A DNA stretch of 64,000 bases from Octopus vulgaris (Eukaryota): positions 33,728,001-33,792,000 of the forward strand of contig OX597825.1 of assembly GCA_951406725.2 (NCBI GenBank). The letters run 5' to 3'. Positions 1 through 64,000 of the stretch are shown here, piece by piece; position 1 is the first letter of the stretch; the number at the start of each line of letters is the position of its first letter. Below the pieces are notes generated by a model. The model saw only the letters and a program-made list of their open reading frames with translations. It did not search any database and had not been told where the DNA came from. The position numbers were made by a program, and so were the translations under genes.

Positions 1-71
1 TGCGGAAGGGTCTATTACATCTTGACTATTCAGAAATATTTATTAAAGGGGATAAATTAATCCCTCACCGT

Positions 72-74
<3 letters not shown>

Positions 75-134
<60 letters not shown>

Positions 135-150
135 ACACACACATACACAC
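75..150. repeat. (CA)n microsatellite
   Basis: Direct. Similar tracts at 777-851, 14500-14597 and 54401-54484. Confidence 0.95.
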
Positions 151-345
151 ACGCATCACATCATGTAACTTTTGCAAGAATTTCAAGCTAGAGTTTCTGA
201 TTTGAGGATAGCTTTCTCCCTTCACTTTATCACTTTCGAAGCTCGTGGGCGTCACCCTATTTTCACTGATTAAGACTAAAACTTCGAATAAAAAAGAAAC
301 AAAAAAAATCTGACAAACTAATTAAGAAATAATTTTCCCTTTTAC

Positions 346-490
346 CTGACAAGAAAATCTGACTTTCGCACTGTCTTTAAAGGTTCTCCATCGATTACTT
401 GGTGGGTAATGAGTCGACAAGAGGTGCCATTGGTCTGGGAAGTATTGACAAAACAGCCGATCGAATTCTCCATGCCATACCATCTCCATA
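346..490 (-). CDS. Internal coding exon of a zf-3CxxC (RTP-like) gene; gene continues left of this exon
   Basis: Minus strand: polypyrimidine acceptor TTTTTTCATTTTATTTTCTTAG and donor CAG|GTAAAA. 145 nt = 1 nt + MEMVWHGEFDRLFCQYFPDQWHLLSTHYPPSNRWRTFKDSAKVRFSCQ. The W...F...W.L...W...A..RF.C pattern leading into the first CxxC is typical of zf-3CxxC/RTP proteins. Confidence 0.8.
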
Positions 491-775
491 CTAAGAAAAT
501 AAAATGAAAAAATGTTTCCATATTCTTTCGTTGCAGATCGAAAAGAAATATTTTAAATGAAAGTAAAACATCTCAGTTTTAAACTGTTATCAATATCACT
601 TCCACCTGTTACGTTTGTGGTCATGTGGAGTGACAGCGTGGGAGCAGTGGCAATGGCAAGTTAGAGATGTTTAGACACACATGAGTTTGCATACATGTAT
701 ACATATATGTGAACACAAACGCCTGATTTCGTCCAGTAAAGAAACCGCGTAATTCTTATTACGTTACAACCCATA

Positions 776-852
<77 letters not shown>

Positions 853-2606
853 ATTCTATATAAATATTGATTTCTAAAAAGTTTCAGCCTCTGATTTAAA
901 GCATTCATATGAAAAGAGATTAAATAAGATCGTTCGACATTTCTGCATTTTATTTTTCTCTTCTTCCATGTGTATTATGAAAAACATTCAAATTAATTTT
1001 CTACAACAGACCTCAAGAGACAAAGATATGATAAAGATTGTTAAGTAACGATTTTCGAAGCAAGACTGAACATCATTACCATTTAACTTTACTTTTAGAT
1101 TTTCGAAGTGCAATGTTACCAAGCACAAAAAGTGAATGTACGTATTGCCCAACAGAGGGTAGTGTTGTTGGCAAAATATAATGGCGACCGGAAGTCAACC
1201 TATTATAGCTGCAGCAATATACTAACAAAATTTCATTACTAAATGTACTTTGCAAATGTGTTATCGTATATAAGTGTATTTATCTGTTTATAGGTTTGTA
1301 CAAATAAATGAAGTGAAGTGAGAGCTTAAGCATACTGGGTAAAACAAAAACAGGGACACTTTACACAAATATGTAGTGTCTTAGTTGGTAATGTATATCC
1401 TCGGTATTAATAACATACGGTTAACGACCTTAACACCTGTTCAGCATTGAAACGTAATCTGTACTAAAGTAATGTAACCCTAAAGTTTCATGTTGCCTTG
1501 AAACTATTGCAATCCACTCCATTGAACTAGAAATACATATTCAACATGTTACAAAATTTAAGAAAAGAAAAACATTTTCCAATGTTCCCAAGACAAACTT
1601 TGCCAATTATTTCAGAGGCAGTTTGAAGAGTTTAGATTATGACAGTATCGAACATAAATATAGTAGGTTTGACTACATCCAGTATTTTCAACATCAGAAA
1701 CAACCACAGTAGGGTTAAAACGACGAATAGTAACCGACGACACTTAGGAAATCAGTAACATTTTCGAGTTATCTCCCCTAAGATAGTGTGTACCCATGAC
1801 AGCTAACTTTATAAGGGATTCAATCACTTCCAATTTAAGTTGAGGCATATTTCAAAATTTGGAATTTACATAAGAGTTAAGAAGGTGTATAGAGCATATA
1901 CATATAATTCATATGCATATAATTTTATCCCTACATATTACAACGTTATTGGTAGCCACGTATAACACTATTCCACCTTCCTTTAGAGTTATCAGCATAG
2001 AATGACTTGAGACAAATAAATTCTACATTTTACGAAGTCACGCATTTCTTATGGAGAGAAGACAGCTTATAGCTTAAAAGGATTTCTTGATTTCCTTTTT
2101 TGGATCCTAGATCATTAATTGCTCAGCAATAAAGGAAACAGAGAGAGCGGATTTATAGCTTATGTTTTCCTCCTTGTATTTAAAACAGGCATGGGCAACC
2201 TTTTTCGAGAAGTGGACCACATGAGACATGGCTCACCACCAGGCGGGCCGCAACATTAAATACAAATTCAAGATAATTTTTCGTTAAGCACGCCATTCTG
2301 AAAGTCACGCAGACTACGGTTTGCACATGAGTGACTGCGGTTAATTTTCATTTTGAAAACATTGGGAAAAATCAGTCTCACCTTAATGCTTAAATGACTC
2401 AGTCAGCACCTCCTCATAATGCGAAGCTATCCCATTGCACAGAAATTTTCAGCTTTACTGAAGCTTTCACTTTTGTCGACGCAATATTATACGTATACAT
2501 ACGCAGTACGTGTACCTACGTAATATATTATCATCAAGTGTCTCTCCCTGTTAAACAGCAAATAATCCATGCCAGTTCTGTGTGCGAATAGATGTGTGAA
2601 TGTTTA

Positions 2607-2785
2607 CAGTTCTATTTTTGAGAGATGAGGAATAATGTACATTATTTACATTATTTACATTTGACGGATATTTGTCCTCATCTTGAATAATAATAATAAT
2701 AATAACATCGAAAAATACTTTAGGAATGAGAACCCAGGTTCAAAATTTCCCCAAGACACCTGATGAAGGCTATAGCGTATATAAC
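2607..2785. mobile_element. Rearranged (inverted) terminal fragment of Penelope-like family E
   Basis: 2607-2686 is the minus-strand GATGAGGACAAATATCCGTCAAATG block. It is followed by (AAT)n and the plus-strand CATCGAAAAATAC...GACACCTGATGAAGGCT block. The same blocks occur at 22670-22830, 23541-23717 and 39790-39880. Confidence 0.65.
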
Positions 2786-3184
2786 TCAGTTGTAACAGAC
2801 CCTACACACTTTTAGTATTGGTGTGTATTGAATAATTAACCATTTTTGCATGATAATACAAAAAATTAGTGTGCGTGTGTGTATGTATGTGTGTGTGCAC
2901 GTGCATTCTGTGTGCATGTGTATGTATCCATACACATACATATACATACCTACACACATATGAATACATATATATATATATATATATATACATAAACAAA
3001 TACATACACATGCATATACATTGATATATACATGCATACATACATTTCTACCACTATTTCTTCAATATCGGATAATGAATACAGCAGGCTCCGAGAGAGG
3101 ATTGGAACTGTTTCCTCTGATGAAGCCTGTAACAAGTAACATGAAACTTGTAATTGGTATAACACTAGGATAAAGAAAAGATTA

Positions 3185-3641
3185 GCTTCAAATTTTGGCA
3201 CAAGGCCAGAAATTTAAGGGGACGGAATAAGTCGACTACATCGGTTCCAGTACTCAACTGGTACTTATTTTATCGACTCCGAAAAGATAAAAGGCAAAGT
3301 CGACCTCGACGGAGTTTGGAACCCAGGACGTAAAGATGGAAGAAACGCCGCTTAGCATTTTACCCGACGTATTAATGATTCTGCCAGCTCACCACCTTTT
3401 TACCCCAAAGGCGGTAAGCTGGCAGAAACGTTAGCACGCCGGGCGAAATGCTTTGCGGTATTTCGTCTGCTACGTTCTGAGTTCAAATTCCGCCGAGGTC
3501 GACTTTGCCTTTCAGGGTCGATTAAATAAGTACCAGTTACGCACTGGGGTCGATATAATCGACTTAATCCGTTTGTCTGTCCTTGTTTGTCCTCTCTGTG
3601 TTTAGCCCCTTGTGGGTAGTAAAGAAATAAGTATTTCGTCC
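3185..3641. mobile_element. Head-to-head pair of SINE family A (minus 3185-3397, plus 3408-3641)
   Basis: Head AGGCGG.GAGCTGGCAGAA.CGTTAGC, B-box-like GAGTTCAAATTCC, and core GACTTTGCCTTTCATCCTTTCGGGGTCGATAAA.TAAGTACCAG (resembles the Meta/MESC SINE core, from memory). More than 15 copies in the window. Confidence 0.85.
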
Positions 3642-3819
3642 ATAATAGGCATGACCTTTACTGTTCGCATGCTCCAAATTCTTCCTATTTCAAACTTTAA
3701 GGGATTGTACTTTCTTTGTTTTTCTTCCTCTTTCTTTACGATCCTGGAATCAAACGGGCATGATGGGTCGATAAGTATGCAACTTGGTTTTTCTTTATCT
3801 ATGATTGAAATATTTGGTC

Positions 3820-3820
<1 letters not shown>
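3642..3820 (-). mobile_element. R4/Dong-clade LINE fragment (restriction-like endonuclease domain)
   Basis: RPNISIIDKEKPSCILIDPSCPFDSRIVKKEEEKQRKYNPLKFEIGRIW (RPD..D..K..KY pattern), adjoining (TTA)n at 3821-3913. Confidence 0.8.
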
Positions 3821-3906
<86 letters not shown>

Positions 3907-3914
3907 TATTACTA

Positions 3915-4675
3915 AGGCAGCGAGCTGGCAGAATCGTTAGCACGCCGGTTAAAATGCTTAGCGGTATTTCGCCCGTTGCTACGTTCTGAGTTCAAATTCC
4001 GCCGAGGTCGACTTTGCCTTTCATCCTTTCAGGGTCAATAATTTAAGTACCAGTTGCGTACTGGGGTCGATCTAATAGACCGGCCCCCACCCCAAAAATT
4101 TCGGGCCTTGTGCCTAGAGTAGAAAAAAATATTGTAATAAGCAAAGTTCCAATAATAAAACAATTTAAAGCAAATAAAATCTATTGTTACGGGAATTATT
4201 TTAACGAAACGAAAGAAATATTCTTTTCCACTCTAGGCACAAGGTCTGAAATTTTGGAGGAGGAGGGTAGTCGATTGATCGATCCCAGTACGCAACTGGT
4301 ACTTAATTTATCGATCCCAAAATGATGAAAGGCAAAGTCGACCTCGGCGGAATTTGAACTCAGAACATAATAATGGACGAAATACCTATTTCTTTACTAC
4401 CCACAAGGGGCTAAACACAAAGAGGACAAACAAGGAAAGACAGACGGATTAAGTCGATTATATCGATCCCAGTACGTAACTGGTACTTATTTAATCGACC
4501 CCGAAAAGATGAAAGGCAAAGTCAACCTCGGCGGAATTTGAACTCAGAACGTAACGTTAGACGAAATACTATTTCTATTTCTTTACTACCCACAAGGGGC
4601 TAAACACAGAGAGAACAAACAAGGACAGACAAACGGATTAAGTCGATTATATCGACCCCAGTGCGTAACTGGTTC
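3915..4675. mobile_element. SINE A plus copy (3915-4130) and minus-strand tandem trimer (4215-4675)
   Basis: Repeated core, with unit junctions at GTAAAGAAATAGGTATTTCGTC. Confidence 0.85.
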
Positions 4676-5019
4676 TTAGCCTCTCTTTTCCCCACGATCA
4701 ATCCACCACAGAGTTGCAATACTTTAGAATTACTCCCATTTTTATGTTTTTACTGCAGAATTTATAAAAATTTAAAAAAAACACCAACTACTTCGATTAC
4801 GTTAGTGTCCATGAACTTCCAGAGACATATAGCTGCTCCGACCTTCAGTCATAATTAATTAACGTAAAAAGAAATGTGGAGAAGCTAATCTCAGGGCCAT
4901 ATTTATGAATGATGGGAGGCAGGAGGCTAAATTGAATGCTAGAATGGAAGGCATCGGTACAGTAATGCTTCAGCTTCAGCTTTTAATCCCTAGAAAAGAA
5001 GACGTTGCTAAAAAAAAGA

Positions 5020-5242
5020 AGCTAAACTTGCTATCTTCATTTCGGTTTTAGTGTCTATCCTTACTTCTGGTCATGACTGTTGTGGGTAATGGCCGAAAAA
5101 TACGATCGCGAATACAAGCATCGGAATGAGGTTCCTTCGATTGATTACTGGGGTAAGTTACCTGACAGGATGCGTAGCTCGGAATCGGGGAGTCTTTTCA
5201 GGTCGAGCAGCTATTTCTCCACATTGAGATGTCACAGTTCCG
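5020..5242 (+). mobile_element. Degenerate RTE-type LINE fragment
   Basis: Frameshifted translation KLAIF.S...ILT.G...MRFLR.I.G..DRMRSS...LHIEMSQFRFYGHV, typical of the RTE ORF C-terminus. Confidence 0.6.
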
Positions 5243-5279
5243 CTTCTACGGACATGTGATTTCAATCCTTTGAAATATA

Positions 5280-5493
5280 TTGGTTTCAAATTTTGGCACA
5301 AGGACAGCAATTTCAGAGTAAGTTGATTATATCGACCCCAGTGCGTAACTGGTACTTATTTTAATCAACTCCGAAAGGATGAAAGGACAAAGTCAACCGC
5401 GGCGGAGAATTTGAACTCAGAACATAGCGGCAGACGAAAAATCTCGAAGCATTTTGCCCGAAGTGTTAACGATTCTGCCAGCTCGCCGCCTTA
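5280..5493 (-). mobile_element. SINE family A
   Basis: Reverse complement of head and core. Further single copies at 10810-11012(-), 12620-12842(+), 13765-13975(+), 29725-29945(-), 30635-30822(+), 31137-31352(+) and 33663-33875(-). Confidence 0.85.
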
Positions 5494-5530
5494 ATCCTTT
5501 GAAATAATTTGAAATATGTACTTCACTTAC

Positions 5531-5593
5531 CTTGAAGATGGAATACTGATAGGTGAAGCATTTGTATTAATATTATCAACACACAGGTATACT
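5531..5593 (-). CDS. Upstream 63-nt coding exon of the same RTP-like gene
   Basis: Strong acceptor CTTTTTCTTTTTTTCTTTTTACAATTTCAG and perfect donor AAG|GTAAGT. Reads VYLCVDNINTNASPISIPSS + AG, whose phase matches the leading T of exon 346-490 (AG|T = Ser) with no stop. Confidence 0.7.
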
Positions 5594-6053
5594 CTGAAAT
5601 TGTAAAAAGAAAAAAAGAAAAAGGTTATCGACATTATAATTACGCATATATGTTCAAGTATGATTTTTCTCTCTATTTCCATATTTTTCTCGGATTGTTC
5701 TTATATTAAGTCAATTTCTTCAAGAAACTTCATGCCTATAGGCATTCTCACTTGCATACATGCATTTAATTATAACGGAGAGAGAAGCAGTTAAAGCATC
5801 TCCAAGCAAACATGATGAGCAAGCAGAAATGTTAGCACGTCGGACATGATGCTTAGCAGGCAAAATCGTTAGCACGAAGAATAAAAAGCTTTGCGATCTT
5901 CATTTCGGTTTTTTTACGTTACTCAAATCCCCTGGTCATGACTGTTGTGGGTAATGGCCGATAAAATACGATCGCGTACTAGTCCAGTACTGTGGCCAAT
6001 GTAATCGACTTGTCCCCACCCTTCAAAATATTGGTCACTTCTACGTCATGGAA

Positions 6054-6317
6054 GTGGAGGCTCGTGGCTTAGTGGTTAGGGTGTCAGCATCATGATCGTA
6101 AGATTGTGGTTTCGATTCCTGGACCGGGCGACGCGTTGTGTTCTTGAGCAAAACACTTCATTTCACGTTGCTCCAGTCCACTCAGCTAGCAAAAATGAGT
6201 AACGCTGCGATGGACTGGCGTCCCGTCCAGCTGGGGAAACCGGGAAGCCATAGAAACCGGGAAACTGGGCCCATGAGCCTGGCTAGGCTTTAAAAGGGCG
6301 CATTTATTTTATTTTTA
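6054..6317 (+). mobile_element. tRNA-derived SINE family C (V-domain-like) with TSD
   Basis: A-box TGGCTTAGTGG, B-box GTTTCGATTCC, CTGCGATGGACTGGCGTCCCGTCCAG (V-SINE-like core), (TTTA) tail. 12-bp TSD TACGTCATGGAA / TACATCATGGAA. Confidence 0.85.
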
Positions 6318-6836
6318 TACATCATGGAAACCAGGTAACTGGTCTTATGAGTACCAGGGTTTAAGAGAAATATGTGACGAAAGCTACAGTAACCTTCCTA
6401 GTCAGTTTAAAATGAATAGTAGAATTCTTAATGACTCCAAACTGGATGACTTCATAAGAATGTAATTTTTATGGCCTATTTTGATTTTTAATGTTATGGT
6501 CATCCTTTTTCCAATCAAATCGTAAAATCGGTTTTTCATTGGGAGATCTCAATGTTTAAATTTATTAATTTATTTGTCACTATTCTATTTTAAAAAAAGC
6601 ACATATGTGAAGATTCATGTTAGGTTTATTGAATGATAATAAAGAAAGCTACTTATTAATTAGATTGGAGTGTATAACTTTTCACTAAATAAAAGCAATT
6701 ATTAAAATCTACACCGTCAAAAAGATTCTTAAAAATTCAGATTTCAATATATTTTTATAACAATGTGGTTTTGAATATTTTATTTATTATTTGAAGATTT
6801 ATTATTTATTATTGAAGATTTTTATATATGAATAAT

Positions 6837-6911
<75 letters not shown>

Positions 6912-6941
6912 CACGCACGCACACACACACACACATACACA

Positions 6942-7157
6942 TGATGGGGTGGTGAAAAGTGCCAGGTTTTGAGTAAAGGAAAATTCAGGAGGATCAGTTA
7001 ATTATGATTGTATTCAACATATTCCCCTCTCAGATTCACACACTTATTGCAGCGGTCTTTCAGTTTTACTAAGCCCTGTAAAAGAACTCGGAAGGTTGGG
7101 CCTCCAACAAGACCTTTAGCGATACTCTTAAAGTCAGGAACTTTTCAGCACCCATCA
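6942..7157. mobile_element. Mariner-derived MITE (~215 bp)
   Basis: Imperfect ~30-bp TIRs (TGATGGGGTGGTGAAAAGTGCCAGG vs TGATGGGTGCTGAAAAGTTCCTGAC). Internal minus-strand remnant ...KDRCNKCVNLRGEYVE of a mariner C-terminus. Confidence 0.75.
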
Positions 7158-7277
7158 GGAAAGGCGAAGGCGGCATAATGCACCCTTTATTCCTTCGGAA
7201 TTAGGAATATGCAGTCTTCGAAACGTATGTCGAGAATAAAGGAATTTTGTTAAATCGTCGTTCAACTCCATTCTTTC

Positions 7278-7342
<65 letters not shown>

Positions 7343-7394
7343 GTACTTGTTTCAGTCATTTGACTGCGGCCATGCTGAGCACCGCCTTTAGAGT

Positions 7395-7555
7395 GGTGAA
7401 AGAGACAGCGGGATCACCACCACCATCCCTGCCGGAGCCTCGTGGAGCTTTTAGGTGTTTTCGCACAATAAACACACACAACGCCCGGTCTGGGAATCGA
7501 AACCGCGATCCTCCGACCGCAAGTCCGCTGCCCTAACCACTAGGCCATTGCGCCT

Positions 7556-7558
<3 letters not shown>
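7395..7558 (-). mobile_element. tRNA-derived SINE head (family C variant)
   Basis: Reverse complement of GGAGGCGCAATGGCCTAGTGGTTAGGGCAGCGGAC...GGTTTCGATTCCC. Same head as 18301-18570(+). Confidence 0.75.
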
Positions 7559-7609
<51 letters not shown>

Positions 7610-7645
7610 ATGTGTGTGTGTGTGTAGGTATGTATGTAGGTAGGT

Positions 7646-7984
7646 AGCAGAAGTAGTGGGGGAACATCATAGGCATGTGTGGAGAGGAATTCTTTGGGGG
7701 TTTGGCTAATTCACATCTAGAAACATGGGTGTTTTGTACAACATCCTTAAACTAAACTTTTCAATGGAACCTTTCGAGCAGGATGGGCTACTCGACCCAA
7801 AGAAAATTCTAAGTGCAAGGTTATGCATTGTTTATCTTGATATGAGATCACCATGTCGCATACATGTGGTTGTGATGCATGTGCCTAATGTACTCTTATC
7901 AGACGGGGTAGTCATGATGGGTATACTGGGCTTCTTATATTTTACCGCAGTGTCACTTTGATGCCATGCACTGCTCTCCCACAC
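7646..7984 (+). mobile_element. Non-coding (AAT)n-tailed retroposon, family D
   Basis: Four copies: 7646-7984(+), 11054-11485(+), 12900-13294(-) and 22962-23420(-). They share the 3' end GCATGCACTGCTCTC next to (AAT)n/(TAC)n tracts and have variable 5' ends. Confidence 0.75.
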
Positions 7985-8024
<40 letters not shown>

Positions 8025-8026
8025 GT

Positions 8027-8778
8027 TACGGCGGACACCCCCAAGTGAGAAGTGGGCTGTTCCGCTACTGACAAATTATGGACAGACACAACAAGCAGTG
8101 TTAGTCGGCGAGATACGCCGTACGGGCCAGTCACGCAGACGACGAAGTTACGTTGTCATAATGCGGGAGATATCAGTGGCAACTAGGAGTCGAACTAAAC
8201 GCAGAGGCAGATAAGACTCAACACACACGGACCGTGTAAGAAGATACGAAAAAAAAAAAAACACGCAGTGAAAAATAATACACACACACAATGCAAAATA
8301 TATAAATTCTATTGAAAAAAGATTCTGAAGACATAGAACTGAACTACGCACAGTGAAAAATTATATAATTCCTTGTGAAAGATTTAAGTCAGGTCGCTAT
8401 ATATTAGTAGCGCTACCGGCAAAGAATGTAGACTGGTACTACCTGCGGCATTTTGAATAAAAGAAAAAATAATATTATATAATAATAAGTCCGTGTGAAG
8501 GATTTAAGTCAGGTCGCTATGTGTTAGTAGGGCTACTGGTATACAATGTAGACTGGTACCCCCTGCGGCATTCTGAAGAAAAAAATAATGTTATGTGAAA
8601 GAAAAAGAAAATCTCAAAGAGGGAGATTTTGTGGCGGACACCTCCTAATGAGAAGTGGGCTGTTCCACTACTGATAAATATTGGACAGACACAGCAAGTA
8701 GTGTCAGTCGGCGAGGTACGCGGTACGGGCCAGTCACGCAGACGACGAAGTTACGTCGTCATAATGCGGGACATATCA
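8027..8778 (+). mobile_element. TRIM-like miniature LTR retrotransposon
   Basis: 149-bp direct repeats at 8027-8175 and 8630-8778 (about 16 mismatches by eye; TG...CA on the 3' LTR). PBS TGGCAACTAGGAGTCGAAC right after LTR1 and PPT AAAGAGGGAGA right before LTR2. No internal coding capacity. Confidence 0.85.
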
Positions 8779-8801
8779 AATAATAATAGTAGTATTAGTA
8801 T

Positions 8802-8879
<78 letters not shown>

Positions 8880-8898
8880 TAATAATAATAATGACGAT

Positions 8899-10761
8899 GA
8901 ATCTCTAAATGCTGGTGATGTAAAAATTTCATGTGGCATTTTCCAGGGTGACTCACTATCAACACTCCTCTTTTGTTTAGCCTTAATACCTCTCTCAAAA
9001 TTGCTCAATGACACACAGTACGGATATAAAATGTTGGATAAAAATATTAATCATCTCATTTACATGGATGATTTAAAGCTCTTTGCAAAAAATGACCAAC
9101 AACTCAAGGGCTTACTAACGATTGTTAAACAATTCAGTGATGACATCAGAATGCAATTTGGCCTTAATAAATGTGCAAAAGCTATTTTTATCAAAGTTAA
9201 AATGACAGAAACATCTAACGTTACCCCGACCAGCAGAATGTCATAAAAGAGTTACACCCAGCGGAGAGCTACAAGTAACTAGGGGTAATTGAAGGGGATG
9301 GAATAAGGCATTCAGTGATGAAGGAAAGGATCAGGAGAGAATGTTATCGCAGAGTAAGAGCAATAATCAAGACAGAGCTGAATGCGAGAAACAGGATCGA
9401 AACGATCTTACAGTTTCAATATCGTTAACCGGTCAATTACTGAAATATGTAATCTTGACAGAAAAATACGAAAACTGTTGACAAAGCATAGAATGCACCA
9501 CCCTAAGGCAGATATAGAACGACTTTATCTGCCAAGAAAAGAGGGAGGCCGTGGACTTTTACAAGATTGCTACAATTGGCCTAGACACCTACCTGAAAAA
9601 GTCTGAAGACTGGATGTTAAAACTTGTCTCAAAACATGAAAACAAGAAAGCATCATACTCATTAACAAAACAGGCAAAGGAATATCCAAGTGAGTTCTGA
9701 ATACAACGAATTTCGGAATTAGACATACAAGAAACAAGCACAAAAAAAGCTAAGCGCATGAAAACCCGTGCTAAAACTGCTGCCTTAGATATTCTGAATG
9801 ATAAATGGCAAGAAAAACCTCTCAATGGCAAATACCCAAAGAGAGCGAATAATGTAGATGTTGACAAAGCCCTGACCCATCAATGGCTAATGGCCTCTGG
9901 CTTAAAATCTGAAACAGAAGGGTTTGTCATAGCAGCTCAAGTTCAATGCCTACCAACAAGGAACTACCAGGTCAACATATTAAAGAACGGCAGTAGCCTA
10001 ACATGTCGTGTATGTCAACAATAAAATGAAACTATTGATCATGTTATCTCCAAGTGCAGTCTTCTTGCGCCTAAAGAGTATCTCAACAGGCATGATAGAG
10101 CTGCACAATATATTCACTGGGTAATTTGCAAAAGCCTGGACTTGCCCCATGATAAAAACTGGTGGGAACACAAACCACCTCCAGTGCTTGAAAATGACCA
10201 CATCTCACTCCTCTGGAACTTCACCATTCAAACTGACAGAAAGATAGATGCGAATAGGCTAGACATCATAGTAAAAGACTTCAGACAAAAAACATGCCTC
10301 CTCATTGATATGACTGTCCCAATCGATATAAACGTATCTATCAAGACCTACCAGAAACTGAGCAAATATAAGGATCTGGAAATAGAAATCAGCAAAATGT
10401 GGAACCTGAAGATTAAAACAATACCTGTTGTCATAGATGCCCTGGTAATGATAGCAAAAGGGGATGATTGCTACCTAGCTCAGATACCAGGAAACCCCAA
10501 AATGGCAGAAATTCAAAAGATAGTGCTCATGGGAACTGCTCAAATCCTACACAAAATACTTTCTATGTAATCTCAAGTTTTAAAACAAACATAATTTTCG
10601 TATGGTTTTTTAGCCATTCACTAGTACAACACTAAGTACAAAACCAAATATATGGCACACTAGGCATAACACCAGCACGAACTTCCAACTTGTTGTTTCA
10701 TGAGGTCTCTGGGTGAGACTTGGAGCCAGCTTGTGCAAATGTAAAGCAAAAGTCAAACATA

Positions 10762-10762
<1 letters not shown>
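8899..10762 (+). mobile_element. 5'-truncated R4/Dong-clade non-LTR retrotransposon (RT + CCHC + RLE pseudogene)
   Basis: GIFQGDSLS, YMDDLKL, LYLPRKEGGRGL, CRVC...ETIDHVISKC, RHD, RLDII..IDMTVP..KLSKY. Frameshifts and stops present. Flanked by (AAT)n on both sides, the known Dong target. Confidence 0.92.
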
Positions 10763-10810
<48 letters not shown>

Positions 10811-11485
10811 TTTTGCCACAAGGGAAGCTTGGAGGAGGTGGAGATGAGTCGATTTCATCAACCCCAGTATTCAACTGGTACTTATTTTATCGACCCTGAA
10901 AAGATGAAAGGCAAAGTCGACCTCGGCGGAATTTGGACTCAGAACGTAGCGACGGGCGAAATACCGCTAAGCATTTTATCCGGCGTACTAACTATTCTGC
11001 CAGCTCGCTGCGTTAGTAACAACAATAATAACAACAACAACAACAATAATAATTGCTCAATACCATAGATTTGCTTGTTAGTTGTTTGACCTTAACCAGC
11101 TGAGCATGTCCCTTAGTGGCTGACGATATGTGCATCTCTAATCATGAGCATCATAGTGGGGGAGCATCATAGCAGTGTGTTGAAAGGAATTCTTAGAGGT
11201 TTGAACAATTCACCTTTGGAAACTTGGGTGGTTCATTCAACATCCTTAAACAATCCTTATTTAAGGACCTTTTGAGCGGGATGGGTTACTCGACCAGAAG
11301 AAAATTCTAACTGGGCCCCACCTGCAAGGTCATGTGCTGTTTATCTTGATATGAGATCACCATGTCGCGCATATATGGTTGTGATGCATGTGCCTGGTGT
11401 ACTCTTATCAGACGGGTAGTCATGATGGGTATACTGGGCTTCGTATATTTTACCCCAGTGTCACTTTGACGGCATGCACTGCTCT

Positions 11486-11903
11486 AATAGGCCAGATATT
11501 ACAATCATAGATATGGAAAAGCCAAGTTGCTTACTAATTGACCCATCATGCCCATTTGATTCATAAAGAAAGGGGAAGAAAAACAAAGAAAATACAATCC
11601 CTTAAAGTTTGAAATAGGAAGAATTTGGAACATGCGAACAGTAAAGGTCGTGCCTATAATAGTTGGTGCGTTGGGAACAGTAAGCCAAGATGTAGACAAA
11701 TGGCTGAAGGAGATTGAAATAGAATGCCCCGTAGAGCTCCTACAGAAAGTTTCTCTCTAAGAGACAGCAAGGATTATCAGCGGGGCGGTGTAAGCAGTTG
11801 AAAAACTGCCGAAAACTTGTAGATATCTAAGGTTACAGGAAATAATCCGTTACCCACATAAATTCGACCAGGAATAAGACCAAACCTGAGCCAAACCCCA
11901 ACC

Positions 11904-11905
<2 letters not shown>
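11486..11905 (+). mobile_element. R4/Dong 3' fragment with 3' UTR and (AAT)n tail
   Basis: RPDITIIDMEK..CLLIDPSCPFD..KYNPLKFEIGRIWNMRTVKVVPIIVGALG. Same family as 3642-3820. Confidence 0.8.
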
Positions 11906-11952
<47 letters not shown>

Positions 11953-12547
11953 TGTCCCAGGTACTCGTGGAGTTATGTCGAACAGCTGCTGTTACGTGTG
12001 GGACGGATCAGTCTATTAGCCGCGTTTCCTCTGCCTGGTGGCCGTGGCGAAAGAGATTGTCTGGTGGACGAGTTTGAAAGGTGTGAGGACAGAGATATTC
12101 CTCTTTGGCAGAGACCTTGTCGACTTTTTCTACCCTACCAAATTAAGGGTAGAAATGACGGTGCTATCTTCTAGTAAATTTATTCAGACGTGGGTGAAAT
12201 TTGCGAAAAAGGCAAGAGTGGACGGCACCACTCTAAATGTAGACCTGTGAGTTGGTGAAAAGGAATTGGAGAGGACACTTGCCCTTGGTGTTTAGGGAGA
12301 TCTTAGATGGTGGAGTTTCTCGATTATCCATAGAGTTCCTCCTGTATCAGGAAGACCACATCCCTATCATCTTTTCCCCCCATATTCTTTCCTTTTACTA
12401 TTGTATATTATGCGTACTTCTTTTCTTTGTTTTATTGTATACCTTTTCTTTTATCATTTTATTATATGTAACCCCACACACTTTAAGCCCGTCTTTGTGG
12501 TGTACTCCTCATCCGTCGCCCTGGTGGTAAATAAAAGAAATCATTAT

Positions 12548-12548
<1 letters not shown>
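11953..12548 (+). mobile_element. L1/Tx1-type LINE 3' fragment
   Basis: VAVAKEIVWWTSLKG...KLRVE...F..TW C-terminus, T-rich 3' UTR, AATAAA, then (TAC)n. Confidence 0.55.
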
Positions 12549-12614
<66 letters not shown>

Positions 12615-12846
12615 GTCATTAAGACCGCGAGCCGGCAGAATCTTTAGCATGCCGGGCGAAACGTTGTTTCGCGGTATTTTGGCTGTCATCACGTTCTGAG
12701 TTCTCTCTAATTCCACCGAGGTCGATTCTGCCTTCCATCCTTCCGGAGTCGATAAAATAAGTACCAGTTGGACACGGGTCGATGTAATCCACTCATTCCC
12801 ACCCCTAAAATTGCTGCCCTTGTAGAAAAATTTGAAACCATTATTA

Positions 12847-12899
<53 letters not shown>

Positions 12900-13309
12900 G
12901 AACGAGAGAGCAGTGCATGCCATCAAAGTGACCTTGTAAGTGGGACCAAGTTAAGATTTTCTTAACTCCCTGAATAAGGGTTCTTTAACGATGTTGAACG
13001 AAACACCCATGTTTCCAGAGGTGAATTATTCACACCTTAAACAATTCCTCTCCACACATGGGTATGATGCTCCCCCACTACTTCTGCTTGTGATCAGAGA
13101 TGCAGATATCGTCAGCCACCAAGGAACATGCTCAATTGCTTAAGGTCAAACATCTGACAAGCAAATCTGTGGTATTGAGCAGAATATTAGCTGTAGCCCA
13201 TCTTTTACACCAAGACAAAACATTTACATGATAACACTTCTAATCAGTTAAGATCAGGAGTAATGAGAGCCAGTGCCTGGTACTGCATCAGGGTAATTAT
13301 TATTCTTTT

Positions 13310-13705
13310 TATCTCAGGTTTTGTTAGAGCACCTGGAGTTTTGCATGCATAGCGGACTTGCTGCCTGCAGCCTACGGTACCATGCTATCTGCTCTCTTCA
13401 ACTATCAATACTTTCCTGACTATTCTGGCCGTGCCAAGGAGACAAACGTTCTGTAACAGTTCTACTAGGCACTCTATTACAATTTCTTTTATATTCCTTT
13501 TGATGCCTTCTGATACTGTTCCCAAGGGCCCAACAATAATTGTTACCATCTAAATCTTCATCGTTTTCCATAGCCAGGCTATTTCGTATTTAAAAGAGGG
13601 TTGTATTTGTCTGTTTCTCGCCTTCCCTCTTGACTGTTCGTGGGTCAAAGGGGTACGCAACATCAAGTATATATCACATGAGGTACATCTTGTCGACCAC
13701 CGCGA

Positions 13706-13707
<2 letters not shown>
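13310..13707 (-). mobile_element. Degenerate R4/Dong 3' fragment (second family)
   Basis: DVAYPFD...KYEIAWLWK...IIVGPLGTVS, next to (TTA)n at 13708-13765. Confidence 0.65.
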
Positions 13708-13767
<60 letters not shown>

Positions 13768-14514
13768 GCGGCGAGCTGGCAGAATCATTTAGCACGCTGG
13801 ACGAAATGCCTAGCAGTATTTCGCCCGTCGCTATGTTTTGAGTTGACTTTGCCTTTCATCCTCTCGGGGTTGATAGATTAAGTACCAGTGAAACACTGGA
13901 GTCGATGTAATCAACTATCCCCCCCTTCCCTCAAATGTCAGTTCTTGTGCCAGTTCTTGTAGAAAGGATTATTGTTATCATTATTAGATGTCTAAGTTTT
14001 ATGTCCTACTTCTACGACCTGGTCAACACTTCCCTCTGTTTATCAAATGTAGGAAAAAGTGGGTCGAATGGGTATTAATAGGAATAATTTAATGATGTAT
14101 AGTTAAGAAATGAGATGTCATAATGCACCAATTTACTATCAAGGTTTTGCTTTTCTTTTCTCCTACTTTTCTTTTCCCGAAACGAGGAGTAATAAACATA
14201 AATTTGCGAACTCATTGAAAACGCCTTCAAGTTGTTAATGACCCTAAAAATCGGTTTCTTTATGGCTAATGTTTGACATATTTCTTTTTATTAGAGACAA
14301 TATAAAATTTGTTAGAAAATATGTCTGCATCGCAGTGAGGTTTTGGAGTTTGTTTTGAGACTACATTTTGTCTAGTTTTATCCAGCTGTGAAACATCTTC
14401 GGCAAATGTCTTGCTTTGTTTTCTATCACCCAGTCACTCAATGCCTTTGGAGTGAAATTCGATCGATTGAAACTGTGCGGAAGACCACTCCACACACACA
14501 TACACACACGTACG

Positions 14515-14599
<85 letters not shown>

Positions 14600-14724
14600 G
14601 TACACATATATTGCATGAGGGTGGTATTAATAAATAGTTTTAGTTTCTTACGAGGGAATAATTCGAAGTAGATAAAGCTATAAATAATAACGTGCAGAAT
14701 TTGGGTTGACAAAAAAATCGAATG

Positions 14725-15082
14725 CTCAATGTATTTCAGCTACGATGCATCCGGTGGATATTGCGAATATCATACCAGGACCACATCACAAACGACGAGA
14801 TACATTGCCGAACTGATACCGTCTACTCCATGACGTTGTCACTGAGCGCCGCTTGCGATTCGTAGGCCATGTCTTCCGATTACTATCGTCGCGGCATGCA
14901 AAAACCACCATTCTGTGGAAGCCATCGCATGGCAAGAGAAAATAAGGGCAACCAAAAGTGACTTGGCGCTGCGCTTTCATCAATGACCGCAAAGTTGAAA
15001 TCGCCGAGGCCGACCGACCACGTTGGAGACGCCTTGCCGCCCAATGCGCCATACGGCGCAGGAGAACCTAAGACTGAGACTA
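14725..15082 (+). mobile_element. RTE-type LINE 3' fragment
   Basis: RRLRFVGHVFRL...WKPSHGKRK*GQPKVTW, with a short tandem tail CTAAGACTGAGACT. Confidence 0.7.
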
Positions 15083-15214
15083 TGTTTTATTGATAAAGGA
15101 ATGATATTAAGAGTTGCGATGATCCCCAGCTTATATGATATAAGATGGATACCAATAATTCTAAAAAGAACATGTGGCATCTATCTGTATACGTGTATGT
15201 ATGTATGTACATAC

Positions 15215-15618
15215 TCTTTTACTTGTTTCAGTCATTTGACTGCGGCCATGTTGGAGCACCGCCTTTAATCGAGCAACTCGACCCCGGGACTTATTCTTTT
15301 TGTAAGCCCAGTACTTATTCTATCGGTCTCTTTTGCCGAACCGCTAAGTAACGGGGACATAAACACACCAGCATCGGTTGTCAAGCAATGCTAGAGGGAC
15401 AAACACAGACACACAAACACACACACATACATACACATATATATACATATATACGACAGGCTTCTTTCAGTTTCCGTCTACCAAATCCACTCACAAGGCT
15501 TTGGTCAGCTCGAGGCTATAGCAGAAGACACGCGCCCAAGGTGCCACGCAGTGGGACTGAACCCGGAACCATGTGGGTGGTAGACAAGCTACTTACCACA
15601 CAGCCACTCCTGCGCCTA
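15215..15618 (-). mobile_element. SINE family B (tRNA head + CORE-like segment + internal microsatellite + LINE-like tail)
   Basis: Minus strand: AGGCGCAGGAGTGGCTGTGTGGTAAG...GGTTCAGTCCC...CACCTTGGG...(TG)n...GCATGGCCGCAGTCAAATGACTGAAACAAG. Full or partial copies at 17835-18065, 18640-18808, 22310-22540, 23878-24040, 32125-32290, 35210-35610, 43762-43940, 45435-45970, 50675-51135 and 61537-61703 (all minus), and 32562-32930 and 40448-40655 (plus). Confidence 0.85.
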
Positions 15619-16100
15619 TGTATATAGTATATATACACACTATGTATATTAGCACATCTAACATAGATATTTAGTGTCTATTAACGCATGCACCATACAA
15701 TATATATAACCGATGGAAGTTATCTGCGCGTACAGTGTCGTGGATTTGGTTAGCTGAGAGCTATCTTATTTATTCTTCGCGTGTGTTGCTCCCATATAAA
15801 ACCAAGTACAATATTACGATTTTAGTAACCTGTTTATTTACTGATTGATACTGCCGATGTTACTTATCATAAGCTATTACACTGAATACCAGTAGCTAGT
15901 GTGTGGTAATGTAAGCTTGGGGAGAAGTCATAATGTATGCTTGGCAAGAGGAGATCTTTTTACACGAGGTCAGAGCGGCATTATTGACGATTTACCATGA
16001 AAACGTCTGCGGATGTATATCCCGCACATGTCAGTTTATAACCATGATTTGGTGCAAAACTGCATGGAATTTTCCATTTGATCACGATACTATACAGATA

Positions 16101-17370
16101 CGAGGGGCGTTCAATAAGTAATGCCCCTGACCCATTTCCCATAGCAGTAGAGCAACGACAGTTGGCACAGTTATTAGTCTTTTCCTGCATAGGAACTACC
16201 CAGAGTTATGCATTTCTCCTATCGTTTGATACAGCTCTGGAGACCGTTTTTGTAGAAGACCCCAGCTTGGTCCTCCAACCACGACGTGACTTCAGAAATC
16301 AAGGCTGCATCATCTGGGAAACGCTTTCCTTTCAAAATCAACTTCATGGCTGGGAAGAGGTGAAAATCAGAGGGTGCAAGGGGAGGAGTTCATAGCTGCA
16401 CGCCTGTGCTTCTGATCTGGCGACACGCGAGTTGTGGACCGGAGCGTTGTCCTGCAGGAGGAGGATGCCTTTGCTGATCTTGCCCCGCCTCTTGATTTTG
16501 ATAGCTTCTCTTAATTTCCTCAAAAGTGAAGCATAATAGGCTCCTGTAATTGTGGTGCCCTTTGCCAGGAAATCTGTCATCACTACTCCGTCCTGGTCCC
16601 AGAAGACTGTGAGCATAACCTTGTCAGCGGAGGGCTGCACCCTTGCCTTCTTTGGAGGAGGTGAGTCACGGTGCTTTCACTGCATTGACTGGGCTTTGGT
16701 CTATGGATCATAGTGATGGACCCAGGTTTTATCCTGTGTGATCAGTCTTTTGAAAAATTTTGACTCATCTTCTTGGCACATCTCCAAATTCATCCTCGAG
16801 CACTCAACGCGTTCTTGCTTCTGGAAAGGTGTGAGCAACCTGGAAATCCATCTGGCAGACACCTTTTGCATATGCAAATGGTCATGAATGATAGTTTCCA
16901 CTGACCCGGTACTAATCTTGACCTTATGGGCTATTTGGCGAATAGTTATGCGTTGACCTTCCAAAATGGCAGCCTCAACTTGACGGACAGACGTCTCATC
17001 AACGGCAGAAGGGGGCGACCAGATCTGGGAGCTGTTTCCACAGAGTTCCGGCTATGTTTGAATTCACAATGCCAGCGTTTTACAAGGTCATATGATGGGG
17101 CATCATCACCATAAGTTACTTTCATTTCATCAAAAGTCTCCCGTGGTGTGCGTCCTTTCAAATACAAAAACCAGATTACTGCTCGACACTCAGCAGGCTC
17201 CATTTCACACTTGACTCAGTTCAAACACCTGTAAATCAGCAACCACAATTAGTTCAGGGCTGTAATTCACCACTTAATCTATAGACGTATAAATAAGTGC
17301 ACATGCAAAATTTCAGCTAGATCAAATAACTGCAAGTGGGTCAGGGGCATTACTTATTGAACGCCCCTCG
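16101..17370 (-). mobile_element. Full-length mariner transposon (1270 bp)
   Basis: Perfect 34-bp TIR CGAGGGGCGTTCAATAAGTAATGCCCCTGACCCA, with TA at both ends. Confidence 0.97.
16174..17203 (-). pseudogene. Mariner transposase pseudogene (irritans-like)
   Basis: RSGRP, KVSARWISRLLT, ITQDKTWVHHYDP, QDNAPVH, LAPSDFHLF. Frameshifts, stops and loss of HPPYSPD. Confidence 0.93.
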
Positions 17371-18216
17371 TATACCAGAACAGCGATAGGCTGAAACATA
17401 GTCCACAATCACATTATATATCCTGACCTTCATCCGTTACTGGCCTGACGAGGTTTCGAATAATAAGCACTTCTACAGTGCGTAAAACTTCGTTTCTCTG
17501 TCTTCATATAATTTCACAGCCCATTTTGCGTTTTTCTATATCTAACTACATTTGTATTTGCATTGTCTAACTTTACGATGAAGTATAAAATAATGTCATT
17601 CACTAATATTGCTTGACTGGGTGTTCCTTGTTCTACTAACATATCTAATGTTTCGTAAGTCTTGCCGACTATTACGAACGTAAAATTGTTTTCAGATAAA
17701 CAAAATATGTGGAAATAGTTTATTTTGCGTTCCTTCAATATCTCTGTATGGTATGGTAATAATTTACTTTTATATTGTTTATTAATTTATCTAATATTTT
17801 ATTTGTTTTTAGTAAGACAATTTCAGTTAATTTATCATTTACTTGTTTCAGTCAGTAGACTGCGGGTATGCTGGGGCAATGCCTTGAAGAGTTTTTGTTT
17901 AAATGATTTGACCTCGTTTATTTAATTTAGTTTAAATGAATAGTTTAAAAGAAAAGCCTGGTACTTATTGTATCGGACTATTTTGCTGAACAGCTAAGTT
18001 ACGTGAATGTAAATAGCCCAACATTGGTTGTCAAGCAATGGCGGGGAACAAGCACAAACACACACATGCACATACATATACCTCTCGAAATTGCTAAAAT
18101 GATCCGGTTCCCGACTGAAGATTAGAGGCTTCGAATGACCCGTCTGTTTTTTTTTGTGTCATCTCTTTGTGTGTTTTTGCGTTCTTGTCCCATTTTGTAA
18201 TTTATATTTAATTTCT

Positions 18217-18300
<84 letters not shown>

Positions 18301-18303
<3 letters not shown>

Positions 18304-18570
18304 AGGCGCAATGGTGGCCCAGTGGGCAATGGTGGGCAGCGGACTCGCGGTCGGAGGATCGCGGTTTCGATTCCCAGACCGGGCGTTGTGTGTGTTTATT
18401 GAGCGAAAACACCTAAAAGGTCCGGCGGGGACTCTCTCTTCCTGTTTCTTGAGTAACGCTGCGATGGACTGGCGTCCCGTTCAGCTGGGGGGAGGGGGGC
18501 ACATACACCACAGAAACCGGGAAACCGGGCCCATGAGCCTGGCTAGGTTTGAAAAGGGTGACGTTGATCG
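18301..18570 (+). mobile_element. tRNA-derived SINE family C
   Basis: A/B boxes and the V-like core. Related tRNA-headed SINEs at 28248-28590, 32305-32560, 33145-33470 (TSD ATACTGAGTAG), 53005-53296 and 56617-56937. Confidence 0.8.
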
Positions 18571-18589
18571 TTTATATATATATATACAT

Positions 18590-18636
<47 letters not shown>

Positions 18637-19303
18637 CATATATACGACGGGCTTCTTTCAGTTTCCGTCTACCAAATCCACTCACTAGTCTTTGATCGGC
18701 TCAAGTCTATAGTAGAAGAGACTTGCCCAAGGTGCCACTCAGTGGGACTGAACCCGTAACTATGTGGTTGCGAAGTAAGCTTCTTGTCACACAGCCACGC
18801 CTGCGCCTATTTTGTCGGCGAATCTAGCTTTGTATTCCTGCATAAAGTTAAAGTGAACCTCCACTTACGCTCGAATTTAAAACCTCTTAAAGAGCAAAGT
18901 ATTGTTTCCCCGCCATGAGTAGAGATTTTATTTACGTGAACACACACACACACACCAAGGCAACGTGTTTTTGGAAACATGATATAGAGAAGAAAAAAAC
19001 ATTTGGTATCTATTTTACTTATTGTTCCATCACTTAAAAAACAAACAAATAGTTTGAAAACGTCTGAGCAGAAAACACGATACAATTGGGTCAAAAAAAA
19101 AAAAAACGAAAAATATCTAGAGATTAGAAGGACAAAATCCTGTTGGTAACATGACAGATTAGAAAAGAGAGCTGAAATGAAATTGACGAAACAATGCGAT
19201 CTTTGTTTATCTAATAGAGATATAAGAGCAGGGAAACATACCAAGTTGTATAGTATAAAGCAACGATTACTGAAATTATATAAACCCTTGAATGTCAACA
19301 TTG

Positions 19304-19389
<86 letters not shown>

Positions 19390-19524
19390 GTATGTGTATA
19401 TATATATATATCTGTAAATGTAATATGTGACAATTATTCGGTAGCCATGATAAAACTCCGCGTTTCGGATGCCGAGGTGGAAAACCACGCCGCCATCTCT
19501 TTTGTTTTCTAACCATTTTTATCA

Positions 19525-19632
<108 letters not shown>

Positions 19633-19668
19633 ATGTATGTATGTATGTATGTATGTATGTATGTACAT

Positions 19669-19918
19669 ATACATCGTTGCTGTTATGCAAAGGTGCCGCA
19701 AGTCCAAAACGTTGCTTTTTCAGAAAACGAAAAAATTGTTTCACCATTCCATAGCAAAACCATTGTACTACATTTTGACAATTTTCATTTCTTGACATCT
19801 GAAGCAGCTGGAGAATGTGATAGTTTGACCAAAAGAACCAACTATTGCAAGCAAAAATAAAAATTGAAAAGAAACCCATTTGACCAAATTTGGACATAAG
19901 TTTAACGTAATAACAACG

Positions 19919-19922
<4 letters not shown>
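19669..19922. mobile_element. Possible old MITE
   Basis: Imperfect termini TACATCGTTGCTGTTATG and CGTAATAACAACGATATG, set inside (TATG)n tracts. Confidence 0.4.
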
Positions 19923-19949
<27 letters not shown>

Positions 19950-20162
19950 TGTATGTATGTATGTATGTATGCATGTATGTATGTATGCATGCATGCATGT
20001 AAGAATGTAAGAATGTGAGTATATTATATTGCAAGCAAACTTTAGTAGCACCGGGAGAGTTGCCAGTAGACAACGTTTTCTGTCTTCTAAGAGGGAGATA
20101 TCCAATCTTTCCTTCGGCTGTTTTCACAGATATACTGCATTCAAAATTTACTTTAATGTCCG

Positions 20163-20205
<43 letters not shown>

Positions 20206-20454
20206 ATAATATAATGCTTGCACGCCTGAATGCATACACACATACATACATACATATATACGCATGCACACGCATACACACACACACACATACATACACA
20301 AACACACACACGCACACACAAATCGGTGAACAAACGAAAGAAAAAACACTTTGCATTTACTTTTAGGGAATACATATTTGTGTTTTGATAGTGTCAGATT
20401 TGGATTACTGGGTATTTTACGGACGTAAAATTCATCTGATCTTTCCAGCAATTG

Positions 20455-21175
20455 ATTGCTAAATGGTAAGGCTCTTACGACTTCTAAATAAAGTTGATTG
20501 AAAGTGGTATAGCTTAATCAGTGCCGCATGAATTGCCAGTGAGAGCCATGGATCATTTCTACATTCCGGAGAATGTAACAAAATTAGCGAGGATATATTA
20601 TGTCAGTTTCGGGATGAGGTTTACAGCTGGTAACTTGACAACGGATTGGCACCACCAAGAAATTGGTGGTTTATCCTAAGTCACGGAGAGGGTTTTGAAA
20701 GAGACATATTTTTCATAACAAATAACCCATATGCAATCACCTAAGAAGGTCTTCATGGACGACCTGACATTTCTGTCGATAGACCAGCAAATCTTGCAGA
20801 GGGCTCTCCCGAGGTTAGACAAGCTGACAAAAAAAAGTTAAAGATGCGATTCAGAGCAAAAAGCTCGTGTAGTCCGTCATTTATTAGGGGAGTGCAAAAA
20901 CAAGCAAAATTTAAAACAGCAGGAAAAAGAATATGCAGGAACATTGTCAGATAGAAGTTGCGGGATGCAGATTGTGAAACAAGCCGAGGATGAACTGACA
21001 GTAATTGATGGTTCAAAGCTACCAGAGAAGTATAAAATATGGTGCCTACAGTTCGGCTTTCATTAGCGTCTTTCGTAGTCAATTTTAATATACAAGGTGG
21101 CACTGTTACAAGTTCAAATCATTGAGCAAAAGTACAATGTGCTTATTAGAAAGTGGCTAGAACTATCGAGGTCTT
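20455..21175 (+). mobile_element. Degenerate R2-Hero-like RT fragment
   Basis: SVPHE...HFYIP, FMDDLT, IDGSKLPEKYKIWCLQFG, LIRKWL. Many lesions. Confidence 0.65.
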
Positions 21176-21224
21176 CCTTATATCTTTCGGCTCGTTGTTT
21201 ATTGAGGTTGTTTAAAAGGATAAA

Positions 21225-21620
21225 TGCGGCAACCTGGCAGAGTCGTTAGTACGCCGGGCGAAATGCTTCGCGGTATTCCGTCTGCCGCTACGTTCTGAGT
21301 TCAAACTCCGCCGAGGTCGACTTTGCCTTTCATCCTTTCGGGGTCGATTAAATAAGTACCAGTTACTCACTGCGGTCTATATAATCGACTTAATCCGTTT
21401 GTCTGTCCTTGTTTGTCTTCTCTGTGTTTAGCCCCTTGTCGGTAGTAAAGAAATAGGTATTTCATCCATCTTTACGTCCAGAGTTCAAATGCCGCCAGAA
21501 TCGACTTTGTCTTTCCTCCTTTCGAAGGATAAAATAAGTACCAGTTGAAGACTGGGGTCGATGTAAACGACTTTCCCTATCACCGAAATTGCTGGCCTTG
21601 TGCCAAAATTTAAAACCAAT
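21225..21620 (+). mobile_element. SINE A dimer (near-consensus unit joined to a diverged unit)
   Basis: Junction GTAAAGAAATAGGTATTTCATCC. Similar structures at 31508-31790(+) and 58325-58723(-). Confidence 0.85.
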
Positions 21621-22519
21621 TATATTGTCGAGAATCCCTACGAATACTACACGAGGATGAAAACTTTCTCCGAAGCAAATTCTGAGACGTAATTACTTTC
21701 TGTCCCCATAAATTTCACAACTCCTTTTCCTGTTACCAGATCGATCAGCTCAAATCGACCCAGACATGTCTCATTGCTTGTATTTCACCATTCATCCTTC
21801 CTTCCACTTCCTTTTCCCTAAGATTTATTTCTTAACATTTGCTTTTTTTCTTTTGTATATAGCTTCATTACCTTTATGACCTCCATTTTTTCAAACTGCA
21901 TCTTGAAGCTTTCACACTTTAATGTACTCTTGTTTATCTCACACACCCATTTTTTCTTCTCGTCTCTATCACCACCATATTCCTTTCGCCGTACCATCCC
22001 TTCCCTATACAGAGCACATTCTAGACGTTGCTGCTACTAGATGTTATCGTCTAAAGTGGACTACGTCACGACTTCATGACCTGAGGCAACGAAGAAACAA
22101 CAAGAACAATAATAACAACTCTTTCTCTTGCGCAATTTTCACGGAGTTTGCGGTTTATTTATTATCTTGTTTCTTTTTTAGAGGATTTCTTGTCTGCATG
22201 AAGCAAGCGCTCAACAGATATTTGTAATGACAACAAACTGATGAGAGCCAAAGTCAAATCCGATACCTGGCTACATATCAGAGATTGCACAATATCTTTT
22301 ATTTTTTATTTGTTCCGGCCATTAGACTGCGGCCATGCTGGAGTAGAACCTTGAAGAATTTTTTCTTTATGTGAACGAATCGACCCGGATAATTGTTTAA
22401 GTCTGGTACTTAGAATATCGGTCTTTTTGGCCGAACTGCTATATAACGGGGACGTAAACAAACCAACACTAGTTGTCATGCAGTAGTGGGAGACAAAGCC
22501 TCAAAGATACACACACAAA

Positions 22520-22614
<95 letters not shown>

Positions 22615-22732
22615 AGAATTCACACAAAGAAAAACAAAAGACGAAGACAGGTGGTGTAGACAATAAACATATATATACATTATTTACATTATTTACATTT
22701 GACGGATATTTGTCCTCATCTTGTTTGTTGTT

Positions 22733-22778
22733 AACACAACGTTTCTGCTGATATACCCTCCAGCCTTCTTCAGGTGTC
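22733..22778 (-). ncRNA. Minimal type-I hammerhead motif (PLE family E), one stem II mismatch
   Basis: Minus strand: GACAC CUGAAGA A GGCUG..CAGCA GAAA CG UU GUGUU. Confidence 0.6.
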
Positions 22779-22827
22779 TTGGGGAAATTTCGAACCTGGG
22801 TTCTCATTCTTAAAGTATTTTTCGATG

Positions 22828-22888
<61 letters not shown>

Positions 22889-22919
22889 GTAGTAGTAGTA
22901 GTAGTAGTAGTAGTAGTAA

Positions 22920-22963
<44 letters not shown>

Positions 22964-23420
22964 AGTGAAAGAGCAGTGCATGCCGTCAAAGTGACTCTGG
23001 GGTAAAATATACGAAGCCCAATATACCCATCATGACTACCCGTCTGATAAGGGTACACCAGGCACATGCATCACAACCATATGTGCGCGACATGGTGATC
23101 TCATATCAAGATAAACAGCACATGACCGTGCAGGTGGGGCCCGGTTAGAATTTTCTTCTGGTCGAGTAACCCATCCCGCTCAAAAGGTCTCTGATTAAGG
23201 GTTGTTTAAGGATGTTGAACGAAACACCCATGTTTCCAAAGGTGAATTATCCAAACCTCCAAGAATTCTTTTCAACACACGGCTATGACACTACTTTTTC
23301 TTAGCCACCAAGGGACATGTTCAACTGGTTAAGGTCAAACAACTGACAAGCAAATCTGTGGTATTGAGCAGAATATTTGCTGTTGCCTATCTTTTATACC
23401 AAGACAAAACAATGTACATG

Positions 23421-23459
<39 letters not shown>

Positions 23460-23460
23460 T

Positions 23461-23715
23461 AGGTCACTGCTTGGAATCGAAAATCGGAATCTTTGGGGTT
23501 AGTAGTCCGCGCTCTTAACCACTACGCCATATGCCCACAGGCATCGAAAAATACCTTAGGAATGAGAAACCAAGTTCGAAATTTCCCCGAGACACCTGAT
23601 GAAGGCTGGAGGGTATATCAGCCGAAACGTTGTGTTAACAACAAACAAGATGAGGACAAATATCCGTCATATATGAATAATGTACATAATTCCCCATCTC
23701 TTAAATATAGAACTG

Positions 23716-23717
<2 letters not shown>
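23461..23717. mobile_element. PLE family E terminal module: tRNA-like cassette (minus, 23461-23536) inverted relative to the hammerhead block (plus)
   Basis: Minus-strand A-box TGGCGTAGTGG and B-box TTCGATTCC. Plus block CATCGAAAAATACC...TTAAATATAGAACTG. Confidence 0.7.
23591..23636 (+). ncRNA. Minimal type-I hammerhead ribozyme motif
   Basis: Stem I GACAC/GUGUU, core CUGAUGA(+A), stem II GGCUG/CAGCC, GAAA, palindromic AACGUU in place of stem III, GUU cleavage triplet. Confidence 0.7.
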
Positions 23718-23768
<51 letters not shown>

Positions 23769-24084
23769 CATGTATATGCATACATGTATATACATATGTG
23801 TGTATGTGTGTAAGTGAGTGAGTGTGTATGTGTGCGTGTGCGTGTGCGTGAGCGTGTGCGCGCGTGTGTGTGTGTGTACGACGAGCTTTTAGTTTCCGTT
23901 CACCTAATCCACTCACAAGGTTCTGATCGACCCGAGACTTTAGTAGAAAACGCTCACTCCAAGGAGCTATACAATGGGACTGAACCCGGAACAACGTGGT
24001 TGGGAAGAAAAGTTCTTGCCACATGGCCAAGCCTGCGTCTACGATAGGTAAATTTAAGGTATTAAACGCATGGAGCTTACCGAG

Positions 24085-24187
24085 TAGTAGATAGATAGGC
24101 AGACAGACAAAATGACAGACAGACAGATAAATAGATAGATAGGCAGACAGACAGACAGACAGAAGACAGACAGACAGAGAAACAGAC

Positions 24188-24242
<55 letters not shown>

Positions 24243-24243
24243 A

Positions 24244-24278
<35 letters not shown>

Positions 24279-24309
24279 CATAGATAGATAGATAGATAAT
24301 AGATAGATA

Positions 24310-24352
<43 letters not shown>

Positions 24353-24375
24353 TATAGATAGATAATAGATAGATA

Positions 24376-24448
<73 letters not shown>
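24085..24448. repeat. (GATA)n/(GACA)n compound microsatellite
   Basis: Direct. Another (GATA)n tract at 60737-60794. Confidence 0.95.
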
Positions 24449-24449
<1 letters not shown>

Positions 24450-25719
24450 CTTAGTGTTAGCACATTTGATGTACGAAATGTACGTTGCGAGGAAAAATCG
24501 AAATTAGAAAATAATTATTACTTTAGTCTTGCGCGCGCGGGCGATTGTGTTAGAAATCAGTAATGTTTCCATTTTTTCCAGTCACTATGGGAGATATCTC
24601 TCCAGATATTTTCGCTGCTTTTCTTCTCATCAGCGAAACATAGACTCTGAAGTCTATGTTTCGAAGTCTTTCGAAATGCAAGAAATAGCAACCAAATGTC
24701 ACTCAAATTTCACAGCATCTGAAACAAGGAACGATACATTGGATAATGTAATCCTGGGTAGACTCTGTCTAAGGAAAAGAGACGTGATGATTACATTTGC
24801 AAAATCTTGCATCATTGATCTATGACTAAGAGTGGCTTGTGATTAAACAACAACAGAAAGAAATACTAGCATGCCAAAATAGATTAGGGGTTAGAGTAAG
24901 CTTGGATTAGAGACAAGATGGAGATCAATCTGTTTAACACGATCAACCTCTCTATTCACATGCGTGCTATCTTGTCTCACTCCCTTTTCTACAGCTACAG
25001 TTGTAGCTCTGCTTTCCGGATTCGCTGGTCTCGTTCCACCGCTATCCAGATCCACTCGGACTCATCTATCTCTCGGCCTTAACCATTATGCTTTACCTTA
25101 CCTTCACCGAAGGTTATGTCATCCGACATTCTCTCCATTTTTTCCACAGCCGTCAATTTACTTCTATTAAAAACCCTTTTTTTAATCACCAACCTTGTCG
25201 AGTAGCATGATTCTTTCATACGCTTTAAGTTTTAAGAACTACAAAGTCTAAAACATCAGAATCAGTCTTAAATATAATTAGGTCTCTAAAATAATGAAAA
25301 CTGTTCTCTTGGTACTAATTACTTACATCGTTATATGAAATGTGCTTAATTAGGACTTGTGCCATTCAGTCTATTAGTCTAAGTTACATCATATTTTTTT
25401 CCTTTTGTGTCATAACAGCACTGTATCAATTATGTCATATTTTCAGTTGTCGCTGTATCAACTGTCAAGTATCATAAAATCAATTATATAATGGCACGAG
25501 CAAAACGCCCCCCGCCCCCGTCCAATGGACGGTGCTGAGTTGTCAAAAATTTAAACCAAATTTTCTGAAAACCACTAGGCCTCCCCTTTGAGAAACACTG
25601 ATTTAACCTAAATTTGTCACACTGGCAAAGAAAGAAATAAAGATAGACTTTTTTTCTATTCCAAAGTAAAACGATTTTATTCACACAAATATGCAACCGA
25701 AGCGTTTCAAGTACCAGTA

Positions 25720-26048
25720 ATGATAAGGCTGTTGACTGGGAGAACACAAACATGGTTTAAATAGTAAGCTTGACAGGAAAGAAACGTGCCTTTAAGCAGT
25801 ACAAAAACAACAAAAATGGAAGGTGCAGTTATGTACATGTTGACTGAAGAAAAGCAGGACAAAAACGGCTTTATCAATCGCATTCTCACCTGGAATCGAT
25901 TTTTGCAATTTTTTCAAGACTTATACACGCCCTGATACCGTCGGTATCTACAAATCAAATTTGAGCGCAATCGGTTGGAGGATGCCCAAGATCCGAGAAG
26001 ACACACACACACAGAGACAAACAGTCAGAACGGATTTTATATAAGAGA
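25720..26048 (-). mobile_element. Helitron-like 5' end (non-autonomous)
   Basis: Minus strand A|TCTCTTATATAAAA...GTTTGTCTCTGTGTG...CCAACCGATTGCGCTCAAATTTG, a typical animal Helitron 5' terminus. Inner boundary approximate. Confidence 0.55.
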
Positions 26049-26083
26049 TTTATTGGGTCACATTTAACTGTATCATAGTGTTA

Positions 26084-27763
26084 CAGTGGCTTGCAAAAGT
26101 CTGCACCCCCTTTGAAAATTTATATATTTTGTATAATTTAACAGGGAACAGCACATTTTTTCAATTCCAATGATTGTTAAATAATAAGCAGATCCACCAC
26201 ACTTTCCTTCGATATAGAATTTACATTTTAAAAATTTCATACTGATTCTTAAAATCATATAACTTAGAAAAATGTCTTTGCAAAAGTTTACCCCCTCCCC
26301 TCCCAGATATTATATTGTGTTCTCAGGTAGTTTGTCATTGATGTATACAATCCAAAACAATCAAAGGTGACATGTGCGTTCTACCATAACAAACAAACTT
26401 GGCCAGTCTATCATTTTGCTGAATAAGGTGATTTAACTGCCTACAAAATCATTCACCACGTGGTTTTTTGGTATGTTGGTCTTTGGACTCTGACTGTCAA
26501 CACAAGGTGTCCAACTCGGGAAAAAAATGGGCAAGCCTCTGTCTCAGGAACTTATTATTCAAAAGTACAATGAAAATAATGGCTATGAAAAGATTGCAAA
26601 AACTTTAGAATTGCCCCAAAGCACTGTTAAAACTGTAGTTAAGAAGTAGTTAGTGCACAAAACCAGTGCTACCCTCCCAAGAACTGGGAGACCGAGCAAA
26701 CTTACCGGAAGAGCAAAGTCAAAATGGTCCGGGAGGCAACCTCCAACCCTAGTGCAACACTTGAAGACTTGAAAGCTTCAGTTTCCAGTATTGGGACAGA
26801 TGTCCATACATCTACAATTTCTAGTGTATTGCACCGGTCTGGCCTGCAAGGGAGGGTAGCTAGAAAAAAGCCCCTACTGAAGCCTTTACACAAGCAAGCT
26901 TGGCTAAACTTTGCCAAAAGTCACATTAATGATTCCATGACCATGTGGTGAAAGATTTTGTGATCAGATGAGATCAAAGTCGAGTCATTTGGAAAAAATA
27001 CGAAACGCTACGTTTGGCTGAAAAAAGGCACTGCACACCAACCTCATTACACCGTCCCCACTGTAATGCATGGCGGTGGTTTGATCATGTTTTGGGGGCT
27101 GTTTTTCAGCTGCAGAGCCTGGAACCTTGGCAACCATCCAAGGTATCATGGACAGTGTCAAGTACCAAGAAATATTGGAGGCAAACCTACTGAAATCTGC
27201 TAGAGCTCTGCGCTTGGGTTGCAATTTCAAGTTTCAACGAGATAATGGCTCCAGGCATGTGTCAAAAAGCAGTAAAGCTTGGTTTGCTAGCAAGAAAATC
27301 ACAGTTTTGGAATGGCCCAGCCAGTCTCCAGACCTCAATTCTATAGAAAATCTATGGCGAGATCTAAAGCTGGCTTTGCACCGACGCTCCCCATCTAATC
27401 TGACACAGCTCGAGCAGTTCTCTCATGAAGAATGGCGAAAACTGTCAGCAGACCACTGCAGCAAGCTCCTGGAAGGCTACCCGAGGCGACTGCAGGCTGT
27501 AATTGATGCAGCAGGATCATCCAAATTGTATTAGCTGAAGACATTCCAAAGGGGGTGTAGACTTTTGAAAAGACATTTTTCAAAATTATCCTTGTTTAAG
27601 AATCAGTTTTAAATTTTTCAAATATATTTTGTGTATTAAATAAAAGTGTGATAGATCTGCTTATTAAAACAAATTATTGGAGTTTAAAATATTAATTGTT
27701 CCTATCAAAATAAACAAAATACATCCAGTTTCCAAGGAGGGTGTAGACTTTTGCAAGGCACTG
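26084..27763 (+). mobile_element. Full-length IR/DR-type Tc1 transposon (1680 bp)
   Basis: TA|CAGTGGCTTGCAAAAGTCTGCACCC ... GGGTGTAGACTTTTGCAAGGCACTG|TA. Inner direct repeats at about 26270-26295 and 27550-27580 give ~210-bp IRs. Confidence 0.95.
26527..27534 (+). pseudogene. Tc1 DD34E transposase pseudogene
   Basis: PRTGRPSK, GRVARKKPLL, SDE, QRDNGSRH, WPSQSPDLNSIENLW (34 residues between D and E). Stops and frameshifts. Confidence 0.93.
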
Positions 27764-28901
27764 TAATTATGTCATAGTATTAGTTACGTCATGATATCAG
27801 TTGCGTCATAATATCAATTGTTTTATAGGTGTGTACTCAATTGTGAGTGACAATATCTAAGTGAGACAATAGAATCCGGATAAATTAATGATTGTTTCCG
27901 TTCGTTAAAAAAATTAATACAGGATTGTCGTAGACGGAATGCTTTTGAACAGTTCATAAAGTGAATAAGCTACATTACCGTGAGGAAGATCTTAACTAAG
28001 GATTCCCTAAATTCTATGAGAATAGTTTAAAATGTATTTAATTAACACGACCATGCCTATATCCAGCTTGGAATGAGAATAAAATCGAGAAATTTAGGCA
28101 CTATCTAAAAATTCGAGATACAAAAACTTATAACGTATTTGTGAACATTCAGACATTATATGTAAATACAAGAAAAAAATCATGTTTTTGTGTCCTGTAC
28201 AAATCTAACAACAAAAGATAGTATATTTCCTAACTAGAATTAGCAAGTGAAGGCACATGGCCCAGTGGTTAGATCGTCGGGCTCACAATCATGAGGTATT
28301 GAGTTCGAAACTCGGGTCGTGTAATATGTTTCGTTCTTGAGCAAGACACTTTATTTCACATTGCTCCAGTTTATAAAGATGTAGAATAAGTTGCGGCATC
28401 ACTCGTGTCAAGCTGTATCGGTTTTTGTCTTTCCCTCGGATAACATCGGTGGTGTGGAGAGGGGTGGGGCTGGTATGCATGGGTGACTGCTGGTCTTCCA
28501 TAAACGACCTTACCCAGACTTGTGCTTCGGAGGGTACTTGCTAGGTGCAGTCCCAAGGTCATTCATGCTCGAAGTGAGGTCTTTACCTTTTTATCCTAGA
28601 TTTATCAGGTAAATGAATTAGTGCCATAGTAATTAGAAAGGAATAAAATGTATCTAATTAACCGTATGTATGCGGTAAGGTGAAGAAAGCCTAATTAACT
28701 TAATGGTCAATATTATTTTTACCTGACCTTAACAAGTACGGTCCTGTTCATGTCTTTCCCGCTGGTATTGACCGGTAATACTTCAAGAAGAACGGACCGT
28801 ACTTAGAGTATTCATTAGATTAATAGATAAGAATGGTGGACGGTACCCACATTAGTTAGGGTGTTGATTGTCGGCTACACTGTCCACATTTTCTTCTACA
28901 G

Positions 28902-29138
28902 CAGTGCTTTTCAAACTTTTTGCTGGAGCGGAACCCCAAGGAAACATTCCACTGGCTCGAGGAACACCTGTGCAATAATTTAATAGTCTTATGCACACAT
29001 ATCTGCACAGGAGACTTAAAAATTACTGCCGATTTTAGCAGTTTTGTAACTTCTTGCGGAACCCCTGAACTGTACTGGCGGAACCCCAAGGTTCCGCGGA
29101 ACCCCAAGGTTCCGCGGAACCCTGGTTGAAAACCACTG
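28902..29138. mobile_element. hAT (Charlie-type) MITE, 237 bp
   Basis: 15-bp TIRs CAGTGCTTTTCAAAC / CAGTGGTTTTCAACC and a perfect 8-bp TSD TTCTACAG. Confidence 0.92.
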
Positions 29139-30219
29139 TTCTACAGAATTTACTTTTATAACTTTAGGTGGAAATCCATACACTGGAAGTTAAACACAAT
29201 TATATTGTGATAAATAATACACGTAGTCACATTCATGTTTGATTTATGACGTAATCAGAGCAAGAAGAGATGCATTCAAGTCCTTTTTTGATGGTTTCTA
29301 AGACTGATAGAAAGAAGGAGAGGAAGTTATCCTTGGATCATCATCTAACCTGAGTGATTGCAACAAAATAAATTCTGCTAAAGACACCCGAGGATCAGCG
29401 TTAAACCGAGAGGCGAGTGAGGTTTATAATTCTTAATCAAGAACAATCCTTCTGACAAGCTTCCATACAGTTTCATTCGCAAGGCTTTTGTCGATTCAAA
29501 GCTTAAAGTGCAAGTGCACTAGGATCGAATGCAAAACCTCGCATTTACGAAATGGAATATTAAGCACATGACCATGCCCATACCCAGCTTGGAATGAGAA
29601 TGAAATCGACTAATTTCATCGTTCTTACCTCTCTTCAGAGTGCGTTTAACTCTCTCCTTCCCAAGCAGGAAACTACTTAATAACATATGAACATGATTGC
29701 GATTGGCACAACTCTTTTACTTCACAATCTTTTCTACTATAGGCACAACACCTGAAATTTGTGGGGAGAGGGGTCTAGTCGATGACATTCACCCTATTTC
29801 TCAACAGGTACTTTTTTTATGAACCCCGAAAGGCTGAAAGACAAAGTCGATTTCGACGGAATTTGAATTCAAAATAGAAAGACGGACGAAATGCCGCTAA
29901 GCATTTTGCCCGGAGTGTTAACAATTGTGCTAGCTCGCCGCCTTATTCTTTTACTTATTGGTTACAATATTGAAGAGCTGGTGTTTATTACAAGAGTATG
30001 AATGCAGGACAAATTTATGAATAAATAAATATGTCGAGTTATATTTGACTAGATCCTGTTGTTAGACCTAATTCCGAGAAATTCTCAACCTAATTCCGAG
30101 AAATGTTCTTGTCAGAGTAAGTAGACGTCAAAACAAACTCTTTCTTTGGCTCTGTTTTCAATGAAAATGCCACGGGGTTTCCTTTTCCTCCCTCTTCGTT
30201 TAGACATGTAAAGCCAAGA

Positions 30220-30360
30220 GTGATGTTTGTGACATAAACATTTTCAGGATTTTCATTGACAGTTTTCGGTGAATATTTGTACCATTTGTTGTCTACCCTA
30301 ATTTGGTAGTGTTTGCATATCATATATCAATCATGCCGTCTTGTGTACTCTGACTTGACC
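30220..30360 (-). mobile_element. R4/Dong-like LINE fragment
   Basis: SEYTRRHD...ICKHYQI...KWYKYSPKTVNEN. Confidence 0.55.
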
Positions 30361-30835
30361 TTAAAAATGTGATCGATTGTTATCTTGTACTCACTGCACG
30401 GTCTACCTTTCCTTTTCTTATTTTTGTTGGAGTTTAGTAAATGTGGTTTATGTGAAGATGTTTGTTTTCTCATATCTCTGTACATATATTATGAAGCTAT
30501 TTTATTGTGTCTTACTTTCTTTGCGTTTTAAAATGGTGCTCTGTTTTTTAAACAACAGCGGCTACAACATTGTTAACCTTTGTATTTGTACATAAATATT
30601 ATACATTTTTAAACAGAAGTATTTTCATTGCGTTTAAGGTGACCTGGCAGACTCGACAGCATGACGGACAAAAGGCTTAGCGCATTGCTTCCGGCATTTC
30701 TTCTGAGTTCAAATCCAGCCGAGATCAACCTTTTCATCTTTTCGAGTTGATAAAATAAGTACCCGTAGAGCACTGGGTTCAATATCATCGTCAAGAGCTT
30801 CCACCCGCAAAATTACAGACCTTACAGCTATAATA

Positions 30836-31095
30836 AATAATAATAAATGCACCCTTTTAAAGCCTAGCCAGGCTCATGGGCCCGGTTTCCCGGTTTCAAT
30901 GGTGTATGTGTTCCCCAGCTGGATGGGACACCAGTCCATCGCAGCGTTACTCATTTTTGCCAGTTGAGTGAACTGGAGCAACGTGAAATGAAGTGTTTTG
31001 CTCAAGGACACAACGCGTCGCTCGGTCCAGGAATCGAAACCACAATCTTACGATCATGATGCTGATACCCTAACTACTAAGCTACGCGCCTCCAC
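30836..31095 (-). mobile_element. SINE family C with perfect 13-bp TSD
   Basis: TSD TACAGCTATAATA at 30823-30835 and 31096-31108. Close match to 6054-6317. Confidence 0.9.
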
Positions 31096-31797
31096 TACAG
31101 CTATAATACAAAGAAATTATTATTCTTAGTGCATGTAAAGCGACGAGCTGGCAGACTCGTTAGCACGTCAGAAAAAATGGTTAGCAATTTTTTTCCCGCT
31201 CAGTTAGTTCTGAGTTCAAATCCCACCGGGGCTAACTTTGCCGTTCGTCATTTCGGAGTTGATAAAATAAGTAGTAATGGAGTTCCGGATTCGATGTAAT
31301 TGACTTGATCCATCTCTGAAAACTGGTGGCCTTTTGCCAAAATTTGAAAACATTTTTTATTGCGTTTAAGACGACATGGTAGGACAGGACAGAGAACTGG
31401 CAGAATTGTTAGAGCAATGGTTCTCAACCATTTTCCCCCTTTTGAACCCCTTAGATTACTATCTTATTCAAGTAGACCACCATAGCCATTCAATATTTAA
31501 AAACTAGAAGGCGGCGAGCTGGCAGAAACGTTAGCACGCCGGGCGAAATGCGTAGCCGTATTTCGTCTGCTGTTACGTTCTGAGTTCAAATTCCGCCGTG
31601 GCCGACTTTGCCTTTCATCTTTTCGTGGTCGATTAAATAAGTACCAGTTACGCACTGAGGTCGATATAATCGACTTAATCCGTTTGTCCCTTCCTTGTTT
31701 GTCCTCTCCGTGTTTAGCCCCTTGTGGGTAGTAAGGAAATAGGTATTTCGTCCGTCGCTGCGTTCTGAGTTCAAATTCCGCTGAGGTCGATAGACAT

Positions 31798-31842
<45 letters not shown>

Positions 31843-32971
31843 AGGAGGGAAAGAGAGAGGGAAAGAGAGAGGGAAAGAGAAAACGAAAGAGATAGCTAGA
31901 CAGATAAATATATGCATATGTCTATGTCAGTATCTATGTAATGCATGTATATATGTGTGTGTGTGTGTCTGTGCATTTAATGTATGTACTCTTTGAAATA
32001 TTATGCAAACACACACCACATACACACACACGACATACACACACACGACATACACACACACCACATACACACACACACACACCACATACACACATACACA
32101 CATACACACACACACACACACACACGGCGGGCTCCTTTCAGTTTCGGTCTACAAAATCTACTCGCAAGGCTTTGGTCGACCCGGGGCTGTTATGGAAGAC
32201 ATTTGCTCAAGACGCCATGCTGTGGGACCGAGCACTGAACCATGTGTTTGGGAAGCAAACTTCTTACTACGCAACCACACTTGCGCCTATATGCGTGTGC
32301 GTGTGTGGAGGCGCGTGGCTAGGTGGTTAGGGTGTTGCACTCTTGAACGTAAGATTGTAGTTTCGACTACTGGACCGAGCGTTGCCTTGTGTTCTTGAGC
32401 AAAATACTTCACTTCACATTACTCCGGTTCGCTCAGCTGGCAAATAGGAAAACGGCTGTGACGGATGGGCGTATCGCCCAGAGAAGGATATATATGCCAC
32501 AGAATCCAGTAAACCGATCTTATGAACGTATGGCTTGAGAAAGAACTTTGACCATTTTTGATATGTAGTAAGAAGCTTGCTTCCCAGTCACATGGTTCCG
32601 GGTTCAGTCTCACTGAGTGGCACCTTGGGCAGGTGCCTTCTATTATAACCTCGGGCCGACCGAAGCCTTGTGAGTGGATTTGGTGAACAGAAACTGAAAG
32701 AAACCCATTATACATATATACATGTGTGTGTGTATTTGCCTCCCCCGCGTCCGCTTGACAACGGGTATTATTGGTGTGTTTACATCCCCGTAACTTAGTG
32801 GATCGGCAAAAGACACCGATAGAATAAGTATCCGGCTTAAAATAAGTACCAAGTCGATTTATTTGACTAAAAACTTTTCAAGACGGCGCCCCAGCATGGA
32901 CGCAGTCTAATGACTGAAACATGTAAAATATGTGTGTGTGTCTGTATGCATATGTGTATGTGTGTGTATGC

Positions 32972-33033
<62 letters not shown>

Positions 33034-34728
33034 TAGAAATTGTATGTACAAATAGAAGTACGACTGTTATGTTTAAAGCTGCGCGTAGATAATCATTAAC
33101 CAACTTACTTCCAGTATACGTAACTTCTATACTGAGTAGTATGTGAAGGCGCATGGCTCAGCGATTAGGATACTCGGCTCACGATCGCTGGATCATGAGT
33201 TACATTTCTGCTGGCGCATTTTGTCCTTCAACAAGTCACTTTTTTAGCACTACTCCTGTCCACTCAACTGGCAAAAATGAATTATACCTGTGTTTCAGAG
33301 GTCCAGCCCTGTCACATTCTGTGTCACGTTGAGTCCCCCTGAGAACGATGTTAAGGGTACACGTGTCTGAGGAGTGCTCAGCCACTCGCACGTAAATTTC
33401 ATGAGTAGGCTGTTCCGTCGATCGGCTCAGCTTGAACATTCATTGTCTTTACCGACGGAGTACCAGTTTTAATACTGAGTAGAATTACTACAAAGCAAAT
33501 ATAGAAGAAATAAAGATAAACACAAGCTTACATTATAGTTCCTACGCATTTTTCAACATTATGGCAGTTTGGATCCTAGTAATAGGTGTTCCAAGCGCAT
33601 TTAAATGCTCAACCACAACGTATCATCAGGGAACACTTTATTGCATTAAGTTACATATAATATGGGTTTCAAATTTTGGCACAAGGTCAACAAGTTGGAG
33701 TAAAAGAGGGAAATCGATTATAGCGACCTTAGTGTTCAACTGGTGCTTTTTCCTTTAATCGACTCCTAAAGTATTAAAAGCAAAGTCGATCTCGTGGGAA
33801 TTTGAACTCAGAACATAAAGACAGATGAAAAGCATTTGTCCGACATGCTAACGTTTCTGCCAGTTCGCCACCTTAATGTTATATGTATTATCAATTTTAT
33901 TCAGATGTTTCCCTATTAAGCTCATCCATGGGTACAGGCTATCAGATATATCTTTAAATCGGAGACCAATTGTTTTACAGATGATATTTCTGAAAATCCA
34001 TAAATATCCGTAGAGTTTATATAATTATTCACAAGGATTTTGTACATAACTCTGAAGAGTCAATGTTCGATTTTTATCATTATATTGATATCACAGAATC
34101 TATTTTTGCGTATATTACGTAATGATATAGCAATGTTCTAGAGCTCGAATATCGATGAAGCAACTGGAAATTTACGTAATAGAATGTCTCGTTCACTTCA
34201 TTCTCCTTGTGAATAATTATACACACTCGAGTGCGCGCATACATACAGCCATACATACATGTGTCTGTGTGTGTGTATGTAGAACACTGTTCACTCTTTC
34301 CTCGTCCCCAAACAATTCACTGCATTTTCACTGAGATGGCATCATTCCGCTTTTAACCTAAATTGACATTTCTTGGCGATAAATAGAAACATCTTTTATC
34401 ATTTGCAACATTCTTTTCATGACTAAAGTTTATCTCAAACAATACAAATGGTAAGTAGACAAGCTATTCTTATTTTGAAGTGTCTACAGAATAAACTAAT
34501 ATTTTAACATTATTTTGCATAGCCTACCCTACCTTCTGCACTGGTTTAATTATTATAATCATTTTCTTAGGTGTTATATCTCTTTGAGAATAATAGTCCA
34601 ATGTTTTAGTGAGACTAAAAGAGTAATACATATATATATATAAACAGTAACCAGCGGTGGTGCCCCAGCATGGCCGCGGCCTTCGGGCTAAAACATTTTA
34701 AAGGATTTTTAAGGATTACTTTATATAA

Positions 34729-35140
34729 TCAGGGTTCAGCAAAAAATTGCTTTACCACACACCGAACTTTTAGAAATAGCAGCCAAAGAATTTAGCTATT
34801 TCCTCTACTATAAGAAGAGTCTCCCAGACAATGTATACTCAAAAACAATTCACGTAGGCATAGAGGGAAAAATAACGAAAGTTCACTCGAAATTAGATTA
34901 CTTGTGAACGCGTTTCTGGGTTAGATAGATATAGAGATGCTAGAAATACATCCCTATTCAAGCATTCCCGTCATCAGCACAAGTTTTCATTAAATTTAAA
35001 TTTGAGAGCACTAAAAACCGAACATACCCATCCGATTTGAGTAACCTCAGACAAACTATCCCCGACATCTCCAGTACTAACGAATTCAAAATATACGAAC
35101 GAGGCTCTACAGGGGAAGATGCAGAGCCTCGTTCGTATTA
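34729..35140. mobile_element. Possible Helentron/Helitron-like element ending in a hairpin
   Basis: 16-bp perfect inverted repeat ATACGAACGAGGCTCT/AGAGCCTCGTTCGTAT at 35093-35138, next to TTA/TA tracts. Left boundary uncertain. Confidence 0.35.
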
Positions 35141-35148
35141 TTATTATT

Positions 35149-35213
<65 letters not shown>

Positions 35214-35608
35214 CTTGTTTCAGTCATTTGACTGCGGCCATGCTGGAACAACGCCTCAAAGGGGTTTTTAGTCGAACAAATCGACTTCAGGACTTATTAT
35301 TTGTAAGCCTAGTATTTATTCTATCGATCTTTTGTCGAACCGATAAATTACGGGGACGTAAACATACCAACATCTGTTGTCAAGTGATGGTGGGGAGACA
35401 AACACAGACACAAAGATATAAATCTATACACACACATACATATGTATACACGACGGGCTTCTTACAGTTTCCGTCTACCATACCCACTCACAGGGCTTTG
35501 GTCGGCCCGCTACAATAGAAGACACTTGCCCAAGGTGCTCTGTAGTGGGACAGAACGAGGAACCATCTGTTTGGGAAGCAAGCTTCTTACCACACAGCCA
35601 CGCCTGCC

Positions 35609-35641
<33 letters not shown>

Positions 35642-35659
35642 ACACACACACATATATAT

Positions 35660-35724
<65 letters not shown>

Positions 35725-35789
35725 TTATTAGAGACAAAACCACTATTTTGCAAAACAAACAAGGAAAGACTTAATCAATACATAAAATT

Positions 35790-35891
<102 letters not shown>

Positions 35892-35904
35892 ATACGCGCG
35901 CAAA

Positions 35905-37044
35905 CATGACAAGTAAATAGACCCCCTAATAATCGTTAAAATTTATTTAAATCTAAATGCCCTTCGAATTTTTCAGTGCAAGGACCTTATAAGCATGCTA
36001 CTGATCAGATGGCGGATATTCTCTTAACGAATTTCATGCAATTTTTTTATGCAGCAGTCACAAAAAATCTGTATTTGAGGATGTCTTCTTGTTCTTTTTA
36101 CAAAATGTCCTGTCCATTATGCCCCTGAGGTGTTCATATCTGGTGACTGGCTTGCCCATGGAAGCTTTCTAATGCAATTATCTTCCAATCAATCTTGGGT
36201 TTTTTCAGCTGTATGACAAGGAGCCCCATCTTCCATAAATACTCTTCTTTAATCATTTCACCACTGGAGAAGATTGGAAGGAGTCCTTTCTGCAATATAG
36301 ACACATATATATCTGAGTTTATTTTTCCTTCCCTCACACTCCACCAACTCTGATCAACCATTACTCCAAATTGCTCCCCAGACATTCACAGAGTAGACAC
36401 CATGTTTTATTGTTGGCTGCAACTTTTTCACATCAATTTCTTGATCACAGAGTCTCCAGACCGACACTCGACTACTGTCAGAAAATACAGCAAATCTGGA
36501 CCCATCAGAGAATATGACAGTGACTCAAAATGCTAGTGACCTCTCCACCATATCACTGGCACAATCTTTTCTCAGCTTTGTATTGGCTGGCTGTAGCTTC
36601 CTTCTTGCTGTTCTGCCATAGTAGCCAAGTTTGTGAAGATACCCGACAGCTGTTCTGGGACTGACATCAACATATTTTTCTTTGTCAGAGGCCTTGCAAA
36701 GTGGATTATCCTCCACACTTCTTTTAACAAAATGAAGGGTCCTGTTAGAGGGCCCTGGCCGACCTGGGCAAGATGATATGGACCCCTTCCTTTCTCTGGT
36801 GAATTTCACTGTAGAAAGTGGGATCCCAATGTTTATTTGCGATTTTACGTTGTCCACCTTCAGATTGGCCCACTATACGGCCTCTTTGAAATTCGGACAG
36901 TTCCAATGCTTCTTTTGTACATGGTAAGATTAAACAATCACTTATAGAACCTGAAACATAAAAATGTCAATTAATAAACGATATAAACCTTTTCAAGTTA
37001 AACATGAAACGATGTTTTGGGGTTGTCTATTTACTTCTGTCATG
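35905..37044 (-). mobile_element. Degenerate Tc1-like transposon
   Basis: Imperfect TIRs CATGAC(AG)AAGTAAATAGAC. Remnant peptides CPGRP, GYYGRTARRK, VIFSDGSRF, EDGAPCH and WASQSPDMN. Confidence 0.85.
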
Positions 37045-37059
37045 TGTGTGTGTGTGTGT

Positions 37060-38872
37060 ATTTATAATATTGTGTCTGGGGTAAGTTATTCTGTTTTAAT
37101 GCCTTGTCACTTAACAGACGTGTCTTTCGTTTTGCTGCTGCCGTGTCGATTGTAGGTTTATCGTTTTAAATTACCGTTGTTATTGGAATGTTACCACTTC
37201 GTTGAATTGTTAGCACTTTTTGCTATTTTCTGTGTCTTTGACACATTACCTGTTTTAGCAGGTTTGTGTTTTGTGAATTCCTCCTGTTTAGGAGCGAATT
37301 ATTTTTACTTTTCCTTCTGTGTATTCAAACATGGATATCGAACTTACAGGATACGCCCCACTCCCAATACGAGATTCCGGATAGTCTTTTAGACGAGTTG
37401 TACCAGGAAATGTACCCCTCCCTCCCAAGTCACGAAACAAAGTAAAGGGAGACATGCCTGAACAGAGGGAAACCAACCCGGAAATAAAACCACAGGCTGG
37501 TAATGATAGGGTTAACTTCGCATCCGTGGCCGGTGTCATAAGCGAAGCGGTCCAAGTCGGCCCGAGCGAACTAAATAAATACAAATGTCTCGCGCAAAAG
37601 GAAGGAACTAACGTAAAATTGACTCCCGTCACCACGGGGGACGTGAAACATATAACAAAGCGGAAAACCATCATTTATAAAACATTCTCATGAAAAACAA
37701 AGATAGAAATGGCATCAAGAGAAGCAATAGAAAAGTGCATACAGCCAGTCTGGCATGACATCTAATACGTTGCCAGAGGGGAACGTTTTACCACAGTGGA
37801 AGCAAGGTTCGACTCTGAGAGGAAAACTAAAATGCACTCTACAGCTTCCTTAAAAACGGCAGACATGGCACTGCTTCCGACCAATCTCGGGAAGCGTACA
37901 TAAAAAATTAAGACAGGGGAGATCCCACCGGAGATAGACGTGGTGTAGCTGGTGGCGGCCGTGCTACTGAACCTGGAGAATAGAGTCCCCATCCTCTAGA
38001 TCACTAAGCTACACCTGCAAAACTCGTGGGGGCAAGGCCTGGAACTTGTAATCCAGGCCACCCAACAAGATTTGGAAAATTTACCAGACCAGGTGCTGTT
38101 ACCGGACGAGACTACTCTGGGAGTTATGGTGGAGGGGAGAAAACCTAGATGTTATAAGTGTTGACTAAAAGGGCCCATTAGAGCCGAATGTCCACAAGAA
38201 CAACCACCAACGCGCGAACATCAAGAGGTAAACTCAACAACCCCCGGCGACTCCAAAAGAAAAATAGACGAACCAACCCTCACTACTCTCATGAAACCCA
38301 CATCTGAAGATCCGTGGAAGGAAACAAAAAAACTCAAGAGAGGTACCCTGGACAACCCACCCCCGACCCTTAATCAAAACATGGACTATGAATGGAAGCA
38401 AGTAGCGAAAAAAATACTCCCCGCACCATCCTATATATCCAAACACCTGCACTCATAGCTCTCACACACGAACCCCAAACACCTAACCCATCATCCCCAG
38501 GCACACTAATAAACATCACGCAATCAACGCCAATAACACCACTCTTGTAGAACTCATCCACAAGAACCCAAACGTCACTCCAGACCAAGTTCCATATAAC
38601 CCAAAGATGCCAGTGAACATAGAAGTCATATACATTGACAACATTTCTTACATAGAACTTAAAGTATCCAAATGATATAGGTCCATTACAAAGAACTTTC
38701 ACCAAACACCTATACACATCCTATTCAAAGGGAGCACCTCACAAATCACACCGGAAGGGGAGGGACAACCAACGCCCCTCCTCGGCGAGCAAATGTAAGT
38801 AATAGCACTAAGAGGTCGTATGACACGCATGAAAGGAATTGCAAAAGGTTAATAAAATTAGTTCAAATTAAA
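37060..38872 (+). mobile_element. L1/Tx1-like ORF1 (gag-like) element, pseudogenised, no ORF2 seen
   Basis: NFASVA, LLPTNLGKR...IPPE and zinc knuckle EGRKPRCYKC*LKGPIRAECP (~38130-38195). Ends with AATAAA at about 38851. Confidence 0.6.
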
Positions 38873-39789
38873 GATGGAGAGAAGAAAACCTACCACCGCG
38901 AAAATTTGCAGCAAGCTGGATGACAGTAGCGCATTTGATAAGTATGAATGAGCCAACTGGAGCGCGAAAATCAAGAGGTAAACAGAAAGATAGGTTTTGG
39001 TTCGTGGCTTGTGCGACCCCACGTCCCTCACTCCATATTGTTATTTCATTCGCTTTTCTCATACATTTTCGCCTTATATGTACACACCTTGTTTAATCAT
39101 ACGTCTCTCCGTCCTGTATTGTCACCTCTGTGTACAACGTTTATGGGTAATATAAATGCCTTATTAATTAACACACGCACCGGTTCGATTTCCACTCATT
39201 TATTTATTTATTTACTTTTTCTGAAATTTTCGTTGCTTCTTCCAACCTCTGAAATAGTCGTAGACTCTGTCCGTTATCAGAGCTGTGTTCTTTTTGTTTG
39301 TTTGTTTGTGCACATGTGTGTGCGTCAGTGTGCATGTGTATACACATATGTATGTATGTGTGTATGTATGCGTGTGTGTATGCACATATATATATGTATG
39401 CGTGCGTGTATGTTTGTATGTATGTATTCTGCATATTCATGTGCTTGTATGATTATGCTTGTGTGTGTGTGTGTGTATTTGTGCGTGTATATCTGTCTCT
39501 TTGTGTGTGTGCGTGTTTGATTGTGTCTATGTGTATGGGTTTGTGTGACAATATACGTGCATCTGTTATGTGTCCTGGTGTATATAGTCATGTGTTTCTG
39601 TCTCTTGTGTATGTATTTGGGTATGTGTGTGTGCTTGTCTGTCCGTATCTTCTATGTACCTATATATATAATTATATTTATACACACACGCAAACACACA
39701 CACACATATATAATTATATACATGTAAGTAGGTAAATGGATAGGTACATAGGTGATACGGACAGACAAGCATATATATATTTATATATA

Positions 39790-40405
39790 CAGTTCTATAT
39801 TTAAGAGATGAGGAATTATGTGCATTATTTACATTTGACGGATATTTGTCCTCATCTTGTTGGGGAAATTTCGAACCTGTTATTATTATTATTAATATTA
39901 TTATTATTAAGATCACTGCATGGAATCGAACTTTTGGGGTTAGTGGCCCGCGCTCTTAACCACTACGCTATATACCTGTGGGCAATTACGGAGTGAATTT
40001 TAGGGCTTATAAATCTAATATTTTCCTATCTTTCCTTAATACCAGTTCCCATATGCTACTCATATCTGCACTCGGGTTTTCGTATTTTCCAGTGGTATTC
40101 TCAGTCTATTATTTTAACTTCATCTCACGGGGGGGATGTCTCCATTTTTCCATACATTTTCAGCTATACCCGATTTATCAATATCTCCTCGTGTCACAGC
40201 TTTGCGATGTTCATCTACTCTTATTTTGAGGGGCGAAATGTTTCGCCTTTGTAATAACCTACCACAACTACATGGGATGGAATACATGCAGTCTTTGGTC
40301 ATATTCTCTTCTATTGGTGGTTTTACTGGAAGGAGATATTTGCGAAGTGTTGTATTACTCTTGAATACTAACCTGATGTCATATGGGCCGCATATTTTTT
40401 GTACC
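39790..40405 (-). mobile_element. Penelope-like element 3' portion (GIY-YIG + tRNA-like cassette + family E terminus)
   Basis: FKSNTTLRKYL...DCMYSIPCSCG...LKIRVDEHRK...SGIAE.VW, then a tRNA-like sequence at 39911-39975. The hammerhead segment is deleted in this copy. Confidence 0.8.
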
Positions 40406-40883
40406 TGGACCTGTCTGTGTGGTAGGAACTTTGCACCTTTGGAAAATTGTCTTCTACTCTAGCCCTGGGCAGACCAAGGTCTTGTGAGTGGATTTAGAAG
40501 ACGGAAACTGAAAGGACTCTGGTGCTGGTTTGTTTATATTTTCGTAACTTAATGGTTCGGGAAAATGAGTCCGATATGATAAGCACCAGGTTTAGAAAGA
40601 AATAAGTACTGAAGTCGATTTCTTCAACTAAAATTCTTCAAGGCATTGCCCCTAGGGACTTGAGTGTTGTGTGTGCATGTGTGTATGTGGATACGTGTGT
40701 GTATGTGTGTATGTGTATGTGTGTGTATGTATATATTTTTTTGTGTGTATGTGTATGTGTGGTCGTGTGTGTGTATATATACATGTGTGTGTGTATGTGT
40801 ATATGCATGTATATGTGTATGTATGTATATGTATAGGTATATATATATATATATATATATATATGTAGATATATGTATGTATA

Positions 40884-40916
<33 letters not shown>

Positions 40917-41180
40917 GGGTGTGTGTGTATGTATGTGTGTATGTATATGTGTGTGTGTTGAGAATTTCCTTATTTACCTAAAACTCTATTCTTCTATATA
41001 TTTTTGTATTTTATTCTTTTTTTATTCTTTTATTTATTCTTCTATCTAATTTACCACTGACTCCTTGACCACTCCCCCAAGTATGATTTTTTTGCGCTAT
41101 GCCTACCCCCAAAAAGTCCCCCCCCACCACCCCTATAAACCTGCCTAAATGTATAAATGCCAATACAATTCTTGTTAACT

Positions 41181-41231
41181 AGCTTCCTGAAGATTTCTCT
41201 TGAATGAAACAGTTCTAGTCCTGTAGAAGCT
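41181..41231 (+). ncRNA. Type-I hammerhead ribozyme motif
   Basis: AGCUUC CUGAAGA U-UUC-UCUU-GAA-U GAAA CAG-UUCUAGUC-CUG UA GAAGCU. Perfect 6-bp stem I, exact core, stem III, GUA triplet. Confidence 0.75.
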
Positions 41232-41330
41232 CCTTCTATATAATAAATTAATTTTACTCTGCTATGTATTGAGTACCTTATTTACTGTGGTTAACCCCGA
41301 ATCAACCCGGGACCTACATATATATATATA

Positions 41331-43132
41331 TTACTGATATTGACGTAAGAGAAACGAACGAAGTTGGCTCCCAACACAAAATCTCAGACATAACCTTCAC
41401 TGCCACCGACATCGTAGCAGCAATAAATGAGGTCAAACATTACTCTGCTGTAGGCCCTGATAGATTTCCCGCTAGTCTCCTGAAGGAATGTAGATATCAA
41501 CTTGCAGTCCCTCTGACCAACCTCTGGAGAAATTCGTTAGACGCAGGTTATATACCGAAACAGTTTCTATCCCAGTCGGTCATCCCGGTTTTCAAACAGG
41601 GAAATAGATCCCTCGCAGTCAACTATCGCCCAATCTCACTCACCTCCCACATCATTAAAGTGTTTGAAAGAGTGTTAAGATCAAGGATAGCTGACTTCCT
41701 GGAGACCCACAAACTCCTAAATTCAAATCAGCATGGCTTTCGCTGTGGCAGAGACTGTCTAACACAGCTCTTACACCACATTGAAGATGTACTCAAAGCC
41801 TTGTGAACAGGTTCGAACTCTGACGTCATATATCTTGACTTCAGTAAAGCGTTCGACAGGGTAGACCATAACATCCTACTCTCAAAATTGGCAAATGTTG
41901 GAATCCGTGCAAAAGTTCTACACTGGATTAAGTATTTCCTGGCGAATAGAACACAACATGTTGTAGTTGATGGAGTCCACTCAAACCCAGCAAAAGTCAC
42001 CAGCGGTGTTCCCCAGGGAACTGTTTTGGGTCCGCTACTCTTCATAATTTACGTAAACGACCTTTCCAGTGTAGTACATTACTGCAAAGTGAAAATATTC
42101 GCTGATGACACTAAGCTCCAGCAAATTGTCAATGAAGAAGCAGACCGAACTCAACTCCAGTCTGATCTATATGCTGTGAGTCAATGGGCAGACAGAAACA
42201 AAATGCAACTGAATGAGAGAAAATTTGAGTTGATGCATTTTGGAAGAAATTCCTCACTAAAACAACCATACTCTCTTCCTTCAGGGGAACCGCTCACAGC
42301 CTCTAACAATATCAGAGACCTGGGTGTAATTGTTGATGACGATCTCAGTTGAAGTGCACACATCAACAAGAAGGTCGATATAGCTCGTAGGATGAGTTCC
42401 TGGATCTTATGAACTTTCCGGTCCAGAGAACAAGGTGTCATCATACCACTTTTTTCCTCCTTTGTACGGCCACACCTTGAATACTGCTGCCCACTGTGGT
42501 CTCCTCACACAAGACAAAACATCTCCAGAATTGAGTCACCCCAGAGGGCTCTCACTAAACAAATTGAAGGCATGGCTGCTCTCGATTATTGGGATCGCCT
42601 TAAAGCCTTGAAACTTTACTCCCTCCAGCGTCGCCGTGAGCGGTACATCATTTGTACGATGTGGAAAATATACCGCCAACTTTGCCCAAACGACCTAAAC
42701 ATTAGCTTCAAGGTTCACCCAAGACTTGGACCACGGGCTATACGTCCCCTGCCCAATTCAAAATCACAACATACATGTACACTGCAACATAATTTCTTTT
42801 CCTCAACAGGCCCTGCCCTATTTAACATTGTCCCGAGGGAGATTAAAGAGGAAAAGGATCCCATCAACTTTAAACAGAGTCTGGATAGATTCCTTCAAAG
42901 AATACCAGATAAGCCACCCATAATTGGATACACCTCACCCAACAAGAACTCACTACTTGAACAAAACTGGATACAACTCACCCAACAAGAACTCACTACT
43001 TGAACAAAACTTGACTTAAACAAACATTGACTTAAACAGGATTCGAATAATCCTATTAAATGGTGCTATTAAGTTAGACATAGCCTGGACCAATCTTTGG
43101 TCGAAACATATCTAAGTTTATCTAAGTAAGTT
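41331..43132 (+). mobile_element. 5'-truncated CR1-clade LINE (RT pseudogene)
   Basis: GPD, NYRPISLTS, QHGF, YLDFSKAFD, GVPQGTVLGP, FADDTK, RPHLEYC, SLQRRR all in one frame, with TGA stops at 41804, 42350 and 42410. (CTAAGT)-like tail. 43-bp tandem duplication at 42925-43010. Confidence 0.95.
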
Positions 43133-43142
43133 TATATATATT

Positions 43143-43206
<64 letters not shown>

Positions 43207-43952
43207 CGTTGTTGCTAACATCTGAGTTATTGAAATGGACTAAAGACAAAAGTAATTCTATTGATAATAAAATCCATACGGTTCTATCTTCAAGAGGAAG
43301 CTTTCACAACAATAGCGATATTGACTGGCGTTACTTTCAGATGTGAAGGCGAGATGAGGCGGCTTATGATCAGTTGAGAAAGCCTTTTTTACAGAAAGAC
43401 TCAGCCATCGCTGCTGAATGCCAACGTCAGAATTTAATACACAAAGTTTTCAAAAATGAAGAGACGTACGTATCTGGAGTTGAAAGTGAATCACTCCAGA
43501 AGTACTCGGCCGCTGATGTTATCTCATACGACTTTAGTCCTGCTGGACAAATCTATTTGAATAAGAACGTGGAGGCGAAAACTTTATACAATGAGGAAAA
43601 TAGTATTTCAAATGTAAATTTGTACACTGTAAACAATGCCAGCATTGTGATGTAGTTAATTTTATCTTGGATCGAGATCACTACATCAGATTATATTTCG
43701 ATGTAATTTAAGAACAAAAGGTTAACTTCAAAATATCTTACTTTATTATTCTATATTTTTTAGCTCGTTCCAGTCATTTGACTGCGACCATGCTGGAGCA
43801 CCATCTTGATTTCGTTTTATTTTTAAAGCTTAGTACTTATTCTATCATTCTCTTATGCTGAACTACTAAGTTACGAGGACGTAAGCACATCAACACCGGT
43901 GATGGGTGGGGGAGAACAAAGACAGACATAAAGACACACACATCTCTCTCTC

Positions 43953-44013
<61 letters not shown>

Positions 44014-44077
44014 TACATACATCCATACATACATACATACACCTATATATATATATATATATACATATATATACATA

Positions 44078-44457
44078 CACTTGCGTCAGAAATTAATTAG
44101 CACTTCTCAAATTTCTACATTAAATAGGTTAAATCAATTAACCTATGAGCTGTTCAAAACGTCTTACGCGATGAGAAAACTTAGTATGGTATGATTTCGG
44201 TCCTTGCGAGGCGCTACCTATATCTATTAAACAAAGGAAGATTTGTCTGCATCCGCACTCCAAGTTGTTGTTGCACTGCTATGTCAACATCATAAGGCTG
44301 TAGACTCTCAAACTGCTCTGCAAACAAAGTTACGTCATCGTTCTGCGCAACAGTGAACTCGCAACAAAGCAATAGTTCGAGATATGGCCACTAGGTGACA
44401 GCACATACCTTGAGTGAAGAGCAAATCAAGGGTGCTAATTAATTTCTGACGGTAGTG
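44078..44457. mobile_element. Tc1/mariner MITE (380 bp)
   Basis: 26-bp TIR CACT(TG/AC)CGTCAGAAATTAATTAGCAC, with TA on both sides. Confidence 0.88.
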
Positions 44458-44525
44458 TATATATATGTATATATATATATGTATATATATATGTATATAT
44501 ATGTATATATATATGTATTAATATG

Positions 44526-44558
<33 letters not shown>

Positions 44559-45822
44559 ATGTATATATATACGTATATATATATATATGTATATATATGT
44601 ATGTATGTATATATATATATTCTTTCTCTCCCATTCCCTTTTTCGTCTTTTTTCCCTCACTTAACTTGTCTCTTCCTCTCTCTCTCATTCTTCATTCTCT
44701 CTCTCCCTTTCACCATTCTTCATGGTCTCCTCGCACCATTCCCCTTCTTCTCTCTCTTCCTCTTGCTCCTCCTCCCCCATTCCCGTCGTCCATCTGCGAC
44801 GATACTTCCGTCGTAACTGCTATCCTGTCTTTTCTCGCCCGCCTTCTAAGGCTACTGGTCGACATTTTTTCTCTCTCGTCGTCCACTATAATCCAGCGTT
44901 TGCGATACTTTTTTCGTCTGGCGTTAACAGCCCTTCTTATCTTGTTCTCCTTGTCCTGTCTCTCACTGTTATATATTTATTTTTCCACTGTTTATATATA
45001 TATTTTTTACTGTTTATATGTTTGTACTGTCGTTACCGTCTTGCTTTTTTTACCCCTCTGTGAAAAGATCTCAGAATTTTAATTGATTTGCTTTTCGCAG
45101 GAAGGAAGTTTTCTTCGAAGTATACGTCTCGCTTTTATCCTTCGAAACGTTTAGTAGATGAAACCTTAGCGACTGAAGAAGGGGATTTTTCGTTGTGCTT
45201 ATTGTCCTGTATCTCTTTTTTTGCTTGTCTTGTTCCTTGGTTTGTGTCTATGTTTTTCGTCTCTCTATGTGTTCGACGTCTTTTTGGTGTCCTGTACACA
45301 TATATGCGTGTATATGTACATGTAGAGGTAGGTACGTACATATATGTTTATATATATGCATATGTTCTATTTTATTATCATATATATATATATATATATA
45401 TATTTTATATATGTGTGTATGTGTGTGTGTGTGTATGGCCGGCATCTTTCAGTTTTCGTCTATCAAATCCACTTACAAAGCTTTTGGTCTGCCCGACTGT
45501 AGAAGACATTTGCCCAAGGAGCCACACAATGGGACTGAACCTGGAACCATATAATTGAATTTTAAAAAATGAGGCCCTTATACCTCAAAGATGCGAAAGA
45601 CAATGACAATTATATCTCAGTCGTGGAAGAGATTATGTATGTGATTCAACAACAATCATTTATCTTTTATCCGTAACTTGTTTCATCCATTAGAATGCGG
45701 CCATGCTGGGGCACCGCCTTGAAGAATATTAGTCGAACGAATTGACCCCGGTACTTCGATGTAAACACATCCACACTGATTGTCAAGTAATGGTGGGGGA
45801 CACAAAGACACACACACGCACA

Positions 45823-45854
<32 letters not shown>

Positions 45855-46759
45855 CACGCACACACACATATACAATGGGATTCTTTCAGTTCACTTCTAC
45901 GAAATTCATTCTTATATCGAAGAGGACACCTGCTCAGTGGGTCACGCAGTGGGACTGAACCCGGAACCATATTACACAGGCTATGTCTATCTTGAAACTC
46001 TTAAGTTATCATCTCACCGTATGCGGTATGATTTTCTTGCTATAGCAATATACAATATTATTCATAAAAATAAATGCCCAGCGATAGAAATTAAAAATAC
46101 TGTTGACTTCGACTACATTTACACATTTTAACACAATGAAAGAAACGTTCTCATCAAACTAAATTTGGAAGAGTCGACTGAGTTATGTATTTTACAAACA
46201 AGAGACAAAATTTCGAGTGCAGTGAGGCTGCAAGAACATCAGAGATTGGATATTTATCTTTATAAGACAGAAAAAGTTGCCAGCAGGGGTCACGGGAGTC
46301 GAAACTGTACCCCTCAGATACCGGCGAGTGCTCTACCATAGATACATGCCTTTAAAATCTGACGATAAAAGTCACCTTCTATCAAGCAGCTTAAACAAAA
46401 AGACCTTATCACAAAGAAAGTCTTTTTGTGGAATGACTAGAAGGTGACATTTGAATCACCAAAGTCCAAATAGATAGATTTATCAATGACAAGAAGTTTA
46501 TCAAATCTTAAGTTACACTTTAAGAATTGTGATGGTTAAATTCGGTCGAATAGAGTTTCTCTTTCATCCTTCCAGTGGCAATCATAATTGTACCAGTAAT
46601 GCATTGCGGTCACACTTAATTGATTTTTGTCCCCTCTGTGTCTTTGTAAAAATGTTAGAAATTGTAATGTTGTTGTTGTTTAGCTCCACATCATCTCTGA
46701 TAGAACAGGCCTACAAACAAAGATATCGTAAATTGTAACACCATTTTGCTTCTTTTTTT

Positions 46760-47345
46760 TGCAGAAATTTAGAAACATGCTGTACTGCTTGGCATTCGCG
46801 CCAGAAGCTCCAGTACGAATATTTCAGAGCGTTTGGGCGTCAGTCTGAGGACATGTGCCTAGAGTGATAAAAATCAAACATCCAGTCAACATCATAGTGT
46901 TTGCAGTGATCACTAGTGATGGCGACGTTATACCTCCAATCATCTTCTCACACAGCCTCAGACTCAACATGAAGACCTACATCAAATGCCTGGGGGAGGT
47001 AGTGCTACCCAGGATCGAAATGGTGGCTGCTGGAAAACCCTATGTCTGGCAACAGGTCTCTGCACCATGCCATACAAGCAAAGGAACCCAGTCATGGCCG
47101 TCAGACAGTTTCTGTGACCACATCACCCCTAACATATGGCTACCTAACTCCCCAGACTTCAAACTCTTTGGTTATTATGTGTGGAGGCCTAGTTGAGCGA
47201 GAGACCAACAAAACTCCCTGTAATACCAAAGATGAACTGACGGCAAGGACTATAGCATCATTCACCAACTTAAACAAGGAGACCGTCCAGAAGAGTTGCA
47301 GATTCTGAAGTCGTCTGGAAGCAGTGGTTGAAGCCATTGTAATTT
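46760..47345 (+). mobile_element. maT (DD37D)-like transposase remnant
   Basis: KHPVNIIVFAVITSDG, YVWQQVSAPCHTS, WLPNSPDFKLFGYYVW (degenerate QQDSAP and WPPNSPD.NPLDY). Confidence 0.8.
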
Positions 47346-47867
47346 TTTTTCTCTCTCGTTTTTTCCTCCTTAAACTCGCAACTTTTCTCTCGTTTTCGCT
47401 TCTTTTGTTCATACCTTCTTTACATGAAACAGTATGTCACACCCATATCCTTGCACGTACAAACACACACACACACTCACGCACTTCTGTCACATCCTCA
47501 ACATTCCCTTTACCTTTCTTTGTATCTCACACTCGTACCCGTTCCCACATCCTCTCTTCCATTATTTTCTCACACACAATACGAATAGATACACATAGAA
47601 ACACATCACATCCCCACTATCCCACCCCACCATATTTCTGCACTTGCATACTTCTACACACATTACAAAAGTACTCACACAAAACTCCAACCCCACAATA
47701 AGCGCATCACTAAACACAGATACATGCCTTTACGTGTACATACACACCCAACACTCCAGACTTCTTAACTTACTCCATAGAACTGCAATCCTACCTGGCT
47801 CGTCCATTTTTCCCTTTTTTATTATCTCTCATCTAATTTCCCTGTTTTCTTTCATCCACTTTTCCAA

Positions 47868-48633
47868 GTGCCTTACTTGCTCACGGAAGATCAAAAGTAG
47901 TCACGACTGAATGCGTGTCATGAACTGACACAACAGTGAGAAGTTGATCCAAACCTGTTTTTCTAAGGTCATCACTGGTGGCGAAAGTTGGTGCTAAGGC
48001 TACGACTCGGAAACGAAGGAGCAATCAAGTCAATTGAAGCATTCGATTTTACTATACCCCCCCCCAAATGTGTCAAGTGAAGTCCAATGTCAAGACGTTT
48101 GTTTCATCGATGCGAAAGGCATTGTCTACACAGAATTTGTTCCTCCTGGTTAAACTGTTCACCAAACATTTTACTTGGAAGTTCTGAAGCGTTTGCGAGA
48201 CACGGCGAGAGAAAAACACTCCGACCGGTGGCAAAGTGGAGAGTGGTAGTTTCATGACGACAATACATCTTTGCACACCGCCTTCAGTATGAGACAGTTT
48301 TTGACCAAAGCTGGCATAACTCTATTTACTTATCCTCCCTATTCACCCGATCGTGCTCTCTGCAACATTTTTTTGTTCCCCCGAATGAAAAAAGTCCTTA
48401 AAGGAAAAAGTTTTGCAGATGTAGGAGAAGTGAATAAAAGAAAAAAAAAACGACTGAGGCTTTAAAAGGCATCACTTTTCAAGAGTTCTAAGACTGCTTC
48501 GAACAGCGGAAAACGTGTCTGGATTGATGCATTGCTTCAAATGAAGAATACTTTGAAGGCAATAAAAGTGTAAACATGTAAAACTAAGTGAATAAAATAA
48601 TACTGCAAAATACGGTTTCTTTTGGGTACCCCC

Positions 48634-48635
<2 letters not shown>
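47868..48635 (+). mobile_element. Degenerate mariner, 3' two-thirds
   Basis: VP.LLTEDQK, VITGGESW, FVPPG, HDDN, PPYSPD..CNIFLFP. TIR-like end CGGTTTCTTTTGGGTACCCCC. Confidence 0.85.
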
Positions 48636-48665
<30 letters not shown>

Positions 48666-48671
48666 TGTATG

Positions 48672-48702
<31 letters not shown>

Positions 48703-48887
48703 TAAAAATAAGCAACAACGATATCCTTGTTGCTTATTTCGATTATAATTATTATTTTGATTATATATCCTTGCTGCTTGTTTTGATTATAATCACCCAT
48801 TTTGAATTATATGGATAACACCATAATAAGTTCTGGTGCCTTTAACTTAAGTACCATATTCAACTGTATCTAAATTTTTACTGAACT

Positions 48888-48962
<75 letters not shown>

Positions 48963-48963
<1 letters not shown>

Positions 48964-49770
48964 TAGCTGATTTGTACTCCTTAATGACTGTTGGGATCTT
49001 ATTTGTTAATTCATGGTTAATTCTGGCTATTGTGTCATTTTTGGAAGTAAGAATTTCCTTTTCACACAACCATTATGTGAATTATAATTATTGCTTAAGT
49101 CTGGCAATGCCCTGTTCTTCAAATGAGCTGGGGAATTCACCATGTTAGCAATATGAGCCAAACTGATATCATCATTCCCATCAAGTGGTACTTTCCCATT
49201 TCCTAATTGGAGGAGCCAGGTTGAAAACTGCTTTGCACATTGGTCCCAATGTAATAAAACTTGCACGTTAGTATTGAAGAAGAATTTCGGTACTTTATTC
49301 CATAGGTGTGACGACTTAATGCATGCTTTTATTTCATCAGATCTTGTTCCTCTCGGAATGACTGGTAATATCTGTCTGATGTCTCCTGATAAACCTAATG
49401 TAACTCCTCCTATTGTTGCCTCTGATGTCCTGTAAGGTCTTACCAAGAGCTTCCATTGTGCCTCTATGTGACATGGTGCATTCATCCCAAACGATAAGGT
49501 GGCATTGGCACAACTCTTCTGCTGAACCTAAATCTTTGCTTATGTTACAAATTGGACTGTCATTTGTGACCAGTTTTAGTGGTAATTTAAAAGCAGAATG
49601 AGCTGTTTGTCCTCCTGGAAGAATGGTGGCAGCAAAGCCAGACAATGGTACAGCAACTGTAACTCTTTTTTGTTGCCTTACCTTGGAGAGAAGCAATGTT
49701 ACAAATGTTTTACCTGTGTCACCAAGAGCATCAAGAAAGAAAATTCCTCTGCTTTTTTCTGGCAATTGTG
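48963..49770 (-). mobile_element. Helitron PIF1-helicase fragment with CTAG 3' terminus
   Basis: FLDALGDTGKT, LPGGQTAHSAFKLP, IVWDECTM, GDIRQILPVIPRG. Minus-strand end ...CAG CTAG|T abutting (TA)n. Confidence 0.85.
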
Positions 49771-49944
49771 GAACGCCGCACGCATGCGCGCACACACACA
49801 GATATCCACATACAGAATCAAACATCAGATGAAATGGATGTGTGTGCGTGTGTAAGAGGGAGAGAGAGAATAAGTGAAGGGTGTATCGTCATGTATACGC
49901 ACACACATAAATAAATAAATAGGCATATATCTTTCTTGTATGTA

Positions 49945-49976
<32 letters not shown>

Positions 49977-50469
49977 AGAAAGAGAGAGAGAGAGAGAGAG
50001 AGTGCTACTTAGACATCACTTTCTCTCTCTCACACACATGCATACAAAAAAGATGTATGCATATGTATTCATGTATGTATGTATACATGACAACACATCC
50101 CTTCACTCATTCACATACACACGTACATAAATGTATACTAACGTCCATACGAAAACACACGTGTGACTTACTACAAATAAATAGAGCTGAACACGGCTTG
50201 CAAAAAGAAAATAAATAAGAAATTTTTACGGAAATTAACGAAGCGTGCGAATTCAAGCAAAATAATGCCCATATTTTTTGGACGCCCCATGTTGAATTGG
50301 AGATAAAAAGCAAACTGAAAACTCCACTCAGACTTGACGGAAACAACAGAAAAACCTGACAAGAACCAAGATCACAATTGAAGAAGACATTGAAACGATG
50401 AGAACATAAGATACAAAAAGTTTGCACCAAAAAGATGCAAATAAGCAAACGCGGCAAATATAGACATTC

Positions 50470-50625
50470 CATCGTCCGCGCCCTGTCTCTCGTGTGGATC
50501 TTTCAATGGTTCTCTGTGTTGTGACTTGTCGTTCTTCCTTCTTTGTTATAGACCATATTTCACTTACGTATAGGAGCGCAGGTAGAGTGGCAAGCAAGTG
50601 TCTGTTGCCATTTTGCCTTTACTCA
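50470..50625 (-). mobile_element. RTE-type LINE fragment
   Basis: LPALLYVSEIWSITKKEE...TQRTIERS. Another RTE fragment at 54640-54800(+): VVDKFVYLGSALS..SLDEEISFRL. Confidence 0.65.
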
Positions 50626-50889
50626 TCACTTTTATTCACCACACCTGTGTGTATATATATATACACTTTTTACTTCTTACTTGTTTCAGTCATTTGACTG
50701 TGGCCATGCTGGAGCACCCCCTTTAGTCGAACAAATCGACCCCAAGACTTATTCTTTGTAAGCCTAGTACTTTTTCTATCGGGCTCTTTTTGCCGAACCG
50801 CTAAGTTACGGGGACATAAACACACCAGTATCGGTTGTCAAGCAATGTTGGGGGGACAAACACAGACACAAACATATACACACACGTAC

Positions 50890-50983
<94 letters not shown>

Positions 50984-51458
50984 GGGCTTCTTTCAGTTTC
51001 CGTCTACCAAATCCACTCACAAGGCTTTGGTCGGCCCGAGGCTATAGTAGAAGACACTTGCCCAAGGTGCCATGCAGTGGGACTGAACCCAGAACCATGT
51101 GGTTGGTAAGCAAGCTACTTATCACACAGCCACTCATATATACAGTTGATTCATTCGACTAAAAATTATTCAAGACGGTGCCCCAGTATGGCCGCAGTCT
51201 GACGACTGAAACAAGCAAGAGATAAAAGATAAACTCAAGGATGCATATTTTAGAATAACGGTATAACCGATTATCGCATTGACGTTAACAGCCCTAGAAT
51301 GATAAACGGTGGTGACTGAGGGACTTGAACTCAAAATGTAAAGGAGTGTAATTAAATAACTCTAGGCATTTTGTCCGACGCTCTTGATACTTGCAGTCCA
51401 CTGCCTTTGATTGGGTAGTAGACTCAATCCTTTTTACTGTATAGGACCACTATTTCAT

Positions 51459-52003
51459 ACCGGGGCTGGAGGAGCCCAGTTAGAGAATTATCAGTGGGGG
51501 CTACTGCTCAACAAATGCTGAAGATTGATATTTTATCTTTCGTGTAGTACGCCAGTCCCAGCGAAAAAGCGCTGAGAGCTTGAGCCTCTGCCATTAGCCA
51601 CAATGATATACTAAAAATTGAAAACGCATGTGAAAATTTTAATGTTTAATTATATTAGATAATTACTGACATACAGTTTGTGAATAAAAGAGTCTAAAAC
51701 AGACTCATCTGGCTTATTTATCCGAGAAATTTTTCCGAATCATTTCAAAGTCAATGGATTTTGTAATGTCGTCTTCTATGGATAACATTGCCAAATTATT
51801 TAGTCTCACTTGTGAAGTTGTTTTAATCAGTTAAAAAAAAAAACTTCTTTCACATGATACGACTGTTATGGGCACTGTTAAGTAAATTCTCAAAGCAATA
51901 AAACTATTAGGAAATGTATAATTCATCATAGCATCCTCCGTTCGAGTATGTGCGCGGGGCCCAAGTTAAAGAAGTCTGTTTAATTGGCTTAAAACCGGCC
52001 CTA
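51459..52003 (-). mobile_element. hAT (Tip100/Ac-like) remnant with C-terminal dimerisation domain
   Basis: FPNSFIALRIYLTVPITVVSCERSF...RLNNLAMLSIE. Terminus AAACCGGCCCT. Boundaries approximate. Confidence 0.7.
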
Positions 52004-54399
52004 CCTAGCACCTCGAGTGTCTTAAGTTGAGTCCAATATGTTGCAAGTATTCAGGCGGTTGTACGGTTTGAGGATACCTTCCTTCCTTCCTTCCTTCATT
52101 CATTCATTCATTTATTCATTCCACAAGTCTAGAAGGTTCAGTAAAAGTTATAGGCACTATTTTCCCTCATGATTAAAAGATAGAAAAGAAAAAAAATATT
52201 TATGCCATAGGCCCAACTTGGGTGGTGGCTAGTCGACTAATTCAGTTTAGTACTTGATTGCTACTTTATTTTATTCAAAGTTAAAACCAAAGGGATTAAA
52301 GTTGAAACCAAGGGACCATGGCGGAATTTGGAATACAGAGCTGCAAGAGTCTTTATTCCAAGTATTATACATTAATGATTCTATAGATCCACCACATTCA
52401 ATACTTTAATAATAATTTCTGGCATAGGCATAAAACTAGGAGTGGGGTTGGTGGTGAGGGGGCATAGTGTAGTCGGCTTAATTGACCCCAATATTTTACG
52501 AATCCTTTATTTTAATTAATCCGGAATAATTAACTGTAAAGTCAACCTTATTGCTATTTATATTTTATTTATATTTTATTATTGCTTATTTTTATTATTT
52601 TACTATTTCGGGGATTTCGGTTTTGTTCGCTTTTTTTTATATTCTTGTTTTTTGTTTGTTTTTTACTTAGAGAAGGATGAACGGCATCTATAACCTTTTT
52701 CACTTTTTTGCTTTTTATTTACGGACCCAAAAATTAGTGGGAGAAAGTTACTTTCAGATCGAAAACTTGGCCCCAATCCTTACGACAGACTGGATGTCGC
52801 TCAAGGCAACCAGGAATCTGATGGTTGTAGTATTAAATCGAACTGCGGATTGTATCTTCTTCGATGGGCTTCCACACACTTTTAGTCAGCCACATTTCAT
52901 TCACAAGTCGTTGGTCAATCCGAGGTTCTGGGAGAAGACATTCGCCCAAGGTAACACACAATGGGAATGAACTCGAAACGATGTAGTTGTGTGGTAACCT
53001 TCTCAGCCACGATCGTAAGGGTGTGAGCTGGATTCCCGGCAGATTGTTGTGCCTTTGAGCAAGACACTTTATTCCCCGCCGCTCCAGTTCACTCAGCTGG
53101 CAAAAATTAGTGATACCTGTAATTCAAAGGACCGACCTTGTCGCATTCTGTGCCACATTGAACCTCTTTGAGAACTATGTTAGGGGTGCGCGAATCTATG
53201 GAGTGCTCAGCCACTTGCCCGTTAATTTCACGAGCAGGCTGTTCTATTGATCGAATCAACTTGAACCCTCGTCGTTGTAACCGACGGAGTGCCAGCAATA
53301 AGATATGTTATATATTACGTTTCTTATCTAACATTTTTACCGTTCAGTATTCCTTGTTTTTCAAAAGTTTATCTCAAGAGTTTTGCATTTTTTAGGAAAG
53401 GCACAACCCCATTGATACTTTTACAACAATATGGTTACGGAATTTGCTTGGCGATTAAACCGTTTCAGGTTAGATCCTACTGCATGGCATCTTGGTCAAG
53501 TGTCTTCTACCTTAGCGTCGGCTCCACAAATGTTTTGCGAGTGAAATTCGGTGAACAGAAAATATGTAGAAACCTATGGAAAAACGTGTTCCCATTCTTA
53601 GATGGAAGGTCTTAATCTTTTGCCCGGTTCAACACCAGCGCCTGTTCCTTGGGAATCCATTTGCTCCAAATATTCTGACCACGTTTACAGTCTTTGGATA
53701 ACGCCTTCCCTTCCTACCAACTTCTTAAAACGGTTATAGGCGCTACGTTTGCTCCTCTAACTAAACCATTAAAAAGACTTGCCACACTAATTAGTTCTTA
53801 CAAGCTCTGCGAGTATTGATATACGCTATACTTCGATGCAATATAAAGGATTCTGACCAAAAGGTGCGTAGTATAGAATTTGGACTTATCATTGGTAAAA
53901 GTTAAAATTACACTAATAACAATTCTAGACGCTCATTGTTTATAATTACATATACGAGTTACAGAAGCTGTATTAATACCGAGCGGTAATATTTATTCCC
54001 TCTTTCAGAACAAACTACACTGCGGTAAATACCATGAAAGAAACTCTCATATTGGCTTTTGATGCTGAATGCTCTCTTGTTTATATCGCTAGCGAGGAGA
54101 TAAATCTCCGCAATCTCCAGCGCCGAGACCACCAGATTACGTGATTTCGACCTTCCTTGGTCTTGTCAATGATAGACGCTCGACCGCTAGAGATAATTTA
54201 CAATGTGTTTTTATTCACACTCTCACCAACAAGGGGACACTGATGCAATGAATGTAAAAAGAGGAAGTGGCAGATAATAAATGTAGGAGAGGGAAAATGA
54301 AAGAATTCTAATTACAAAGAGCTGTAGCGAAAGGTTTTTCATTGGCTGCAGTAGCAGGTATTTATCAAAATAAAACACACGCGTGCGTGTGCACTCAGC

Positions 54400-54470
<71 letters not shown>

Positions 54471-54869
54471 ATACACACACACACTTCAGAATAGAAATTA
54501 TTTTAGATAGAAAACAATTTAATATTATAAGGGACATTAGCCAACTGAATATGGCTAGGGACAGGGCAGGGTGGTGGGGGTGTCACTGTTGCATTTAGCC
54601 CCAGGCGAACATGTATGTATGTATGTATGTATGTATGTATTTCCTGCACCAAGAAATCCATACGAGGAACCAGTTATCTTGGTTGAAAGAGCAATACTGA
54701 AAGTGGTAGACAAGTTTGTCTACCTGGGCAGCGCACTCAGCCGTTCTTGCTCCCTGGATGAGGAAATATCTTTTAGGCTGCAAAGAGCAGCTGATTCCAT
54801 CCGGTCTCCTGAAACATTCTTAATGTTAGCTGGACCTTAAAAACTCCAGACACACAGGTCCTGAGGAAA

Positions 54870-56591
54870 GCTGATATCTTGAGTATTGAGGTGATGGTGC
54901 ACAAGTGCTGAGTGCTGGTGTATGTAGAGTGGTAAGGTGTTTGTGGGTGGGTATGTAATGGTGTGTGAAGTGAGTAATGATTTGAACAGTGTATGGTGGT
55001 ATGTGTGTGGCGAGAGTACCGAGGTAGGCGGTATGCAGCGTGTAGGTGGAGGGGAGAGGCAGTTGAATGTGGGAGGTGTGTGGGAATCTGTGAGGGGTGG
55101 TGTCAGATGAAAAGAGATAGCTAGTTGAGCCCATACTGCGCAAAGGAACTAAGCGAGATTTAAGTCAATGCTTGTTCGCGGCGAAGGCGAGAGTCCGGGT
55201 GGCCCATGTGCAGAGACAGTCCGAATGACCGGTAGAGTGGAAGTGGCGCGAGACCGGGGTGTCATTGCCGGGTCTGGTGTCTCAAAAGTGCTCCGCGAAC
55301 CGGTCAGCCAAGCAGTATCCCATTTGACCAATGCAAAAGGAAAGACAGGGAGAGCAGGAGATGCAGTAAATAACATTACTGGAGGTGCAGGCAAAGGAGT
55401 CGGTGATGTGATAAGGATGGCGGTGGGTGCCAGTGAGGACAGCGGTGTCGGAGAGGTAGGAGCAGGTGCGACAGTGTGGGCGAGAGCAGGGGAAGGAGCC
55501 AGGCTGCGAGGCAGGGGTAGGGAAGAAACTGGACCAGGAGGTCACGGAGGTTATGGGTTCCTTTGATAAAAGGAAGGGGTGAGTTAGAGAAGATGTGTAA
55601 GGTGGAAGGGTCGGACTTGGATCACCGGAAGGCTCGGAGAATGGTGCGTTAGAGGGGTAGAGTAGAGGGGTGGTAGGTGAAGGGAAAGGGAAGACGGGTA
55701 AGGGTGGGGCGGATGCGAGGGGAAAGAGCAAAACCATGGTTCACAGATCGTCCCCGGGCAAGGGCAGTGTGGATAATGGTGACGGAATATACATGTAGGG
55801 TGAAGTGGCGGGCCATGAGTTGAAACTGGGTCTCAAAATCATGGTCATCACTGCAGAGCCAGCGTAGACGGAGGAAATGGAAGTAGGGGATGGAGAGCTT
55901 GATGTGGGTAGGGTGGAAGGAGGAGAAATTATGGTAGGAGTATGAGTCTGTGTGTTTGTAGTGGATGGAGGTTGTGAGAGCGGAGTGGTGTATGCAGACA
56001 GAAATATCGAGAAATTCGACGGAAGATTTAGAGACAGTGTAAGAGAATTCGAGGACAGGAGGGATGAGGAAGGTTTCTACAAAGGAGAGGAAAGTGTCAG
56101 GATGTTCACGGGAGAGTGAGCTTGCGCCGATATAGTCATCGACTTAACGACCTTATAGCTCAGGAGTGGGACCAGCGAACTGTGAGAATATCTGGGCCTC
56201 AACATAGTCAGTAAACAGGTTCGCATAGTTGGCACCCATTCTCGCTTCCATAACCACTCCTGAGAACTGTTGGTAAAACTCGCCCACGAACGAGAAGCAG
56301 TTGAGGGGGAGGACAAGTTCGGCCAAACGAAAAAGTGTGAAGGTCTCAGGCTGATGGTCTGGCTAAAGGTCAAGGAAGTGTTTTAGCTTAAGTAGGCCTT
56401 CGTTGTGTGGGACCACCGTGTACAAAGATTCAATGACGAGAGTAAACAGAAGTTGAGAGAGGCCAGGAGGGAAGGAGAAAGAGTTAAACAGACAGAGAGC
56501 ATGCTTGGTGTTGTGAATGTATGAGGGGAGGGAAGCCACTAGGGGAACAAAGACACGGTCGAGGTACTTGGAGATCATTTCGGTGGGCAGT
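54870..56591 (-). mobile_element. Penelope-like (Neptune-type) retroelement: RT + GIY-YIG pseudogene
   Basis: ISKYLD, ESLYT.VPH.EG, MGANYANLF, FLDISV..TSIHYK.TD, SIPY..FLRLR..CS, CSRPHCRTC, NVIYCISC...CIGQ...LADRFAEH. Confidence 0.9.
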
Positions 56592-57620
56592 TATATATAT
56601 ATATATATATATATATAGGCGCATGGCCCACTGGTTAGAGCGTCGAGCTCACAATCATGAAGTATTGAGTTCTTTTCCCGGACCGGCCTTTGTATTGTGT
56701 TCTTGAGCAAGACACTTTATTTCATGTTGCTCCAGTTCACTCGGCTGAAGAAATGAGTTGCGACGTCACTTGTTTTCCCTTGGATAACATCAGTAGCGTG
56801 GAGAGGAAAGGCTGGTTTGCAAGGGCGACTGCTAGACTTCCATAAAAAAAAGACCTTACCTAGACTTGTGCTTCGGAAGGGACTTTCTAGGTGCATCCCA
56901 TGGTCATTCATGACTGAAGGGCGTCTTTACCCTTTATATATATATAATCATACGTCTTTGTATTTTAAAATGTGTTACGAAAGGTGAAGATCTACGTAAA
57001 AAGCAGTATCACAATGACGAATTACTGCCATATTTTTCTGATAAATAACAAGGGCAAAGACTTAAAGAATTTTATCAATGGTTTCTTTCATTGTTTTGAA
57101 TGGATGCGCCGTTTTCAATCATTAACATAACTGTCGTCATGTTTGACGTAAAGACATGTATCTAATTATATATTATAATTTACAACTTAAGAGTCATAGT
57201 ACGAACGCTTACGTCGCTACTTTTATCAGAAATGTTTTATGGATTATTCTAAAACTATTTTCGGTCTTTTGAACTGTTTTCTATGGTAACAAACAAACAA
57301 TCCAGATCGACAAATCCCTTGTTTTTGAATGTCTTGTGAAATAACGAAAATGATTTGAGGTAGACATGAAATAATTTATTATGTGAAGCTTTTGCGAGTT
57401 GTACCGCAAGATTCAACAAATTGTTAATGTATAACTTCGAAGAAGTTTATTTGAAAGTTGCCATCTTCATTTAGTCTTTTGGCCTACAAGAAATAGCAGT
57501 CAAATCTCATTCCTAAATAAGAAGACTAGGCTACTCCTTACCCAAAGAAGAACAATTTGGATAAATTAGTCCTACATACACCATGCCTTTAAAAAGAATA
57601 CAACGGTCATGGTTTAAATG

Positions 57621-57790
57621 CATGGCGTAGCTAGAGTAAGTGCTGCCCGGGGCGGCCCTTGAGTTTGTAGACACACTGCCCCACCCCACCGGGCTTACAA
57701 ACTTATACAAGCTTATACAGTAGACCCAAAAGCGCCGCTCGAGGTGAACCTCTCCTTTGCTCTCCCATTGTTCCATAGCTACACTACTTC
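57621..57790. mobile_element. Possible old hAT MITE
   Basis: Termini CATGGCGTAGCTA ... TAGCTACACTAC around a GC-rich interior. Confidence 0.4.
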
Positions 57791-58756
57791 TTAAATACAT
57801 TTTATTGTGGAAAGAAGCTCGTCAATCTTCCGATCAAAGCAAGGAAATAATGTTTTCATTGGTTTTTCCAATTGCTCATGCTGTTTGTCATTCGCAACTC
57901 CTAACTGAGGTGTCACCGCTTTTCTGCGACGGGACCGAATGCGCAGCACCGAAACAGATACCAAAAGGTATCTTATCCGATACGCTAACAATTACGCCAA
58001 CCCACTTCTCTGAACTTCTGTAATGTTTTTATCGATTTCGAAAGGATAAAACGCAAAGTTGGCTTCAGTGAGATTTCATCTCAGAGCGGAGACTATCGCA
58101 AAACTGCTGCGAGGCATTTCAATCCAATTTTCTAACGACTCTGCCAATTAGCCCTCAAATTATACTCTATATGCTTCTTTAAAAATGGAAGGTCATTGGA
58201 TAATTTATTCTTACATTCATTATATCCGAGATAAATTACATCTGAAAAGATTGGATGGTCACGGTCAGAACGTCCCTGACCAGGGTCTACACAAAAGGTG
58301 TGACTAAACAACGAAAACCACTATTGGTTTCAAATTTTGGCATATGGCCAGGAAGATCGAGGGAGGGGTTTAGTCAAGTACATTGACCCTAGTTATCGAC
58401 TGGTACTTATTTTATCGATCCAGAAAGGATGAAAAACAAAGTCGACCTCAGCGGAATTTGAACTCAGAACGTAATAATGGACGAAATACCTATTTCTTTA
58501 CTACCCACAAGGGGCTAAACACAAAGAGGACAAACAAGGACAGACAAACGGATTAAGTCGATTATATCGACCCCAATGCGTAACTGGTACTTAATTTATC
58601 GACCCGAAAGGATGAAAGGCAAAGTCGACCTCGGCGGAATTTTGAACTCAGAACGTAGCGGCAGACGAAATACGGCTACGCTTTTCGCCCGGTGTGCTAG
58701 CGGTTCTGCCAGCTCACCGCCTTCACAACAAAAACCGCTATTAAAATATTAAAATT

Positions 58757-60270
58757 AGAAAGAAAGACAGAAAGAAAGAAAGAAAGAAAGAAGGAAAGAA
58801 AGAAGGAAGGAGAGAAAGAAGGAAGGAAGGAAAGAAAGAAGGAACGAACGAACGAACGAAAGAAAGAAGGAACGAACGAAAGAAAGAAGGAAGGTACGAA
58901 AGAAAGAAGGAACGAACGAACGAATGAAAGAAGGAACGAACGAACGAACGAAAGAAAGAAGGAAGGTACGAAAGAAGGAACGAACGAACGAAAGAAAGAA
59001 GGAAGGTACGAAAGAAAGAAGCAAGGTACGAAAGAAGGATGGAAGGAACGAAAGAAAGAAGGAACGAACGAACGAAAGAAAGAAGGAACGAACGAACGAA
59101 AGAAAGAAAGAAGGAACGAAAGAAAGAAGGAACGAACGAACGAAAGAAAGAAGGAACGAACGAACGAAAGAAAGAAGGAACGAACGAAAGAAAGAAGGAA
59201 GGTACGAAAAACAGAAGGAACGAACGAACGAAAGAAAGACGGTAGGAACGAACGAACGAAAGAAAGAAGGAACGAACGAACGAAAGAAAGAAGGAAGGAA
59301 CGAAAGAAAGAAGGAACGAACGAACGAAAGAAAGAAGGAACGAACGAAAGAAAGAAGGAAGGAACGAAAGAAAGAAGGAAGGTATGAAAGAAAGAAGGAA
59401 CGAACGAACGAAAGAAGGAACGAACGAACGAACGAAAGAAAGAAGGAACGAACGAACGAAAGAAAGAAGGAACGAACGAAAGAAAGAAGGAAGGTACGAA
59501 AGAAAGAAGGAACGAACGAACGAAAGAAAGAAGGAACGAACGAAAGAAAGAAGGAAGGTACGAAAGAAAGAAGGAACGAACGAACGAACGAACGAAAGAA
59601 AGAAGGAAGGAACGAAAGAAAGAAGGAAGGTACGAAAGAAAGAATGATCGAACGAACGAAAGAAAGCCGGAAGGAACGAACGAACGAAAGAAAGAAGGAA
59701 GGAACGAAAGAAAGAAGGAAGGCACGAAAGAAAGAAGGAACGAACGAAAGAAAGAGAGACGGAAGGAACGAACGAACGAAAGAAAGAAAGAAGGAACGAA
59801 CGAAAGAAAGAAGGAAGGTACGAAAGAAAGAAGGAAGGAGGGAACGAAAGAAAGAAGGAACGAACGAACGAAAGAAGGAAGGAACGAACGAACGAAAGAA
59901 AGAAGGAACGAACGAACGAAAGAAAGAAGGAAGGAACGAAAGAAAGAAGGAAGGAAGGAACGAAAGAAAGAAAAAAGGAAGGAACGAAAGAAAAAAGGAA
60001 GGTACGAACGAAAGAAAGAAAGAAAGAAAGAAGGAACGAATGAAAGAAAGAAGGAACGAACGAAAGAAAGAAGGAAGGTACGAAAGAAAGAAGGAAGGAG
60101 GGAACGAAAGAAAGAAGGAACGAACGAACGAACGAAAGAAGGAACGAACGAACGAACGAAAGAAAGAAGGAACGAACGAACGAAAGAAGGAAGGAAGGAA
60201 CGAAAGAAAGAAGGAAGGAAGGAACGAAAGAAAGAAGGAATGTACGAACGAACGAAAGAAACAAACGAAC
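58757..60270. repeat. 1.5-kb compound tetranucleotide satellite (GAAA/GAAG/GAAC, occasional GTAC)
   Basis: Direct. It explains the 470-560 aa low-complexity ORFs. Confidence 0.97.
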
Positions 60271-60735
60271 ACAAACAACTGGAATCAGTTATTACAAAAG
60301 CTAACATTGACGGATGTATTTCTAGATACAGTTTCTCTGAAATAAAAGACGGAATGATTTCGGCTAGAATCCATTTCATTATACGATCTGCACGACAAGC
60401 GCTGACCTGGAGATAAACAGTCTAACAATGTTTTTATTAATGGCTTTGATGTATTAATAGTAATGGTAAGACAACAAAAGAACGAATGAGACCTCGATAT
60501 TGTATAAATAGAGGAATTTGTCTGTAATATGATATGTGATAATTATTCGGTTGCCATTATAAGACTGCGAGTTTTGGATGAGGAGGTGGAAAACTCCTTC
60601 GGCATCTCGTCAGTTATGACCAGTCAGAGACTGACCATAACAAACAACTCTCTTAGTATTACTGCCCTAATGTTTAAAGTGTGCCTCCTTTCAGATTTAT
60701 GAACTGCTACCGATTGTATACATACAAATAATATG

Positions 60736-60795
<60 letters not shown>

Positions 60796-60964
60796 CTTTT
60801 TATTAAAGCTGAAAAAATCTTCATAAGCTGTCACTTTACCGTTCATCGGACAGTTGTAATAATACTATAACTCTCCCTTTGAAATTCGAGTACTATTTTT
60901 TCCACATTGTTTTAGATTTATGTGCTTACTTGTGTGTGTGCGTGTGTGTGTATCTATATATATT

Positions 60965-61005
<41 letters not shown>

Positions 61006-61441
61006 ATATATATATATATATACAGAACCACCCAGCGAACTTCCACCATGGGTCATCACAATTGCTTAAGGTAAAAATGAATTCCTCGCTCTTTCGGAAA
61101 CATCAATCTTCTGTATTGACCGCTTTCCACCACTTTGATCTGTTTTTTGTATTGAATACGTATCGCCACCGTGGGCCACTGCATCGAACACTTTGAACAT
61201 ATACTTCAAACTATATATCAACTATACATGAACTATATATCAACTATACATGAACTCTAAGATGTCTGACTCCGTTGTGTATTATAAATGAATTTCTTGT
61301 GTTTGACGGCATGAGCTGTCTCTTTTTATATATAACTTTTTTTGATAAGGTTCATTTCAGGAACTGAAACATGTTATAATGTATATATAAAAATTAAAAA
61401 TTGTATAATACAGCAGCATTTTCGAACTTCATTTTTTACAA

Positions 61442-61482
<41 letters not shown>

Positions 61483-61495
61483 TATACACATAAAG

Positions 61496-61536
<41 letters not shown>

Positions 61537-62038
61537 TACGACGGGCTTCTTTCAGTTTCCGTCTACCAAATTCACTCACAAGGCATTGGTCGGCCCGGGG
61601 CTATAGCAGAAGACACTTGCCCAAGATGCCACACAGTGGGACTGAACCCGGAACCATGTGGTTGGTAAGCAAGCTACTTACCACACAGCCACTCCTGCGC
61701 CTACTCTCACACAAATGAACCCACACATACATCCCTACACACACACACGCACGTACAAGCACACACGCACACACACACTAGGTTAAGCAGTTACTCGCCA
61801 CACACCCACACTCTACGCATACACACACGAACACACAGATGCACACACACACACTACAAACAACACACACACACATGATACATATAGCCCTTTGTTTTTT
61901 GACCTGGCTTTGACCTGGCTTGATACAAACAGCTAGTAGTCATAAAGGAGTGCCTTATGACAGCTGACTTTGTCATTGCTTATTATTCACCCAAAATACA
62001 CACACACACACACACGCACAAACACACTTGTCATCCTT

Positions 62039-62075
<37 letters not shown>

Positions 62076-62220
62076 TTCCTTTTTTGAAACTCTCTTGATT
62101 TTAAAAACCATGATTCGACTACCTCTCAACTTCTGTTCTTTCAACATGTGATCTCTTGAGCACCACCAGCTCAACTATGTTTTCCTCTGTCTTCCCTTCT
62201 TGGGATCTTTCCTTCTCCTT

Positions 62221-62255
62221 GTTTCCGATGAAGAGCTCCCCTCGAAACGTTAAAC
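62221..62255 (+). ncRNA. Minimal hammerhead-like motif in a PLE-type terminal fragment (62080-62355)
   Basis: GUUU CCGAUGA A GAG-CUCCC-CUC GAAA CG UU AAAC. Core U4->C, palindromic AACGUU. Confidence 0.5.
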
Positions 62256-62368
62256 TCTCCTTCCCTTCTTTCCTGCGCGTCAAATAATACTTTAATTGTT
62301 CCACGTCCTGCGTTGCTGTGTTTTTTTCTGTGTTTTCTTGTTTGGATTAACTTTATATATATATATAT

Positions 62369-62411
<43 letters not shown>

Positions 62412-62600
62412 TATATATATGTATATATATATTTATATATACATATATATATATATGTACGTATGCACATGTTTAAAACATATAATGTATATGTATTATT
62501 TATTACATATATATTCATATATGTTAAAAGATTTGTATTATATTTGTAAAAATTCAGTTATATATTATGCAGTTTATTGTTTTGTTATGCACATGATCTT

Positions 62601-62669
62601 CCCTGTCCATGGAAAAATTATTTTGCATGAAACCAGTCCATGGTGTCAAAACAAGGTTGGGGACCGCTG
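62601..62669. mobile_element. hAT-Charlie terminal fragment
   Basis: ...AAGGTTGGGGACCGCTG| followed by CACTAGAG (Charlie-type NNCTAGAN target). Confidence 0.7.
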
Positions 62670-62702
62670 CACTAGAGTATGTACTATGGAACTAACTACC
62701 TT

Positions 62703-63293
62703 AAGGCGGCAAGCTGACATAATCCTCAGCACGCCGAGCAAAATGCTTAGCATCATTTCGTCCGGCTATGCGTGCTGACCTGAAATTCCGCCGAGGTCGA
62801 CTTTGCCTTTCATTCTTTCAGGGTCGATAAATAAGTCCCTATTTCTTTACTACCCACAAGGGGCTAAACACAGGTAGGAAAAACAAGGACAGGCAAACGG
62901 ATTAAGTCGATTATATCGACCCCAGTGCGTAACTGGTACTTATTTAATCGACCCTGAATGGATGAATGGCAAAGTCGACCTCGGCAGAATTTGAACTCAG
63001 AACGTAATCGCAGACGAAATGCCGGTAAGCATTTCGCCTGGCGTGCTAACGTTTCTACCAGCTCGCCGCCTTAGAATAATCTATTCTACTCTAGACACAA
63101 GGCCCGGAACTTTGGAGGAAGGGGATAGTCGATTAGATCGACCCCAGTATGCAACTGGTACTTAATTTATCGACCCCGAAAGGATGAAAGGCAAAGTCGA
63201 CATCGGCGGAATTTGAACTCAGAACGTAAAGACAGACGAAATACCGCTAAGCATTTCTCCCGGCGTGCTAACGTTTCTGCCAGCTTGCCGTCT
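62703..63293. mobile_element. SINE A cluster: plus copy 62703-62835 abutting minus copies 62839-63072 and 63075-63293
   Basis: Head and core motifs in both orientations. Confidence 0.85.
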
Positions 63294-64000
63294 TAGTATA
63301 ATAACATAGTAACGATAGAACGAAGGAAGCCGCTACGTGAATGCACAGCTTGCTTGAAATAGTAGTCAGACCTTGAAATTTCAAACGCTTGTGTATTCAA
63401 AAAGTGTCATAATGGGAGATGGGATCCTAAACATAATATGGTTGAAGAAAAGTCGAAGTGGCCACGGTTGGAATATCTTTGACCATAGTTCTGCTCAGTT
63501 GGGAGTGACATAACGATAGGCGATAACAACACTACTCACACAAATACATATATCAATCTCTCTATCTCTCCCCCCTCTCACTCTCTCTCTATATATATAA
63601 GCGTAAAAGAATAAAAGAACAGAATATATATATATATATATAAAACTCAACTTGTGTGTCTGTATGTGTATCTGTGTGTTTAACTTCCCGGCACATCTCC
63701 TCCTAGCCAACAAATCGTAGAACCACCAAAAATGGGTCTCTTAAAGTTTAGGCGAATGAAAATTGAACTGCGCTATTTCTGCTGCGAAATTCATCTCGCA
63801 AGTGCAAAAATCGATAATGTGTTTGTTTAGGCCTTATCCCATGCATTGAATAGTGAACTTTACTCAGTCAGCTGTTTGACGTGAACTGTGTTCACCACGC
63901 ATGCAAGCATGCGTAAATTGCATGAAAAATAATAAATCAAGATATAAAAATGAATCGACGTAAACATTGTAGAAATTCGGCAAATAAATGAATTTTCGGA

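Follow-up and report, generated by a model that had tools for sequence, protein, structure and literature searches.

A Penelope-like element of Octopus vulgaris with a tRNA-derived head, a probable Pol III promoter, in front of its hammerhead-bearing coding frame

The genome of Octopus vulgaris carries a Penelope family in which a tRNA-derived head stands before the (AAT)n tract, start codon and hammerhead-bearing coding frame. Most sampled copies start at this head, which argues that it is likely the site of an RNA polymerase III (Pol III) promoter. This family was analyzed from a stretch of 64,000 nt (contig OX597825.1, positions 33,728,001 to 33,792,000, forward strand), here called the window and numbered from its first letter. 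Window positions 23461-23717 are the junction of two back-to-back, damaged Penelope end repeats, part of a single head-to-head insertion that module mapping places at 22679 to 23715. An earlier note on this DNA had read 23461-23717 as one module coupling a tRNA-like cassette to a hammerhead ribozyme. That reading does not hold here, because head and hammerhead are read from opposite strands (minus and plus, respectively) and belong to opposite arms of the insertion. The features of this locus and of the two other loci of the family in the window are as follows.

22679-22889, minus strand: remainder of the left arm, with (AAT)n, ORF start, hammerhead and a short 3' end without tail
22890-23420, minus strand: unrelated 5'-truncated element with a trinucleotide tail, inside the left-arm (AAT)n
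23421-23460, minus strand: first half of the (AAT)n tract downstream of the left-arm head
23461-23536, minus strand: tRNA-derived head of the left arm, of full tRNA length, with tRNA position 1 at 23536
23473-23483, minus strand: B box of the left-arm head, damaged (the family's G lost, a TTTT run gained)
23505-23499, minus strand: CT-ACT-AA loop of the left-arm head
23519-23529, minus strand: A box of the left-arm head, same as the family majority
23532-23544, no strand assigned: head-to-head junction, a TGCC-CACA-GGCA hairpin (23532-23543) and then a CAT microhomology jump into the right arm
23562-23715, plus strand: ORF codons 1-51, open in the right arm and stopping at the family's long (tailed) 3' end
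23591-23636, plus strand: minimal type I hammerhead in codons 11-25, predicted cut after 23631
39790-40407, minus strand: second locus, with a frameshifted GIY-YIG-type ORF end, linker, head, (AAT)n, a deletion and a tailed end
2607-2785, no strand assigned: third locus, a short inverted pair without head, its hammerhead without the 3' half

The left arm runs from the head through (AAT)n, a 460-nt foreign insert, more (AAT)n and the hammerhead region to the short end. What had been counted as four copies are three loci, since 22670-22890 and the head at 23461-23536 are one minus arm split by the insert. The motifs named in the note are present as described (A box, CT-ACT-AA, (AAT)n, hammerhead core, ACGU, GUU and ORF end), including TTCGATTCC within 23483-23473 on the minus strand; the local B box is damaged relative to the family. 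The left-arm hammerhead (22780-22734, minus) has a broken closing pair in stem II. The right arm has lost its own head and (AAT)n, keeping 12 nt of leader up to the CAT microhomology jump; its hammerhead looks intact, and the arm runs on to the long (tailed) end, giving the insertion one tailed and one tailless arm. The plus-strand hammerhead consists of stem I (23591-95/23632-36), the core at 23596-23602 with one extra A, stem II (23604-09/23618-23), GAAA (23624-27), the palindromic ACGU and the GUU at 23629-23631. No target-site duplication is evident at 22679-23715, where the flanks on both sides are (AT)n-rich. With its damaged, TTTT-bearing B box, a broken left hammerhead and its parts on opposite strands, this locus would be unable to make the RNA proposed below. 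ARAGORN returned 0 tRNAs in the window or in locus L111, and Rfam gave no tRNA or hammerhead match in either, its matches being microsatellite noise. At the second locus, the ORF end occupies 40407-40010 and the head 39977-39910, and the deletion has removed the hammerhead.

Several other repeats occur in the window. The insert at 22890-23420 (minus) belongs to a repeat of ~530 nt with a fixed 5' start, seen also at ~7667-7985, 11038-11485 and 12904-13230, and elsewhere in the genome at L274, L362, L397, L191, L241 and L322. An (AAT)n or similar trinucleotide run precedes its start in nearly all cases seen, and a trinucleotide tail is found at its end; it sometimes forms tandems and has repeatedly inserted into the (AAT)n of the tRNA-headed Penelope. 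Possibly it is a non-autonomous element that depends on a LINE targeting (AAT)n, such as Dong/R4. A decayed copy of a second Penelope type lies at 55250-56575 (minus), with a C/T-rich coding strand; its relatives at L402-L430 (77% identity) make up a young family whose open frames exceed 1000 codons, and which served as a control. A MITE-like element of ~260 nt with long imperfect terminal inverted repeats is found at 4045-4305. Further CUGAUGA...GAAA spacings at 3117 (+) and 24633 (-) are possibly decayed hammerheads of other families.

In the 2.8 Gb genome, exact patterns of the family match 1395 and 4111 times and controls 0 times (the first being a 25-mer of the head, against 0 for its reversed control), so there are thousands of copies at least. 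The unit is made up of a head, (AAT)n, an 835-codon frame for reverse transcriptase (RT) and GIY-YIG endonuclease, whose opening codons after the ATG hold the hammerhead, then a linker and the next head. The order that the earlier note had assembled from partial copies (ORF end, head, (AAT)n, hammerhead, terminus) is thus borne out by colinear genome copies. One of them, L138, is arranged as a partial tandem, in which an ORF end, head, (AAT)n and hammerhead lead into a continuing ORF that is followed by its own end, a second head, a hammerhead and the short end; all 30 of its bins are covered by contigs in four sequencing runs, although contigs carry no start, strand or level information. The column majority, built from the long copies among 30 loci and resting on no more than 1-4 copies at the alignment ends, has a single 835-codon frame with its ATG ~118 nt after the start of the head. 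Because the frame is open for 51 codons from 23562 in the window, the hammerhead there can be placed in codons 11-25, within the coding frame.

Two natural protein pieces exceed the Pfam cut-off for RVT_1; Pfam found nothing for a third, and a PDB search gave weak RT matches only. By pairwise comparison, identity is 40% to an Anolis protein and 39% to a Branchiostoma protein, against 28-30% for the second Penelope family that served as control. The C terminus is 43-45% identical to proteins carrying the GIY-YIG family PF01541 and has the same motif. The element belongs to the EN+ Penelope-like elements: it has a single ORF with RT and C-terminal GIY-YIG; a pseudo-LTR (the repeat-ORF-repeat of L138) together with many inverted pairs; and an optional 30-40 bp tail, its two clusters of 3' ends lying ~25-31 nt apart. 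Two oddities may be mentioned here. In the 17 nt preceding the head, the linker that follows the ORF stop imperfectly mirrors the first 10 nt of the head, which looks as though an ancient snap-back was fixed in the master element. At L373, L378, L382, L391 and L400 the ORF start is fused directly to the element's 3' end, which suggests that reverse transcription often switches position within a single RNA.

Over its full length the head can be aligned with the genome's tRNA genes (25 distinct genes of six isotypes were compared). The best two matches are both tRNA-Arg, with scores of 62 and 59.5; the best of 500 shuffles scores 42. In the family majority the A and B boxes are intact and at tRNA spacing, the A box being matched in 235 of 281 arms and the B box in 197. 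When loci were collected by BLAST with the ORF end alone, 26 of 30 had a head directly after a 23-nt linker; one of the other four has an internally deleted head, judged by eye, and three have none. A search with the hammerhead region found a same-strand head upstream in 19 of 30 loci. The head is therefore a fixed part of the Penelope terminal repeat; whether it is fixed in autonomous copies was one of the checks that had been proposed. The proposal had also named what would speak against it, an independent SINE absent from most of the family. This was not found: among 190 sampled heads, 155 have the Penelope body in view downstream, and most of the remaining 35 are interrupted in (AAT)n by other inserts. 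These 35 share no second body, having in common only inserts that target (AAT)n; a SINE with a different body was rejected for this reason.

Short copies were compared with ORF-linked ones at 18 variable sites, in 220 and 61 arms respectively. Common non-CpG variants are mostly equally frequent in both; the lowest p values (0.006-0.008, including one non-CpG site) fail correction and come from sites in the head used for sampling. The lower divergence of short arms (3.5% vs 4.3%) and three CpG differences were set aside as bias from sampling with exact motifs. Since the two kinds of copy share their variants, there is no sign of a separate SINE or retrozyme lineage of the kind the earlier note had envisaged, and the short copies look like products of the same masters as the ORF-linked ones. 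Like a tRNA-derived SINE, the element carries at its 5' end a tRNA-derived head that includes both an A and a B box. A separate lineage whose partner lacks the head was not found, however, nor was a simple-repeat or A tail, (AAT)n being internal and the 3' ends lying in coding sequence. As its head is part of an autonomous element, this is not a tRNA-derived SINE.

The core CUGAUGA...GAAA, stems I and II, a palindromic stem III and an NUH site can all be read from the sequence, with a fold z of only -1.6. Minimal hammerheads of this type are described, in the available part of PMC4209133, as cleaving weakly and as dimers. The ribozyme does not define where copies end: none of 205 sampled arms entering the hammerhead end at the predicted cut. 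Three end before it, 105 at +45..66 and 91 at +78..84. These are the short and tailed ends known for Penelope (PMC8557442, in part). Nor do the copies resemble non-LTR retrozymes, for which boundaries at the ribozyme cut and direct tandem arrays would be expected; a few same-strand neighbors were observed in the sample of 25-mer places described below.

The cut site has nevertheless left a possible trace. A 3-nt gap there occurs in 24 of 206 arms, more often than any other deletion; one in the nearby AAC repeat occurs in 6. It is unlinked to 34 other variable sites after correction (best association p 0.008), and inverted pairs carrying it are discordant in 17 cases and concordant in 2, so that origin from a gapped master copy was rejected. 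The gap is likely a jump of the reverse transcriptase across the cut through a 2-nt overlap; it could also be slippage in a GT-rich stretch.

The 5' ends are more sharply placed. For the 25-mer, the first 100 places were examined: the match to the element breaks off 0-7 nt upstream of tRNA position 1 in 79 of them and continues for at least 18 nt in 21, with no case at 8-17 nt. Because this sample is blind to ends inside the head, a second one was anchored in the B box. Here, 18 of the first 90 places end inside the head, over ~40 nt; among the 72 that reach its start, 60 end within ~7-9 nt of position 1 and 12 run at least 110 nt into an ORF end. For 16 of the 60, the aligner scored further upstream sequence, which was read by eye as mirror or junction sequence without linker. 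Both samples are first places on one contig, were selected by exact motifs, and contain a few arms that are duplicates or partners in one insertion. ORF-less copies beginning at the tRNA, which the earlier note had proposed to look for, are therefore common; copies without the ORF account for about four in five heads. Only four of 30 copies holding the ORF start reach the start of the head, and three of these begin there while one extends upstream. L138 and L385 reach upstream of their first head, which means that some templates had an earlier start or were joined products. Taken together, the pile-up makes it very probable that the 5' end of the element's RNA lies at the head.

If Pol III reads the whole unit, TTTT runs should matter. 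The 2.88-kb coding strand of the column majority, including the stretch from head to ORF end, has none; natural copies have 24 in 51.7 kb. The number expected in the ORF is 2.9 by synonymous permutation (P0 0.03) and 4.4 by base shuffle (0.01), and 2.3 and 1.5 under two Markov nulls (P 0.10 and 0.22). GGGG is likewise absent from the majority ORF, with 3.0 expected. The second, young Penelope family of the genome has 5-6 TTTT runs in 3.2 kb, and five control ORFs have 19 against 26 expected (~0.73). The missing TTTT may be taken as a modest hint that Pol III reads the ORF.

Several accounts of these ends and of the head can be weighed. The one proposed in the earlier note, a ~170-nt Pol III RNA whose 3' end is cut by the hammerhead and which moves as an independent SINE or retrozyme, draws on the resemblance of head plus hammerhead to the SINE-like elements of Schistosoma (PMC6765202, in part), and the cut-site gap suggests that some cleavage occurs. 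It is very improbable as an account of mobility. With no arm ending at the cut and 196 of 205 running 45-84 nt beyond it, the processed RNA is not the mobile template; the ribozyme is embedded in the ORF, no variant is private to the short copies, and head and cut are 115-425 nt apart (42 arms, median 217). Such an RNA may exist as a by-product without insertions. A different possibility is that the head is a relic of a captured tRNA or SINE, that the RNA is made by Pol II, starting near the head or reading through, and that a hairpin stops reverse transcription or makes it snap back. The 5' pile-up does coincide with a hairpin, at -17..+10 of the head start, that is the element's second-strongest local 30-nt hairpin and in the top 0.3% of its 30-nt windows as RNA and as cDNA, and mirror sequence is centered on it at many junctions. 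This coincidence, and the spread of the 5' ends over ~16 nt, count against the promoter reading. Against the relic account, the strongest local hairpin, in the ORF, stops just 2 of 13 copies reaching it, compared with the 60 of 72 at the head (Fisher p 3.6e-6, in a selected sample); many 5' ends at 0 to -7 have no mirror sequence; and the family majority has intact boxes and a coding strand free of TTTT.

Translation is where a Pol II origin would be least troubled, an uncapped Pol III RNA being a problem to translate. Autonomous elements are argued to need Pol II in the available part of PMC10886601, and the known Penelope promoter, in Drosophila, is LINE-like with an intron (PMC2377424, in part). 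Even so, the relic account, though a serious rival, is judged unlikely on balance. The same difficulty would be avoided by a division of labor, in which the promoter step is the same as in the preferred reading and Pol III makes short head RNAs only, a kind of built-in SINE, while protein comes from Pol II read-through messengers. The preponderance of ORF-less heads and the two ORF-bearing loci that extend upstream of their first head agree with this. However, an intact unit offers Pol III no place to terminate, given a majority without TTTT from head to ORF end, and three of the four informative ORF-start copies begin at the head; this account, too, seems rather improbable. The reading preferred here, a Pol III-driven Penelope, is the likeliest: an RNA that starts at the head, is transcribed by Pol III and is copied mostly uncut from internal start sites is considered probable, with good though not strong confidence, and the same holds for Pol III as the polymerase of the head-started RNA.

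In the preferred reading, the head-started RNA, likely a Pol III product, would serve as the template, with reverse transcription primed at two internal sites ~120-130 and 154 bases into the coding frame, by analogy with the Anolis element PAc. Both sites lie so close to the RNA's 5' end that a cDNA begun at either would reach the head after only ~270-300 nt; no separate SINE would then be needed to account for the thousands of short, SINE-like copies. ORF-bearing copies would result where a read-through RNA is primed in its downstream repeat. Two cDNAs, or one snapping back, could be linked through the small palindrome with which the RNA starts and so give head-to-head pairs, typically with one tailed and one tailless arm, as at 22679-23715. 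Most RNAs would escape cutting by the dimer-type hammerhead, and the gap in about one arm in nine likely records jumps. The short and tailed 3' ends support this explanation: PAc, with ends of the same kind, is described as priming internally on unprocessed RNA (PMC11167929, in part). Less certainly, the same Pol III RNA may also be the messenger. A fuller version, in which the 2.9-kb messenger of the autonomous element is made by Pol III from a captured tRNA-Arg promoter and translated without a cap, is offered tentatively, as a possibility about which there is more doubt than confidence. The same tentativeness attaches to its corollaries: that TTTT would be kept out, that SINE-like 5' copies would be shed, and that minority cutting by the hammerhead in vivo would leave the scar.

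Pol III promoters are regarded as a mark of non-coding parasites. If the preferred reading is true, a tRNA head directly before a Penelope ORF blurs the boundary between SINEs and autonomous elements, and offers a route by which SINE-like copies arise without a separate SINE. Thousands of short copies are probably annotated as SINEs. A tRNA-headed Penelope also makes the promotion and translation of Penelope RNAs testable, as well as cutting by minimal hammerheads in vivo. No such element is described in the full-text literature searched, which is separate from the repeat databases (Repbase, Dfam, SINEBase), from subscription papers and from supplementary repeat libraries; nor does one appear in the available parts of three cephalopod repeat papers (PMC13282606, PMC8967140, PMC6962438), again apart from their supplement libraries. 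The family itself may already be deposited in a repeat database or a supplement library, for example that of PMC13282606.

Among known systems, PAc (Poseidon, from Anolis carolinensis) is similar in having one ORF with RT and C-terminal GIY-YIG, a terminal repeat overlapping the ORF start, and a hammerhead at the ORF start (PMC11167929, in part). According to the same source its main template is unprocessed RNA, and it has two internal start sites, the first lying 111-118 nt inside the ORF and the second in a tail beyond it; those of the octopus element are at ~120-130 and 154. The octopus hammerhead core differs in being wholly after the ATG. The available part of PMC11167929 describes no tRNA-like head or Pol III promoter for PAc, whereas the octopus short copies pile up at the tRNA start. 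Penelope of Drosophila virilis likewise has a pseudo-LTR promoter driving the downstream ORF, partial tandems, inverted truncated copies and a 30-40 bp tail (PMC2377424, PMC8557442, both in part), but its promoter is LINE-like (Inr/DPE) with an intron, where the octopus candidate is of the A/B-box type (PMC2377424, in part).

The closest parallels for the pairing of promoter and ribozyme are non-coding. Sm-alpha and Sj-alpha of Schistosoma also have a Pol III-type promoter followed by a hammerhead, but as non-coding tandem units freed by ribozyme cleavage (PMC6765202, in part); in octopus the pair forms part of a coding element, whose copies end elsewhere than at the cut. Cassandra, Helenus and Ajax (TRIMp3) have a small-RNA-derived Pol III promoter inside the terminal repeat and are non-autonomous LTR elements of <1.3 kb, with autonomous partners argued to need Pol II (PMC10886601, in part). 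Non-LTR retrozymes are, like the octopus short copies, short hammerhead-bearing derivatives of Penelope terminal repeats; they are described as direct tandem units, with no tRNA or promoter mentioned in the available part of the source (bioRxiv 10.64898/2026.07.22.740005), while the octopus copies are mostly solo or inverted pairs.

The octopus element acts like a SINE at its 5' end, yet is not a SINE. Octopus SINEs OK, OR1 and OR2, attributed to Ohshima and Okada in 1994, reportedly have tRNA-Arg-related heads, and OR2 is said to be ~270 nt long, near the size of the short copies. OR2 has been classed as a CORE SINE (PMC4758252, PMC5804259, both in part), and is set apart by that description from the present family, whose body is Penelope coding sequence.
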